From contig VBBT01000107.1 of NCBI GenBank assembly GCA_005881695.1, forward strand, positions 1 through 60,123: a DNA stretch of 60,123 nucleotides, read 5' to 3'. Both the position numbers and the translations under genes were made by a program. Shown here in pieces: positions 1 to 60,123 of this stretch (position 1 is the first letter of the stretch; every line of letters starts with the position of its first letter). The stretch is from Candidatus Bathyarchaeota archaeon (GTDB lineage: Archaea > Thermoproteota > Bathyarchaeia > 40CM-2-53-6). Below the pieces are notes generated by a model that saw only the letters and a list, made by a program, of their open reading frames with translations, searched no databases and had not been told where the DNA came from.

Positions 1-920
1 CTAGAGCGGCTTCTCTAGATCGAGCCACAGACTCCCTTACTAGTCCATCAACATCCAACGAATCATTGCGAAGGACGAACAGTGTCAGAAGGTCGACGCT
101 CTCAAGGAAACGTTTCTGGTAATCCTTGAGTGATTGGCGTGGCAAGAGAGAGGCTGGGGAAACATCTCCTAGCAATAGGCCTACGCACTGACGCAAGAAG
201 AGTCTGGGTGGACATTCCGACAATCTATTCCAAACCAAGAATTTAGAGATATGGACTGGGTTAAGTAGACGAACAAGCCGCACCCATTGGCGTATGCCTT
301 TTTCTCCGGTGGTCCGTAGGCTAAAGCCCGTTGTTGGATGATCTCTGCTCATTGAGTGACTTACTGAAATTTCATCTGCCGTCGCGTCAAGCTCCCGCGC
401 CAGCTTCCAACTCGACGTCGTGATACGAACACATGGGCTGTTTCCGCAAACGAACGAACCGTCGGCGTATTGGAAGCCTTCGAGGAACCGAAGAACGGAA
501 TCTCGTCCTCTAGTCTTGATAAAAGATGGTATCGAAACGCTCCTGGAGCGCTCCCCAGTCGACAAACCAAGCGTTCGGCACTTGAAGAGAAGTACAGCCC
601 GGGAATTCAAATACACGCAGATACCGTTCCTTCGAGGTGAAGACCTACGGAATCTGGGACTAATTCCATAAACATTCGATAGGTGGGGGATATAGAACGA
701 ATCTCCCCCCGAACCACTCGTCTGGGTAGCGCTGGGATATGCTATAAATGTACGATGAGTGTCGCATCCCGGGCTTGAAGACAATATGCGCTCCATCACC
801 CAAATCGATTCCTGTTTCCAAACAGAGATCATCATCAATGGTGAGTGGGAGACGAGTCCCTCGATGCTTGTCTGAATTACTGAGAAACGAACCGGGGGAA
901 GGCTGGCTAATTTCGACCAT
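1..920 (-). mobile_element. Two-motif LAGLIDADG homing endonuclease-like gene, frameshifted near 685-710, 3' end beyond window edge
   Basis: ORF 660..920 carries LCLETGIDLGDG (792-827). Removing one base in the G5 (685-689) or C6 (705-710) run joins an open frame with FLEGFQYADGS (455-487) and NPVHISKFLVW...CPP that stays open to position 1. Confidence 0.75.
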
Positions 921-1193
921 ACTAGATGAGATCTCTGCGGGAGCCCTTCATAATCGAATAGAGCCAACCGAAAGTAACGCCATTATCACCGAGACTACCC
1001 TAAGGACAGGAGAGTGAGTTGCCCGGGCTCGGCGGGCCTCGGCAAGCACGACGCTTTTCTAGAGCAGAATTAAGCTTTCTAGATGGCGAGCGAGAGATTC
1101 GGGTATGAACGCAACAAAGCATGTCCGAGGTATCAAAAGGTCTTAACCGCTCACTCCGTCGACCCTGCTGAACCATAGAAACGTGTCCACCCG

Positions 1194-2495
1194 TTGACTG
1201 TTGAGTCTCAAGCGCAAGGCCCCGGCCAGAGTTCCGGTTGGCTGGCGAAGCTAGGAACATTATCTATTCTGTACCTGGCAGTCTTTCTAACTCGGATAGG
1301 GTTTGGTGTCATCTTGATCCTCTTCCCTCTCTATCTTCCGATACCAAAAACTGAATCTGCGCTCGCAGCCGGCGTAACTGCAATCTATCCAATTGTCGAG
1401 GGGTTTTCAGCTCTACCAGTTGGCGCTTATGTGGATCGCCGTGGGCGAAGAAAGGTGTTCGTAGCGGGGCTGGGGCTTATTGCAATCCTGAGCCTACTGA
1501 TCGGACTATCTAACAACCTTCTACTGGTCGGCGGTGCCCACGGCCTAGAAGGTTTGGCGGCGGCTATGGTAACAGTTGCTTCCCTGACAATGATTACAGA
1601 CCTGACCGTTGTAACGAACCGCGGCGTTGGGATGGGTGGATTTGATCTTGCTAACCTAGGAGGCTATGGAGTCGGCATAGTTCTCGGGGTTGCGTTCAGC
1701 AGCGTCTTCGCCGCGGACCTCGGCGCGAGCTTCCTAGTCGTCTCTGCCATCCTCGGTGTCTCTGCTGTTGCCGTATATTTCATCCTTCGAGAACCGGTGC
1801 ACATCACTCAAGCACGAAGAAGTCTGAAGGAAATGTATTCTAGCCTCACAAGCGATGTGGCGGCCATACTTCCGGTATGGTTCGCTCTCACGGTGGTACT
1901 CGGGTTCTACATCTTCTTGCCTAGGCTTGCCGCGAGGATGGGAAAGACCGATCTTTCCCAGGCTGCACTTCCCATCCTTCTCGGGCTGGCGCTGCTTGGC
2001 GCCGGAGCTCTCTTGTTCGGGCGGTTGTCCGACAAAATCGGCCGAACCAAGACAATGGCTGTTGGAGCCTTAGGTGAGATAGGGTTCCTTCTAGTTCTTC
2101 CAGAGGTTTTCGGGCCACTGATCAGCATTCCTCCCGGCACACCTTGGATCGACTCCTACAACATGGTCGGACCCATCATCATTGTTGCAGGGTCTCTGTT
2201 CTTTCTCGGGTCAGCACTGGTCCCCTCTATCCTGGCGTTCATCGGTGACAAGGCAGCCAAGGAATTTCGGGGCTCAGCTATGGGATTGTACAGTCTTATG
2301 CTAAGCGCAGGAATAGCCGCCGGCCTCGTACTGGCTGGAATAGCCGACGACCTAGGTGGTGTCCAGGCGGTCTTCTACTCTGCAGCCATTATTTTCTCAG
2401 GCCTGAGCCTGACTAGCGGATACCTCCTATACCGCAACAAGCAATTCGAGAACTCAGCTAGTTTCGTTAGCAAAGCTCCCAACGGTTCAGCCTAG
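1194..2495 (+). CDS. MFS transporter
   Basis: About 12 hydrophobic segments; MFS motif A in both halves (GAYVDRRGRR, GRLSDKIGR). Confidence 0.9.
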   Translation: MTVESQAQGPGQSSGWLAKLGTLSILYLAVFLTRIGFGVILILFPLYLPIPKTESALAAGVTAIYPIVEGFSALPVGAYVDRRGRRKVFVAGLGLIAILSLLIGLSNNLLLVGGAHGLEGLAAAMVTVASLTMITDLTVVTNRGVGMGGFDLANLGGYGVGIVLGVAFSSVFAADLGASFLVVSAILGVSAVAVYFILREPVHITQARRSLKEMYSSLTSDVAAILPVWFALTVVLGFYIFLPRLAARMGKTDLSQAALPILLGLALLGAGALLFGRLSDKIGRTKTMAVGALGEIGFLLVLPEVFGPLISIPPGTPWIDSYNMVGPIIIVAGSLFFLGSALVPSILAFIGDKAAKEFRGSAMGLYSLMLSAGIAAGLVLAGIADDLGGVQAVFYSAAIIFSGLSLTSGYLLYRNKQFENSASFVSKAPNGSA

Positions 2496-2560
2496 GCTGT
2501 TCCCCGGCGGAATCTCGTAAGAGATAAGTCTCCTAGTTTCTAACTGCATTACGATCTTTC

Positions 2561-3307
2561 TTGACAGAGTATTCCGTCCACACTACTCGTGTGGCAAAGA
2601 AGTTCGAATGGTTTGGAATGACGGTAGTCAAACGTTATTTGACGAGGGACAAAGATAGCAGGGATCTTCGGGACGTTCATTCCAATCCGGAGTTTTACCA
2701 TAAGGGCATCGATCTTATTCTCAATCTGCCCAACGTCCAGAAGAGGACAATCGATCTAAAGGTCGACTCATACATCGGGTCTGATCCATCGCGCAAGATA
2801 CGAGGCTTATGCAATCCAGACAGTGGTTTCATTCTACTGGAAACAATCAGCCAACTCCAATATGATAGGTCAAGAAAGATTTCACCAAATGGTACTCTGC
2901 TCGTTAGCCAAAAGGCAGATGTCCCTGGTTGGTTCTTTACAAGCTCTGCCGATGAGGTCTATTACTACTTCCTGGCCCTGCTTAACACAGAAGATCAGCT
3001 AAACCCACTCTACGCGGAATACGTGGAACTTGCAAAGGGCAATCAACCAACTGATGAAGTTGAAAATCGTCTATTGCGAGAACTGCGCGTAGATAGGGAC
3101 TTGTTAGTGAGTTTTTCCCTATCAGAAGCGAGAGCCTGGTATGATACCGCTCCTGAGACAGTGTTTCATGGATACGCTCCCGCTCCTAACCCGAGTTATC
3201 TTACCCTGAGTAAGCGAGTTAAGCGTGATCTATTCATATCAAACGGAATTGGGAAGAGCCATGGTTCTATCTACTCCTTGGTCAAACCGAAATCGGTTTC
3301 CCGGTAG
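2561..3307 (+). CDS. PD-(D/E)XK nuclease-like protein (possible restriction endonuclease)
   Basis: GIDLIL...TIDLKVD core followed by LLETIS and GWFFTSSADEVYYY; next to a DNA methyltransferase. Confidence 0.55.
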   Translation: MTEYSVHTTRVAKKFEWFGMTVVKRYLTRDKDSRDLRDVHSNPEFYHKGIDLILNLPNVQKRTIDLKVDSYIGSDPSRKIRGLCNPDSGFILLETISQLQYDRSRKISPNGTLLVSQKADVPGWFFTSSADEVYYYFLALLNTEDQLNPLYAEYVELAKGNQPTDEVENRLLRELRVDRDLLVSFSLSEARAWYDTAPETVFHGYAPAPNPSYLTLSKRVKRDLFISNGIGKSHGSIYSLVKPKSVSR

Positions 3308-3334
3308 TCCAAACGCGCAATCCTTTTCATCCAG

Positions 3335-4276
3335 TTACCACCATTTCTTACTGTACTTTAGCGGTGTTGTTTTTTCATCGAGGGCTGGCTTTCTGAATAC
3401 GTATAGATGTTCGTGAGCGATCTTATAGAAATCGTAGCTATGTCCCCGCCATCTCTGGCGAGTTGTCATCGTCTTGTGTTGAAGCTTGATTATGTCCTCT
3501 TTGAGGATGAATCCCACGCTCAGAAACGCTTGCAAGACTCCCAGCGAGATAGGAATGTAATGTCTTCCCTTCCGCGTGTCTCCAATGAGAACTCCGCAGT
3601 ATCGATTGTTTTTCAAAACTCGGTATGATTCTGCCGCAACTTTCCTCATCGCATCAATATAGTCAGGGAGCTTCAGGCGCGAGAGGTCGTCCAATATCCG
3701 TTTTCCACTGTATGATATTATTCCAGCGTAGGGTGGATGAGTGGCAATAAGGTCGATAGTCTCTTCACCGATCAAATCCAAATTTCGCGCGTCGCCAACA
3801 TAGGTTCGAGTCTCTACGCGGCGCGGTCTATCAAGGGTGTTGTAGTCAAAACTCAACCTGTCTTGCGTCACCATGATGGCGTCTGGATTGACATCTACTC
3901 CGATTCCGTCGCGGCCTAAGAGTTTGCTCTCTACGAGAGTGGTTCCGCTTCCACACATCTGGTCAAGAACAAGCTCTCCAGGTTTGGAATATTTCGTGAT
4001 CAAGTTTCGTGGTATGTAAGGGCTCCAATTTCCCCGATAATTTCCAGAATGGGTCGCCCAGTCGCCTCGACTAGGGAAGCTCCACACAGTGAATTCTTCT
4101 GACTTGTAATCCTTCGGAGGCGCGAATTCCTTGATTCGCCACGGTCTACCTATCTCTACGTCAACATTTTCTATTTTCACATGTTGCTTCTCAGTGACGA
4201 ACCTACGGTAGTCCTCTTCGGTTACGAGCTGCATTCCCATCAGTTTTGGGGGATTCGCCATCTGTTGTACTTGCAA
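3335..4276 (-). CDS. Amino (N4-C/N6-A) DNA methyltransferase
   Basis: SAM motif LDQMCGSGTT, catalytic THPPY, N-terminal TVWSFPSRGDWATHSGNYRGNW, C-terminal HEHLYVFRK. Confidence 0.85.
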   Translation of the reverse strand: MQVQQMANPPKLMGMQLVTEEDYRRFVTEKQHVKIENVDVEIGRPWRIKEFAPPKDYKSEEFTVWSFPSRGDWATHSGNYRGNWSPYIPRNLITKYSKPGELVLDQMCGSGTTLVESKLLGRDGIGVDVNPDAIMVTQDRLSFDYNTLDRPRRVETRTYVGDARNLDLIGEETIDLIATHPPYAGIISYSGKRILDDLSRLKLPDYIDAMRKVAAESYRVLKNNRYCGVLIGDTRKGRHYIPISLGVLQAFLSVGFILKEDIIKLQHKTMTTRQRWRGHSYDFYKIAHEHLYVFRKPALDEKTTPLKYSKKWW

Positions 4277-4349
4277 AATACCAGCCCTAGCCTATTTGTT
4301 GGGCTAGATTAAACTTGATCAGACCATAGGAGCGATACCGAGCTGCTCT

Positions 4350-4853
4350 TCACTGAATCGTTTTCTTGAGGCCGGGTATTACTTCTCCCGTGACCCACTG
4401 GACCCCAGCTCCAGACAGAACGTAGGACCCTTTCTCGGCAATCAGCTTGCCCTCACGTTTCAACTCGCTTGCTCGTGCCCTCACGACTGCGCCGCTGGTT
4501 GTTTTCCATGAGGATCCAAGGAGACTGCTTAGCTCGTCGTCTCCGAACGTCTTGGGATGGGTTGCGTAGAGTACGAGAGCGAGAGCTTCTTTTGCTGACA
4601 GGGAATCCGCTGGGACAGTGAGATAGGGTCGTCCCTCTCCGCTAAACTGTACTATTCCCTCTAGCAAGTCCGAGGGTTCAGAGGTTTCCTGGGCCTGGAC
4701 CAGGTCCGGTTTTGTCGATGCAATTCCATCTTTGAGTCGAAAGCTCTCTACGAGGTTCTCGAATTTGTCTCGGACGTATTCGAAGTCTCCTTCAAGCTCG
4801 ACTTCTTGGTCACGGGTCCTGATTCGGAACCTAAGCCGTTTCTCCTGGGACAT
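4350..4853 (-). CDS. Hypothetical protein with probable C-terminal winged helix
   Basis: Intact ORF; C-terminal VRARASELKREGKLIAEKGSYVLSGAG resembles a wHTH recognition helix and wing. Confidence 0.6.
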   Translation of the reverse strand: MSQEKRLRFRIRTRDQEVELEGDFEYVRDKFENLVESFRLKDGIASTKPDLVQAQETSEPSDLLEGIVQFSGEGRPYLTVPADSLSAKEALALVLYATHPKTFGDDELSSLLGSSWKTTSGAVVRARASELKREGKLIAEKGSYVLSGAGVQWVTGEVIPGLKKTIQ

Positions 4854-4950
4854 GATTACACGTCTCAGCACGCATATAGCGGTCTATTTCGAGCTTTCCA
4901 ATTCGAAGACTGAGATGGGTGAAACTAAAGCTGGCAGAATGTAGAAATTC

Positions 4951-5103
4951 CTACACCCATTTGCCGAGAATCTTCTTGCACTCTGGACAGAGTCCATGCC
5001 TTGAAACCACCGTAACATTGCCACATCTCGCGCACCTTCGAGGGCCACCTGCTTTATTCCGGCGAGGCTTGTAGAATTTCCCTCTGAATCCCGGCGGTTT
5101 CAC
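4951..5103 (-). CDS. Small basic Cys4 zinc-ribbon protein (50 aa, not in ORF track)
   Basis: GTG start to TAG: MKPPGFRGKFYKPRRNKAGGPRRCARCGNVTVVSRHGLCPECKKILGKWV. Confidence 0.65.
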   Translation of the reverse strand: MKPPGFRGKFYKPRRNKAGGPRRCARCGNVTVVSRHGLCPECKKILGKWV

Positions 5104-5191
5104 TGTTTTTCGTCTTGTTCGAGACAATTCGCAAGCCCCTCATGTGACTCATTTTCTGGGGTGGGATCGGGCTCTAAGATTTTTCGCTGGC

Positions 5192-6817
5192 CTAGCTTAT
5201 TTTCATCTTTCTTAGGAAGGCAGCCCAGCGGGCATCGGAGTAAAGGGCTCGCAACGTCAGATCCGATCTGATCGTGCAGAGTTCCGGATCGTGATTCTCG
5301 AAAGCTCGATCAAGCATCTCAAACGCCAAGTCGACGTTTCCCACGGCGCAATAGTATCTGGCGAAATCGACCGCGGTGATGTAGTCTCTCCCTGGTATCG
5401 TTGCAGTCTCTTGGAATATCCGTTTGGCCTTTTCGATATTGCCGGACCAGGCGTAGATCCAAGCCGTTCCCATCTTCAGTTTCTTGTGAAGAAGGGGTTG
5501 CATGGAGTCAACCTTCTCCAGTAGCTCTATCGCTTCTTGATACGAACCGCGCAGGACCGCTAGGAGTACTAGCCCTTCGAAGCCCCCGGGAAGGCTCGGG
5601 TCCAGCTCAAGTGCCCTCCTGATGTGTTTCTCGGCGAGGTCGAGATCTCCTAATGCCAAGTATGCGTCTCCCAGGTTAACGTTGATTACTGGTGAGAGAG
5701 GGTCTAGTTCCAGCGACTTTTGCGCCTCAGTGATTCCTTCTGGCACGCGTCCAAGCGTTGCTCGGAGGAGGATCGAGTACCATTGATGAGCTGTGGCGTA
5801 GTTCGGGTTGAGCTCAATCGCCTTCTGATATTCTCGTTCTGCCGCGGGCCAGTCCCAGTCTGCATCAGATTTTAGCAGCCCGAGTGACGCATGCGCTTCC
5901 GCCAGACTATCGTCTAGCTCCAGAGCTCTTGCGATTGCTCGCTTCGCTTTCGGATACCCCTCGCTCGCTGTCAGGTATGCGTTAATGACTAGCAGGGAGT
6001 AGCAGTCTGCAATCCCGATGTGAGGAAGAGGGAATGAGGGGTCTTTTTGGGCGGCGGCTCTGAAGTATTCTATCGCTTCAGCCATCGAGTCTTTCGTGCG
6101 CTTGTTCCAGAGAAATCTGCCCTTCAAGTAAAGTTCGTACGCTTCGATGTTCTTTGTTCCCTGTTTCTCAATGCTCCGCTTGTCTCCTGGCAAGAGCTCT
6201 ACTTGCAGAGATTCTACGACGTTGTGCGCTATCTCTTTCTGGACCGCGAATACGTTCTCGACCTTTCTCTCGTAGTCCTGGGACCAAACATGTTCGTCGT
6301 TCTGAACATCGATCAGCTTGACGGTAATCCGGAGCTCGTTTGCGGCTTTTCTTACGCTCCCTTCTAGAATACTGCCAACGTTCAGCTCCTTCGCTATCTC
6401 TTCCACGCTTTTGGCAGTCTGCTTGTAGCGCATGATGGAGGTTCTCGATATCACCTTTAATCGATGTATCTTTGAGAGAGTTGAGATCAACTCCTCGGTC
6501 ATGCCATCGGCAAAATACTCGTCCTTTGGATCAGGGCTAATATTTACAAAGGGTAGAATTGCAACTCGGTCCCTTCTTGTGGAGCGCTCGCCAACTCTCT
6601 CTTTCGCGGCATCGTCCTTCTGTTTAGGGCCCCTTAGCCATCGCTTGATTCCAAGGCCCTCTTCTACAGGTTTCAATGAACCAGCTTTCAAGATCATTCT
6701 CTTGGCTTTGACCATTTGGGCTTGATCCTGGATGTGCCCGGAAGTAGTAGAGGACGAGGCGGCCGCCATAGAGAAGCCTATGCTCCAGGAGGGCCTAAGA
6801 ATACTGACTGAACTCAA
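5192..6817 (-). CDS. TolB-N/FlgO-like domain plus TPR protein (true start probably downstream of 6817)
   Basis: VAILPFVNISPDPKDEYFADGMTEELISTLSKI signature followed by multiple TPR repeats (AIELNPNYATAH, SLELDPLSP). Confidence 0.85.
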   Translation of the reverse strand: MSSVSILRPSWSIGFSMAAASSSTTSGHIQDQAQMVKAKRMILKAGSLKPVEEGLGIKRWLRGPKQKDDAAKERVGERSTRRDRVAILPFVNISPDPKDEYFADGMTEELISTLSKIHRLKVISRTSIMRYKQTAKSVEEIAKELNVGSILEGSVRKAANELRITVKLIDVQNDEHVWSQDYERKVENVFAVQKEIAHNVVESLQVELLPGDKRSIEKQGTKNIEAYELYLKGRFLWNKRTKDSMAEAIEYFRAAAQKDPSFPLPHIGIADCYSLLVINAYLTASEGYPKAKRAIARALELDDSLAEAHASLGLLKSDADWDWPAAEREYQKAIELNPNYATAHQWYSILLRATLGRVPEGITEAQKSLELDPLSPVINVNLGDAYLALGDLDLAEKHIRRALELDPSLPGGFEGLVLLAVLRGSYQEAIELLEKVDSMQPLLHKKLKMGTAWIYAWSGNIEKAKRIFQETATIPGRDYITAVDFARYYCAVGNVDLAFEMLDRAFENHDPELCTIRSDLTLRALYSDARWAAFLRKMKIS

Positions 6818-6867
6818 TCTTGGAGAGCTTTATGGTTATTAGGAATCGATGTTTTAGGCGGGTGATC

Positions 6868-7413
6868 ATGAAGGCTAAGAGGGCTCGTGAAAATGTCGAG
6901 GACTACGAGCTGATTGGTTGGGGAAACAAGAGAGTTCGCCTTTCGAGTCTGTTTGGCGAGAAAGATGAGTTGATCCTAATCCACAACATGGGACGAGGAT
7001 GCCCCTACTGTACGATGTGGGCCGATGGTTTCAACGGGGTGCTACCACACCTCGAGGATAGAGCGGCTTTTGCCGTCGTTTCTCCAGACCCTCCTTCGGT
7101 CCAGCAGAAGTTCGCGACTGGCCGAGGTTGGAGGTTCCAAATGTTCTCCAGCAAAGAAACCCCGTTCTCTACGGACATGGGCTACGAGAAGAGAAACGGA
7201 ATGAAGGTCCCAGGAGTCTCGGTCTTCAAGCGCGACAAGAACGGCAAGATATTTCGCATCTCAAAGGATGTCTTCGGACCCGGCGATGATTACAATGTCG
7301 TCTGGCATTTCTTCGACCTCCTACCCGCGGTAGCAAGGGCTGGGAGCCACAGTTCACCTATCGATAGAAACGGTTCGATGTGTCCTGAGAATGGAAGGCT
7401 GACATCGGTTTAG
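6868..7413 (+). CDS. DUF899 family thioredoxin-like protein (probable frameshift near 7326; expected end 7367)
   Basis: HNMGRGCPYCTMWADGFNG and GWRF motifs; GGTGA RBS before ATG 6868. Confidence 0.8.
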   Translation: MKAKRARENVEDYELIGWGNKRVRLSSLFGEKDELILIHNMGRGCPYCTMWADGFNGVLPHLEDRAAFAVVSPDPPSVQQKFATGRGWRFQMFSSKETPFSTDMGYEKRNGMKVPGVSVFKRDKNGKIFRISKDVFGPGDDYNVVWHFFDLLPAVARAGSHSSPIDRNGSMCPENGRLTSV

Positions 7414-7521
7414 CACGGCTAACGCTCGGGTCGATGAGAAAACTGGAACGGATATGGAAAGAAATATTGGAGGTTTGTAACTTCAGCAGTAATGCGCCGG
7501 TCGTATCTTCGTTAGCTGGCC

Positions 7522-8040
7522 TTAGAACTGGTCTCTGGTGACGGTTTGTTTGTGGGCGTTCGGGCCTTCCAGTGCGTGTACAACTGTCACCACAACTCTG
7601 ACGGTCGGTATGAGAGCCATTGCGAGGAAGATGAGTGGGTACGCCCATGGCGTGTTTGCGAAGAAGCCGCTGACTAGTGTCTTGCTGACGGTGTAAAGGA
7701 TGTACAGTGCCATGAGCTGGAAGATCCAAGCGAGAATGGGCGCGTATGCCCTGTAAGCCTTGTAAGTGTCTGAAACTGCGCTGGCCAGTTGGGTCCCATA
7801 TTTCAACACGACCGCGGCAACTACCAGCCCGACTGTGAAGAGTGTAAGGCTCACGACACTGTACGATGTTCCCGGCACTGTTTGGGTGATTCCTGGGAAG
7901 CCCAGGATGATGCTCTGGACCACGATGAGGACGATGATTCCCGCGAGCAGTCGTATGAGTGACGGCATTAAGGGCCGAAAGTCGCCAAACGAGTCATGAG
8001 TATTGGTTGGCATCTCAAGACCACTTTTTCCAAGAATCAA
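7522..8040 (-). CDS. Hypothetical membrane protein (4 TM)
   Basis: Four hydrophobic helices. Confidence 0.7.
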   Translation of the reverse strand: MILGKSGLEMPTNTHDSFGDFRPLMPSLIRLLAGIIVLIVVQSIILGFPGITQTVPGTSYSVVSLTLFTVGLVVAAVVLKYGTQLASAVSDTYKAYRAYAPILAWIFQLMALYILYTVSKTLVSGFFANTPWAYPLIFLAMALIPTVRVVVTVVHALEGPNAHKQTVTRDQF

Positions 8041-8152
8041 CTAGCCCCGCCGCTGATTAGCCGGTGGCGGAACCCTTCGCTGACTCTCCGCGTTACACTC
8101 GATGCTTAGCCATGTCCCTTTGTCCCTATAGTGAGAAGGAGATGATTGCCCG

Positions 8153-8431
8153 ATGGCCGAACTGAAAGTCTACCTGTCTGGGGAACTTGACAAGAGATTC
8201 AGGATGCTGGCTATGGGCGTCTTTGGCTATGGTCGGGGTTCTCTAAGCGAAGCCGCTGTCGAAGCGCTCACGAAGTGGTGCGAGGAACATGAGGCTCACA
8301 TGCCGGACCCGGAACCGAAGCAAGAGACTTCACGCTCGAACTCGGACCCTGTCGCACGCGCTGAGGAGCGACCCGGAGTCGTCTCGCCCGGAAAGGGAGA
8401 AAGCCGTAGCTCCACTCTTTCAATTAGCTAA
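8153..8431 (+). CDS. Ribbon-helix-helix DNA-binding protein
   Basis: LKVYLSGELDKRFR...GSLSEAAVEALTKW pattern; GGAGA RBS. Confidence 0.65.
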   Translation: MAELKVYLSGELDKRFRMLAMGVFGYGRGSLSEAAVEALTKWCEEHEAHMPDPEPKQETSRSNSDPVARAEERPGVVSPGKGESRSSTLSIS

Positions 8432-8517
8432 AGGCCTATTCCCTGTCTTTTATCGTCTGAGACAGTCGAACCTGTTTCTCTGAAGGTTGGACGCGCACGC
8501 CTACTAAGATCGAGACA

Positions 8518-9282
8518 TTGGATTTTTCATCCCGAAGAAAGTGGCGAGCTTGGCTTGCAAAGAACCACCGAATTGACAAGGAAATCTGGCTAGTCTATGA
8601 CAAGATATTTTTCCAAACGCGGGCAATCTCATACAGAGATTTCATCAGCTACGCGGTCGAAGAAGCGATATGCTACGGCTGGATTGATAGTAGAGTCAAG
8701 CGAATCGGCGAAACAAAACTTGGAGTACGCTTTACCCCACGTAGGTCGAGAGGCAACTGGTCGAAGTACAACGGGGCTCGCGCGTTGAATCTACTTCACA
8801 AGGGCAAGATGACAAAGGCAGGCATAGATGCTCTCCCACCAGAATGGACAAACAAGAATGTGGACAGACACCAAACTCATAGAAGAGCGATCGCTGACTG
8901 TGTGGATGGAATTCTCGTGGAGAGCAGGAAGTTCCTAGTCGAGAAAAGGCGAGATGACGACGTTGCGGATCCGGGACTGATAGAGATCCCTGGCGGTCAT
9001 GTGGACCCCGGCGAGACCTTGGAGGATGCTTTGAGAAGAGAGATGAAAGAAGAACTCGGAATCAACGTCGAGAAGGCTAGACTCGTGCAGAAGAGCTTGT
9101 ACACAGCGACCAGTGGCGAGAGACAGAGAATTCACTATTTCCACGTGGAGAAGTGGAACGGTAGAATCCGGTCTACAGAGGCAGAACGGGTTTATTGGGA
9201 TTCTGAGGTTTCCAATCTCAGCATTATCCCAGACAGAAGAGCCGTTCAGAAAATCTTGAGGGTCCAACACCACAGAAAATAG
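8518..9282 (+). CDS. YdeI/OmdA-like N-terminal domain fused to NUDIX hydrolase
   Basis: WRAWLAKNH...AVEEAICYGWIDS...FTPRRSRGNWS; complete Nudix box GGHVDPGETLEDALRREMKEELG. Confidence 0.8.
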   Translation: MDFSSRRKWRAWLAKNHRIDKEIWLVYDKIFFQTRAISYRDFISYAVEEAICYGWIDSRVKRIGETKLGVRFTPRRSRGNWSKYNGARALNLLHKGKMTKAGIDALPPEWTNKNVDRHQTHRRAIADCVDGILVESRKFLVEKRRDDDVADPGLIEIPGGHVDPGETLEDALRREMKEELGINVEKARLVQKSLYTATSGERQRIHYFHVEKWNGRIRSTEAERVYWDSEVSNLSIIPDRRAVQKILRVQHHRK

Positions 9283-9473
9283 ATAGGAGGGCCTCTGCGA
9301 AGCCGGCCAGTCGCAGGCAGCGAGTCCAGACCTGAGAGCCACCGTGAGGCTCTGGAGTTTACGGAGGACAGCTGTTTAGAGGGGGGTACTGGGGAACTCT
9401 AGTTTTGAGGCTCAGTTAGTTTATGAGGCCCGAGTCCCGAAAATCCTCTTTCCCGACGTTCCCAGGGCAGCCA

Positions 9474-10782
9474 ATGGTTAGAGGAGTTACGATATCTGCG
9501 AAGCCAGGTAAGGGCCGAAATTCGGTACTACATAGATGCTCACAAGGCTCAGAGATTCAAGGTTAGCCTCTTCGAGCTAATGAGCCTGAACAGTTTTCCC
9601 AACCCCGTCAACCAGACGCTTTACTTCAACAATGAGGAACACGAAGTCCCCTTCACGTACTCGATCAGAGGAAGGAGATACGAGCAAAAGCCGTTCAAAG
9701 AATGGTTCAAGCTCAAGCTGAGCGACAAGTGGATTTTCGAAGTGAAGAACACCCGGTCAGAACACGGTCGCTTCATCAGGCACAAACGACGAAACGAGAT
9801 GCTACCTCTTCGAGAAATCTTGTCGAGAGTAAAACGAATGGGCCAGCTCGGCCGTGTCCGAATTCCCCATAAACTCGGAATCTATGCGGCAGCCAGTTAT
9901 TCTAGAAATCACTTTCTTGAAAGCGATCGAGGAGTGAGGGTCACGATGGACGAAGATGTCCGGTACTTCACTTTCGATGGGCTTGCAGGGACAATGCTTG
10001 GCGCCTCGAACCGGGCCATTGTGGAGTTAAAGATTCCACCGGGCAGAACAAGTTCTCCACTAGTCAGAAAAATCCACAGTCTGCTTAGGAAAGAGAACGC
10101 GGAACAGGGAATTTCCAAGAAGGCCACGATCTTCAATCTCATCGAGGACCGAGCAAGGAAATCAGGCGAAGCCTACAAAGAACCGAGCCACAACACAGAG
10201 ATCAAAGCAAAAGTTGCGCTTGACGCAGAGGACCAGGACATTTTCCCCAGGATCAGGAGCGATCTAGCAAAAGGAAAAATCGAAGGCTTCAGACTCTCCG
10301 ACTCTTACCCAAGTGTTATGGAGACTGGTAAGCTCTACCACTACGTTCAGATGCCCACGCACGAGTACGTCAGGTTCGAAACCAGTGGGCAGTCAAGGTC
10401 CGCGACGATCAAGGAGAACTTTCAGGTCGTAGAGGATCCCTACAGACTCGGTAACGTGATCAAGAGGCGAGAGATTGAGGAGCCTATTCAGCCAGATATG
10501 CTGAAGATGCCCTACAAGATTCTCACCAGGAGGAGGAAGTACTTCATGGTTGAACGGGATGGGGGGAGAAGGGAGTACGCGGTGATGATGGATAGGAGCA
10601 CTCATCGAGGCCACGAACTCTACCAGCTGGAGGTTGAGGACGTTCTGAATTCTCCTTCTTCGAGGACAGAGACCCGGAGCATCAACGATGTGGCATCCAT
10701 GGCTAATTATCTCATAGAAGAGTATTCACTGGAACCTACGACATTGACGAAAAATCAGTGGCTGATGAGTCTGCCGAACTAG
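9474..10782 (+). CDS. Tandem VTC-like plus CYTH (double triphosphate tunnel) protein; ORF-track start 9580, frame extends upstream
   Basis: Domain 1: RAEIRYY, TLYFNN, IRGRRY, FEVKN, YSRNHF, RVTMD, IVELK, SKK. Domain 2: EIKAK, KRREIE, RRRKYF, MMDR, QLEVE, TK. Confidence 0.7.
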
Positions 10783-10789
10783 GGTATCT

Positions 10790-11584
10790 TCAAGGTTTGG
10801 AGGCGATTCGCGAAACCGGATTCTCTCTGGAGACTTCGACGAATTTCCGATAGTTCTTATTCCGATTCTCGATCTCAATGTTCAGCGCTACTAGAATCTC
10901 CGCCGATCTTCTTAGCCCCTGAAGATACTCGATCATCACGTCATGGTCGCGTATTGTGCCAAGTAGGTCTTGCCACGATCGGAGGGTCGCTAGAGGTTTT
11001 GGAGGCCTTGAGAACTCTGACATTTCCAGAACATAACGAAGTTGTTTACAGTCTCTCCTTACGACGTGCAGTCCCTCCACTTTTGAAGGGTCCTCCCTTA
11101 CTAGCGGGAGTTCGCTGGTGATCTTCGAGCCTAGTTTTCTCACGACTTTGTTGTATCTTCTCTGGAGTATGGGGTCGGAAAGGTCTCTCGGTTTTACACG
11201 GGGTCCTGGGTCTTTCTGAACGGACAAAGCTAGCTCTTTCGCTTGCTCGAGGTGGGACTTGCGTGATTTCCTCAAATCCTCTATGAGCCGTTCGTACGCG
11301 GGATTCTGCTTGTACTCTGACAGCTTCGAGAGAATAATATCTTGGTCTCTCACACTAGCGTTTACTTTCATCAACTTCTTGATACGAGCCATGGCTTTCT
11401 GTGCCTTGTTCTGGTTCCTCGTGGCCTTTGGAAGCAATGCGAAGGCTGACTGCAGTCGACGGGTCGCGGTCCGAAGCCTGTGAACGTTCTCGGCGTTTGG
11501 GTCTCTGAGGTAGGCCTTGACTCTCCGAGTCAGCGCTTTCGCGAATCTGGTGTACTCCTTCGCAAAAGACTCGCGGGTAATCAA
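10790..11584 (-). CDS. CHAD domain protein (polyphosphate-binding)
   Basis: VHRLRTATRRLQS, VRDQD, LHVVRRDCKQLRY, QDLLGTIRDHDV motifs. Confidence 0.92.
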   Translation of the reverse strand: MITRESFAKEYTRFAKALTRRVKAYLRDPNAENVHRLRTATRRLQSAFALLPKATRNQNKAQKAMARIKKLMKVNASVRDQDIILSKLSEYKQNPAYERLIEDLRKSRKSHLEQAKELALSVQKDPGPRVKPRDLSDPILQRRYNKVVRKLGSKITSELPLVREDPSKVEGLHVVRRDCKQLRYVLEMSEFSRPPKPLATLRSWQDLLGTIRDHDVMIEYLQGLRRSAEILVALNIEIENRNKNYRKFVEVSRENPVSRIASKP

Positions 11585-11632
11585 GGGAAGGCTGGGTTCG
11601 AGAAGTGAGACTACTTAGGTTTTCTTCGGCGG

Positions 11633-13096
11633 CTACAGGGCGAGCTGAAGATTGAAAGCGCCTTCAAGGTCCTCGAGGTCTCTCAGGATATTCTTCATGA
11701 GCACCTTTGGGATGTGTTGCTTGCCTTGGACTATGTGAAGGCGGGGGACCCCGCGCTCAGAACTCATGGTTAGATCGATGTCCGTCTTCTGTTGGAGTTG
11801 AGCGAGTTGTATCAGGACTGAGATCTTCTTCACCATCTCCATGCTTTTCTTGTCAAGCAGGCGCTTGTAGCTAGTCTCTACCCAATCTGTCCTTCTCATC
11901 CCATTTGCTCTTGCAACAGACAGGGCCATAATGAGCTGGTCCACGTGTGACAGGACACTATCCGCCTCCAATACTATGTAGAAAAGGGTCTCGGGATTGT
12001 AGATGGGAAGGTCCGGCAAGACGTGATCGAGGGCTTCGGAAAGAATCGCGTACTCCCTCTTTGTCAGGTTTCTATGTGATAAGAGAGACTTGGCCAGTTT
12101 TTCTTGGGCGGAAGCTTTCACGTGCGCTTGTGCCCCTTCGCGCATCAGAACTCTGTCTACGAGTCCTTGGCGGTACGAGCTAGGGCTTTCGAGGAAACCT
12201 GAGAGCACCCCGTCCCTAAGACCATGGGTACTAACAATGAGTTTGCGGAAACCAATCTTCTCCATCAAGAGGTGAACTACTAGGGACCCGGCGATGATTG
12301 ATTGGCTTCTCTCTTGACCTATGGCTGGATTCTTTCTGATTGCTCTTAGACTCATTCTGCGAAGGGCGCGGTGTACTGATTCCACGGCGTTCCTCTTCAT
12401 CGAGTAATTGTGCAGCTTGTTGAGCGGGTACTTGCGACGCATCTGGTCATACCTGGCTAATGCGCGCACGGAGCCTCCGACCCCTACGAGGTCGAGGCTT
12501 TTCGAAGTTGGAAGATGTTTCTTCTCCGGCAGGAGTTCAAGTATCCGTTTTCTCATCCGTGCATAGTTTTTCTTTGTGTAAGACCCATTTGGTTTAGCGT
12601 AGAGGTCTGTTAGCCTTAATCCTCCTAGAGGGACTGAGAGGATTTTTCTGATAGTCGGCTCCGAGTAGATGACCATCTCAAGGCTTCCTCCTCCAAGGTC
12701 GAAGAACAAGCCGGCATGAACGCTGGTCGCGCTCTTCGCTCCTTCGAACGCGTATACCGCTTCTTCTTTTTCGGAGAGAACTTTGAACTTGAACCCAGTC
12801 TCCTGGTAGGCTTGTTTGAGGAACTCCTCTCGGTTCCCAGCCTCCCTAACGGCGCTGGTAGCGACAGGGAGGACGTAGCTTGATCGCTCAAGGTCAACAA
12901 TCGCGCGGAACTGTTTCAGAGCTTTGAGAGTACGTCGGATGGGTTTGTCTCCGAGAAAGCCCGTTTGATCAAGCCCTTCTCCAACCTTCGCGAGGACCGA
13001 ATGCTGTCCATACGCGACGAACGACTTGTCCCGCCTAACTTTGTAGTTCACCAGTTTTAGCGAGTTGTAGCCTAGGTCTATCACGGAGACTTTCAA
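11633..13096 (-). CDS. ppx: Ppx/GppA exopolyphosphatase family protein
   Basis: IDLGYNSLKL, ATSAVREAGN, EKEEA, DLGGGSLE, GVGGSVR, GLRDG. Confidence 0.92.
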   Translation of the reverse strand: MKVSVIDLGYNSLKLVNYKVRRDKSFVAYGQHSVLAKVGEGLDQTGFLGDKPIRRTLKALKQFRAIVDLERSSYVLPVATSAVREAGNREEFLKQAYQETGFKFKVLSEKEEAVYAFEGAKSATSVHAGLFFDLGGGSLEMVIYSEPTIRKILSVPLGGLRLTDLYAKPNGSYTKKNYARMRKRILELLPEKKHLPTSKSLDLVGVGGSVRALARYDQMRRKYPLNKLHNYSMKRNAVESVHRALRRMSLRAIRKNPAIGQERSQSIIAGSLVVHLLMEKIGFRKLIVSTHGLRDGVLSGFLESPSSYRQGLVDRVLMREGAQAHVKASAQEKLAKSLLSHRNLTKREYAILSEALDHVLPDLPIYNPETLFYIVLEADSVLSHVDQLIMALSVARANGMRRTDWVETSYKRLLDKKSMEMVKKISVLIQLAQLQQKTDIDLTMSSERGVPRLHIVQGKQHIPKVLMKNILRDLEDLEGAFNLQLAL

Positions 13097-13164
13097 ACTT
13101 GGCTAGGCCCGCCCGTCGTTTACGTTTCACTTCGGCGGGTTCAAGGGTATTCGTCTTGGACTTA

Positions 13165-13782
13165 TCAAGACATCTTAGCGATAATTTTCGGCGTGAGAAG
13201 CCAACGGAGTTCGCCGGAGATTCGAGGTGAAAACGATGTTATTCGGACTTTTGCGACCCCTCCCTTTTTCAGAACGATTTTGGCGCTCGTGGTCCCGATG
13301 ATCTCTCCTATCATGGAAGTCAGGTAAGGTTCGTGGCCTACAAGGATTGGTCTGAGGTTTTGTTCGAGTCGTGCAAGTTTGCGATAGAGTCCTGTTTTGC
13401 TTCCGTCTGGTTTCAATTCGTCCCATTCTTCCAATGTCGGGATCTCGAGGATCTTGGCCGCAATTTCAGCGGTCTCTCGAGCTCTTCTCAACGGACTTGT
13501 ATAGATCCGGTCGGTTTGCAATCCGATTGCCTTCAATGACTTTGCTATTTTCTGCATCTCGGTTCGGCCTTCTGGTGTTAGGGGTCGTTCGGAATCCTTC
13601 TCCACAACTGTCATTCGGTTCCCAGCCTCCCCATGCCTGAGTATGAAGAGGTCGATTTTCGCAGAGCCCGCCTTCTTTGATGGAGTCGGAACGGGCGTTA
13701 GTGAGGGTGCTCTCTTTATTTCGACCTCTTTTTTGTCCGAGAAGGCGCGCCGTTGTCTCCTTGCTCTCTTGGGCTCTGTCAA
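13165..13782 (-). CDS. sixA: Phosphohistidine phosphatase SixA
   Basis: ILRHGEA, RPLTPEG, TSPLRRARETA, LVGHEP, LKKGG. Confidence 0.9.
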   Translation of the reverse strand: MTEPKRARRQRRAFSDKKEVEIKRAPSLTPVPTPSKKAGSAKIDLFILRHGEAGNRMTVVEKDSERPLTPEGRTEMQKIAKSLKAIGLQTDRIYTSPLRRARETAEIAAKILEIPTLEEWDELKPDGSKTGLYRKLARLEQNLRPILVGHEPYLTSMIGEIIGTTSAKIVLKKGGVAKVRITSFSPRISGELRWLLTPKIIAKMS

Positions 13783-13849
13783 CTGTCCCTATGGCAAGTT
13801 TCGGTGAGTCAGATAAAGTTCAGTAACCGCACCTTCTCCGTTCAAAACC

Positions 13850-14656
13850 ATGAGTTGGACTAGGATGGTCAAGCTACCGCGGGCTCTCGGTTTCGGCCGG
13901 GAGATCGAATCGATCCTCCTCATACTGTCAGACCATCCTGAGGAAATTGTTAGAAAGATTGCTGATAAGAAAAGTGTCGGAGATTATCGTCTGGTTGGAG
14001 AGAAGACTAAGTTTCTTGCCGACACATACTTCGACACTCTCAACCACTTTCTTTCGCATCGCAAGTTGAATCTGAGAATACGGGCAGACAACCAGGATCG
14101 TTGGATCACCATGAAGACGCATCCTAGACGAACTCTGTGGGGTGGAATGGTCCGAGCTGAAATGGAGGTTCCCTGGTCACAGGAGATTGTTGAAAAAGTG
14201 GTTTCCGAGCTGAAAATCCCGCATCAGCCCCCTAGTTCTGCCGGCCAGATCAATCCTTCAGACCCGATTGAACTATTGAAGAGTAAAGGCCTTGTTCCTA
14301 TCCAGCATAGAGAGACCCAACGGCAGGTACGAGATGTGACGTCCAGCCCTGAAGGGTCCCCCGTCCTAGCCGAACTAGACATTGACTCAGTGCTTTACGA
14401 CTTCGACGATCAAAAGATACGCCTTTTCGAGGTCGAAGTGGAGAGTAAGTCCGAAAAAGGTCAGAACGTAGTCAAGAGCGTTACCAGGAGCCTGAAGGGA
14501 GAGTACGGCCATATCTTACGAAGCTGGCGTCACGGAAAACTCGCGACTGGAACGGGGATCGCTAAGCTGTTGAAATCGGGAGAGCTGAAACCTCTCATCG
14601 ATGCTGAAAACCGGCTTCTACCGGCCGCCTACGACAGGCTCAACCGAATACTCTGA
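13850..14656 (+). CDS. CYTH domain protein
   Basis: REIES, DTYFDT, LRIR, ITMK, RAEME, ELDID, EVEVE, GKL pattern. Confidence 0.88.
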   Translation: MSWTRMVKLPRALGFGREIESILLILSDHPEEIVRKIADKKSVGDYRLVGEKTKFLADTYFDTLNHFLSHRKLNLRIRADNQDRWITMKTHPRRTLWGGMVRAEMEVPWSQEIVEKVVSELKIPHQPPSSAGQINPSDPIELLKSKGLVPIQHRETQRQVRDVTSSPEGSPVLAELDIDSVLYDFDDQKIRLFEVEVESKSEKGQNVVKSVTRSLKGEYGHILRSWRHGKLATGTGIAKLLKSGELKPLIDAENRLLPAAYDRLNRIL

Positions 14657-14729
14657 CGCCCCGTATCGGACAAGATATGTCCAGGTAATCTTCTTAGCAT
14701 CGAGGGCCCACGTCATAGTGGGGAGAGTA

Positions 14730-15059
14730 TTGCTCCGCCCTAAGAGAGGCGAGGCTATCGCGTCCGTTCTCTTCGCTTTCACAGCCACCGGCTTAATCGC
14801 CCTCTTGTACAACCTTAACCCGTTCAATAGCTGGGCGCTCTTGGTCGGAGTCTGGGCGAGTTCGGAAGCACTCATGCTCTATCTCTTTCAGAACCAGCGT
14901 AGGAATGAAAAAAAATTCCAAAAGCGTCCAGTCAGCTTTCCCAACCCCGAAGGCGGCGGAATTCTCGGCGAATACGTGAACCGTCCTTGGCATAACGAGC
15001 TTGCCGAGCTTGGCCGACGATACCCGAGCAAGAAGGCGAAGAAAAAAAAGAAGGATTAG
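14730..15059 (+). CDS. Small membrane protein with basic C-terminal tail (ORF track start 14601)
   Basis: Two TM helices, Lys-rich tail; TTG start preceded by GGGAGAG. Confidence 0.55.
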   Translation: MLRPKRGEAIASVLFAFTATGLIALLYNLNPFNSWALLVGVWASSEALMLYLFQNQRRNEKKFQKRPVSFPNPEGGGILGEYVNRPWHNELAELGRRYPSKKAKKKKKD

Positions 15060-15578
15060 ATGGTGGTCTCCCACGACACCAAGAGGATACTAGGTATCTC
15101 AAGCCTGGTGCTAATACTTGTCCTTCTTCTGGCGAGAGGCCTGCCCTTCCCTTTTCCCGGTTCACAACCATCAGCATCTCCCCGTATCCGGTACGCGCCG
15201 AGTCTAATCTTCCATGACAATGTTTCGTTCAACGGTCCGGCTCCAACTTTCAATTTGACCCTGATTCACTCCCACTCTTACATGTGGACGTTCAACGTCA
15301 CGGCCGGTTCTGTTAAGATCAATTTGACTGACCCTAAGACTGGCAATGTCTTTTGGACGGTCGGACCTCGTTCACTAGGGCAATGGCACCTGAATGGTAC
15401 TGGTTCTGTTAGTTTCAACTGGACGGCCCCGGCCTCGACATACTATTCAATGGTTCTCGAAAACCTGAACATCACCCGATCCCCGTGGTCATCGACTTGG
15501 TTCGTGGGCGGCTCTCTATATTTTTCGTGCGACATGCATGTGTGGGACCTGGATACCCCCGAGGTCCACTTCTTATGA
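15060..15578 (+). CDS. Membrane-anchored/secreted beta-rich hypothetical protein
   Basis: N-terminal TM segment, beta-strand pattern and many NxS/T sequons. Confidence 0.65.
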   Translation: MVVSHDTKRILGISSLVLILVLLLARGLPFPFPGSQPSASPRIRYAPSLIFHDNVSFNGPAPTFNLTLIHSHSYMWTFNVTAGSVKINLTDPKTGNVFWTVGPRSLGQWHLNGTGSVSFNWTAPASTYYSMVLENLNITRSPWSSTWFVGGSLYFSCDMHVWDLDTPEVHFL

Positions 15579-15658
15579 TCTGGTGACCTGCGCGTGGACT
15601 CCGACGAGCGAATAGCTCTATTAGGCTCATTAGCCACTATGAACTTTGGTCGAAGCGT

Positions 15659-16282
15659 TTGAGCGAGGGTCTTTCCGTCGACCGAGTAATGGATGTTCTA
15701 AGGAACTGCTACGATCCCGAGATACCCGTCAACATTGTTGATCTCGGTCTGGTCTACGGTGTCGCCATAGACAACGACACGGTGAAGGTTCGAATGACTC
15801 TTACAGCCGTGGGCTGCCCAGCCAGTGCCTACCTGAGTCATCAGGTCAAGGAACTGATCGAGAAGATACCAGGGGTCAAGAATGCCGACGTCGACATCGT
15901 CTGGGACCCGCCTTGGACCCCTGACAAGATGAGTGCTGCCGCGCGAGAACGTCTCCAGCAGAACCAAGAACCGGTCACTATCGAGTTCGACCCTGCCAGT
16001 TTTAAGCCTAGGAAGAAGGGGCACATCGCCAAGAACCCTGATGGGACAATTGTCCTAATCAACGAGGCGAACTCGCGTTACCTTGGGAACGAAGACATCG
16101 CCAGCCTCTGGGAGAAGAGCGATGGAAGCAAGACAATCGACGAGTTAACATCAGAACTCGCGGTGGAGAAGAAAGTCTCACCCACTGAAATTCGGATGCA
16201 GATACTAGAAGTCGTTACTCAGCTAGTCGCAATCGGATTGATCGCGCCTGAGGACGCGATGGTTCTCCCTCTTCATCCCTAG
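15659..16282 (+). CDS. DUF59/SufT (MIP18-family) Fe-S assembly protein with C-terminal PqqD-like domain
   Basis: DPEIPVNIVDLGLVY, MTLTAVGCP, VWDPPWTPDKMS; C-terminus LWEKSDGSKTIDEL...QLVAIGLI. Confidence 0.85.
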   Translation: MSEGLSVDRVMDVLRNCYDPEIPVNIVDLGLVYGVAIDNDTVKVRMTLTAVGCPASAYLSHQVKELIEKIPGVKNADVDIVWDPPWTPDKMSAAARERLQQNQEPVTIEFDPASFKPRKKGHIAKNPDGTIVLINEANSRYLGNEDIASLWEKSDGSKTIDELTSELAVEKKVSPTEIRMQILEVVTQLVAIGLIAPEDAMVLPLHP

Positions 16283-16336
16283 ATAGTATAGCTAGGCCAT
16301 ATCTGTCCCTTACAATCCCATCAGCTTCATCAGGCA

Positions 16337-17053
16337 TTGTAAGATTGCCTAGCCGAACTCTATGACGCCAATTACTCTTTCAAGAACTACGAGAAAGAAA
16401 CAGCAAAACTTCACCAATTAATCCAAGAACACAAACGCTCCCCCGGTAACGATCTGCTCGACGTCGCATGCGGGACCGGCGGCCACATCACATACCTGAA
16501 AAGAAACTATTCGGTTGAGGGCCTGGATATTAGTGAGCCAATGCTGAGACTCGCTAAGAAGAAACACCCGGATGTCGTCTTCCACCGTGGTGAGATGACT
16601 AGCTTCAAGCTAGGGAAACAATTCGATGCGGTCACCTGCCTGTTTAGCGCCATTGGCCACGTGAAAACAAAGCGCAGATTGGATCTCGCTGTTCGATGCG
16701 TGGCCCGCCACCTCAAGCCGGGCGGGGTATTAGTCGTGGAGCCCTGGCCCATGCCCAAACAGTGGCAAGTCGGGCGGATAGGGGCCAACTTTGTGGATCA
16801 GCCCAACCTCAGGGTTGCACGGTTCAGCATTAGCAAAGCTCGGGGGAACCTATCGGTTCAAGACCTCCACCATCTGGTGGCCACATCTAATGGCATCGAA
16901 CATTTTGTGGAAAGGTTGGAAATGGGGCTTTTTACCCAAGACGAATATCTCGACGCGTTCAGATCAGCACGACTTGAGGTCGAATTTGACTCGGAGGGGT
17001 TGATGGGGCGAGGACTCTACTTGGCAACCAGCGCGCTCGCACCCGTAGTTTAG
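16337..17053 (+). pseudogene. Class I SAM-dependent methyltransferase with TAA at codon 2
   Basis: TTG(16337)-TAA, then AELYDANY...LLDVACGTGGH in frame with ORF 16541..17053; the SAM motif lies upstream of the ORF-track start. Confidence 0.7.
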
Positions 17054-17673
17054 CTCTCTCTTTGTAGCTTCGCTATTCTCTGATTGAGACTAGGAGCGAA
17101 TCCATACCCTCGGATTCGTCTTTGAGTATTCGCTTCTTGCGCAAGGTTGCGGATCCTCGTAAGGGATTGGAGCATGGAGTCCTTGCCAACAATTCTCGCC
17201 GCTTCTCGATCCGCTTTGAGCCGGCCACCTTGGGACCACTGGTTCAGATAGGGCATCATCAACACAAGCGTCGCGGTAAACACCGAACCGATCAGAGTGA
17301 TTTCCAAGAGGCCATTAGATCTTCCCGGACCTAGTATCCCGATGAGGACCAGTGTCAAGGCGACTGCTCCAGCGAGCGGGAGCGCAATCATAGGTAACGC
17401 GGCCCAATTCTGTCGTCGGATAATAGTGTACTGGAAGATTATCGATGAAGCGACTAATGGTCTCCACTCCTCGGGAGTAAGCCTTCCCACCATTTGTGTC
17501 GGTAAAATTATCTCTCCATACAGCACGATCACAAAATCCGCAGGCAATCCATCAGTTGACGAAACGGCGTCGGGCTCTGGTTTCTGGATTCCAATCTGTT
17601 TGAACAGGCTTCCCGCGTCTTCTAGAATCCTGCCTACATCTGGGCCGTGAAGCTCGGTCTTCTCGCTGAACAT
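17050..17673 (-). CDS. Membrane protein, M48/HtpX-like without HExxH
   Basis: LTPEEWRPLVASS where ELxAVLAHE is expected, LKADREAA, PSLNQRIAKL; two TM helices. Confidence 0.6.
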   Translation of the reverse strand: MFSEKTELHGPDVGRILEDAGSLFKQIGIQKPEPDAVSSTDGLPADFVIVLYGEIILPTQMVGRLTPEEWRPLVASSIIFQYTIIRRQNWAALPMIALPLAGAVALTLVLIGILGPGRSNGLLEITLIGSVFTATLVLMMPYLNQWSQGGRLKADREAARIVGKDSMLQSLTRIRNLAQEANTQRRIRGYGFAPSLNQRIAKLQRES

Positions 17674-17681
17674 GCCGTTTC

Positions 17682-18200
17682 CTAGAGGGTTATTCCCATC
17701 TGTACCTCGTCGTGGTAGCGCTCGTCGTCGCCGTAGAAAGTGTCCCGTGCAGTTCCTTCTTTCTTGAAGCCGACCTTCTCGTAGACCTTGATCGCTCTGT
17801 GATTATCGGCGACTACAGTTAGTCCGAATCGATGGAGTCCCTGGTCTTTTGCCAGCTCGATTGCTCTCATCATCATCGCGGTTCCGAGGCCAGCATTCTG
17901 GAAGTCTTGGTGGATATAGATGAAGAGTTCCGCGACGCCCTTGCGTCGGTCAAATGGGAATTGGAATACCTGCAAGTGTCCAACCACTGTTTCTTCTAAT
18001 CGTGCGATCAGAATGATGCTGTTCGTAGGGTTGGATGTCCAGCGCTCGATCCGGGCGCGGTCGTAGGGAGGAAGGCCCCACTTGATGGCCTCCGGTGATA
18101 GACTAGCATACATTCAGACAAGGGCCTCCTTATGTTCGGGTCGGTATGTTTCGAGTCTTACCGCTCTTCCGCCTTTCAACTCGACAAGGTTGTCGGACAC
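17682..18200 (-). pseudogene. GNAT acetyltransferase with in-frame TGA at 18114-18116 (downstream ORF 17682..18113 intact)
   Basis: GTG 18200 MSDNLVELKGGRAVRLETYRPEHKEALV*MYASLS...; FQNAGLGT and NHRAIKVYEKVGF motifs. Confidence 0.65.
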
Positions 18201-18276
18201 CCGTGTAGTTGACGATTCCACTAAGGCCTTCTATCGGTGAGAGTAACGGCGGTCTGCTTTGGTCGAAGATGCCGGC

Positions 18277-18684
18277 TTAGCTGACGGGTGCCTCGGCCCG
18301 CATTGGCTGTTTCACGGTTTCCGATATGGAAATCTCCAAGCCGTCCGGGTCAAGGCACACAGCTAGTTTGATTCCCTCCTCTTCCCGCATCTTTGGTTCC
18401 ATAACGAATCTCACGTTTCTCGCCTTGAGGTCGCGGTATGTCTTGTTAAGATCAGTCACGTTGAATCCTATTGTTGATGTTCCTGCGATAATCTCTCTCT
18501 GCGCGGGCGTCGAGGCAGTGCGGGGCTTTGATATGTGAAGCGCGAGAGTAGTAGCACCTGTCTGGAACTCAGTCCACTCATTCGTCTTGTACTTGAGAGG
18601 CATACCGAGGATGTTCTTGTAGAATTCCACTGATTGCTCCATGTTCGATACTCCGATCATAACATAGTCAATCTGTTTGAACAT
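18277..18684 (-). CDS. VOC/glyoxalase family protein
   Basis: IDYVMIGVSNMEQSVEFYKNILG, IGFNVTDL, LDPDGLEI. Confidence 0.9.
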   Translation of the reverse strand: MFKQIDYVMIGVSNMEQSVEFYKNILGMPLKYKTNEWTEFQTGATTLALHISKPRTASTPAQREIIAGTSTIGFNVTDLNKTYRDLKARNVRFVMEPKMREEEGIKLAVCLDPDGLEISISETVKQPMRAEAPVS

Positions 18685-18811
18685 ACAGGTCGCTGTTCGT
18701 AGAGGCTGGTTACGAGGTAAAAGAGTTCCTATCGCTGACAAGAAGTCCTGTCACCATCCAATGCATGGTTTATCCGGGTCGTCACAGCCGCCGCTCTCCG
18801 CAGGTCTAGCA

Positions 18812-19744
18812 TTGCCGGTCTTGACGATGCGATTACGCATCGCGCTTGCATTCCTCTCGATCTACACAATCTGGGGGTCTACCTACTTGGCGATTCGTTT
18901 TGCTATCGAAACATTTCCGCCGTTTCTGATGGCCGCAATTCGTTTTCTGATTGCCGGGGGAGTACTCTACGCCTGGATGCTTCTTAGAGGCGCCCCGCGT
19001 CCAACACGGGCTAACTGGAAGTCCGCAACGATCATCGGGGGATTACTGTTGCTCGGAGGCAACGGTGGGGTGACGAAGGCCGAACTGGTGATTCCCTCCA
19101 GCTTGGCTGCGGTATTGATCACAATCGTTCCAATCTGGATGGCTCTTTTGGAGCTGTTGCGAAAGGACCGCGTTGTCCCAACTCTACATGTCGTTATCGG
19201 CCTGGTCGTGGGGTTCGGAGGAGTTATTCTGCTGGTAGGACCTGGCGAGCTCGGTGGTAGTGGTGGATTGAACCCTCTCTGGGCTGGAGTCTTGATATTC
19301 GCCGCGCTCTCATGGGCAATCGGTTCAGTCTATTCTAGAAACGCACCTCTCCCAAAGACGCCGTTGCTAGGTAGTGGAATGGAGATGTTAGCCGGTGGAG
19401 CCCTCCTATTCGTGGCGTCATTAGTCTTTCGAGAATGGGCTGGTTTTCAGCCCGGTAACGTATCGTTTCTATCTCTTGTCTCGTTCATCTATCTGATAGT
19501 ATTCGGTTCCCTGATAGGCTTCTCATCCTATGTCTGGCTCCTAACAAAGACGACGACTGCGAGAGTCTCCACTTACGCGTACGTCAACCCAGTCGTGGCC
19601 GTCTTTCTCGGCTATTTCCTTGCCGCCGAGCAGTTGACTCTTCGGACCCTCCTAGCTTCCTCGGTCATAGTCATCGCAGTAGTTGTGATTACCACCTTCA
19701 AGTCGAGACAGACTGTTCCAGACGACGACGAGTCGAAGGGCTGA
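18812..19744 (+). CDS. EamA/DMT family transporter
   Basis: IWGSTYLAIR, RFLIAG, STYAYVNPVVAVFLG; about 10 TM. Confidence 0.92.
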   Translation: MPVLTMRLRIALAFLSIYTIWGSTYLAIRFAIETFPPFLMAAIRFLIAGGVLYAWMLLRGAPRPTRANWKSATIIGGLLLLGGNGGVTKAELVIPSSLAAVLITIVPIWMALLELLRKDRVVPTLHVVIGLVVGFGGVILLVGPGELGGSGGLNPLWAGVLIFAALSWAIGSVYSRNAPLPKTPLLGSGMEMLAGGALLFVASLVFREWAGFQPGNVSFLSLVSFIYLIVFGSLIGFSSYVWLLTKTTTARVSTYAYVNPVVAVFLGYFLAAEQLTLRTLLASSVIVIAVVVITTFKSRQTVPDDDESKG

Positions 19745-19811
19745 TTCTCTATTTTTCCAAAAAGTCCTCAAAGACGGCTCTTATACTTTCACAGCGGTCC
19801 ATGATTTAGAT

Positions 19812-20414
19812 ATGAGCCGGGCGCTGAAGGTTGAAGTTCGAGAGCTATCACCGGAACTGCTTGACGACTACTTCAGGTTCTTTGACCGGGACGCCTTCAC
19901 CGATTTTCCCGAGTGGTCCGGGTGCTACTGCGGATTCTACGACACGCCCGGAGATAGTTGGGACTCTACCGCCAAAGCTGGGCCTGCTCATCGAGAAGCT
20001 CGGGTCGAACGAATCAGATCAGGCAGAGCCCACGGTTTGCTAGCCATAGCAGATGGAAGAGTGGTTGGTTGGTGCAACGCACAGCCACGGTCTAACTTCG
20101 TAAATATGCGGAGGTATGCTACCGTCGTAGACGATCCCTCCGAGCCAGTTGGCTCGATCATGTGCTTCCTTGTAGCCCCCGGACATCGAGCAAAGGGTGT
20201 AGGCACCGCACTTCTGAATGCTGCTTGCGACAAGTTCCGCCGAGACAAGTTACGCGTCGCTGAGGGTTATCCCACAACAAATCCGGTCAAGAGGGCCTGG
20301 GAGACTCCGTGGGCCGAAGAGAACTACAAGGGATCCTTGAGCATGTATCTCAAAGCCGGCTTCAAGGTCCATCGCCAGCTAGAACGTTTCGCAATTGTGA
20401 GAAAGCAGCTCTGA
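19812..20414 (+). CDS. GNAT family acetyltransferase
   Basis: CYC motif, VVGWC, CFLVAPGHRAKGVG, EGYP, MYLKAGF. Confidence 0.88.
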   Translation: MSRALKVEVRELSPELLDDYFRFFDRDAFTDFPEWSGCYCGFYDTPGDSWDSTAKAGPAHREARVERIRSGRAHGLLAIADGRVVGWCNAQPRSNFVNMRRYATVVDDPSEPVGSIMCFLVAPGHRAKGVGTALLNAACDKFRRDKLRVAEGYPTTNPVKRAWETPWAEENYKGSLSMYLKAGFKVHRQLERFAIVRKQL

Positions 20415-20417
20415 GTC

Positions 20418-20981
20418 CTACAGTTCTCTGGCCATAACGATACTGTCGATGAATTTCCCGTTTCTCAGCATCTTCTTCGGTATCCTGCCGGCTTCCCTGA
20501 AGCCAGTCCTCTCGTACACGTGGATCGCACGTGGGTTGTTTGCGAAGACTTCTAATTCGATCGTTTTCAGTCCTGCTTTCCGAGACTCCTTGATCAGGGT
20601 GCGCATCATCTCCAAGCCTATTCCCCGATCCCTATGTTTCTTTGAGATGGCTATTCCAAGGTATCCGTGATGTTTTGTGTCTTCGTAGGACCCTCGCGTT
20701 ACTGAGCTGTTTCCTGCTAATCTTCCACCCAGTTCCGCGACAACGCCCACGATGCTCCCTCTTTCTATTCCAGTAAGCTGGTTGGCGAGCCACTTCGCCT
20801 CTTCCTCCCGTGTCTGTTTTCTGTCAGCTATAATTCCGAGGTTCGGCTCAGTATTCTTCTCACCGACCAGATCGTTGATGAAAGCTACACAATCGTCGAG
20901 GTCTTCCCACCTCAACGCTCGCAGAGTCACGCTCTCACCGTTGGACGATTTGAAACGTCGGTAGATTCTGCCCGTTTTCAT
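20418..20981 (-). CDS. GNAT family acetyltransferase (RimJ/RimL-like)
   Basis: LGIAISKKHRDRGIG, LEVFANNPRAIHVYERTGF; start chosen to avoid overlap with the upstream gene. Confidence 0.88.
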   Translation of the reverse strand: MKTGRIYRRFKSSNGESVTLRALRWEDLDDCVAFINDLVGEKNTEPNLGIIADRKQTREEEAKWLANQLTGIERGSIVGVVAELGGRLAGNSSVTRGSYEDTKHHGYLGIAISKKHRDRGIGLEMMRTLIKESRKAGLKTIELEVFANNPRAIHVYERTGFREAGRIPKKMLRNGKFIDSIVMAREL

Positions 20982-21000
20982 CCTCGGTTTGGACGCTTGT

Positions 21001-22320
21001 CTATTCCACCTTCCAGGTTGATCCCTTGATAGGCTGGTGGACCTTGCACAGGTCTTTGATGAAGAGTTCGTAGAGGTGCGGCTGCTCCGTATGGATCGGG
21101 ACAAGTGTCTTGGGACTGATCTTGGCGATTGTCTCTCGCAGTTCCGTGGGCATCATGTGTCCCGAGCTGTGAATCTGATACATCGGCAGTCCGAAATGGT
21201 TGAGCCAGTTCACGAAGCGATCATGGTCAATTTCCATCTCCTCGTTGAACGGTTCCGAGCTACTGTTGATGAACGCTCCGCCTGCATCAGGCTTGATGTC
21301 CAAGACCTCGTTCATATCATAGGAGCTGGCAGCTAGAATGAACTTTCCCTGCGCTTCCTTAACATCCTTCGATGTCCTCACCGTGCTAGTCTTCATGACT
21401 TCTTTTTCCCAGTTGTAGTAGGTCTTCTTCGATCGCTGGTAGACAACGACGCTGGGGTCGTGAGAGATATCTGGAATAGCCAGGTGCTTGTCTCTGACCA
21501 GTGCTTGCAGCAGATGAGCTTGCCTCAACGAGACCGCTAGGACCCTGTTGTTCTTCTTGGCAATCTCGTAAAACGTTCTCAATCTATCCACGTCTGCGGT
21601 CGAAAAATTTGCGAGAACCAGCCCGTTCGTTTTCCGAACCACATGATCAACTTTGTCAACCACTTCTGCTTCAGACTGCAAGTCACCACGGACCAGGTTT
21701 GTACCTTCGCAAAGAAAAAGCTCTGGATTCGACTTCTCCGCTTTCTCCGAAAAATCCTGTGTCAGGTCGGACCTCGGCCCGTGAGCTCTGAAATCGCCGC
21801 TGTACGCCAGGGTCCCTATCGAAGTGTGAAGTACGAACCCGTAGGATCCGGGCATGCTATGGTCTACATGAACCGGCTCCACCTCTATCCCTCCCATTTT
21901 CATCCGGTCCCCAGTTCGGAAAGTCTTGAACTGGATTCCATCAAGATCGTTCTCGAAACCTCCCGGACGAGCTGTCGAGAGGGCCTCTAGAATCATCTTC
22001 GTGGTCTCGCCGCAGTAAACCGGTATCTGGCGGTTGAGGAGGGAGACAGACATTGAATGGTCGATGTGGGCGTGGCTAAGGAACACAGCATCCGCAGGCA
22101 CTTCCCCTTCTCCCTTGTAGAGACCAGCGACGTCGGGGATGATTCCGAGACTGATTAGCCCGCTTTCGTTTCTGGGCGACAGGAAGGGTTCGGAGAAGAA
22201 TCGTCCCCTTTCTCCAAGGCTCATGCCGAAATCAAGCATGATTCTTGAGTCTCCGTCACGAACGAGGATCATGTTTCCTCCGATTTCGCCGGCCCCGCCG
22301 TAGAAAGTGATCTCGACCAT
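21001..22320 (-). CDS. MBL-fold/beta-CASP metallohydrolase (RNase J-like)
   Basis: GGAGEIGGN, LDFG, SHAHIDH, VDHS, YSGDFR, EGT, HSSGH, PIHTE. Confidence 0.9.
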   Translation of the reverse strand: MVEITFYGGAGEIGGNMILVRDGDSRIMLDFGMSLGERGRFFSEPFLSPRNESGLISLGIIPDVAGLYKGEGEVPADAVFLSHAHIDHSMSVSLLNRQIPVYCGETTKMILEALSTARPGGFENDLDGIQFKTFRTGDRMKMGGIEVEPVHVDHSMPGSYGFVLHTSIGTLAYSGDFRAHGPRSDLTQDFSEKAEKSNPELFLCEGTNLVRGDLQSEAEVVDKVDHVVRKTNGLVLANFSTADVDRLRTFYEIAKKNNRVLAVSLRQAHLLQALVRDKHLAIPDISHDPSVVVYQRSKKTYYNWEKEVMKTSTVRTSKDVKEAQGKFILAASSYDMNEVLDIKPDAGGAFINSSSEPFNEEMEIDHDRFVNWLNHFGLPMYQIHSSGHMMPTELRETIAKISPKTLVPIHTEQPHLYELFIKDLCKVHQPIKGSTWKVE

Positions 22321-22367
22321 GAACGTACTATCCTCGGGCTACTTCCTATTCTTCTGATTATAGAGCT

Positions 22368-22703
22368 TCAGACGTTTCTTCGAGGATGGGCTTGGACCTG
22401 GAGGAGATAACGGGGTCCGCTCTTCGAATCCTTCCGAATCGTAACCCTGTCCCCCGACCTCAACGCCTTGACCCTGATGAAAAAATGTGAGTGGGGAAGC
22501 TCGGGTCCTCTGCAAGAACAGGGGTAGGACTCGACCATGGCTCTTCGCGAACGGCCGTTCTGTAACATCTGAAATCTTCGGCCCAACGCTGGGAAGAAGG
22601 AGAGCCGGTCTTTCAGGACAATCACGTAACCACCCTGTTCCTCCTCTGAGGTGATCTTTTTCGAGTAGACGTCCTTCATCCTCATTTTGTTAGACCCTTC
22701 CAC
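22368..22703 (-). CDS. Hypothetical protein with CxC...HxH motif
   Basis: Intact basic ORF; CSCRGPELPHSH. Confidence 0.6.
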   Translation of the reverse strand: MEGSNKMRMKDVYSKKITSEEEQGGYVIVLKDRLSFFPALGRRFQMLQNGRSRRAMVESYPCSCRGPELPHSHFFIRVKALRSGDRVTIRKDSKSGPRYLLQVQAHPRRNV

Positions 22704-22828
22704 GAACGGTTACCTGAGATGATGATTCCGTTCAGAAGAAACTTTCTCTCCTCGCGAGTTCACTTTCAAGTGTCCCGCCAGATAGCTTTTCAACCCCCAG
22801 CCTGATACAACGTGATTGATCTGGCATC

Positions 22829-23527
22829 TTGGTCGATCTGATTGGATGGGTAATCGGGTTTTTCTCTGCCCACCCTTCCGGTCTAGTCGCCACACTTCTA
22901 TTCGTCTTTGTTGTTAGTATTCTTGGTAATCTCATTCCCTTCTTTCCAACACCCTACCTGGTAGTGGTAATCGGGGTCGTTCTGGATGAAAGCTATCTGG
23001 GAATCATTCAGATCGCGGCCATCGCGGCCCTTGGAGCGGCTACCGGAAAACTTGTCAGCTATGCTCTCGGATATGGGGCTCGACGAGCGATTCGTAAACA
23101 GGAGAGATTTGACTCTCTTCGAAAACTCTTGGGCGGAAGTACTTTCCTAGTCGGAGTCCTCTTCGCAGCCTCCCCACTTGTTGACGCGGCTTTCATTCCC
23201 ATGGGAATTATTCGATACAGCCCCCTGAAATCTTACCTAGCTCTCTATACTGGAAAATTCGTCTGGATTCTGTCTGTCCTCTACGTCGCGAGGCAATTGA
23301 GGCAACCCGTCGACCAGTTCTTCGGAGAAAACGTCTACGCATCGATCGTGTCAGCAGCACTAGTCATCTCCACCGCGTACCTCATCATCAGAGTTGATTG
23401 GGAGAGAAGGCTATTGGGACACAAGGATAGTCTTCGAAGCAGACTGCTAGGGAGGCTTCGAAACTTCTTGTCGAGAGGGCAAAGAAACGATGGACAAAGA
23501 CCCTCGCAACAAGACCCGGCCACATAG
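22829..23527 (+). CDS. VTT/DedA (SNARE-associated-like) membrane protein
   Basis: NLIPFFPTPY, AALGAATGKLVSYALG, ASPLVDAAFIPMG, GKFV. Confidence 0.8.
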   Translation: MVDLIGWVIGFFSAHPSGLVATLLFVFVVSILGNLIPFFPTPYLVVVIGVVLDESYLGIIQIAAIAALGAATGKLVSYALGYGARRAIRKQERFDSLRKLLGGSTFLVGVLFAASPLVDAAFIPMGIIRYSPLKSYLALYTGKFVWILSVLYVARQLRQPVDQFFGENVYASIVSAALVISTAYLIIRVDWERRLLGHKDSLRSRLLGRLRNFLSRGQRNDGQRPSQQDPAT

Positions 23528-23591
23528 GAACCCGAAGTGCATGGTTTTTCGCAAGGCAATTTAAGCGGGACCACCGCTCGAATCTCGGGAA

Positions 23592-24180
23592 ATGCCTCTG
23601 GGCACTGCTACCAAGCCTGATCGCCTCCGCAATGTATTGCAGGCCTTAGACATTGATGAGGCCAAGGGAATAATCACAGCCTACAACGAACGATTCCTCT
23701 TCATCCCCGTCGCTTTGATTCACTCTATCGAGGACCGGTTGACTGAGAGTTTCGGACCTATCACCGCCACTAGCTTCCAGTACAGTATCGGAAAGCAAGG
23801 TGGGGCACAATACATGAGCATGGCGAAAAAAATCCGGCCTGGATATTAAGAGTCAAGGTGATATCCAGAAGATTGCCGAGCGCCTAGGTACGCTCGGCGG
23901 ATGGGGAAAACTCACGATTGTCGATGTTGATCTCGCCAAAAAGATGGCTAGAATACGCTGGACAAACGGGGTCTCCGTAAGAAACAGAAAAGGCAAGACT
24001 CCAGTATGCCATTTCGGCCGCGGGATTCTCACCGGCGCAATGGAGCAGACGTTCGGCAGAAAATGCGAGTCCCTCGAAGTCTCCTGTCAAGGCAAAGGGG
24101 ATCGGGTCTGCGAGGCGATAATCGGTGAACCCGCCGAGATTACTCGAATTGCAGAACAGTCGAAGAGAGTGTCCGATTAG
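23592..24180 (+). pseudogene. V4R (4-vinyl reductase) domain protein split by frameshift in A7 run (23826-23832)
   Basis: Removing one A joins ORFs 23592 and 23944 via ...LGGWGKLTI... to CHFGRG...CESLEVSCQGKGDRVCE (about 195 aa). Confidence 0.75.
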
Positions 24181-24500
24181 TGGTTCGAGTTCGAAACCGA
24201 AGATCTAAGCAGTTTGTCTATTCCGTAGAAGGACTGGTCGCGATACTTTTCGCCCTGATCAGTAATTTTATACACTCTCCTGCTTCTTCGTGTTGGCGAC
24301 ATCCATTCGCCCGCGACGAGCCGGCGTTCCTCTAGCTCGTATAGTAGCGGGTAGAGTGTGCCTGCGCCGATATGGGCGCCGGTCTTAGTCTTCAGTTCTC
24401 GCATGATCTCGTATCCGTGCTTTCCGCCGTTGTCAAGGAGTGATAGCACAAAGAGGTCTAGAAAGCTCTTCACCATTCGCTCGTTGACGGCTCTGGTCAT
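24177..24500 (-). CDS. PadR family transcriptional regulator
   Basis: HGYEIM, GTLYPLLYELE, RRVYKITDQG. Confidence 0.92.
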   Translation of the reverse strand: MTRAVNERMVKSFLDLFVLSLLDNGGKHGYEIMRELKTKTGAHIGAGTLYPLLYELEERRLVAGEWMSPTRRSRRVYKITDQGEKYRDQSFYGIDKLLRSSVSNSNH

Positions 24501-24515
24501 ACTTTCACAGGGAAC

Positions 24516-24550
24516 TATCGAAGTACGATATTATCGAGTTTCAATATAAG
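24516..24550. promoter_or_regulatory. Tandem TATCG-N5-CGATA inverted repeats plus minus-strand TATA box upstream of padR
   Basis: TATCGaagtaCGATA (24516-24530), TATCGagtttCAATA (24532-24546), CTTATATT on minus strand (24543-24550). Confidence 0.6.
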
Positions 24551-24598
24551 CACCCCTCTTAAGAGGCTATCGCGCACAGGCTCTCGGTTGGACAGAAG

Positions 24599-25753
24599 TT
24601 GAGCCGCGAGACCGCCTTTCAGGGGTTGCAGTGCATCGGATGCCACTCCTCCTATTCGAAAGGCGAAATCCTCCAGAAGTGCCCAAAGTGCGGTGGGCTT
24701 CTGGATACAATAATCAATCCAGAGATTCTCAGCGGGAAGTCGAAAGACGATATCGACCGTACTCGATCCATGTGGAAATTCAGAGACTTCCTTCCAGTTG
24801 ATCCGACGGACAAGATTGTCTCTGCTGGAGAGGGAGATACTCCTCTCAGAAGGCTGAGCTCCTTTCAAGGAAACGTGTGGGTAAAAGATGAAACGAAAAA
24901 CCCGACAGGGACGTTCAAGGACAGGGGCGCTTCGTGTGCAATCACAGCTCTAACTCAAACTCAATTAGGCATCAAGGATCTCGTCCTATCATCTGAAGGC
25001 AACGCAGGATGCTCGTTCGCCCTCTACTCGCACATTGCAGATCTACGTTGCCAAGTGTTTCTGCCCCGGCAGGCGAATCCGGCAAAGGTCGAACTTTCCC
25101 GGAAACTAGGAGCAAAGGTTACCCTAGTTGACGGTACGATCGCAGACGCCGGACGCAGAGCGGAAGCTGTTGCAAAAGGGGAGGGGAGCTACAATGCCTC
25201 GACTTTCGTCACACCCTACCGTCATGACGGTAAAGGAACTATGGCCCTGGAGATGTGTGAACAGCTTGATTGGAGAGTTCCAGACTACGTTGTATACCCT
25301 GTTGGGGGTGGAGTCGGTCTCGTTGGGATGTGGAAGATGTTCTCTATTCTGGAAAAAATAGGATGGGTCAAAAAGAGACCCCGTTTCGCCGCGGTCCAGC
25401 CTGCCGGCTGCGCGCCAGTGGTCAAGGCCTACAATTCCAAGAAAGATGACGTGGACGAATGGAATAATCCCGAAACGATCGCCTTCGGTCTAAGAATACC
25501 TAAGCCACTTGCGGGAAAGTGGATTCTTCGCTGCCTCAGAGAATCAGACAGCATAGCTTTGTCCGTCACAGACAAGGAGATCCGCAAGTCCATGGGTCAA
25601 GCTCTCAAGGATGAAGGTCTGCTCCTCGAGCCCTCCAGTGCTTCAACAATCGCTGCACTACCCTATCTCTACGGGGAGAAGATGATCGATAAGTCAGAAG
25701 AAGTCGTTCTCATAGCGACTGGGTCCGGGCTCAAGACTCTAGAACAGTTCTAG
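24599..25753 (+). CDS. thrC: Threonine synthase
   Basis: N-terminal CxxC/CPKCGG, GEGDTPL, NPTGTFKDRG (PLP lysine), GNAG, PVGGG, EPSSA, TGSGLK. Confidence 0.9.
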   Translation: MSRETAFQGLQCIGCHSSYSKGEILQKCPKCGGLLDTIINPEILSGKSKDDIDRTRSMWKFRDFLPVDPTDKIVSAGEGDTPLRRLSSFQGNVWVKDETKNPTGTFKDRGASCAITALTQTQLGIKDLVLSSEGNAGCSFALYSHIADLRCQVFLPRQANPAKVELSRKLGAKVTLVDGTIADAGRRAEAVAKGEGSYNASTFVTPYRHDGKGTMALEMCEQLDWRVPDYVVYPVGGGVGLVGMWKMFSILEKIGWVKKRPRFAAVQPAGCAPVVKAYNSKKDDVDEWNNPETIAFGLRIPKPLAGKWILRCLRESDSIALSVTDKEIRKSMGQALKDEGLLLEPSSASTIAALPYLYGEKMIDKSEEVVLIATGSGLKTLEQF

Positions 25754-25861
25754 GGTCTTAATTCTCTAGCGCGGGGCTCCCTCATGAACTGTTTTTCGGC
25801 TTGGCATGGGCGACCCGGGCTCTGGGCCGAGCTAATCTGTCCCGGTCAGGGCTATCCTGAA

Positions 25862-26281
25862 TTATTTGACCAGTGCTGACAGTCTATCTGTTATGGTTCG
25901 CATTTTGTCGGAGTAGGATTCAAGTTTCGATTTGTCGGTTTTGTTCATGTCTTCAAAGTAGGAGACGTAGCCGCTGATCTCGTTCAGCATATCGTCGATC
26001 GACCGGGGACCGGCGAAATGGGACCCGAATGGCCACTCGTCTTCATCTCTCGTCTTCGCGGTGAGTTCGTACTTGCCATCCTCTCCTTTCTTGACGAGAC
26101 CGTCTTTCACCATTTCCTCAAGCATCGGGTACACTGAACCTGGTGAAGGTCTCCACCATCCCTGTGTCATGTTCTCTATTGCGTCCATTATCTCCATCCC
26201 GTTCTTTGGGGAGCGTCCCAGGATCGTGAGAATCAATGGCCTGAGCCCGCGTTTGCGGAAGTGTCCAAATCCACGAAACAT
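25862..26281 (-). CDS. PadR family transcriptional regulator
   Basis: NGMEIMDAIE, WRPSPGSVYPMLE, KYELT. Confidence 0.9.
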   Translation of the reverse strand: MFRGFGHFRKRGLRPLILTILGRSPKNGMEIMDAIENMTQGWWRPSPGSVYPMLEEMVKDGLVKKGEDGKYELTAKTRDEDEWPFGSHFAGPRSIDDMLNEISGYVSYFEDMNKTDKSKLESYSDKMRTITDRLSALVK

Positions 26282-26284
26282 TCG

Positions 26285-26328
26285 ATATCGCTTTTCCGAT
26301 ATTGGATATCCGATATCAGCATATAAGG
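26285..26328. promoter_or_regulatory. Overlapping ATATCG-N6-CGATAT inverted repeats plus TATA box upstream of second padR
   Basis: ATATCGcttttcCGATAT (26285-26302), ATATTGgatatcCGATAT (26299-26316), CCTTATAT on minus strand (26321-26328). Confidence 0.65.
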
Positions 26329-26640
26329 ATTCCCCACCCTAACCATGCAACCCGCAGGAATCAACGAATCTACGGGGAAATCGTCCGTTTCCAGCCCTGA
26401 TCCGCGATCTGGGACCTCCCTAAAGACTCTCCCGAGATTCGTTCGAGATTGTCGCGATCTTTCCAATGCCATCCCAGCCTGGATTGCGCCCTGATCGCTT
26501 GGACTCGCCCGGTATCCACCCCAAACAGGAAATGGTTTTTGGAAAATAGGGGGTCTTAGCGACTGCATCTCGCGAGACAGAAGAGCGGTTCCGGAAAATC
26601 ACGCTTATGTCCGAGTCGAGACACAACTATTCTTGCAGAT

Positions 26641-27153
26641 TTGACGGTCCAGATCGACGATGCGGGCGTCGGCGACCTCCTCCACGGAGTCATAGTCGGA
26701 GCGCACCGGAAAGAAACTGGCGAGTTTCACTACGATATCATACCCGTTTCATTTTTCCAGAGCCCGAGTTTTGGGCGGAAGATGTACCAGAAAAAAGCCA
26801 CAGAGCTCGCGCTCCAGCTCCTCTACCAGATGAAACTAGGCGAGAATGAGGACATCGAGATATGCAGTAGCTTCCTCTTCGACGAGACCAGACCCCATCT
26901 AGCCGAGAAATATGGAAAAACAAGGGTCAAGACCGCCGTGATTACGGGAGATGCCCAGAATAACGTGGAGACAGCCTACCTGGACGAGATCAGGAATCTG
27001 GGCTACGAGCCGATTCCTGAACGGGACGACAAGCGTGCGAGGAGCTTCTTTCACATGCTCAGATGGGTCAAGAATAACCCTGAACGGCTCAGATACGCAA
27101 AGACAGGCTGGCCGCGACTCAGGAGATACATCAACCTGCCAAGAAAGAAATAA
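26641..27153 (+). CDS. Hypothetical protein, RNase HII-like N-terminus
   Basis: QIDDAGVGDLLHGVIVG resembles GIDEAGRGP..GP.VV of RNase HII. Confidence 0.6.
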   Translation: MTVQIDDAGVGDLLHGVIVGAHRKETGEFHYDIIPVSFFQSPSFGRKMYQKKATELALQLLYQMKLGENEDIEICSSFLFDETRPHLAEKYGKTRVKTAVITGDAQNNVETAYLDEIRNLGYEPIPERDDKRARSFFHMLRWVKNNPERLRYAKTGWPRLRRYINLPRKK

Positions 27154-27180
27154 GTCGCGTCCCTGGTCATCCCGCTTGCT

Positions 27181-27495
27181 ATGAGCTTACTGGATATGAT
27201 CACTGGCGAGATGCTTCTTGTTCCTGGTGTCGAGATGAAGGACCATGGAGATGAAGAGGTCGAGCTGCATGTCCGTGGCAAATCTTTCGCGCACATACAC
27301 AGCCCCGACCGGATAGAGCTCCGGTTGCCACCCGACCTCAAAGAGGTCATGATCAGCCAAGGAACGGTTTCCCGATCCCCCGAGGTTCACGACCGAGAAG
27401 GATGGGTCATCCTCAAGCTCGGACCTAGACCGGATCTCCGCCGCATAATGAGGATTCTGCAACAGTCCTACCAGTTTGCCTCCTCCACAATCTAG
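27181..27495 (+). CDS. Luciferase-like/DUF5519 (YjbR-like fold) protein
   Basis: GKSFAHIH, LRLP, GWV motifs. Confidence 0.65.
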   Translation: MSLLDMITGEMLLVPGVEMKDHGDEEVELHVRGKSFAHIHSPDRIELRLPPDLKEVMISQGTVSRSPEVHDREGWVILKLGPRPDLRRIMRILQQSYQFASSTI

Positions 27496-27538
27496 CCGGA
27501 TGCGAGGAAGCGCCCTCTCAACGCTTATACTGTAACCA

Positions 27539-28981
27539 ATGTCAGGCGAAATCATGCCGCTTGATCGTGGAAAGGTCTTCGCCCACATCGACAAGAACCT
27601 CCCACAACACATAGCCAAACTCCAGGAGCTCGTCCGCCAACCCTCCATCTCCCCGGAGAACAAGGGAGTGAGAGATTGCGCCAGCCTCATCCTCAGCTAT
27701 CTCACGAGTCTCGGTGCCAAAGCAAGCCTGGAGGAGACCAGCGGAAACCCAGTAGTCTACGGCAATTACGACGCAGGAGCAGACAGGACAATCGTTGTCT
27801 ACATGATGTACGATACCATGCCAGTCGACGAGCCCGGCTGGCGCGTAGACCCGCTAGCGGGAACGCTGACGGATGTTCCACCGTTCGGTCGATGCCTTGT
27901 TGCAAGAGGCGCGTTCAACACGAAGGGAGAACTGCGCGGGTTCCTGAATGCCTGCGAGTCGATCAAAGCCACAAAGCAAAAGTTCCCTGTCAATCTTCTA
28001 TTCATTGTTGAGGGAGAGGAAGAACTCGGAAGCCGCCACCTCCCCGAGTTCATTTCGAAACACGAAAAAGAGCTACAAGCAGCCAAGGCAGTCTTCTTTC
28101 CGTTCTGCTCACAAGACAGGACCGGAAAAGTGGTAATGTACCTCGGCGTCAAGGGGATCGTATACTTCGAACTCGAACTCGACGGAGCCACCTGGGGAAA
28201 AGGTCCCAAGGAGTTTGGAATACATGGAAGCAACAAGAGCTGGGTAGACAGCCCGGTCTGGAGAATGATCCAGGCACTATCCACGATGACCGGTCCTGAT
28301 GGCAACAAGGTGACCATCCAGGACTTTTACCGTCACGCCCAGGTTCCTAACAAGGAAGACCGCGAGCTCCTACCGAAGCTCGAGAAGACCTTCAATGATG
28401 CCTCCGTCAAGGAGGAGATGAAGGTCGACAGGTTCATCGGCGACACCCATGGTATTGAAGCGTTGAAGAAGTATCTTTTTGATCCCACCCTCAACATCAA
28501 CGGCATATCAGCCGGCTACACGGGACCGGAGACAAAGACTCTGCTCCCGCACAAGATTACGGTCAAGATGGATGTTCGCCTGGTTCCGAACATGAGGAAA
28601 GACGACGTAATGCCGATGATCAGAAACCATCTAGACCAGTATGGCTTCAAGGATATCCAGATACGCGTAATGGAATCGGGATACGGATCGTCGCGGACAA
28701 GCTATCAGAGCCCGCCTGCCCAAGCCGTTATCAAGTCCTACAAGGAGCTGGGAAAAGATCCGGAGCTATGGCCTACGATCGCGGGCAGCGCGCCCTTTGC
28801 AATGTTCAACAGAAAACCCCTCAACCTCCCGGTGGTGATAGGAGGGCTCGGCCACGGAGCCCTGGCGCACTCGCCGAACGAGTATATCGTCATAGACGAA
28901 CATGGGCCGACGGGTGGTTTGGCTTCGATGGAGAAATCCTTCGTTACTATTCTGGACAATTTTGGCAAGATGGCTAGCTAG
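27539..28981 (+). CDS. M20/M25/M40 family metallopeptidase
   Basis: PSIS, YDTMP, ARGA..TKG, EGEEELGS, HGS, DVRLVP, AHSPNE. Confidence 0.9.
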   Translation: MSGEIMPLDRGKVFAHIDKNLPQHIAKLQELVRQPSISPENKGVRDCASLILSYLTSLGAKASLEETSGNPVVYGNYDAGADRTIVVYMMYDTMPVDEPGWRVDPLAGTLTDVPPFGRCLVARGAFNTKGELRGFLNACESIKATKQKFPVNLLFIVEGEEELGSRHLPEFISKHEKELQAAKAVFFPFCSQDRTGKVVMYLGVKGIVYFELELDGATWGKGPKEFGIHGSNKSWVDSPVWRMIQALSTMTGPDGNKVTIQDFYRHAQVPNKEDRELLPKLEKTFNDASVKEEMKVDRFIGDTHGIEALKKYLFDPTLNINGISAGYTGPETKTLLPHKITVKMDVRLVPNMRKDDVMPMIRNHLDQYGFKDIQIRVMESGYGSSRTSYQSPPAQAVIKSYKELGKDPELWPTIAGSAPFAMFNRKPLNLPVVIGGLGHGALAHSPNEYIVIDEHGPTGGLASMEKSFVTILDNFGKMAS

Positions 28982-29020
28982 CACATTCGTATCGTTCTTG
29001 CCAGAAGACTGCTTCCCGGG

Positions 29021-29137
29021 CTAATGTTTGCTCTTGAAAGGGTTGCTTATTTTTCGGCTCGAACCCGTACGCTTTCTGGACCTGTTCGTCTTTTTCTGTC
29101 GAGTCCTAATACGAAAAGTCCTTGACTGACGCGGCAA
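29021..29137 (-). CDS. 38-aa Arg/Lys-rich microprotein (not in ORF track)
   Basis: TTG..TAG: MPRQSRTFRIRTRQKKTNRSRKRTGSSRKISNPFKSKH, filling an otherwise empty gap. Confidence 0.55.
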   Translation of the reverse strand: MPRQSRTFRIRTRQKKTNRSRKRTGSSRKISNPFKSKH

Positions 29138-29213
29138 CCCTATTCAATATGGTCCGCCGTTGCGACTGGTATATCTACGTTGGATCTTGGTTCTGATCTG
29201 CCGGAGTTTGTAC

Positions 29214-29411
29214 TTAGGCTAACTGCGGAGCTTGTTGATCTAATGTTGGTTTCGCTGCTGGATCTGGACCTGTTTTCGGTTCCTTCCAGGTTGAGCCGCA
29301 GACGTGACAGTTGTGAACTCTGAAGTCGTCTCGGTCGTCCCAACCAGCATAGATGCAGGGCCCGATTTGCCCACAGACAGGACAGATGTGCCTGTCTCCT
29401 TGAACAGCCAT
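29214..29411 (-). CDS. Small zinc-ribbon protein (CPVCG...GPC...HNCHVCG)
   Basis: Two C(P)xCG motifs; close paralog at 41188-41355. Confidence 0.75.
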   Translation of the reverse strand: MAVQGDRHICPVCGQIGPCIYAGWDDRDDFRVHNCHVCGSTWKEPKTGPDPAAKPTLDQQAPQLA

Positions 29412-29543
29412 CAGGCCGTATACTTGTCTTCCAGCTATTTGAACAAGGAGGTCAAAGTCTCATTAGATCCCAATTCCCTACTTTGTTATCAATATCATCG
29501 GTAACCTTCTTAGCTTGAGAGATAACTGGGTGAGGAGACGAAC

Positions 29544-29939
29544 TTGGAACTAGGACCAGAAGCCGAAGAAGAAGAAATCGATGTAATATGGGACGAGAAC
29601 GGGACAGCAAGGTACAGACTACTCAAGGACCATAGAATCGTTGACTTCGATGGCCAAAACGTCGCTTGGATGGACGACGACGGATTCATCTACGATTACA
29701 ATGGACACTACAAGGCCTTCTACGAGAACGGTATTCTGCGAGATCCGGAGGGCGCCGTCATCGGACAAGGTCAAGACCCAGCAGGACCCAAACCTGTTCT
29801 CCCCAACAAGGGCCTGATTCCCGAAGCGACTAGGCCAGAGAAACCTCCTACGAAGCCCAAAGTGAAAAAGGACAAGGATTCCCCGAAGAAACCGGAAGCT
29901 TCACCTCTCTGGTCCAAGAAGATGCTCGAAGAACTATAG
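29544..29939 (+). CDS. 4-fold beta-flower-like protein
   Basis: Repeated IVDFDG/IYDYNG/LRDPEG hairpins, Pro-rich tail, terminal WS motif. Confidence 0.65.
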   Translation: MELGPEAEEEEIDVIWDENGTARYRLLKDHRIVDFDGQNVAWMDDDGFIYDYNGHYKAFYENGILRDPEGAVIGQGQDPAGPKPVLPNKGLIPEATRPEKPPTKPKVKKDKDSPKKPEASPLWSKKMLEEL

Positions 29940-30087
29940 GGCATCAGTAGGAAGAGTGGAGTCTGGCCTGCTAGGAGCCTAGATCTGGCCCCTACCTGTC
30001 CGTCCGGAGAGGTCATATTCAGGAGAAATCCGGAATTTCTCCAAGCTGTTTGGAACTGAAAGGAATCGCTTCGGGTCTCTACACAAA

Positions 30088-31371
30088 TTGACCCTGTACT
30101 ATCTTCCAATCGCTATCTTCGTAGCGGTCTACGTGCTGATAATTCTGCGAAACCTCCGATGGTTTCGCATTCCAGTCTGGACCATTATGATGGCAGGAGC
30201 TGTCGCAATGATCTTCTCAGGTGCTATCCCGCTGGGAGATGCTTACGCGTCAATTAACCTCAACGTGATTTTCTTCCTTCTTGGGATGTTTTCTGTGGTT
30301 GCTGGGATGGATCTTTCCGGTCTCCTAGAGTACCTAACGTTGAAGCTTCTACGCGTTGCCAAGTCGCCGCAGAAAGCCTTCGGTCTGGTTCTGATTGGAA
30401 TAAGCATGATGTCGGCGTTCTTGGTTAACGACACATTGGCACTTATGGCCACACCTATCATGTTGAGTGTCGCCAAGCAGCTGCGGATCAGGCCCGGAGT
30501 CTTTCTCATCACACTCGCGTTGGGAGTGACCATTGGCAGCACAATGACGGCCATTGGTAACCCGCAGAACCTTCTGATCGCACTATCAACAGGAATCCCA
30601 AACCCGATGCTGGATTTTCTTTACTATCTTGCCCCTCCGACATTAGCAGGGCTCGGAGTCACATACCTAATTCTCAGATGGTACTACAGGAAGGAATTCG
30701 CGAACTCGACACTAGCGCAACTCCAAGTTAATCCTCGAGAAGCAATCAAAGATCGAAAGCTAGCAAAGCTATCTGGCTGGGCTGCTGGAATAGTTGTGCT
30801 AGGTTTCTTCCTCGTCGGAATCGCCGAACTGTTTGGGATACAGGGAAACTTCAACCTCGGAACAATCTCTCTACTGGGCGCAACAATTGTTTTTCTAGGT
30901 AGCGGGCGACGGAGAGAGATTCTCCGATCTGTCGACTGGGGGATAATCCTCTTCTTCATCTCACTCTTCATCGTCATGCAAGCGTTCTGGGAGTCAAACG
31001 CTCTCCAGAGCCTCATGATCTACTTGCCCGTTCTCAACAGGTCGGACCCTGGACTCTCGCTTGTAACGATAATTTTGGCCAGCGCATTCTTCAGCCAACT
31101 CCTGAGCAACGTTCCATTTGTTGCAGTCTACATCAAGGCGATGCAGGCGGCAGGCTTCACCGGGGCCGATGTCAAAGCATGGATGGCTCTAGCCGGCGCC
31201 AGCACACTCGCTGGAGGTATCAGTCTCTTGGGCGCAGCGAGTAATGTCATTGTACTGGAAGAGGCTGAGAGCCGGGGGTCAGGATTTGGATTTGTTGAGT
31301 TCTCGAAAATCGGCCTTCTCGTAACCATTCCCAACCTTCTCATCCTGTACCTCTTTCTGCGAGTCCTATAG
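30088..31371 (+). CDS. SLC13/ArsB/NhaD family anion permease
   Basis: SAFLVNDT, IGNPQNL, LLSNVP, GAASNVIV; many TM helices. Confidence 0.9.
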   Translation: MTLYYLPIAIFVAVYVLIILRNLRWFRIPVWTIMMAGAVAMIFSGAIPLGDAYASINLNVIFFLLGMFSVVAGMDLSGLLEYLTLKLLRVAKSPQKAFGLVLIGISMMSAFLVNDTLALMATPIMLSVAKQLRIRPGVFLITLALGVTIGSTMTAIGNPQNLLIALSTGIPNPMLDFLYYLAPPTLAGLGVTYLILRWYYRKEFANSTLAQLQVNPREAIKDRKLAKLSGWAAGIVVLGFFLVGIAELFGIQGNFNLGTISLLGATIVFLGSGRRREILRSVDWGIILFFISLFIVMQAFWESNALQSLMIYLPVLNRSDPGLSLVTIILASAFFSQLLSNVPFVAVYIKAMQAAGFTGADVKAWMALAGASTLAGGISLLGAASNVIVLEEAESRGSGFGFVEFSKIGLLVTIPNLLILYLFLRVL

Positions 31372-31523
31372 CTCGAAATCACACACTCTAAGACACTCAA
31401 AGATCAATCGGAAAACAGGCTCGATTTGACACCTTTCTGGCTGTTCAAATCGTTGTATCATATACCCAGCCCTCTCAAACCGGGGGATTCAACTCCAAGA
31501 AAAGGGAGAAAGGAAAAACAAGA

Positions 31524-32012
31524 ATGGATTCATCAGCCAAACGCAAAGTGGGCGCCATCGCCCTGATCGTTGCAGGAATCGGCGCTTTCCTCGTGCCCTT
31601 CCTTCTTCACAGCCCTGCGCTACAGGCCTCCAGCAACAACAATAACAACAATGGCAGAACGCCAACTAGCCCAAGTTGTACTAGTAACTGCACTCCCTCG
31701 ACAGACACCAACCCGACAACGTGCGCTTCTGACCAGACGAGCACTGACTCAAGTAGCCATAGTAACGAAGGTAAGCACCTTGCAAAGGGACATGACAAGC
31801 AGGACACGTCAATAGTGGGCAAGGCACACGGGTTCATGGCCGCTCTGGCCAAGCACACCCCGCAGCATGACGCAACTCACTCCACCAAGATCGACAACGA
31901 TACAACCAACACTCACGGGCTTCACTCTAACGGCAACAACACCAACGACGCTAATGCTTGCGCGGACAACAAAGACAACGACAACTCCGACGACCAAAGC
32001 AACGACGACTAG
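31524..32012 (+). CDS. Membrane-anchored low-complexity Asn/Asp/Thr/Ser/His-rich protein
   Basis: N-terminal TM, N7 tract, acidic tail; GGAGAAAGGA upstream and T-rich tract downstream. Confidence 0.7.
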   Translation: MDSSAKRKVGAIALIVAGIGAFLVPFLLHSPALQASSNNNNNNGRTPTSPSCTSNCTPSTDTNPTTCASDQTSTDSSSHSNEGKHLAKGHDKQDTSIVGKAHGFMAALAKHTPQHDATHSTKIDNDTTNTHGLHSNGNNTNDANACADNKDNDNSDDQSNDD

Positions 32013-32149
32013 TGGGCCTAGAAAACACTCCTAGGCTCCCCAACTTTATTTTTCGAACTCACCAGACCCTCTTGATCTTTCAGGACCTGGTCTTCGCGAC
32101 CGGAAGGCTGTAAAGTTTAGAAACATCCTCAACCCCTCGCCTGACTCGA

Positions 32150-32632
32150 TTGACAATGGTCAACCAGGGCGAAAAAGCTCCGAACTTCACGCTCCCCGAC
32201 ACGGACCGGAAACCTCGCAGCGTTCAAGAGTTTCTGAAACCCAACGGTGCAACGCTTCTCGCGTTCTTCCCAGGAGCGTTCACGACCGTATGCACTCGTG
32301 AAATGTGCACTTTGCGGGATAGCATGCAGGAGCTGAACAAGATCAATGCCCAGGTCGTAGGAATAAGCGTCAACGATCCGTTCACGAACAAGGCTTTCGC
32401 GCAGAACAACAATCTCAACTTCCCGATTCTCAGCGATTACAACAGAGAGGTTGTGAAACTGTACAACGTGTACCATGAAAACTTTGGCAACCTGAAGGGT
32501 TACACGGTTGCGAAGAGAGCTGTCTTCATACTGGATCACAATGGAGTCGTGGTCTACAAATGGGTCACCGACGACCCGACCAAGGAACCGAACTACGACG
32601 AGCTAAAGAAAGCGGCCGCAAAAACGACATAG
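32150..32632 (+). CDS. Peroxiredoxin (AhpC/TSA, BCP/AhpE-like)
   Basis: APNFTL, FFPGAFTTVCTREMC, GISV, LSD, RAVFILD. Confidence 0.92.
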   Translation: MTMVNQGEKAPNFTLPDTDRKPRSVQEFLKPNGATLLAFFPGAFTTVCTREMCTLRDSMQELNKINAQVVGISVNDPFTNKAFAQNNNLNFPILSDYNREVVKLYNVYHENFGNLKGYTVAKRAVFILDHNGVVVYKWVTDDPTKEPNYDELKKAAAKTT

Positions 32633-32673
32633 GATAATCCTTCACGACCGCCGATTCGAGTTGGCTTCTCTTA

Positions 32674-33384
32674 TCAAGCAAACGATTCTAGAATCTTCAA
32701 CGCCCTAGCAGCGTTGTCTCCGTTCTCGTCGTGGCGCAGGTAGACGTAGACAGACTCTCTTCCCCTACTCGTTTCTTTGATCCTCCCGGTCCAGTCATCA
32801 ATCATTTTTGCATCGTATGATTCTCTTCGGAGTCTGAAATATGGCGTCTTTCCAGTCACTTTGAAGACGGGTTTCATGTCCTCTGTTTCTGCGATGCAAA
32901 AGTCAGCATCGTGTTTCTCCAGAGTAGTATAGGTGGGATCGTTCAGCCAAGATTCATGTCTGAACTCGAACACTCTTTCTCCAATCTTGGAAGTGCTCGT
33001 GAGGAAGTCTTCTAGGAGTTTCAAGTCCTGTTTCGAGTAGGGTGGGAGTTGAAAGAGAATGGGACCATTCTTCTCTCCGAGAGATCTGAGTGTGATTCCG
33101 AGTCTCTCGGTAGCTTCGACCGATCCCTTCCCGAGTTTCAAGATGTGAGTAATCTGTCTCGGTGCTTTGAACGAGAACCTGAAATTATCGCCGGTCTTGC
33201 TGGCCCATGATTTTACCATTGCGAGGCTTGGAGGGGCGTAGAAGGAGCTGTTGATTTCTACGCTGTTGAGCCGTTGAGAATAATAGGATAGGAATTCTTC
33301 ACTTTTCAGGTTCTTCGGGTAGAAGTTTCCTTTCCATCCCGCGTAGCTGAACCCTGAGATGCCTACCATTGCTCTTGTCTTCAA
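32674..33384 (-). CDS. DUF72 family protein
   Basis: GISGFSY..W.G.FYP, VEINSSFY, FKAP..ITH, FQLPP, EFRHESW. Confidence 0.93.
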   Translation of the reverse strand: MKTRAMVGISGFSYAGWKGNFYPKNLKSEEFLSYYSQRLNSVEINSSFYAPPSLAMVKSWASKTGDNFRFSFKAPRQITHILKLGKGSVEATERLGITLRSLGEKNGPILFQLPPYSKQDLKLLEDFLTSTSKIGERVFEFRHESWLNDPTYTTLEKHDADFCIAETEDMKPVFKVTGKTPYFRLRRESYDAKMIDDWTGRIKETSRGRESVYVYLRHDENGDNAARALKILESFA

Positions 33385-33448
33385 TCCAACCTGCTCATGA
33401 GATCAAGGCCGGAAAGGTTTCTAAGGCCTTCCTCATGCGGATTCGACT

Positions 33449-34009
33449 ATGCCTACCTCACCGACAACCCTAGACTCAGTCGGTCTTCCATTGGGTGCAT
33501 CTGCGGTCGATTTTCAACTGAAAGGAATCGATGGCAAGACTCACAGTCTGAAGAGCTTGTCTGACAAGAAAGCATTAGTGGTTGTTTTCAGTTGTAATCA
33601 CTGCCCTTACGTCCAAGCCTACGAAGACCGGATGGTTCAGATTCAGAAGGATTATTCAGCGAAAGGAGTTACCCTGGTGGCGATAAACAGCAACGATGAC
33701 AGCGGCTATCCAGAAGACAGCTATCCAAACATGATCAAGAGAGCCAAGGAACGCGGATTCAACTTTCCATACCTGAGAGATGATACGCAGGAGATCGCCA
33801 AGAAATATGGCGCAATTTGTACGCCCCACGTTTTCGCGTTTGACCAGCAACGTCGGCTTCAGTACAAGGGTAGAATCGACGATAATCGAAACCCTGAGTC
33901 AGTGAAAACCAAAGATCTGAGAGACGCTTTGGACGCGATCCTCGCAGGTCACAAGCCTTCTGTCCAAGATACAAGACCCTTCGGTTGCTCAGTTAAGTGG
34001 AAGAACTAA
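33449..34009 (+). CDS. Thioredoxin-fold (AhpC/TSA-like) protein
   Basis: CNHCPYV, INSND, FPYL.D.TQ, CTP, YKGRIDD, GCSVKW. Confidence 0.9.
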   Translation: MPTSPTTLDSVGLPLGASAVDFQLKGIDGKTHSLKSLSDKKALVVVFSCNHCPYVQAYEDRMVQIQKDYSAKGVTLVAINSNDDSGYPEDSYPNMIKRAKERGFNFPYLRDDTQEIAKKYGAICTPHVFAFDQQRRLQYKGRIDDNRNPESVKTKDLRDALDAILAGHKPSVQDTRPFGCSVKWKN

Positions 34010-34042
34010 ACCGTCGTAGGATTACGGTTCTGTGTTTTGGCC

Positions 34043-34050
34043 TTTAATAT
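34043..34050 (+). promoter_or_regulatory. TATA box of aIF-1A gene
   Basis: TTTAATAT ending 29 nt before ATG 34079, consistent with a near-leaderless archaeal transcript. Confidence 0.5.
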
Positions 34051-34078
34051 CACCGCCATACTCCAGTAGGATGATAGT

Positions 34079-34381
34079 ATGGGTAAGCGAAAGGTCCTCA
34101 GCGAGGCCAACCTCAGCGAGATGCTCACACCTGGTCCAGGCCAGCTTTACGGGACCGTCAAAAATCTCCTTGGCTACGACAGAGTACTGGTCGAGTGCGC
34201 TGACGGCGTCACCCGGGTGTGTCGAATTCGGGGAAAAATGAAACGCCGCGTTTGGATCAAGATGGGCGATACGGTACTAGTCGCTCCTTGGGACTTCCAG
34301 CCAGAGCGCGGTGACATTATGTTCCGGTACACTCAGGGACAGGTTGAATCCTTGCGAAGATCGGGCCAGCTCAAAGTCTAG
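34079..34381 (+). CDS. eif1a: Translation initiation factor aIF-1A
   Basis: CADGVTRVCRIRGKMKRRVWI..GD.VLVAPWDFQ..RGDI..RY. Confidence 0.96.
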   Translation: MGKRKVLSEANLSEMLTPGPGQLYGTVKNLLGYDRVLVECADGVTRVCRIRGKMKRRVWIKMGDTVLVAPWDFQPERGDIMFRYTQGQVESLRRSGQLKV

Positions 34382-34553
34382 CAATAAACCAAGGCCTCAC
34401 GAATCCCTTACCTCTGAGCACTCCTAGCTGGGATTCGTCAAATCCTGGGAAAAGAAATCCTGACGATAAGAAACCGGGAAAAATTTGAGGGGAGCACAAC
34501 ACGGAAGTTTACTGGAGTGTTTGTCTCTTTCAGAGGAAAGATGGTTGAGCGAG

Positions 34554-34868
34554 CTACATTCCGTGTTTGTCTTTGGTGTGCTGGTTCAAAGCCGCTTCAG
34601 AGTTGAACTTAGCGCCGCACTTCGCACAGGCGAACTGTCCAGCACTTGTGGTAGCACCTACACTGACCGTCTTCATCATAGCGCCTCCAGCAGCGATAAT
34701 AGCGCCTAAGACCGCCAGTCCAATGCCTCCGAGCTGAATTGTATGGTGTATGTTCATGGAGTAAAGGTAGCCCCAGGTTCCGAGACCTGCAACGAGTACT
34801 ACCACTCCCAGTACGAGTATTGGCATTTTCATTTTTCGATCAGAAGGATTCGGGTTAATGTTTCCCAT
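34554..34868 (-). CDS. Two-TM membrane protein with C-terminal C2H2 zinc finger
   Basis: Two hydrophobic helices, then FACAKCGAKFNSEAALNQHTKDKH. Confidence 0.8.
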   Translation of the reverse strand: MGNINPNPSDRKMKMPILVLGVVVLVAGLGTWGYLYSMNIHHTIQLGGIGLAVLGAIIAAGGAMMKTVSVGATTSAGQFACAKCGAKFNSEAALNQHTKDKHGM

Positions 34869-35127
34869 TTAAGCCATATTAAACGAGGAATTGAGAACGA
34901 TAGGACCAGCCTCGCTTCTTTGGATGTCCCTGTTAGCGCAAGAAAGCCGCCTTCTGATGAATCAGAGTTTACTTTTCGTACAATGAATCAGTAAAAAATG
35001 GTTCCGAAGGAGTAATCTGCCGGGAATCGGTCTTTTCTGGCTGAAAAGTTCGTAAATCACTGTCCAAGTCTTGAACAAAAACAGGTTTTCATACCCGATT
35101 CTGACTCGCGCCCGACTTCGAAGAAAA

Positions 35128-35580
35128 ATGGCAACAGAAACGTATAGGCATGCAATGACCACAGCCTTCAAGAACTGGCACAGCCTCGCCGTTGGCGCTG
35201 TACTACTCGCTTTCAGCGTCTTCCTCACCTCCACTGCATTCACCTCTCTCAAAACGGCTCAGACGGCTCTCCAAGGATGGGCGATGCTTGTCATCGCAGG
35301 ATACGCATTCGTATCTGCAATATTCCTCGGCGCATCACCACTATCGGAGAACAGTACCCTGACAGAGAGCTTCCCTGGCGTCTTCGACCACTTCAAGAGC
35401 TTCATAGTAGGTGGACTATTCTACGCTATCGGTAACTTTCTAGTGACGGTCGAAGCAGCCAGCCTCGGAGCACCAGAGCAAGTGTTGGCTCTTGCGGCAG
35501 CCCTCATTGTAGGGGGAGCCCTGACACTTGTCGCTGTGCTCGTGGCCGTAGCCGCAGCCTTCGTAAGGCCAAGAAAGTAG
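35128..35580 (+). CDS. Hypothetical membrane protein (4 TM)
   Basis: Four hydrophobic helices; followed by a T-rich terminator. Confidence 0.7.
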   Translation: MATETYRHAMTTAFKNWHSLAVGAVLLAFSVFLTSTAFTSLKTAQTALQGWAMLVIAGYAFVSAIFLGASPLSENSTLTESFPGVFDHFKSFIVGGLFYAIGNFLVTVEAASLGAPEQVLALAAALIVGGALTLVAVLVAVAAAFVRPRK

Positions 35581-35608
35581 ACCAGGGAAGAAAGATGACT
35601 ATGAACAT

Positions 35609-35619
35609 CCCCTTTTTTT
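35609..35619 (+). terminator. Archaeal oligo-T terminator
   Basis: CCCCTTTTTTT about 30 nt after the stop at 35580; similar tracts at 50450 and 32037. Confidence 0.45.
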
Positions 35620-35704
35620 GGAGATTAGATCCGTATGGAGACGAGTCGTATCATCAAGGCTTAACTAATATCACGCTTGATGAAGGAGCCGGCGAAACAG
35701 ACCG

Positions 35705-35968
35705 ATGCCTATTGAGAAAAAGCAGCTTTCCAAGAAAGACGTTCAGAAGTTCGATCCGAGTCCTCTCTATCTCTACACAGCGAAGGACGCACTGAACCGA
35801 GTCACTGTACTGAAAGAAGCGAATAGGGACGCATACCTCATAGCCGGCCGATACTCAGGCAACGACAGCGAGAACCGTCTCTACACACCCCTCAACGAGG
35901 AAGAGAGCAAAGAGATCGAGAAACTGGTCCGAATCGGCAGAAAGGACGCGACGATCAGCTTCCTTTGA
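35705..35968 (+). CDS. Hypothetical protein
   Basis: Intact 87-aa ORF with protein-like composition and ATG start. Confidence 0.65.
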   Translation: MPIEKKQLSKKDVQKFDPSPLYLYTAKDALNRVTVLKEANRDAYLIAGRYSGNDSENRLYTPLNEEESKEIEKLVRIGRKDATISFL

Positions 35969-36013
35969 CCCTCGGCATAGATATTTCCACACGACGAAGC
36001 GGTTCGGAATAAC

Positions 36014-36391
36014 ATGACCCCTCTCGAAGAACTCTCCCTGCTTGTCTCCGAAAAAGGCCGTCGGATACTAGTCGCGCAAAGCCCGGTTGACCTGAAAACC
36101 CTTCAAGGAGAAAACTCCGTCTATATTCTCCAACTACCTGAGGACTCTCACGCTGCCGGAGGTCGAGCCGGCGGATTTGGAGAAAGACGTGTCGAGAAAA
36201 TCTACTGCTTTCACTACCAAAACGGGACCTGCCGCAAGCTCTTCGAAGTTGAATCTCCTGAGAAGTTGGAGAGATTCGAGCTCCCCTACCATGCTGCAGG
36301 CACGCCGGTAATTCTTCCCGACGGTTCTGAAAGAGTCATTTCAGGAGTAATTGACCCAGACTTCGTCGAATCCTACAAGCAAGTAGCATAG
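36014..36391 (+). CDS. Hypothetical protein
   Basis: Intact 125-aa ORF; AAGGRAGGFGERR motif. Confidence 0.65.
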   Translation: MTPLEELSLLVSEKGRRILVAQSPVDLKTLQGENSVYILQLPEDSHAAGGRAGGFGERRVEKIYCFHYQNGTCRKLFEVESPEKLERFELPYHAAGTPVILPDGSERVISGVIDPDFVESYKQVA

Positions 36392-36415
36392 ACTTTCTGC
36401 CTTGGATAAATATCG

Positions 36416-37141
36416 CTACAGATGCGCGGTTCCCTCGGCTTTCGACAACATGATGTAAATCGTAGACTGCGTCGACGGACGGGTCAGTCTCTTCTCTAAC
36501 GCCGCCTTCTCCTCCGGAAGCAAGTCTCGGGCAACGTAGATGTCGATTATCTGATGCTCCAGTTCGGCAAGCTGTTTCAGGCGGATTTCTAAGTAGCCAA
36601 CAGCGGAACGAAAGAAGTTGTCCGAAAGTTCTGGAAGCTCGACATCTACGAGTGTAGTCGGGTCAGCTCTAGAGCGAAGCATCTCATAGAGTTCAGGAAC
36701 AGCAGGTATTTCGATCTTCAAGTGCTCGTGGTGAAATTCCTCGAGGTCGAAGTTCATTCGTCCCCATTTCCGTCGATTCCATAGTCTCTGGTGATCATCG
36801 GGCGAGAGGCCGCTGCCAAAATCCGCATACTCCAGTGTCACGTTCGAGTTTTCTAGGTACTCTGAACGAACGACTCTTCCGCGATGAATGTACTTGGCGG
36901 TCCCGGCAATGTCAGGCGATTTCCCAACGTTATCAGAGGGTGAAATATCGTCTGTTATCTGATAGATTGCAACCTGGTTGCTAGCGAGATGTGGCGATAT
37001 GAGAAATCGTCGGACAGCGTTCTTCTGGTCTTCGAAGATTGCGGGGTCGGCGAAGAGACGTTTGAATCGAAGCCGGACCCTGTAGAAATCAGATTCAACC
37101 ACCACGTTTCCATCAGCTAAACGGTGTATCTTGGAAAACAA
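36416..37141 (-). CDS. Hypothetical protein
   Basis: Intact 241-aa ORF with no motif I recognise. Confidence 0.7.
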   Translation of the reverse strand: MFSKIHRLADGNVVVESDFYRVRLRFKRLFADPAIFEDQKNAVRRFLISPHLASNQVAIYQITDDISPSDNVGKSPDIAGTAKYIHRGRVVRSEYLENSNVTLEYADFGSGLSPDDHQRLWNRRKWGRMNFDLEEFHHEHLKIEIPAVPELYEMLRSRADPTTLVDVELPELSDNFFRSAVGYLEIRLKQLAELEHQIIDIYVARDLLPEEKAALEKRLTRPSTQSTIYIMLSKAEGTAHL

Positions 37142-37185
37142 TGTACGCTGCGCATTCTTTAACTGATTCCAGCGGTACGATTTAG

Positions 37186-37815
37186 ATGTCCATGTCGCGC
37201 AAAGTGCGAGATTACTTCGAACTCGTTTCTCCTCAATGGGACGTGATGAGAAAGAGCTTCTATGGCGAAGAGGTACGGGACGCTGTGTTAAACGCGGCTC
37301 GAATCAGTCCCGACGACACCGTTCTAGACGTAGGCGCTGGAACAGGGTTTCTGACGGAAGCAGCTGCTATGGTCGCACGAAAAGTCATCGCCCTCGACTT
37401 CTCAAGGGGGATGAGTGATGAAGCAATTGCGAAACTGGGGAAAGGAAAAGTGGAATTTCGGATTGGAAATGTGGAACGTATGCAGTTGCAAGATTCATCT
37501 GTCAATGTTGTAATCGGCAACATGGTATTGCACCACTGCCCACACCCAAGGGCGGCGGTCGGGGAGATGTCGAGAGTGCTCAAACCGGGAGGGAGAATCG
37601 CGTTCTCCGACCTCCAAGAACATAGCCACGAGTGGCTTCGGAAAGAACACGCGGACCTGTGGCTTGGGTTCAAGATGGAGGACATTGCTGTCATGTTGAA
37701 AGACAACGGACTAGAGAAGGTAAGCGTTGACGCGTTGTCTTCCTGCTGCTCCAGCACGCAAGAAGAAGCGGTAAAGATTCCTATGTTTCTAGCGTCCGCT
37801 CAGAAACGAGATTGA
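37186..37815 (+). CDS. Class I SAM-dependent methyltransferase (UbiE-like)
   Basis: VLDVGAGTG, LDFS..M, NMVLHH, RVLKPGG; C-terminal SSCC. Confidence 0.9.
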   Translation: MSMSRKVRDYFELVSPQWDVMRKSFYGEEVRDAVLNAARISPDDTVLDVGAGTGFLTEAAAMVARKVIALDFSRGMSDEAIAKLGKGKVEFRIGNVERMQLQDSSVNVVIGNMVLHHCPHPRAAVGEMSRVLKPGGRIAFSDLQEHSHEWLRKEHADLWLGFKMEDIAVMLKDNGLEKVSVDALSSCCSSTQEEAVKIPMFLASAQKRD

Positions 37816-37851
37816 TGGAGCGGGAGTCTTTCGGCTGCCTGTTCGACGGCC

Positions 37852-38250
37852 TTAGTGGGCTAGTTTTCGTGGATGGGCTAGCGTTCTAGGAGCATGGGTA
37901 AGAGGTTTGAACCTGTTCTTCTCGTCGACAAAGACGATTTTCGGATTCCATTGTTCGGCCTCTTTCTCATTCATCGATACGAATGCTGTGATGATGATCT
38001 CGTCCCCCGGCTGTACTTTGCGGGCAGCCGCTCCGTTGAGCGCGATAGTTCCGCTTCGCGGGTCAGCAGGGAGTGCGTAGGTGGAGAACCTCTCGCCGGT
38101 TGTAATACTCCAGATATCGACCTTCTCGAAGGGGAGAATGCCAGCAGCCTCCATCAGGGACGAGTCTATCTCGATGCTTCCCTCGTAGTTGAGATCGGAG
38201 CCCGTCACTCGCGCCCTGTGAATCTTGCCCTTGAGCATTCTCAGTTGCAA
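37852..38250 (-). CDS. panD: Aspartate 1-decarboxylase (pyruvoyl-dependent)
   Basis: KGKIHRARVT, YEG-SI cleavage site, GERFSTY, LNGAAAR, GDEIII. Confidence 0.95.
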   Translation of the reverse strand: MQLRMLKGKIHRARVTGSDLNYEGSIEIDSSLMEAAGILPFEKVDIWSITTGERFSTYALPADPRSGTIALNGAAARKVQPGDEIIITAFVSMNEKEAEQWNPKIVFVDEKNRFKPLTHAPRTLAHPRKLAH

Positions 38251-38412
38251 TCCTGCTCTTTTCCTGCCTTTTTCCTACTAAGACCCCTGTGACTCGCTAG
38301 ATTTGAACCGGGGCTACTGTCTCTCTAGAGAACTAAAGAGAAACACGTGTGCACTCGACTTTACGTGTTCTCGTTAAGTATAGATGACTAAGTTGATGGT
38401 AGAGTTAAGGCA

Positions 38413-39000
38413 ATGAAGATGCCACGGGACCCCGCGGACATCGTCCTCAAAGAAATCGAGGCTATCGGCGAGCGTTCGTTTATCCCATCTATCGGACCCG
38501 TCAAGGGAAAGATACTCGCGGAAATAGTCAAGAAGACTAAGCCAAAGCGAATTCTAGAAGTCGGAGCCCTCTATGGTTACTCGGCCATACTGATGGCCAA
38601 GAACTCGCCCCCTGGAGTTGAGATCGTCTCGGTCGAGAAGGACCCGGAACATGTGCGCATAGCCAAGAAGAACATCAAGCGGGCAAACATGGAAGAGAAG
38701 ATCACGATGGTAGAAGGAGATGGAAGAACAGAATTGCAGAAGCTCTCTGGAAGCTTTGATCTGGTCTTCTTAGACGCGGAGAAGACGCAATACCTCGCCT
38801 ATCTGAAAGCGGTCGAGAGGAATCTTCACAAGGGCAGCGTCGTCGTCGCCGACAACGTGGGCATATTCAAGGATCAGATGCAAGACTATCTGGAGTATGT
38901 TCGGAACAAGGGTCCCTACAAGAGCCGGACAGTGGAAACCCTCCTGGAATTCTCAGACAATACAAAAGACGCTATGGAGATAAGCGAGAAACTAGTCTAG
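38413..39000 (+). CDS. O-methyltransferase (COMT/TrmR-like)
   Basis: ILEVGALYGYS, FDLVFLDAEK..Y, VVADNV. Confidence 0.9.
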   Translation: MKMPRDPADIVLKEIEAIGERSFIPSIGPVKGKILAEIVKKTKPKRILEVGALYGYSAILMAKNSPPGVEIVSVEKDPEHVRIAKKNIKRANMEEKITMVEGDGRTELQKLSGSFDLVFLDAEKTQYLAYLKAVERNLHKGSVVVADNVGIFKDQMQDYLEYVRNKGPYKSRTVETLLEFSDNTKDAMEISEKLV

Positions 39001-39232
39001 TCTTCCTGGGACCTAGGGGCGATGGTGAGGAGCTAACGGGATTTGTCTTCTCGTTCAGCTGGGCACTATTCATCGTATTTGAAAAGGTGACACTGCTGAT
39101 GCCATGGCCACTCAAGCATTTTCTGATCGGCCAGTTCCCTGGCGAGTTTGAGGCACAACGTCGAGTTATGAGGCTGAGAAACGAAGAAGCGTTGGTTTGA
39201 ACGAGTTGGGGTCCGCGGAGGACTGCTTTCTT

Positions 39233-39820
39233 CTAGAATCGTTCTTTGTCTCGGAGGACGTTGCAGTATCTGGACACGAACCTGCTTATTTCTCCGGTAA
39301 CTGGGTCGTAGCTGTGTCGTTCCGCATGGCCAATATCACGGCCATAGACGTGAATGCTCGTTGTTGGTTTCCCCGAAATATTGTCGACTCTATGGATGCC
39401 ACGGTTGCCTAGAACTGTCACGTGTCCCTTCGTGTTGATCTTCTCGCTGACCTTCTCGATTTTCGCGATCTTGGGATTCGATCCATCATTTGTTCTGCGG
39501 AACAGTGCTTCCCTCTCTTCGCCATCATAGACCCCGATAAGCGCCCATGTCAGATGGTCGTGGATTGGAGTCGTCTGGCCAGGATGCCAGACTCCTCCGA
39601 CCATGGAGAACCTCTCGTCCCTTGGCATATGGATCAGGTTCATCGCGAACCTGTCCTTTCTAGGGGCGAACGCCTCGGCCGGAACTGATCCGGGGCTCCG
39701 AACGAGCTTCTCGAGGAGCGGTTTGATCCATCTCAGAACTTCTGACTCATTTGGGCATTTCCGGACGCAGGTGTCAACGTCCCTGGCGAACTGGCTGGTC
39801 GAGTATTGCTCTGTTTGCAT
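39233..39820 (-). CDS. Cysteine dioxygenase-like cupin (thiol dioxygenase family)
   Basis: WHPGQTTPIHDH..W, IHRV.N, SIHVYG. Confidence 0.88.
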   Translation of the reverse strand: MQTEQYSTSQFARDVDTCVRKCPNESEVLRWIKPLLEKLVRSPGSVPAEAFAPRKDRFAMNLIHMPRDERFSMVGGVWHPGQTTPIHDHLTWALIGVYDGEEREALFRRTNDGSNPKIAKIEKVSEKINTKGHVTVLGNRGIHRVDNISGKPTTSIHVYGRDIGHAERHSYDPVTGEISRFVSRYCNVLRDKERF

Positions 39821-39984
39821 CAATGGAGATTTCAGGAATCGATTACTAATAGCCTTGGTGTCCAATCGGCTTGATGAGACGGCAAATGGTGTTCCTAATG
39901 GTCGGAGCGCAATTCTACGGGTGACGTTCTCGGAAGTCGTCTGGAACAGAAAGCAATAAGTCAATTCCCGCATGGTTATTCTCC

Positions 39985-41175
39985 GTGAAGCTCGACAAAG
40001 TCCCCCTAAAGATGGAATTTCTCAGGAAGAAGCTGAAGTGGATTCAGCAGACGATGAGGGAACAGGGAATAGACATCTGGATTACATTCACGCGGGAAGG
40101 GAACGAAGATCCACTAGCTCAGGATCTGAGATTCAGTGATCTAACGTGGAGGTCCGCAGCAATAATCGACCAAGATGGAACGAAGACCGCTGTAGTCGGA
40201 AGCCTGGAAGTCGATACGATCAAACAGAACAAGTTCTACGACGAGGTAGTTGGCTACACGACCGAAGGTGCAGCTCCTAAGCTGAAACAGATCATCGGAA
40301 GAAGGAAACCGAAGAGCATCGCAGTTAACACAAGTTACGACGAGGGTGCTGCAGATGGCCTGACGAGCGGCATGGAAGCGTATCTCAAACGGGCTATGAA
40401 GGGATATTCCAAACGGTTCGTATCAGGGGAGGACTTGGCTATTGCGTTGCGTGCGAGGCTCGTTCCTGAGGAAGTAGAACTGGTAAAGAAGGCGATTGTT
40501 GAGTGCGAAAAGATCTACGATGGTGTTGAAGATGCTATCAGGCCGGGTAAGAGGGATAAGTATGTCCACGAGTTCGCCCACAAACTTGTCGCTGAAAAGG
40601 GCCTATCCACAGCTTGGGCCTATGACCGCTGTCCGTCGGTGAATGTCGCTGGCAATCCGATGGGACATATAGGCTATCACAACGCAATTATTAGAAACGG
40701 TGATTTCGTCAAGCTCGACTTCGGAGTCAACTATGAGGGCTACTGCAGCGACATCCAGCGAGTCTATTTCGTCGGGCCTGGAAACATTCCGAACTCTGTG
40801 AAACGAATGTTCGAGACCGCAAGGGCTGCAAACGATGCCGCTCTCGCAGCGCTAAAGCCCGGAACCATAGGATACCAAGTCGATAGTGCTGGCAGAAAGC
40901 TGATAGTCAAGAAAGGGTATCCTGAGTACAAGCATGCCTTGGGACACGTTTTGGGCCGGAGCACCCATGAGATCGGGCCCCTGCTCGGTCCCAGATGGCC
41001 GAACCGGTATGGTAAGCAGGTGGAGAAGTCGGTTCAGAAAGACATGGTCTTCACGATCGAACCTTCAGTAACAAGCAAGCTCGGGACTTGCAACCTGGAG
41101 CAGGATGTCTTAGTCACTGCAGGCGGCTACCAACAACTATCTAAGCCACAGGAAGACATAATCAGGGTGGGATGA
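39985..41175 (+). CDS. M24 family (Xaa-Pro) aminopeptidase
   Basis: Metal ligands in LDFG, CSDIQR, HALGH, TIEP, LEQD. Confidence 0.92.
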   Translation: MKLDKVPLKMEFLRKKLKWIQQTMREQGIDIWITFTREGNEDPLAQDLRFSDLTWRSAAIIDQDGTKTAVVGSLEVDTIKQNKFYDEVVGYTTEGAAPKLKQIIGRRKPKSIAVNTSYDEGAADGLTSGMEAYLKRAMKGYSKRFVSGEDLAIALRARLVPEEVELVKKAIVECEKIYDGVEDAIRPGKRDKYVHEFAHKLVAEKGLSTAWAYDRCPSVNVAGNPMGHIGYHNAIIRNGDFVKLDFGVNYEGYCSDIQRVYFVGPGNIPNSVKRMFETARAANDAALAALKPGTIGYQVDSAGRKLIVKKGYPEYKHALGHVLGRSTHEIGPLLGPRWPNRYGKQVEKSVQKDMVFTIEPSVTSKLGTCNLEQDVLVTAGGYQQLSKPQEDIIRVG

Positions 41176-41355
41176 CGCTCGGAACCGATTAAGACGTTAG
41201 AGCAGACAACTCACACCTGTCCGGTCTGTGGGACTACGGGACCCTGTACTCGTTCATCTGGGGAAACGGACGAGTTTAGGTATCACAACTGCCACGTCTG
41301 CGGGTCCACTTGGAAGGAGCAGAAAAGCTCGTCTAAGCCCAAATCAGACAAGTAA
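41172..41355 (+). CDS. Small zinc-ribbon protein, paralog of 29214..29411; start ambiguous (not in ORF track)
   Basis: EQTTHTCPVCGTTGPCTRSSGETDEFRYHNCHVCGSTWKEQK; ATG 41172 is one base out of frame. Confidence 0.65.
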
Positions 41356-41398
41356 CGATTGACTGGCCCGTCTCCTACTCTTCACGTCTTGATGCAGG

Positions 41399-42073
41399 CT
41401 ATAGCTTCCAGAAGTCTCCTTTCAGACCCATTGAATTCATGTAAATGTTGAGTTCATCCTTAGTCGGCCTCGCGTAATCAAGCTTCATCTTGTATTGGTA
41501 CAGGGGGATGCTCAGCTTTATCGCCTGATCAATGCTGAGCGTCTTTCCGGTTTGTCCCGGATGTTTCTCCTGCCACTCCTCCTGGTCTCTCTTTGAGCTG
41601 AAGAAGATCATGTTGTTTGAACACGTGTTGACCACGTTCTCCCACCACTTTGAGGCAGGTACACCGATGAATATGATCGGCTCTTTTGGTTTTGATGATA
41701 CAATCTTGTTCTTGCTCAATTGTATCTTGATCTTCTCTGCGCAGTGGTGGCAGAATGAATCAACTGTCGTGTCTTCGCCTAGCATCACATGAAAAGCGAT
41801 AGCGTCCCAGGCACAATTGGCGAAGTACTTCTTGTTGGATACGAATACCCCGAACGGAGAGGCGATACTCGAGAAAGGGTGAGCCATTAGTATCCTCTGG
41901 GACCCAGCCAACAGAACCAGTAGATGACTGTCATGGAGCTCCTTCAAGACCCCGAAGGCAGCCACTCTGTCCAGCTCAAACCGTGCCATTATTTCCTCTA
42001 GAACTGGTGGACGCGAATATTCTAGAAACCGATCGAAAACAAATTTCCTTACTGTCTTAGAGAGGGCCGACAA
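41399..42073 (-). CDS. merB: Organomercurial lyase MerB-like protein
   Basis: N-terminal helical/wHTH part, MAHPFS, ANCAWDA, CHHC, C...IFFSS. Confidence 0.8.
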   Translation of the reverse strand: MSALSKTVRKFVFDRFLEYSRPPVLEEIMARFELDRVAAFGVLKELHDSHLLVLLAGSQRILMAHPFSSIASPFGVFVSNKKYFANCAWDAIAFHVMLGEDTTVDSFCHHCAEKIKIQLSKNKIVSSKPKEPIIFIGVPASKWWENVVNTCSNNMIFFSSKRDQEEWQEKHPGQTGKTLSIDQAIKLSIPLYQYKMKLDYARPTKDELNIYMNSMGLKGDFWKL

Positions 42074-42230
42074 GTCTGGCCCGTCTCATCTTCGGGGGTT
42101 AATTAGACATGCAAACTATGTCGGAAGTCGTTGTCTACTCGGACTGTGGAGGATATTCTCTTTCCTAAGAAAACGAGAGCGTAATGGAGAAGCTCGTTTT
42201 TAACTCGTTTTGATGCTAGCCTGTCTGGAT

Positions 42231-42563
42231 CTAGTTCGGGTCTGCTACGGCTGCGGGCGGATGCTTGCCTTTGGCGTGGAGGAAGAGGTGCTTGGCGGAC
42301 TTGTACGTATGACCCGCCGACAATGAGACCAGGCTGGTAAAGACCCAGAAGAAGGGGACGCCTTGAATGGTAATGTTCTTGACCTGATACTGGTAAACGC
42401 CTTGGACCCCAACACTTGTTTCCGTGATACTTGTTACTGGAGGCGTGGTAAGGAAGACGAAGAGAAGGAGGAGCGTACTGGCAAAGCCTACGAGCGATAC
42501 GAGGCTCATCAATGACTCGACCACTCTCTCGAACCTTACCAGAAAGCCCATGGCAGAGCCCAC
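42231..42563 (-). CDS. Small membrane protein
   Basis: Two hydrophobic segments. Confidence 0.5.
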   Translation of the reverse strand: MGSAMGFLVRFERVVESLMSLVSLVGFASTLLLLFVFLTTPPVTSITETSVGVQGVYQYQVKNITIQGVPFFWVFTSLVSLSAGHTYKSAKHLFLHAKGKHPPAAVADPN

Positions 42564-42693
42564 TTGGAGCCGTCCCAGAAATAATCGAGATGTTACCCAA
42601 CAGGGTTAGTCGGATGCACTCCTCCATACCTATGCTTGGACATATTTGATGGAGGTACGGAGTTGACAGGACCAGACAGCACGATCTTCAAAC

Positions 42694-42761
42694 ACTTCTT
42701 TTCTGTAACTTTTGTTCTTACGTAACTTTTCTTTTTCTGTAACTATTTTCTTCTGCTAACT
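42694..42761. repeat. Four tandem degenerate 17-bp direct repeats (consensus TTTCTTTTTCTGTAACT)
   Basis: acttcttttctgtaact / tttgttcttacgtaact / tttctttttctgtaact / attttcttctgctaact. Confidence 0.85.
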
Positions 42762-42768
42762 ATTATGT

Positions 42769-42785
42769 GACCACCCGGGGTGGTC
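42769..42785. repeat. Perfect 17-bp palindrome GACCACCC-G-GGGTGGTC
   Basis: 8-bp arms, 7 nt downstream of the 17-bp array. Confidence 0.8.
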
Positions 42786-42856
42786 GATTTTCGCGCGCCC
42801 CGCCCTCCATGAAAACGCCCAGGTCCACCCAGATACCCGTGCGCGAGGAGACCCCT

Positions 42857-43966
42857 TCAGTCGTGTCCTCTAAGCACCCTAAGGGCATTCAGGGTCACCC
42901 AAGGGTTGGCCTTGCCGACCTCGCCTAGGCTTGCGTATATGTTCGGAACCTCCACTACCTTTCCTGCGCTCTTGTAGATGTTGGAGAGGTCAACGCCTTC
43001 TTCCTGCACAGAATGCCATTGTCCCGTCTTCTGATCTTTCACGAAATTCCGTCGTAAAGCGCGAAGGTATGTGGCTTCCATCGGCCAGGTCCCGTCCGGC
43101 AACCGTTTCGACAATAACAACTCCCGAGCATCCTTCGTCCTTTCATCTCGACCGAAACCCAGCGCTGTGACTACGCGCAAGCCCTGCAGGACGTCGTAGA
43201 AGTAGAACAGAGGAAAATGCAGTTGCGTCCATTCCGGGCGAATCACCTTGTCGGACGTATCGCTCTTGAATAGCCGGTGCATAAGCATGAATTCCACGCC
43301 TCTTTCCACCGCTTCCCGTCCGCCACGCGGCCACTTCTGGGGATCAAGAGAAGAAAACGCCCACAACGGCTCTATCGTCGACATGAACGAACTATGGTGA
43401 ACAGCCCCGCCATCTCGTTTCTCAGTCTCGCAGTTCCATCCTCCATCATCGCGCTGGTACTTCACAAGCCAGTCAAACATCTCTCGCACGCGGGGATCAT
43501 TCTCAAACCCGAACTCTGCAAGCGTCCGTGCCATGTTGCCGGTTACACAGGGCTCCCAGACCAAACGCCAACCTCGCAAATCCTCATCAGGATACTTTGG
43601 CGCCGGCCAAGAACGATCCTGCTCGTCCATGACTTTTAGGAAATACTCGCACCCTCTCTTGATCGAGGGATTCGACCCTGGAACACCCAGTTCAGCCAAC
43701 AATATCAGCGCCCAGACCGTTGCACTCCACTTGGGCCAGTACACGTCTTCCCCATCACCCCAGTACCCTGCCGGGTGTTGTTCTTTCAAGTACTCGGCTA
43801 CCGGACTCCAAGTTGCAATATCATTCAAGGCTGAGACAACTTCGGTATCGCTCCCGGACCCTCCAAGAATATCCTTGAGCGTCCAGTATCGAATGCCTGG
43901 ATTCTCATTCTTTAGGAGCAAGGCGACAGCCTGGTCCCACTTTGCGACCTCGACAGTACTAGCCAA
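42857..43966 (-). CDS. Prenyltransferase/squalene-cyclase-like alpha-barrel protein
   Basis: QW-like repeats QHPAGYW, QRDDGGWNC, RLPDGTW; FPLFYFYDVL; PWVTLNALRVL. Confidence 0.8.
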   Translation of the reverse strand: MASTVEVAKWDQAVALLLKNENPGIRYWTLKDILGGSGSDTEVVSALNDIATWSPVAEYLKEQHPAGYWGDGEDVYWPKWSATVWALILLAELGVPGSNPSIKRGCEYFLKVMDEQDRSWPAPKYPDEDLRGWRLVWEPCVTGNMARTLAEFGFENDPRVREMFDWLVKYQRDDGGWNCETEKRDGGAVHHSSFMSTIEPLWAFSSLDPQKWPRGGREAVERGVEFMLMHRLFKSDTSDKVIRPEWTQLHFPLFYFYDVLQGLRVVTALGFGRDERTKDARELLLSKRLPDGTWPMEATYLRALRRNFVKDQKTGQWHSVQEEGVDLSNIYKSAGKVVEVPNIYASLGEVGKANPWVTLNALRVLRGHD

Positions 43967-44081
43967 TAAGGTGAAACTCCGTTAGAGGGAACGGTTAGCG
44001 TCCCACCAATTAAAGCGAACTCTACAAACTCTTGTCGGAGCTAACGATGCAATCAGGAACTAGCCAAATGATGTAAGGGGG

Positions 44082-45029
44082 TTAGGCCGAGTATTTCTGG
44101 TAGAACTCTTCAAGTTCCTTCCGGGTTGGGCTTCCTCTGGTCTCTGGCCTACCGGCCTTGAAGGCTGCTGCCATGTTTCCATGCTTGAGCGCCTCGATGT
44201 CGGCAAGACCTAGGACCTTGTAGGCTGCGAACGCCCCGACAAATGCATCTCCGCACCCGGTCGTGTTAACGATCTTCCGTCCCATCTTTGCCAGGTTGAC
44301 ACTCTTCATCTTCAACTGCTTCCCCTTATCATAAAACGCGAACCCTTTACTTCCTAATGTGACGAGAATCTTCATCTTTGGCGCGACCTTGTTGAAGGCG
44401 ACGACAGACTCCGCTAGAGAGCGAGTACCAGCAAAGGCCAGCGCCTCATGCTCGTTCAAGACTAGATAGTCCAAGCCCTCCATTTCCCCTCTGAATTCTT
44501 CCATTCCGAATCTTGTCAAAACACCTGGATGCCAGAGAACCGTTCGTCGGAGGCGGCGTCCTTCCGACAGGATTCTTCCGGCTACATGGCGTGGCGGGTC
44601 AATGACGACCATCATCTGGCAATTGCCGAAGAGATTCTGGACCTCTGGGAGCATGATGTGGTCCCGTTTCAGCCCGGCATTCGCGCCGAAATGCGTCTCG
44701 ATATTGTTCCTGCCCTTCTCGTCAACCGTAATGTACGCCTGTCCCGACTCGAGATTGATCAGCGTCTGGACCGCGGAAGTGTCCACCCCATCCTGTTTGA
44801 GAATCGACAGCTGCTTCTTGCCGATCTCATCCTTCCCGATACAGGCTAGCAGGGCCACCTTTCCGTGGCCGAGGATTCGGGATGCGGCAACCGAAACATT
44901 CCCGCCTTTTCCGCCAGGAACTCGGTCGATCTTTTCTACAACCACCTCTTCGCCCGGTCGGGGGAGTCGTTTGACGAAGAGGTTGATGTCCCAGTTGAGG
45001 GCACCTGTCACAACAAGGTCTAGCGGCAA
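44082..45029 (-). CDS. PfkB family carbohydrate kinase (ribokinase-like)
   Basis: PGGKGGN, LNEHE, VTLGSKG, NTTGCGDAF. Confidence 0.92.
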   Translation of the reverse strand: MPLDLVVTGALNWDINLFVKRLPRPGEEVVVEKIDRVPGGKGGNVSVAASRILGHGKVALLACIGKDEIGKKQLSILKQDGVDTSAVQTLINLESGQAYITVDEKGRNNIETHFGANAGLKRDHIMLPEVQNLFGNCQMMVVIDPPRHVAGRILSEGRRLRRTVLWHPGVLTRFGMEEFRGEMEGLDYLVLNEHEALAFAGTRSLAESVVAFNKVAPKMKILVTLGSKGFAFYDKGKQLKMKSVNLAKMGRKIVNTTGCGDAFVGAFAAYKVLGLADIEALKHGNMAAAFKAGRPETRGSPTRKELEEFYQKYSA

Positions 45030-45090
45030 ACTAAGCCTGCCTCCCTGTTAGACCGGTCAACTCTGCATCTTCGGAATCGAAATTTGCTTT

Positions 45091-45987
45091 TTAGCTCTTC
45101 AACGCAGCCGCTATGACTGGAGCGACAGTCACCTTGCTGATTGGACCGGGATAAGTGTCTGTTCCGATCACCTTTAGCACTCCAGCGGCTTTGATCCGTT
45201 TCAGTGCCCCCTCGGCGAGGACTGGGTGGGTGCAGACCACAAAAATGCGTTTCGCGCCTCCCTTCTTGCAGGCATTCGCAGCCTCCGCGATAGTTCCGCC
45301 TGTGCTGATGATGTCGTCGGCGAAGACCACATCTCGTCCTTTCAACTCAATGTCACCAGCGTCGACTTCAACCTTGGACGAGGTCATCCCTTCTTTTCGG
45401 ACTCGTACCTTACGAAACGCCACATGCTCTGAGTCCAGCTCCTTTGCCACTACGGTAGCCCATTGCTCTGCTTCCTCGTCGGGACCGATCACGATCGGGT
45501 TGCGCGGTTTGAAGTGTTCTCTAGCGTACTTTCCGAGTTCATGCATCGCGGTGAGGTTGTGAGCAGGGATCTTGAAGACTTTGGCGACGTCTCCGAGTCG
45601 GTGAAGGTGACAGTCTATTGTAAAGAACGATGTCGTGCCGGCGGATTCTAGGAGACGGGCTACTGATGCAGAACTGACTGCTTCTCCCGGGTAGAATCGT
45701 GAGTCTTGTCTCGCATATGCGAGGTAGGGTATTACGGCGGTGATGGAGCGGGCTCCCAGGTCCCTGAGTGTATCCGTTAGCAAGAGAAGTTCGAATATGT
45801 TCTCGTCAGGTGTTCGATAGAGAGACTGAATTGCGACAACGTCTTGGTCCTTGACGTTATCGTGGATTCGGAGATATTTTTCGCCGTCAGGAAAACGCTT
45901 CACTTCCAATTGGCCGGCTTCTTGGCCGAGTTCTTTTGCGACTTTCTCTGCGAGGGGTTGGCTTGCGGACCCGCCTAGTATGAGCAT
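45091..45987 (-). CDS. prs: Ribose-phosphate pyrophosphokinase
   Basis: RFPDGE, PYLAYARQD..F.PGE, DDIISTGGT, TH, TDT. Confidence 0.95.
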   Translation of the reverse strand: MLILGGSASQPLAEKVAKELGQEAGQLEVKRFPDGEKYLRIHDNVKDQDVVAIQSLYRTPDENIFELLLLTDTLRDLGARSITAVIPYLAYARQDSRFYPGEAVSSASVARLLESAGTTSFFTIDCHLHRLGDVAKVFKIPAHNLTAMHELGKYAREHFKPRNPIVIGPDEEAEQWATVVAKELDSEHVAFRKVRVRKEGMTSSKVEVDAGDIELKGRDVVFADDIISTGGTIAEAANACKKGGAKRIFVVCTHPVLAEGALKRIKAAGVLKVIGTDTYPGPISKVTVAPVIAAALKS

Positions 45988-46075
45988 GGAAGAACCAGAC
46001 CGACCGTGGCGTGCTAATAAAAGTGAGGGCTCAAGCCAATCACATTATAACTGCTGATCAACTCGGTCCTTCCAG

Positions 46076-46726
46076 ATGTCTCTACTAGGAAGGGCAGGAC
46101 TCGACCTACGATCATGGGCGAAGAGCCTGCGACTTGCAAAACAGATCATCCTGATATGCATAGCAGGATTCGTGCTTGCACTGCTTGGTCTGCGGATACT
46201 CGGAACCTCAACAGACACCTCCATCGCCATTTCCCTCTACCGTTCCATATCCGGTGATACCCTTGTCCCTCTAGTCTTTGGGGTAGCGACGGTGGGAGAT
46301 CTCATCTGGGCCCCTCTAATTTTCTGGCTCTACGTCTTCCGCAAGGACAGCAATGAATGGAACAGCTCGCTAATACTGGCCGTGGCGATGGTGACTGCAA
46401 TGAGTCTCACGGACGTGTTGAAAGCATCTTTCAACCTTCCAAGACCGTTCCAGATGCCTTCGCTCGGAATAGTCGCTCGTGGTGAAATCCCCACTAACCC
46501 CGGATTCCCATCCGGACACACGACAAACGCGTTCACAGTCGCCACAGTGATATGGTCCAGGTATAACGCCTGGCGTGTTCCCTTCGTTCTTCTCGCGATC
46601 GCCACCGGTATCTCCATGATCATTCTGGGTTTGCACTTTCCGAGTGATGCTATCGGCGGCGCTTTTCTTGGAATCTTCTGCGGTACATTCGCTCTGGGAT
46701 TGGCGAAACTCCGGTCGACCAAGTGA
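46076..46726 (+). CDS. PAP2 family membrane phosphatase
   Basis: K....PRP, FPSGH, LGLHFPSD. Confidence 0.88.
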   Translation: MSLLGRAGLDLRSWAKSLRLAKQIILICIAGFVLALLGLRILGTSTDTSIAISLYRSISGDTLVPLVFGVATVGDLIWAPLIFWLYVFRKDSNEWNSSLILAVAMVTAMSLTDVLKASFNLPRPFQMPSLGIVARGEIPTNPGFPSGHTTNAFTVATVIWSRYNAWRVPFVLLAIATGISMIILGLHFPSDAIGGAFLGIFCGTFALGLAKLRSTK

Positions 46727-47583
46727 TATTGTCACTTTCGGATACTGGTCCAAGTTACATGGCCCCTTTCGAACTAGAGCACTTGTCTGGTGGACAGAGA
46801 AAACGGCTACCGTTGAAACCATCTCCAGTTGATCATAGAGTAGAGGCGGTGCAGCCGACAGGAATTCCTATTCTCGACAAGGTCAGCGGAGGAGGTATTC
46901 CTCGACCGTCCAGTGTTGCACTGATGGGTCCGATAGGGAGTGGGAAATCCTCTCTTGTCCGTGAGCTAGTGGCGAATTTTCTTCGTCAGGGGTGTCAGCT
47001 TCTCTACTACTGCATAGATGATCCGGCTGATGTAGTCAGGCTAGGGCTCGAGGACCATCACATTGCAGTGACGAGGATCGAGGAGGAAGGCCGTCTCGAG
47101 TTTGTCGACATGTTCTCGCTCGGAGCTCAGAAGCTTGCCGAGTCGCTTCCCAAGATGGACCCCGGTGATATCTTGGAGGAGACGTTGAGGTTTCAGGACC
47201 TCCTCTCCTACGGCAGGAGCTTTGCAATGAAGCCGACCGTTGGACCAAAGGTGATCGTGATGGACTCCATCACACCATTTTTCCTGTTAGCAGAAGCAAG
47301 GCGTGTCTACCAGTATGTTCAGGTCATGCGCTTTGCAACACAGATCGCTCGGGCGGTAACGATCTCCGTCTTGCACACCGAGGTTGTGGATGTGAACGTG
47401 GAAAACGCCACCGCGAACCTAGCGGACGGGGTCATCGAGATGAGAAAACGACAGGGGGAGGTCTTGTTGAAGGGTGGCACGTTGAAGGTGTTGAGAATCG
47501 GGCGTAACCCGACGCCGTCACGGGGATATTTCTACCAGATCACGCAGCAGGGAATCGTGTTTTCCAACACGCCAATGTTCTGA
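46723..47583 (+). CDS. RAD55/KaiC family ATPase
   Basis: PTGIPILD...GGIP, Walker A GPIGSGKS, Walker B VIVMDS, ADGVIEM. Confidence 0.9.
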   Translation: MILSLSDTGPSYMAPFELEHLSGGQRKRLPLKPSPVDHRVEAVQPTGIPILDKVSGGGIPRPSSVALMGPIGSGKSSLVRELVANFLRQGCQLLYYCIDDPADVVRLGLEDHHIAVTRIEEEGRLEFVDMFSLGAQKLAESLPKMDPGDILEETLRFQDLLSYGRSFAMKPTVGPKVIVMDSITPFFLLAEARRVYQYVQVMRFATQIARAVTISVLHTEVVDVNVENATANLADGVIEMRKRQGEVLLKGGTLKVLRIGRNPTPSRGYFYQITQQGIVFSNTPMF

Positions 47584-47636
47584 TTATGACTGGGTGAGAA
47601 TTCTTTAACAACCGAATGGCATATTTCTAAGGGACT

Positions 47637-48464
47637 TTGTCTGCCAGCGCGAAGAATCTGAGGATTGGGTGCAGCGGCTGGTCCTACCAGGACTGGGTCG
47701 GCCCATTCTATCCGAGAGACGCTAAGCCCGCTGATTATCTTCGGATGTACTCAAAGGTCTTCGACGCGGTAGAGATTGATTCCAGCTACTATCGAACGCC
47801 TTCGCCGTTCATGGTGTCCAATTGGAAGCGTGGTACTCCCGAAGGTTTTCTTTTCACCGCGAAGTTTCCGAAGAAGATAACGCACGAGCTGAAACTGCGG
47901 GACAGTCAGGCACAGCTAGAACGGTTTTACAAGGCCATGTCGGAGTTGAGAGAGAAGCTTGGGGCCTTGGTTATCCAGCTTCCGCCGTCGTTCAACTACA
48001 AGAAAGACAAAGAAGCGCTGGAGACATTTCTTGCACAGACGGACAAGAAATACGTCCACGCCATCGAATTCCGCAACAAGTCATGGTTCAAACCCGACAT
48101 CTACAAACTTCTAGAGGCGAACAATATCAGTCTGGCTTGGTCCGAGAACCAGTACGCTTCAACTCCGCCCGAGGCCACGTCTGATGTGGCCTATCTTCGA
48201 ATGGTGGGCGACCGTTCAATCACAAATTTTGGGGGGAAGCAACGGGATCAGGGTGAAGTCATGCGAAAATGGTATACCGCTCTAGAGGAGAAGTCTAACC
48301 TGTTCAAGCAGGGCTTCATCTTCTTCAACAATCACTTTGCCGGTTTCGGGCCAGGGTCGGTGAACGAGTTCCGACGGCTCGCAGGACTGGCCGAGCTTGA
48401 TTGGAAAGAGTTGTCGAGGGAACCGGGACCTTTGCAGAGTAGCATGGCAGAGTTTCAGAAGTGA
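47637..48464 (+). CDS. DUF72 family protein
   Basis: GCSGWSY.DW.G.FYP, VEIDSSYY, KFP..ITH, QLPP, EFRN.SW, FFNNH. Confidence 0.93.
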   Translation: MSASAKNLRIGCSGWSYQDWVGPFYPRDAKPADYLRMYSKVFDAVEIDSSYYRTPSPFMVSNWKRGTPEGFLFTAKFPKKITHELKLRDSQAQLERFYKAMSELREKLGALVIQLPPSFNYKKDKEALETFLAQTDKKYVHAIEFRNKSWFKPDIYKLLEANNISLAWSENQYASTPPEATSDVAYLRMVGDRSITNFGGKQRDQGEVMRKWYTALEEKSNLFKQGFIFFNNHFAGFGPGSVNEFRRLAGLAELDWKELSREPGPLQSSMAEFQK

Positions 48465-48619
48465 GTCCGTGACCCCTGTCTGTCGGATGCGGGTCACCAG
48501 AGCCTGAAACCTCAATCTAGAGTTAGCGCTGTATATCTTGTACAGAATTGGGCCCGAAACTGTTAAAAATTCTTCCCCAAGCAACCACCCTTCTACGGTC
48601 TTTCTAGGAGAATAGAATA

Positions 48620-50434
48620 TTGACAGACGAAACCGAAAACAGCAATCATGAGACAACCACGAGGAAGAAGGTTTCAAGACGAGACTTTCTCAAGTACGGT
48701 GCAGGCGTGGCAGCTGTAGCCGCCGGAGCCACCGGTTTACTGGGGAAATTCCCGTCCCTCCCATCACTCACAACAACACCCACTCTGATACACCAGGTCG
48801 CGCCTGACCCAGGCATCGAGGAGGTTACCATAGCACAACTTGAAGCACAATACGCGGCGGGAACATTAAACGCAACCTCCATCGTGAACATGTACGAGAC
48901 CCGGATTAGCGCTCTAGACCAGAGCGGCCCGAGGCTCAACTCACTTCTACAAGTGAACCCAGACGCATCGACAATAGCGCAGCAGCTCGACGCGCAAGCC
49001 CCTCCATTCGCTGGAATACTTCACGGCATACCTATCCTGCTAAAAGACAATATTGACACGCACGACCAAATGCAGACAGCAGCAGGCTCACTAGCCCTTG
49101 TCGGGACGCCCGCCCTACGGGATTCAACCGTTGCCGCACATCTTCGTGCCGCCGGCGCAATAATCTTAGGCAAAACCAATTTGAGCGAGTGGGCCAACTT
49201 CCGCTCATTCTTCTCCACCAGCGGCTGGTCCGGCCGTGGGGGCCAGTGCAACAACCCCTACGCAATCGACCGCAACCCGTGCGGCTCAAGTTCGGGATCC
49301 GGGGCAGCAACTTCCGGAAACCTGACCACTGTTTCCATCGGCACTGAGACTGACGGCAGCATCGTCTGCCCAGCGAACGCCAACGGAGTCGTAGGTATCA
49401 AACCGACTGTTGGCCTGGTTAGCCGAGCTGGCGTCATCCCCATCTCGCACACACAGGACACCGTTGGCCCCCACGCTCGAACAGTTGCAGACGCAGCAAC
49501 CGTATTGACAGCTATCGTCCAAAGGACCCCTGACCCGCGCGACCCTGCTACCGGCACTAGCCCCCTTGGCATGTTGGGCCAACCGAGGCCTGCTCTGCCA
49601 GCCGACTATAGAGCATTCTTGAACCCCAAAGGCCTCCAAGGTGCCAGAATAGGAGTTGTTCGAGACTTCGAAGGGTTCAGCCCCCATGCCGATGCAATCT
49701 TCGACTCGGCAGTTACCGCAATAGGGAGCGCCGGAGCGACCCTCGTAGACCCTGTATCCTTCCCGCACCTCGCCGATATCAACAGCGGCCTCGCGGAGTT
49801 CACGGTGCTTCTATTCGACTTCAAGATAGACATAGCAAACTATCTCAAGACCAGAACAGGCGTACCCATCGCCAGCCCGACACTTCAAGCCCTGATCGAC
49901 TTCAACAATGCCAACGCCACCCAAGAGATGCCCTTCTTCGCACAGGAAATATTCGACCTGGCCAATCTGTTCAGCTCGAACCCGAACGCCACACAACCCC
50001 TCGGCTTGTCATACAACGACTCGCTAGCCATTGACCAGAAGATTGGAGCGACGGAGGGAATAGACCAGCTGTTGAAAGCCAACAACCTTGACGCACTAAT
50101 CGCCGGAACCGACAGCCCAGCCTGGCCCACCGACCTAATCAATAGCGACCATTTCACCTTCGGAACCTCATCGCCTTGCGCAATCGTAGGCTATCCTATC
50201 ATCAACGTACCAGCAGGAATGAGCTTCGGCGTCCCGGTCGGCATCTCGTTCATGGGCACCGCATTCAGTGAACCTACGCTGATCAAGCTCGCCTCAGGCT
50301 TCGAAGCTGTCACACAGGCACGGCAGAAGCCACAATTCCTGCAGACCCTGCCCTTCAGCGGCCCATCCCCATTCAAAGTGAGAGGACGCGGACTCCTGCC
50401 GAAAAGAAATACCCCACTAGTCAGCCAACTTTAA
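48620..50434 (+). CDS. Tat-exported amidase-signature family protein
   Basis: SRRDFLK twin-arginine signal; LLKDN, GKTNLSEWAN, GSSSGS, GTETDGSI. Confidence 0.92.
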   Translation: MTDETENSNHETTTRKKVSRRDFLKYGAGVAAVAAGATGLLGKFPSLPSLTTTPTLIHQVAPDPGIEEVTIAQLEAQYAAGTLNATSIVNMYETRISALDQSGPRLNSLLQVNPDASTIAQQLDAQAPPFAGILHGIPILLKDNIDTHDQMQTAAGSLALVGTPALRDSTVAAHLRAAGAIILGKTNLSEWANFRSFFSTSGWSGRGGQCNNPYAIDRNPCGSSSGSGAATSGNLTTVSIGTETDGSIVCPANANGVVGIKPTVGLVSRAGVIPISHTQDTVGPHARTVADAATVLTAIVQRTPDPRDPATGTSPLGMLGQPRPALPADYRAFLNPKGLQGARIGVVRDFEGFSPHADAIFDSAVTAIGSAGATLVDPVSFPHLADINSGLAEFTVLLFDFKIDIANYLKTRTGVPIASPTLQALIDFNNANATQEMPFFAQEIFDLANLFSSNPNATQPLGLSYNDSLAIDQKIGATEGIDQLLKANNLDALIAGTDSPAWPTDLINSDHFTFGTSSPCAIVGYPIINVPAGMSFGVPVGISFMGTAFSEPTLIKLASGFEAVTQARQKPQFLQTLPFSGPSPFKVRGRGLLPKRNTPLVSQL

Positions 50435-50449
50435 GCACCCGTTCACCAA

Positions 50450-50460
50450 CCCCCTTTTTC
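50450..50460 (+). terminator. Archaeal oligo-T terminator
   Basis: CCCCCTTTTTC 16 nt after the amidase stop. Confidence 0.45.
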
Positions 50461-50599
50461 TATTGTCAATCAGCGGAGCTTATCGAGCCCATCCAGTCTC
50501 TGACCGGCAAAACTCTGCCCACGCTTCCAACTAGACGAGTCGAAGCGGAGAGAACTGATATAGTCCGGAGATGGATCTCTGCGAACGAGTCGTGAGTAA

Positions 50600-50944
50600 T
50601 TGTTCTCCGAGAAAGAATTGGCCTACCTGAAATCTCAGCCCCTGGCTAGAATCGGGACCTCGTCCAAATCCGGAAGGCCGGATGTTGCCCCGGTGAGCTT
50701 CGATACGGACGGCGAGTACATCTACGTGAGCGGCCGGGACGTCACGAACACCATGAAATACAAGAATGTCATGGAGAATCCTAGAGCCTCATTCGTTGTT
50801 GACGATCTGAAGACAATGAAACCTTGGGCTCCGCGGGGGATCAAGTTACAAGGAAAAGCCGAGATCGTCAAGCACACTGGGTACATGGGTCCTGGAACTT
50901 ACATTCGAATAAAACCTGTGAATAAACGAAGCTGGAATATCTAG
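50600..50944 (+). CDS. PPOX-class (pyridoxamine 5'-phosphate oxidase-like, possibly F420-dependent) oxidoreductase
   Basis: LARIGT...GRPDVAPV, KYKNV..NP...VVDD...PWAPRGI. Confidence 0.85.
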   Translation: MFSEKELAYLKSQPLARIGTSSKSGRPDVAPVSFDTDGEYIYVSGRDVTNTMKYKNVMENPRASFVVDDLKTMKPWAPRGIKLQGKAEIVKHTGYMGPGTYIRIKPVNKRSWNI

Positions 50945-51062
50945 CAGCTCAACTCTTTCTTCCAGCCCATGCCGTGCCGTCTGGGGGCTTGAGAGTCTGG
51001 TCTAGATAGGATGAAAGAGAAGAAAGAACGGGGGATTTCTTGGGGTGGGTTCGTTTGTTCTG

Positions 51063-52958
51063 TTATGCGAGGCTGACCGAGCCTACTTCTGAGAGGTCTG
51101 TGAGGTTGTTCATTTTGACCGTGTTGTTCGAGATAGTGTATAGCACGTTTCCGATGTAGAGTGTTCTGGTGATGAAGAGGTTGTTGTCTTGCCATGTTGG
51201 TAGTTGGCCGTTTTGCAGTTGTGTTATTCCGCCCTTGAAGATGATTCCGTTGTCGGGTGTGATGTTGAAGACGTAGGCTCCTTGCCAGATCGGCTGGTAC
51301 GAGTACCAGTACGTTGTATCCTGGGGTTGTGCGGTTATCTCGACCGGGATCACCAGAAGGTTGAGTGTCTTGTCGAAGAGGACTGCTTTGTGATCGTTGA
51401 TTGCGGGTGAGCTGGATCCGGGACCGCCGATCAAGTATCTGTTAGTCTCCGTTGGCCGGTTGGGGTCGGTTACGTTGAAGAGGCTGATCTTGAGGCCTGT
51501 GAAACGGACCGCGTTCTCCCACGCTACATCGGTGCCCGCCTGGCCGATGCCGATAAGATGTGTCTCATCGTATGGTTGTAGGTAGTCTGAAACGCCTGTT
51601 ACGTTGAGCTGGCCAAGCACCTTGGGCCGAGCGGGGTCTTGGAGACCGATGACAAAGAGCGGATCCGTTCGCTTGTATGTAACAAGGTAGGCTTTGTCGC
51701 CCATGAACCGAGCAGAATAGATCTGTTCGCCAGGCGATAATCCCTCTAGCTTTCCGGTTATGTGGAGGCTCTTGTCGAGAACATACACGTTTGTCTCTTG
51801 CTGGCTGACTTGTGCGTATGCGAGTGGCATGGGACCGCCGCTCTGGCTGCAGCAGTTGGTTGTTGCAATCCGGAGGTATTCGTTGTACTCGTCCATCGAG
51901 AACTGGTTCAGAACGTGTCCCGGTACCGCTCCCGTAGCCTGGTAGGTGATTGCGAGACCATCGATGCTAATACGGTGCACTATCGTCTGCTGGCTCTGAC
52001 TCCATACCGGCTGTGTGAGATAAATGTCGTGCAGAGACACGTAGATCGTGCTAGTCGTTCCGATCAAATAGATCTTCGCGGAAGGACTGGGGTTGCTCTG
52101 TGTCGTATCGAACCCGACGATCGTGGTGAAGCTGTAGCCTTGGTCGACAACGTCCGAGTGATAGACTTGTGTGGGCGTGGCCTTTACCACTTGGCCATTG
52201 ACGATTTGCTCTGGGAGCAAGATCTCGCCGTAGCAGAAGACTGGCTCTGTTGCGACAAGATAGACATCGTTTCCGATTAGACGAGCACCGGCCAAGGTCC
52301 CGTTTACGTCGACCCTTGTCGTGATCACCGGGTTGGCATGGTTGCTGATGTCAAATACGAAGAGCGAAGTGGTCCCTGAGAATTGAATAGGGTATATCTT
52401 TGAAATGTTGCCGGGTTGAGAAGCACCTGTGCCTAGTGCAGGAAGCGGTGCGCCTCCGTTATAGTACGGATATGAGTATCCTGGAATCTCGTTTACGATG
52501 ACAAGCCTGTTGCCGACCACAAATATTCCTTGCAAAGTCCCACTAACATTTACTCTGGAGAGAAGTCTGGCATCTGTTGCCGGATAGGCTTGGACGATGG
52601 CGACGGTGTTGTTTGTTATCGTGTAGATGTACTGGCCGTCGTTCTTGACATTGTCGAGTTCATCAACGCCAGACACCTGCTGATTCGTTTCAGAATGGGT
52701 GGGACTTTGACTTGAAGCACTGTTCGAATTGGCGCCGAAGACTGATGTTGTTGGGCCAGTAGTAAGAGCGCCCCGATTGTACAGCATAGGGATCGAGTTG
52801 CTGCAGCCATTCGCGTGAATGAACTCTCTCAGGTCTTGGTATGAGGTGAACGGGATCATTGCATGGGCTGTCGGGGTTGTGAGGTAGACTGAGACTGGGA
52901 TGAGGGTGAGGCTGGTTAGGATGAGCAGGTATGCTGTTGTCGTTTTGCGGAGTATCAT
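51063..52958 (-). CDS. Secreted/membrane-anchored beta-propeller domain protein (Beta_propel family)
   Basis: N-terminal TM; SETNQQVSGVDELD.VKNDG, NQFSMDE, EQIYSARF, DPLFVI, GLKISLF, DHKA, RTLYIG. Confidence 0.9.
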   Translation of the reverse strand: MILRKTTTAYLLILTSLTLIPVSVYLTTPTAHAMIPFTSYQDLREFIHANGCSNSIPMLYNRGALTTGPTTSVFGANSNSASSQSPTHSETNQQVSGVDELDNVKNDGQYIYTITNNTVAIVQAYPATDARLLSRVNVSGTLQGIFVVGNRLVIVNEIPGYSYPYYNGGAPLPALGTGASQPGNISKIYPIQFSGTTSLFVFDISNHANPVITTRVDVNGTLAGARLIGNDVYLVATEPVFCYGEILLPEQIVNGQVVKATPTQVYHSDVVDQGYSFTTIVGFDTTQSNPSPSAKIYLIGTTSTIYVSLHDIYLTQPVWSQSQQTIVHRISIDGLAITYQATGAVPGHVLNQFSMDEYNEYLRIATTNCCSQSGGPMPLAYAQVSQQETNVYVLDKSLHITGKLEGLSPGEQIYSARFMGDKAYLVTYKRTDPLFVIGLQDPARPKVLGQLNVTGVSDYLQPYDETHLIGIGQAGTDVAWENAVRFTGLKISLFNVTDPNRPTETNRYLIGGPGSSSPAINDHKAVLFDKTLNLLVIPVEITAQPQDTTYWYSYQPIWQGAYVFNITPDNGIIFKGGITQLQNGQLPTWQDNNLFITRTLYIGNVLYTISNNTVKMNNLTDLSEVGSVSLA

Positions 52959-53101
52959 ACTTGTTCGTCATATGGTAGGTGGCACGTGGGCTTAATCCCA
53001 GCGTTTAGAACATGGTGTTCGGAAATCCGAACGCCTCGTTGCCGAAGAGTAAGCTTGTATCGAACCAAGGCTTCCCTCACGCTCTGGAGATCTGGTATAT
53101 T

Positions 53102-53548
53102 TTGGCAGAGGAACGAGAGAGGGTTATCGAGTCCGAGTTGAAGGGCGTGACTTTGCGTGTCTACTGGCACATTCTCGGATCTAAGAGACAGGCTGTCGGC
53201 GTCAGACCCGTCCAGAGAGCCTTGGGGTTGAGTAGTCCGAGTGTCGCCTTGCATCATCTAGAGAAGTTAAGGGGTCTGGGCCTATTGGAGAAGGACTCGA
53301 GCGGCGAATATCATCTGATCGAGCAGGTGAAGGTCGGAGTCTTGCAGAACTTTGTCGGAGTCTTGGGATTCATGCTTCCACGATACTTGTTCTACTCGAC
53401 CATGTTCACTGTAATGCTCGCACTCTACCCGATCATCTACCGGCCAGATTTCTCCACGCACAATATCATGGCATTCGTCTTTGGCATATCAGCGGTTGCG
53501 GTCTCGTGGAGTGAAACCTGGCGGGCGTGGAGGTTGAAGCCGTTCTGA
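53102..53548 (+). CDS. Membrane-tethered winged-helix transcriptional regulator
   Basis: GVRPVQRALGLSSPSVALHHLEKL..LGLL wHTH plus two C-terminal TM helices. Confidence 0.8.
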   Translation: MAEERERVIESELKGVTLRVYWHILGSKRQAVGVRPVQRALGLSSPSVALHHLEKLRGLGLLEKDSSGEYHLIEQVKVGVLQNFVGVLGFMLPRYLFYSTMFTVMLALYPIIYRPDFSTHNIMAFVFGISAVAVSWSETWRAWRLKPF

Positions 53549-53635
53549 TAATGGATCGGGCTGTTCTAACCTGTGGGATTATGCGGAGCATAGGCCCATG
53601 AGTATTATGAGAAGGGCTGCGGAGAGGGTTCGATA

Positions 53636-53953
53636 TTGAGACTTGGGAGTAGAAGTAGAGCCGGATTTAGCCTGACGCTGGGCGTGCTTATCGGCCTCGG
53701 CCTCGTCCTTCTGCCTGGGATTTTGGCACCTCAGACTCAGACTTCGGCAACATCCGGATCCAATTCTAGATGGACTTTCTCAACTCAATCAGCGCAACCA
53801 AGTAACCTTGGGAATCAGACCGCTGGGACCTCCATCAGTATTACAGTGGGTTCAATGCTGATCCTCGTCAGCCTGGTTCTGTTTCCTGCTATCGCCCTGT
53901 CCTTTCTGGCACGATACTGGACCTTGAAACAGGCGAAAGACCGATTAGGTTGA
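53636..53953 (+). CDS. Small two-TM membrane protein
   Basis: Two TM helices around a Ser/Thr/Gln-rich loop. Confidence 0.6.
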   Translation: MRLGSRSRAGFSLTLGVLIGLGLVLLPGILAPQTQTSATSGSNSRWTFSTQSAQPSNLGNQTAGTSISITVGSMLILVSLVLFPAIALSFLARYWTLKQAKDRLG

Positions 53954-54008
53954 GAGAATCAGTAGCTAGCATCGAATGGGCAACGCCTGTGGCTTCGAGG
54001 CCAGAGAA

Positions 54009-54164
54009 TTAGTTGAGTCGTTTGGTCCTGGCGCATTCGGGACAGATGGGAATGTTCGCGTACATGTTGGTGGTTGGTTTTCCGCAGAATCTGCACGGCT
54101 GGGCGCTGGTCTCAGTGGGTGTGTGTGTCGTTTTCTCGCCTTTGTCGATCTGTCGGCTCAACAC
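54009..54164 (-). CDS. Small Cys4 zinc-finger protein (about 50 aa, not in ORF track)
   Basis: GTG/TTG start: SRQIDKGEKTTHTPTETSAQPCRFCGKPTTNMYANIPICPECARTKRLN*. Confidence 0.6.
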   Translation of the reverse strand: MLSRQIDKGEKTTHTPTETSAQPCRFCGKPTTNMYANIPICPECARTKRLN

Positions 54165-54513
54165 TCTTCGGTTCCCAGGCTCATTATTTGGCCGTCGTAA
54201 CGTAAAAATCGCATGTGTACAAGTGAATACCTGATCATACTATTTTTCTTGGAAAAGATAGTTGGGTGAATGCTTAGGCTTCGGGGGTAACGTATGATAG
54301 TCCATCAAGGGTGGGAGGCGGAAGAATCGGCCGCCGTCGGGGTCACCATGAACAAGAATCTTTAAAAAAGGAAAATTATACCGGAGTTAGAAGGATGTTC
54401 GTAAAGCAATAACGTCTGGGTCTTCCTATGCTTCGTGGGTAGGGGATGTCTGCCGCAAAACGTCGCAATCCGAAGAAGAGTGTAACCCTCTTCTTGAGCT
54501 CTCCCGGTTACAA

Positions 54514-55323
54514 TTGCGTTTTCTGCCAGCAAAGTCGATCTCCCTGACATCATTAGTAGTTGATGCGATGTCGTCCAGACCTTTGCTGCTTCTCGGCAAC
54601 ATAGCCGCGATAATCGTGACCACAGCCGCCTTTCTCCAGGCATTATCATGGCCCATCGCGGGCGTGCTGATACTTGTCTCTCTCGTATTTCCATTGCTGG
54701 CCAACATCAGCCCGCCTAGAGGATCTATGACTTCAGACCCAGCTTCGAAGATTCCAGCGACAACACGTCACTCACAAATGGAGACCAGGACTCCTCAACA
54801 TCAGCCCCCTGAGAAACACACCACTCCAAACCATCAATCGTCGACAAAAATCGATCAAAGACTATCATCGAAACCGGATCCAGTCAGAACACTCGGACCG
54901 AAAGCTGGCCCTAACCTAACCGCTTCTACGATCTCCGCACCCAAACCTGGGGTACCAAATGTTGAACTCACTCTAAGACCCCCGGCTGTAAAGCTGGGAC
55001 CTGATTTCAGCCCGACGATTGCAAAGGGCGACTATACAGAGTACGAGGTTGAACTGGACGCAGGAAAGGATTTTACAGGCGAGGTCACGGCGTCTGGCCT
55101 CGTAAATGTCTATCTCCTTGATGACGACAATCTGGACAACCTAGATCAGGGCGAAGAATTCTGGAGCGAGACAGGCGAGGAAGGCGTTGAAAATGCGAAA
55201 CTGGAATTTACGGCACCCTCGAAGGGAAAATGGTTCTTCGTCGTGGAGAATGCAGACGACCGAGCCGTCTCTGCCACAGTGAACATCCAAAAGGGATCCC
55301 CTCCGACTCCTGCGTCAGCCTAG
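54514..55323 (+). CDS. Membrane protein with Pro-rich linker and acidic C-terminal beta-sandwich
   Basis: Two N-terminal TM, disordered linker, VNVYLLD...FTAP..GKWFFVVEN. Confidence 0.7.
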   Translation: MRFLPAKSISLTSLVVDAMSSRPLLLLGNIAAIIVTTAAFLQALSWPIAGVLILVSLVFPLLANISPPRGSMTSDPASKIPATTRHSQMETRTPQHQPPEKHTTPNHQSSTKIDQRLSSKPDPVRTLGPKAGPNLTASTISAPKPGVPNVELTLRPPAVKLGPDFSPTIAKGDYTEYEVELDAGKDFTGEVTASGLVNVYLLDDDNLDNLDQGEEFWSETGEEGVENAKLEFTAPSKGKWFFVVENADDRAVSATVNIQKGSPPTPASA

Positions 55324-55578
55324 TTTTTCCTGCCCGTACTTTGTCAAGGTCCACCTGTTTCCCCGTCCAATGGACGTGGAGGAGACGACCTTTTGCTTGA
55401 GAAGCAGTCTCAGGTGATGGCTCACACAGCTCTCGGTGAGACCGGCTTTCTCGCCAATCTCAACGATTCGTGTCTTCCCCTTCTCCATGGCCTCGATGAT
55501 TTTAGACCTCGATGCCAACCCTCGGTTGACGTTTCTCATTCCAGAAATGTAGGCTCGTGGATGGTAGGGCGGCGTCAC
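55315..55578 (-). CDS. Small ArsR-like winged-helix protein
   Basis: EIGEKAGLTESCVSHHLRLL...W.LTKYGQ; directly downstream of polC. Confidence 0.8.
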   Translation of the reverse strand: MTPPYHPRAYISGMRNVNRGLASRSKIIEAMEKGKTRIVEIGEKAGLTESCVSHHLRLLLKQKVVSSTSIGRGNRWTLTKYGQEKLG

Positions 55579-55593
55579 GCTTGAGGCCCTTTT

Positions 55594-58500
55594 CTAGGCG
55601 AAATCTCCCACCAAGAGCTTCGTTTGCGTCCTGTCCTCCTCAGCCGGTCTGAACGTCTCGTCGAGCTCAACTTTGATCAAGTCAAGTCTCTGTCGGTAGT
55701 ATTCGCCAACATTGTACCGTTTGACCATGTCAAAGGCAACTTGGAGATATTTCTCGACGCCCGCTTTGAATACGGTAGGCCCCAACTTGCCTCCGCATTT
55801 GACGCAAACTCCTTTCAAAGGTGCTCGGCGTGGTTTCCAATTGCACTTTGAGCATCTCGATCTCTGAGACGTGAACGTTCGCAGGTTTCCTACCAGGTCT
55901 CGTAGAATGTGGGTTCCGAGGACTTTTCTAGCAACTTCTTCTCCTCTGACCGCGACGATCTTGTCCGCAAGATCGAGTTGTTCCTTGACTTTATCCAGCA
56001 TCGTCGGTAGTTCCTTGTAGGCGCTGGTCAATCGCGCGTGGTCTATGTCTTCCGTTGGGTGTGTAAACCCGATGTTCCAGTTGTCCGACGATGATTCTCG
56101 TGCATTGTTGAGGGTCGGGACAAGATCCTCGATCTCCTTGGGGTTCGCTCCCAATAGCGTTTTGTCATAGAAAGAGAGAGGGAATGCAGTGACTGTTTCG
56201 ATGTTGAATGCTTGTCGTGCCACCTCGGTCGCGTTTAGTAGTGGAGCGAGCAACAGCGGGGCGTCCATCAAACCCCCAATCCTATCTGGGAGGTATTCTC
56301 TAGAGAAGTTCAATAGCACATCGAGCAATAGCGATACCGAGTCTTCGTCTCCATCGCAGTCTCGCCGTTTTGCTGCGTGGTATAACGGGTGGGCATAACA
56401 AACGCTCGCTTTGGTGAATCCGACGATTCTTGCCACTGCGCCGACGGACGTATGGGGCGATAACCCGACGACCAGATGCCCGATTAGGTCTTCTTTTTTC
56501 GATGCCTTGTAGAGCTTGTCCATTCCATAGTACGAGGCGAGTAGGTCGTCCAAGAACCTGGTTACTTTCAACAGGTACTCGCCGCAAGCTTCCGAGACGA
56601 CAAGGTCCTGTATCTCCAGAGCGCACAACTGTCTCGGGTCAGAGAGCTCGCGCCCATCCATGTCATGTGTGTACCCTATCTCGTGGGCTTTCTCCAGGCT
56701 CAGTCCGATTTCTCCTGGTCTGAACTGGGTTAGGACGGCGTTCGACGCGTCAAACCGGAGGGTTCCGTCTTTGAACACGGAGACATCTGATTTCGCCCGT
56801 AACAAGGCCTTCTCTAAGGGCTCGGGCATTCGGGTTTTGTTGATCAAACCTTTCACTCCTTTCACCGACCCTTCGATTTTTCCCAGCTTGAGCCTCCCAA
56901 CTGCCTCTTCCAGCATTTCGACCAGGTTTACGTTGACACTCCGATAGGCGACGAGAGAACCATTGCAAGTGGACGACGAATCGTGCGATGTTTGGCCGCA
57001 CTTGGGACAGTTCGTGCTCATTTTCGTCTCTCGTCCGCAGACTGGACACTTGAGTTTCGATTCCCAGCGACCGCATTGTTGACATGATCGATCCACCAGG
57101 TCCAATGTTACCACGGATTTCCTCGATGCCTCTATCAAGTCACGGCGTGGGCCGCCGGATTGGCCGGTTGGAAATAGCCCGTGGACCCGTGGGGTCATGA
57201 TTCTCTCCTTGGCCTTTTCTGGGCGGCCCATGCGTGCCCCGACAAAGATCGGCGCCTTGTTCTTTATCGGAAATCCTGCCAGCAAGCTCAGCGCTTCAAG
57301 AGAGCTTTCTCCCTTGACCTGGGTCGCTGGGGCTTCGAGATTCAGAATCGTCCGAAGAACCAGTGCATCATCATCTCGGAGTTGGATGGCACCGGCCACC
57401 ATCTTGTGCGGCATTCGAGCCTGTTCCAGAATGTCCTTCAACTTCTCATCGTAGGGCAGAACGCAGGAATCGTCAAGGTAGTGGATGAGTTTCTCGCGGA
57501 GATAGTATACATCTTGGACCGTCACAAGGCTCCAGAAGTGCGTGTAAGCTGGATGCAGAGGAATTCCGAGGCTCTGGGATAATCCAATTGCCTCGCTTGC
57601 TCGCGGTTTGACAGAGAACGGGTTGGAAACGAATTCATGCAATCGTTCTGCCGAGACATTCAGCAATTGCCGTGCTTTGCTGCTGTTTTCTGGGTCGAGG
57701 AGCTTCTCCTTCAGTAACTGCGCCCACCACGACTCGACAAACCCCGACGGAACTAGCGCCCGATTGTTCTCGAGAAACTCCCCATATCCCACCAGCAGGT
57801 CACCGAGGAACAGTATCTTCTGAATCTTGTCCCGCAATGCCTTTGCTTCTTGAGGCGAGTCTATCCTCATTACTGAGCCATCGATGAGCTTCACGACAGG
57901 AGGCTCGATGCTATCGACCGCATTGACGATCCCAGCCTTCCCTGGCCTTTCTAGTCTCATCTGGACGCCTACCGCAAGAAAGCCACCCAGAATTTCCATG
58001 GTAGCCGGGTGAACACCGACCGATGCCATGCCAGTGTTTCGTGAGCGGCCGTATCGTATTCTGAAACCTCCGGCTGCTCCCGGGAAAGCGAATATTGGGC
58101 GTCCGCCGACAACGTCTTCCATGAACATGAACTCTTTCGCCTCTTCTCCTTCAGAAGACGAGGTCTTCATCATAGCGAGCCATCCCCAGCCCTCCAATCC
58201 AAGCTTCTCAACGATCTTCAGAACCTTGGTTGATCGTCCGAGTAGCCCATCATTTACCACTCGAAGTGCTCCGCCTCGGACCCTGTTAGTCTCGATCCGC
58301 ATCAGATTCCGGTTGACCGCTACCTCGTCGGGGTCTGTTTCCACACCGTTCGGCTCAACGGTTAGACGCATGATCGCGTCTTTGAGGACGCTGTCCGGGT
58401 TCCGGTATTGAAAGCGGGCGATCGATCGCTCGTAGAGGCGTAGTTCTTCGACGAATCTCATCGCTTCCTGTTCCGATGCATGATAAGGGGGAATGTTCAG

Positions 58501-59046
58501 CTGCCGACGGACATAGTCGGCAACGATCATCGTTAAGCCCATCTCGGTGCCGCCTGCCGATCTCATAGGCCCCGCAAAATACACTGCCAGATGCTTTGAC
58601 CCATCGACGTTTGTTCTGATCTTCACGTCATGGATTCCCTGTATCGGAGCGACGGTTACCGCCTCATCAAGCACGGCTAGCGCTGTGCGAATTGCTTGTT
58701 CGGCGGCATCTTCAGGTTCAAGGCTTCCGAAATGGTCCAGAACGATGTCCTCGCTGATCTTCAGAGCGGTTTCTTCGCGGGAAATCAGCTTACTGAGTTC
58801 GCGAATCCTCGCGGCAACCCCGACTGGTCCAACCGATTTCTCGACGCGCTCAGCCAGATCATAGGTGGTTTGTGATTCGACTTTCCATGAAGGGTCAAGT
58901 CCCTTCGACCGGGCCTCCGAGGCTATCGAGTACTGCCGGTTGTATTCTCCCTCTATTCTCTTCGCATAAACATGGTTGGGCCGGTTCTCTAGAACTTGCA
59001 CAGCGAGCCTTCGACTACCCGCCACCGTAAAAGGGTTAATGGTCAA
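55594..59046 (-). CDS. polC: DNA polymerase D large subunit DP2 (start probably near 59000)
   Basis: ARSKGLDP, YFAGPMRSAGGT, RVRGG, RIRYGRSRNTG, GARMGRPEKA, DGTLRFD, HAAKRRDCDGDED, C-terminal Zn finger; no intein seen. Confidence 0.97.
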   Translation of the reverse strand: MTINPFTVAGSRRLAVQVLENRPNHVYAKRIEGEYNRQYSIASEARSKGLDPSWKVESQTTYDLAERVEKSVGPVGVAARIRELSKLISREETALKISEDIVLDHFGSLEPEDAAEQAIRTALAVLDEAVTVAPIQGIHDVKIRTNVDGSKHLAVYFAGPMRSAGGTEMGLTMIVADYVRRQLNIPPYHASEQEAMRFVEELRLYERSIARFQYRNPDSVLKDAIMRLTVEPNGVETDPDEVAVNRNLMRIETNRVRGGALRVVNDGLLGRSTKVLKIVEKLGLEGWGWLAMMKTSSSEGEEAKEFMFMEDVVGGRPIFAFPGAAGGFRIRYGRSRNTGMASVGVHPATMEILGGFLAVGVQMRLERPGKAGIVNAVDSIEPPVVKLIDGSVMRIDSPQEAKALRDKIQKILFLGDLLVGYGEFLENNRALVPSGFVESWWAQLLKEKLLDPENSSKARQLLNVSAERLHEFVSNPFSVKPRASEAIGLSQSLGIPLHPAYTHFWSLVTVQDVYYLREKLIHYLDDSCVLPYDEKLKDILEQARMPHKMVAGAIQLRDDDALVLRTILNLEAPATQVKGESSLEALSLLAGFPIKNKAPIFVGARMGRPEKAKERIMTPRVHGLFPTGQSGGPRRDLIEASRKSVVTLDLVDRSCQQCGRWESKLKCPVCGRETKMSTNCPKCGQTSHDSSSTCNGSLVAYRSVNVNLVEMLEEAVGRLKLGKIEGSVKGVKGLINKTRMPEPLEKALLRAKSDVSVFKDGTLRFDASNAVLTQFRPGEIGLSLEKAHEIGYTHDMDGRELSDPRQLCALEIQDLVVSEACGEYLLKVTRFLDDLLASYYGMDKLYKASKKEDLIGHLVVGLSPHTSVGAVARIVGFTKASVCYAHPLYHAAKRRDCDGDEDSVSLLLDVLLNFSREYLPDRIGGLMDAPLLLAPLLNATEVARQAFNIETVTAFPLSFYDKTLLGANPKEIEDLVPTLNNARESSSDNWNIGFTHPTEDIDHARLTSAYKELPTMLDKVKEQLDLADKIVAVRGEEVARKVLGTHILRDLVGNLRTFTSQRSRCSKCNWKPRRAPLKGVCVKCGGKLGPTVFKAGVEKYLQVAFDMVKRYNVGEYYRQRLDLIKVELDETFRPAEEDRTQTKLLVGDFA

Positions 59047-59139
59047 TTTCTTGTTGAGACGACCGAAACTGTTTCTGAGCCTCGGCGGCCGCTCACTGTT
59101 CTATGGAGGAGCGAGTCTTAAGAGTGAGATGCGAATAGT

Positions 59140-59658
59140 TTGAGGAGGCGACGCGCGATGAGCGACAGTTCGCGAGTCGGAAACACAGGGAGACGCTCTG
59201 TTTGGGATAACAGAACCACGGTACGTCGGCTTCACGGTATCGAATATCGAATGCTCGAGGATTCCGATGACATCCACGATTTCATCAACACCGAGGTACG
59301 GAAGGAGCTGGAAGAAGATTTCGAGAGCATGGGCGAAGATCCGCAACATGACGCTCTGCTCAACTCGCTGCCGAAGCGGAAATGGAAGTTGGAAATTGTT
59401 GGCGTTGACGAGGTCCGGATGAATCCTTTGATCCTCAACTCGGCTGACCTCAAGACCGGTCGAAAGTTCATGGAGCGACTGACAGAACGTCGATCAGAGC
59501 TTCGTAAGTCGTTGGAGACAGGTGGAACGGTCATCTGGCCAATAGTCCTCCTGCGGGAACAGAAGCTACTTGTCGATGGATACTGTCGCCATTCAACCCT
59601 TCAAGAAATGAATATTCCCGAGGCTTACGGCTACGTAGGACGCTTCGTTGTCAAGTGA
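59140..59658 (+). CDS. Hypothetical protein with ParB/sulfiredoxin-like C-terminal motif
   Basis: WPIVL...LLVDGYCR...L..M matches the PIxV...DGxHR pattern. Confidence 0.6.
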   Translation: MRRRRAMSDSSRVGNTGRRSVWDNRTTVRRLHGIEYRMLEDSDDIHDFINTEVRKELEEDFESMGEDPQHDALLNSLPKRKWKLEIVGVDEVRMNPLILNSADLKTGRKFMERLTERRSELRKSLETGGTVIWPIVLLREQKLLVDGYCRHSTLQEMNIPEAYGYVGRFVVK

Positions 59659-59811
59659 ACCGATCCATCCGAATAGGATTTGGTCGCACACTCGAACCTG
59701 AATCGTACAACTCATGTCTGCACGAATCGATTTCAAGGTATCAACATGCCGCCACGTGTTGCTCTGAAGCTTATTTGCCAGGAACCCCCCATTCTATTGT
59801 TGGTTCAAGCC

Positions 59812-60123
59812 GTGTCCACTGCGTTCACCAGGGCTCTGGTCAAAGGCGAAAAGGGACAGAAGGACATGCAAAGAATTCCAATTGATACCGGTGCTTTCTT
59901 CACGATTCTGCCCTCCGAAGTCCTCTTCGAGATAGGAGCATACCCCTGGGACTTGAAAGTAAGGCTCGAACTTGACCGGGGAGATTCTTTGGAAGCCCGG
60001 GTCTATTCTGTCGTCGTCGCCGCTCAGGGACGAGAGGACGTAACCCTCGCCGTCACCTTCGAAGGTGCCCAGCCAGTCCTGGGCGCAAAGTTTCTGGAAG
60101 ATCTTGGCCTGGACGTCGATTCT
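59812..60123 (+). CDS. Clan AA (retropepsin-like) aspartyl protease, partial at window edge
   Basis: Own translation: ...IPIDTGAFFTILP...PVLGAKFLEDLGLDVD; open to the end of the window. Confidence 0.8.
   Translation, partial: MSTAFTRALVKGEKGQKDMQRIPIDTGAFFTILPSEVLFEIGAYPWDLKVRLELDRGDSLEARVYSVVVAAQGREDVTLAVTFEGAQPVLGAKFLEDLGLDVDS

Follow-up and report, generated by a model that had tools for sequence, protein, structure and literature searches.

A two-tunnel protein of polyphosphate metabolism in a Bathyarchaeon and its candidate Vtc4-like polymerase domain

Positions 9496-10782 of the DNA analyzed here, a 60,123-nucleotide stretch (the window) from a soil Bathyarchaeon, may encode a soluble enzyme of polyphosphate (polyP) metabolism that is built from two different triphosphate tunnels, the N-terminal one acting as a polymerase; we offer this reading tentatively, as a serious possibility. 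PolyP synthesis of the VTC type is regarded as confined to eukaryotes, and a 2026 table of polyP enzymes assigns VTC4 to Eukarya alone (PMC13318637, Table A1). The titles and abstract openings of the literature that we searched named no characterized prokaryotic VTC-domain protein. How polyP is made in PPK1-less archaea was an open question until PPK3 was described in Sulfolobaceae and Nitrososphaeraceae in 2026 (PMC12995831). The two-tunnel locus offers a different, testable candidate, in which the catalytic Lys of Vtc4 is kept, most of the hydrolase metal site is gone, and the gene is fixed beside CHAD-Ppx(-SixA). If the polymerase reading is true, the VTC catalytic principle would be an archaeal or prokaryotic invention and would provide a fourth prokaryotic route of polyP synthesis beside PPK1, PPK2, and PPK3. 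Even if the protein is a hydrolase, a rare two-tunnel architecture, a second domain that is invisible to Pfam, and a corrected start annotation remain.

Reading frame and start codon

The two-tunnel gene lies on the forward strand at 9496-10782, from a CTG start codon at 9496 to the TAG stop at 10780-10782, and encodes 428 amino acids. The frame containing the open reading frame (ORF) 9580-10782 is open back to 9427 (451 codons), and full-length relatives of 428-430 amino acids have their first codon aligned with 9496. Among 74 sequences, the codon at this position is CTG in 44, TTG in 25, GTG in 2, ATG in 2, and GTA in 1; five of the TTG copies have an in-frame TAG immediately 5' of the start codon. 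Diversity by codon position across codons 2-29 (0.058/0.059/0.284; 46 distinct sequences, mostly CTG copies) is of the coding type, as it is from 9496 on, whereas the 24 bases 5' of 9496 show 0.20/0.23/0.15. The alignments place the true N-terminus at codon 9496-9498, so that the start coordinate of 9474 given in a preliminary description of this DNA should read 9496. They likewise indicate that translation begins at the CTG, with which TTG, GTG, and ATG alternate in relatives. A putative Shine-Dalgarno-like GGAG (9483-9486, forward strand) stands 9 bases 5' of the CTG; the stretch containing it is conserved here in close relatives, whereas the bases on either side vary.

ORF callers begin at the ATG at 9580-9582 (forward strand), which gives a 400-amino acid product without strand 1 of the tunnel (R6, E8, R10). 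The 400-amino acid database entries P0006-P0009 correspond to this product, and the copy of the protein in the ESM Atlas begins only at residue 29. Because the Pfam VTC match begins at the motif RAEIRYY (9511), the first tunnel strand lies upstream of ATG 9580, as the preliminary description had recognized, and within the frame that is open from 9427. Thus, beginning at ATG 9580 deletes the first tunnel strand, and the mis-annotation is systematic.

The same description had joined an ATG at 9474 to the gene by removing a supposedly extra G at 9477. This ATG opens a 30-codon ORF (9474-9566, forward strand) that is out of frame and overlaps the true start, and we rejected it as the gene start. 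Although ATGG at 9474 is conserved in 58 of the 74 sequences, the frame in which it stands to the gene varies: in L024, L027, and L077 two bases are deleted between this ATG and the gene, L033 reads ATG TAG at the position, and L031, L054, and L092 have CTG there, so that both spacing and identity vary among relatives. The one-base frame offset is real, but the G is not extra. It is found in eight of eight close relatives from other assemblies, which argues against a frameshift or sequencing error, and contigs of four soil runs have no indels at this site. One soil-run contig, from a run that may be the window's own sample, spans 9439-9561 without a difference.

The start codon also bears on whether the gene is decaying or truncated, with CTG copies that give no product or only the 400-amino acid one from ATG 9580, which lacks strand 1. 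In-frame ATG, GTG, and TTG codons are all absent between 9427 and 9579, gene callers report the 400-amino acid products, and two genus members (G099 and G205) have broken copies. We nevertheless regard decay as very improbable, given the coding-type diversity of codons 2-29 in the 46 distinct sequences, the standing of CTG as the majority form (44/74) across many soil samples, the GGAG 9 bases 5' of the start, and a frame that stays intact through all 428 codons in 11 of the 21 genomes of the genus. That CTG start may mean low expression, which counts against a polymerase.

Two different tunnels in one chain

The N-terminal domain (residues 1-224; 9496-10167, forward strand) is a VTC/Vtc4-type triphosphate tunnel. 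Pfam VTC (PF09359) matches residues 6-185 (profile 2-204 of 235) with 33.4-33.6 bits against a cut-off of 23 (E 4.3e-8), and 36 of 49 family members match it at E <= 0.01. VTC is the sole Pfam family on the 428-amino acid protein, and the NCBIfam search yielded no families. When a 60-row family profile was searched against the PDB, only Vtc2, Vtc3, and Vtc4 chains were retrieved (3.6e-9 to 1.2e-5; Vtc2 at 3.6e-9 and Vtc4 at 6.3e-7); this depth was needed, as a shallow 33-row profile retrieved nothing relevant. A full-length AlphaFold2 model (33 rows) has high confidence across most of residues 6-220, with a pTM of 0.54 overall and a pLDDT of about 50-70 in the C half. The modeled N domain forms a closed 8-stranded tunnel with a C-terminal plug helix and is closest to Vtc4/2/3. 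Its best structural match is Vtc4 (3g3r_B; Z 15.6, rmsd 3.5, 204 aligned, model 3-223 on Vtc4 193-473), with ygiF at Z 13.7 and further CYTH proteins at 12.8 or less, and the Foldseek top 10 consists of Vtc chains throughout. The claim of a VTC-type first domain is thus upheld by a Pfam match above the cut-off and by Vtc4 as the nearest structure.

Synthesis by Vtc4 needs K200, R264, R266, K281, Y359, R361, S457, and K458, with E426 holding Mn; of these residues, the inactive Vtc2 and Vtc3 lack K458 alone (bioRxiv 10.1101/2023.01.27.525886). Eight of the nine positions of the Vtc4 catalytic set are identical in the archaeal tunnel (R58, R60, K84, Y135, R137, E177, S207, K208) and the ninth, K200, is replaced by R10, several equivalences being drawn from alignment end points or strand pattern. 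The profile-PDB sequence alignment equates K84 with K281, Y135 with Y359, and R137 with R361; the end points of the structural alignment equate R10 with K200 and S207-K208 with S457-K458; and from the strand pattern we infer that E177-x-K179 corresponds to E426-x-K428, and R58/R60 to R264/R266. Across 49 sequences, the conserved residues of this tunnel are R6, E8, R10, R58, R60, E82, K84, K97, R99, Y135, R137, R148, D152, E177, K179, S207, and K208, with K208 and R137 kept in 48, K84 in 47, E177 and R60 in 46, and Y135 and E8 in 45.

Hydrolytic tunnels hold metal 2 by three Glu residues (E4, E6, and E162 in ygiF), whereas Vtc4 is without this acidic patch and has basic residues that lead the chain out (PMC4641920). 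The acidic-patch positions in our N tunnel are R6, E8, and K179, that is, two basic and one still acidic. On residue patterns of this kind, which favor it, polymerase activity of the N tunnel is plausible. Retention of the Lys458 equivalent (K208, 48/49), which is absent from the inactive Vtc2/Vtc3, argues for it. Three observations argue the other way: AtTTM3 shares the Vtc4-like arrangement at the tunnel center yet does not synthesize polyP (PMC4641920); the K200 equivalent is Arg and is not strictly kept (R in 40, G in 5, S in 2, and E in 1 of the 49 sequences); and the acidic E8 is kept in 45/49.

The C-terminal domain (residues 225-428; 10168-10779, forward strand) was assigned by fold and structural matches. 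Folded alone (AlphaFold2, 60-row alignment), it gave a model with eight long strands and a C-terminal helix at a pLDDT of 93.8 and a pTM of 0.89. The best structural match is ygiF (Z 14.7, rmsd 3.2, 169 aligned), with human ThTPase at Z 13.5, AtTTM1 at 12.7, and CyaB at 12.3, whereas Vtc3/Vtc4 reach only Z 7.3-8.1. Of the 48,161 chains compared with this domain, 18 reach Z >= 9; TTM/CYTH proteins account for 13 of these, including the six best, and Mediator Med18 and RESC chains for the other five. Foldseek likewise puts ygiF at the top (1.2e-5). Pfam finds no family on residues 225-428 even at E <= 10, and Pfam CYTH (PF01928) is matched by 0 of the 49 family members. The model shows the C tunnel to be a divergent ygiF/CYTH-like triphosphate tunnel that Pfam models do not detect. 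A tunnel fold is thus predicted for both domains, and the earlier view of two successive tunnels, VTC-type and then CYTH-type, holds by fold; at the level of profile models it holds for VTC and fails for CYTH. Internal duplication was considered and rejected: comparison of the N half with the C half by hhalign gave a probability of 1%, so neither tunnel is a recent copy of the other.

Strand 1 of the C tunnel reads E235-I-K237-A-K239, where 42 of 49 relatives have E-I-E-A-K. Other conserved residues of this domain are R293, K306, R324, E326, R345, K348, D366, E379, E381, and K419, so that tunnel residues are present in both domains, as the preliminary description had proposed. By position, E235 is kept in 48, E237 in 42, K239 in 47, E379 in 49, and E381 in 40 of the 49. 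The C tunnel of most relatives therefore carries the full hydrolase set (E-x-E-x-K plus E-x-E); Lys at 237 occurs in the window protein and its four closest relatives. With a metal-site Glu changed to K237, the C tunnel of this clade probably binds, primes, or trims, and does not hydrolyze efficiently.

These metal-site differences matter for a rather unlikely alternative, a double polyphosphatase in which both tunnels hydrolyze short-chain polyP, tripolyphosphate, or NTPs, like ygiF, AtTTM3, and SaTTM, on the degrading side of the pathway with Ppx. Most characterized TTM/CYTH proteins are hydrolases (PMC4641920, PMC8233210), and roughly one in two CHAD proteins has a hydrolytic tunnel fused to it (PMC6537752). 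The C tunnel is nearest to ygiF and its family largely keeps E-x-E-x-K (42/49) and E379-x-E381, the N tunnel retains E8, and synthesis can come from PPK2. However, R6 and K179 occupy two of the three metal-2 positions of the N tunnel, so that the published two-metal water activation cannot form there, and in this clade the C tunnel, too, has lost one of the three, with K237 in its place. Moreover, the N tunnel has the equivalent of Lys458, a residue that is critical in Vtc4 and minor in AtTTM3, where it is K200 (PMC4641920).

It is less likely still that the protein is a non-polymerizing binder, sensor, or regulator of Ppx, PPK2, or granule formation that recognizes polyP ends, PPPi, or a nucleotide, or that it acts on another triphosphate substrate, for example as a nucleotide cyclase. 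Yeast VTC does keep inactive tunnels, Vtc2 and Vtc3 (bioRxiv 10.1101/2023.01.27.525886). The K237 change and the variable K200 equivalent suggest relaxed catalysis, and class IV adenylate cyclases are structural neighbors (2fjt, Z 12.3). Against this, the catalytic sets of both tunnels are nearly wholly conserved in relatives at 21-37% identity (site-1 Glu: E177 46/49, E379 49/49; K208 48/49), and the inactive Vtc2 and Vtc3 specifically lack the Lys that the archaeal tunnel retains as K208.

Gene neighborhood and distribution

The two-tunnel gene belongs to a polyP gene neighborhood. A CHAD protein, of the polyP-binding domain family, is encoded convergently on the reverse strand (10790-11584; Pfam CHAD 7.6e-23), with its stop 7 bases from that of the two-tunnel gene. 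The reverse strand also carries an exopolyphosphatase Ppx/GppA (11633-13096; Pfam 3.4e-43; TIGR03706 5.4e-73, which is under that model's cut-off) and a SixA-type histidine phosphatase (13165-13782; TIGR00249 sixA, 88.9 bits against a cut-off of 74.5). A separate single-domain CYTH protein, the third tunnel of the locus, follows on the forward strand (13850-14656; Pfam CYTH 7.3e-15), and this gene is also present in a close relative, L004. Upstream of the two-tunnel gene and on the same strand is a NUDIX hydrolase with an N-terminal extension of ~125 amino acids (8518-9282; Pfam NUDIX 2.5e-16); it is kept in L004, and a PAP2 phosphatase takes its place in a group of loci with only 57-58% identity.

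The adjacent, convergent CHAD gene is found in the window, in L004, and in six of six loci of the 57-58% identity group. In that group, Ppx follows CHAD in all four loci that are long enough, and SixA then follows in two. CHAD modules bind polyP, and CHAD genes that stand alone occur in polyP operons (PMC6537752). The polyP neighborhood noted in the preliminary description is therefore conserved in divergent relatives, and a role of the two-tunnel protein in polyphosphate metabolism is near certain. No SPX- or Vtc1-like genes were found among the scanned neighbors, and a modeled complex of the two-tunnel protein with its CHAD neighbor scored 0.00 in two runs, which had no controls and weigh neither for nor against an interaction.

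Of 21 genomes of the genus, 13 carry the two-tunnel gene; Ppx occurs in 12 of these 13, and CHAD likewise in 12. In one of the two genomes with broken copies, G099, both the two-tunnel gene and PPK2 are fragmented, and Ppx and CHAD were not found. The two-tunnel gene thus occurs in genomes that hold the polyP gene set. PPK1 (PF02503, PF13090) was not found in the window's own genome, which is 82.5% complete, or in any of the 21, and the genus thus shows no sign of a PPK1-type synthase. In contrast, PPK2 is present in the window's own genome (E 1.6e-72, with one in-frame TAG) and in 13 of the 21, so that the earlier label "PPK-independent" has to be dropped in favor of the narrower statement about PPK1. 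In 12 genomes PPK2 stands alongside the two-tunnel gene, and there is therefore no synthesis gap that must be filled. PPK2 can work reversibly. A look-up of thymidylate kinase-like proteins, which is a weak test for PPK3, found Thymidylate_kin twice in the own genome, once clearly and once weakly, both times on other contigs and never beside ppx. The two-tunnel architecture forms 50 clusters among 1.84 billion representatives, and distant relatives are only 21-37% identical to the window protein. The best ESM Atlas match is a 543-amino acid cluster (score 0.93), 68% of whose members have VTC and which is mostly archaeal.

Proposed mechanism and comparison with known systems

If the N tunnel is a polymerase, it would bind Mn/Mg-ATP through E177 and a basic ring of R10, R58, R60, K84, R137, S207-K208, and Y135, and, like Vtc4, would add the gamma-phosphate to the end of an acceptor, whether Pi, PPi, or polyP. 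At the tunnel exit, the basic residues R6, K97, R148, and K179 would replace the acidic patch that holds the water-activating second metal in hydrolytic tunnels. The C tunnel would offer a second site for a triphosphate or a chain end, and the product would be coated by CHAD and consumed by Ppx and PPK2. We put forward somewhat more guardedly the fuller picture of a soluble, membrane-free Vtc4-type polymerase in PPK1-less Bathyarchaeia, in which the N tunnel makes polyP from ATP and relays it to the ygiF-like tunnel and CHAD, with PPK2 and Ppx drawing the store down.

The closest known counterpart of residues 1-224 is the catalytic (TTM) domain of yeast Vtc4 (PDB 3G3R, 3G3Q, 5IIG, 7YTJ, 8I6V), with which they share the Pfam VTC family, the best structural match, the synthesis residues as aligned above, including the Lys458 equivalent, and basic residues where hydrolases have two of the three Glu of their acidic patch. 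Unlike Vtc4, the archaeal protein has no SPX domain, transmembrane domain, or Vtc1-like partner, as judged by Pfam and the neighbors scanned, has Arg in place of K200 and Glu (E8) in place of T198, and carries a second tunnel of a different type on the same chain. The kinship is with the catalytic domain alone, and the protein is not a VTC complex. Since VTC is the sole Pfam hit on its 428 amino acids, with no SPX or transmembrane segment, the protein would be soluble and uncoupled from membrane translocation.

The pairing of Vtc4 with Vtc3 (or Vtc2) is similar in that two tunnels lie side by side, one with a complete catalytic set and one altered. The archaeal tunnels, however, share one chain, have no detectable sequence kinship (hhalign 1%), and include a second tunnel that is ygiF-like (Z 14.7, compared with 7.3-8.1 for Vtc3/4) and keeps the plug-helix Lys, K419. 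E. coli ygiF, a TTM-CHAD fusion and short-chain polyphosphatase (PDB 5A60, 5A61), is the best match of the C tunnel and likewise pairs a tunnel with CHAD. It differs in that CHAD is here a separate, convergent gene, the C tunnel is too diverged for Pfam CYTH, the Glu-6 position is Lys in this clade, and an extra VTC-type tunnel lies ahead. SaTTM (Saci_0718; PDB 7NS8-7NSF), a CYTH triphosphatase, is also an archaeal tunnel and resembles our N domain (Z 12.3) as well as our C domain (Foldseek 3.2e-5), but it is a single-domain hydrolase with a canonical acidic patch that prefers polyP3 and polyP4 (PMC12995831).

The nearest parallel at the level of the locus is the polyP operon of Sulfolobus acidocaldarius, sixA-ppx-PPK3 (cPPK3/rPPK3)-CHAD, whose kinase was found by the same neighborhood logic (PMC12995831). 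In both cases SixA, Ppx, and CHAD are clustered in an archaeon without PPK1. Unlike the Sulfolobus operon, the cluster described here is without the thymidylate kinase-like gene pair, PPK2 is encoded elsewhere in the genome, and the neighboring enzyme is the two-tunnel protein.

Reading frame and start codon

The ORF list gives the gene as 9580-10782 (+), encoding 400 amino acids, and the Pfam VTC match (PF09359; profile positions 2-204 of 235; score 33.4 bits, cut-off 23) begins at RAEIRYY, at 9511. Thus, as the preliminary description had noticed, the first tunnel strand lies upstream of ATG 9580. The frame is free of stops from 9427 on, and no in-frame ATG, GTG or TTG occurs within 9427-9579. 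We rejected ATG 9474, which had been proposed as the start on the supposition that G 9477 is an extra base: it is offset by one base from the gene frame and opens a 30-codon ORF ending at 9566, and among relatives the link between this ATG and the gene is loose (a 2-base deletion lies between them in three loci, it is followed directly by TAG in one, and CTG stands in its place in three). Because the G, with the ATG preceding it, is kept in all eight close relatives from other assemblies, it is not a sequencing error. Contigs from four soil runs likewise carry no insertion or deletion over 9300-10800; the one covering 9439-9561, from a run that may be the window's own sample, has zero differences.

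A homologue search returned 47 relatives, whose full-length members are 428-430 amino acids long and start 3-4 residues before Q-V/T-R-A-E-I-R-Y-Y. Across ten genome loci, the codon aligned to 9496 is CTG in L005, L006, L008 and L012, as in the window, TTG in L003, L010 and L011, GTG in L004 and ATG in L007; in L009 an ATG sits one codon upstream. Over 74 sequences (73 loci plus the window, some loci possibly being one contig present in two collections), the start codon is CTG in 44, TTG in 25, GTG in 2, ATG in 2 and GTA in 1; four of these loci (L066, L069, L072, L078) come from a more divergent group, whose proteins share only 57-58% identity with that of the window. In five of the TTG copies, the codon just 5' of the start is an in-frame TAG. 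A GGAG at 9483-9486, 9 bases 5' of 9496, is conserved. Among 46 distinct close-group sequences, codons 2-29 show pairwise diversities of 0.058/0.059/0.284 at their three positions, whereas the 24 bases upstream of the start give 0.202/0.226/0.150, so coding constraint starts at about 9496. From these comparisons we conclude that the two-tunnel gene most probably spans 9496-10782, with a CTG start. That the gene is instead silent or truncated seems very improbable beside this coding-type diversity.

Start calls at ATG 9580 remove tunnel strand 1: the 400-residue database homologues P0006-P0009 start at this internal Met, and the ESM Atlas record begins at residue 29. Wherever the start is CTG, then, the family is systematically annotated minus its first strand. 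The start codon is polymorphic in the soil population, and the predominance of the non-canonical CTG suggests either that this codon can serve for initiation in these Bathyarchaeia or that expression of the gene is held low. Further upstream, 9420-9428 (TTTATGAGG) is invariant in 9/9 aligned sequences amid variable surroundings, and nearby 9439-9454 (GAAAATCCTCTTTCCC) is largely conserved; at about 70 and 45 bases 5' of the start, the first may be a TATA-like box and the second a leader or regulatory element.

Two unlike tunnels in one protein

The N half (residues 1-224) is good in a full-length AlphaFold2 model built on 33 rows. Foldseek places Vtc4, Vtc2 and Vtc3 on top (E from 7e-9 upward), and VIA-align gives Vtc4 (3g3r_B) Z 15.6 and rmsd 3.5 over 204 aligned residues (model 3-223 on chain 193-473), ahead of ygiF (Z 13.7) and other CYTH proteins (<=12.8). 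A 60-row family profile searched against PDB sequences matches only Vtc2, Vtc3 and Vtc4 chains (3.6e-9 to 1.2e-5). With Pfam VTC above its cut-off and Vtc4 the best structural match, the proposed VTC-type N-terminal tunnel is borne out.

The C half (residues 225-428) matches no Pfam family, even with the E limit raised to 10, and over 49 family members Pfam finds VTC in 36 and CYTH in none. Folded alone (60 rows; pLDDT 93.8, pTM 0.89), it forms eight long strands and a long C-terminal helix. Against 48,161 PDB representatives its best match is ygiF (Z 14.7, rmsd 3.2, 169 aligned), followed by human thiamine triphosphatase (13.5), AtTTM1 (12.7) and CyaB (12.3), with Vtc3 and Vtc4 at only 7.3-8.1; Foldseek agrees, with ygiF at 1.2e-5. 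Two successive tunnels are therefore predicted, as first described, and the CYTH label for the second holds by predicted fold but not by HMM. Profile comparison finds no relation between the halves (probability 1%), and their best matches are separate; two different tunnels, one VTC-type and one ygiF/CYTH-type, are thus joined in a single chain.

In a phmmer search of 1.84 billion representatives, the C half gives 50 matches (E <= 1e-3), of which almost all fall at the C-terminal end of 415-460-residue proteins, so the two-domain architecture is the rule of a small family. The gene occurs in 8 of 201 sampled genomes of the class, all in the window's genus (7/11 other members positive; none in the other 86 genera), and in a phylum sample of 401 genomes only in the window's own.

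Catalytic residues and PPK genes

We assessed residue conservation over 49 sequences, down to 21% identity. According to bioRxiv 10.1101/2023.01.27.525886, Vtc4 polyphosphate (polyP) synthesis requires K200, R264, R266, K281, Y359, R361, S457 and K458, E426 holds Mn, and of all these the inactive Vtc2 and Vtc3 lack only K458. The printed profile alignment equates K84, Y135, R137 and R148 with Vtc4 K281, Y359, R361 and R373; with the chain-to-residue offset taken from it, R264, R266 and K281 fall on Arg, Arg and Lys. In the structural alignment, the end points pair R6, E8 and R10 with R196, T198 and K200, and S207-K208 with S457-K458, and E177-x-K179 matches E426-x-K428 by pattern. Family R58/R60 fall ten residues before R264/R266 in the HMMER alignment; their strand pattern suggests that they are equivalent. 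Conservation is high for nearly all of them (K208 and R137 in 48 of the 49, K84 in 47, R60 and E177 in 46, Y135 in 45, R10 in 40), and a binder, a regulator or an enzyme with another substrate is improbable.

In hydrolytic tunnels, as PMC4641920 describes them, three Glu hold a second, water-activating metal (ygiF E4, E6, E162); AtTTM3 has E2, E4 and E171, with E90 nearby, and Vtc4 is without this acidic patch, its basic residues guiding the chain out. The C tunnel has E235, E237 and E381 at the patch positions in the family, with the site-1 Glu, E379, invariant (49/49); position 237, Glu in 42/49, is Lys in the window protein and the four sequences nearest to it. At its own patch positions, the N tunnel carries R6, E8 and K179. 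A double hydrolase, both tunnels being hydrolytic, is accordingly somewhat unlikely. We tentatively favour Vtc4-like phosphotransfer in the N tunnel as a candidate mechanism, because the synthesis residues appear to be in place, the diagnostic Lys among them (with Arg at the K200 position), the water-activating metal site probably cannot form, and a search of 21 genus genomes found no PPK1. Several points speak against a polymerase: the cautionary case of AtTTM3, the Arg at the K200 position, which varies within the family, the retained E8, and PPK2, which could supply synthesis. In a full-text search of the main texts of open-access articles, no title or abstract opening described a characterised prokaryotic VTC-domain or two-tunnel protein.

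PPK1 domains were not found in the window's own genome either (82.5% complete), but the term "PPK-independent" of the preliminary description is not supported. The genome has a single PPK2 on another contig (G000:C144:18540-19214 (-), locus L002 1456-2253; E 1.6e-72). A single in-frame TAG interrupts it 44 codons in, at a position that is Gly in the genus relative L013, with the remainder conserved; an internal ATG opens a 219-residue ORF containing the P-loop, which lies downstream of the TAG. This copy may be a pseudogene or a form shortened at its N-terminus, or the TAG may stem from an assembly error. In the same 21 genomes, close kin and many incomplete, the two-tunnel gene occurs in 13 (11 intact; broken in G099 and G205), PPK2 in 13, Ppx in 14 and CHAD in 15; the two-tunnel gene and PPK2 occur together in 12, the former alone in one (G202, 75% complete), the latter alone in one (G208, a partial match), and neither in seven. 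G099 (91% complete) retains only fragments of the two-tunnel gene and PPK2 (C8:471106-471601 and C1:248401-249071), Ppx and CHAD were not found in it, and it looks like a loss of the whole polyP module. Given the close kinship and incompleteness, the counts show a module present or lost as a unit, not independent events. The two-tunnel gene is part of the polyP set and no replacement for PPK2.

The polyphosphate gene neighbourhood

A role for the two-tunnel protein in polyP metabolism is very likely. Downstream lie CHAD (10790-11584, -; Pfam), Ppx (11633-13096, -; Pfam/NCBIfam) and SixA (13165-13782, -; NCBIfam). The gene order, with NUDIX upstream and a separate CYTH gene beyond SixA, is the same in the close relative L004. 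All six loci of the 57-58% group (L009, L011, L066, L069, L072, L078) have CHAD as their convergent neighbour, Ppx is next in 4/4 of sufficient length and SixA then follows in two, upholding the polyP neighbourhood first described. A separate CYTH protein, the third tunnel of the locus (13850-14656, +; Pfam CYTH 7.3e-15), is divergent from sixA; its first-strand motif is R-E-I-E-S-I, with Lys absent from the usual E-x-E-x-K position.

Upstream is a NUDIX gene (8518-9282, +; Pfam) with an N-terminal extension of about 125 residues without a Pfam match. Ddp1-type Nudix enzymes are endopolyphosphatases (PMC6537752), and by analogy this protein may belong to the polyP enzymes of the locus as well. 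Three loci of the 57-58% group have a PAP2 phosphatase in its place. One of the group, L011 (G125:C32), comes from a genome placed in the window's genus by genome search; even so, the two-tunnel proteins of L011 and the window share only 58% identity, and the gene upstream in L011 is PAP2, not NUDIX. Either the genus therefore has two deep variants of the locus, or one variant has been replaced by the other. The window's own PAP2 gene (46076-46723) is distant; among the other genes of the window is that for the large subunit of the archaeal DNA polymerase D.

PMC6537752 describes CHAD as a module that binds polyP; roughly half of the proteins containing it are fused to tunnels, and stand-alone CHAD genes are located in polyP operons. 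The Sulfolobus polyP operon (PMC12995831) is sixA-ppx-PPK3-CHAD; in the window, it is the two-tunnel gene that stands beside CHAD, Ppx and SixA.
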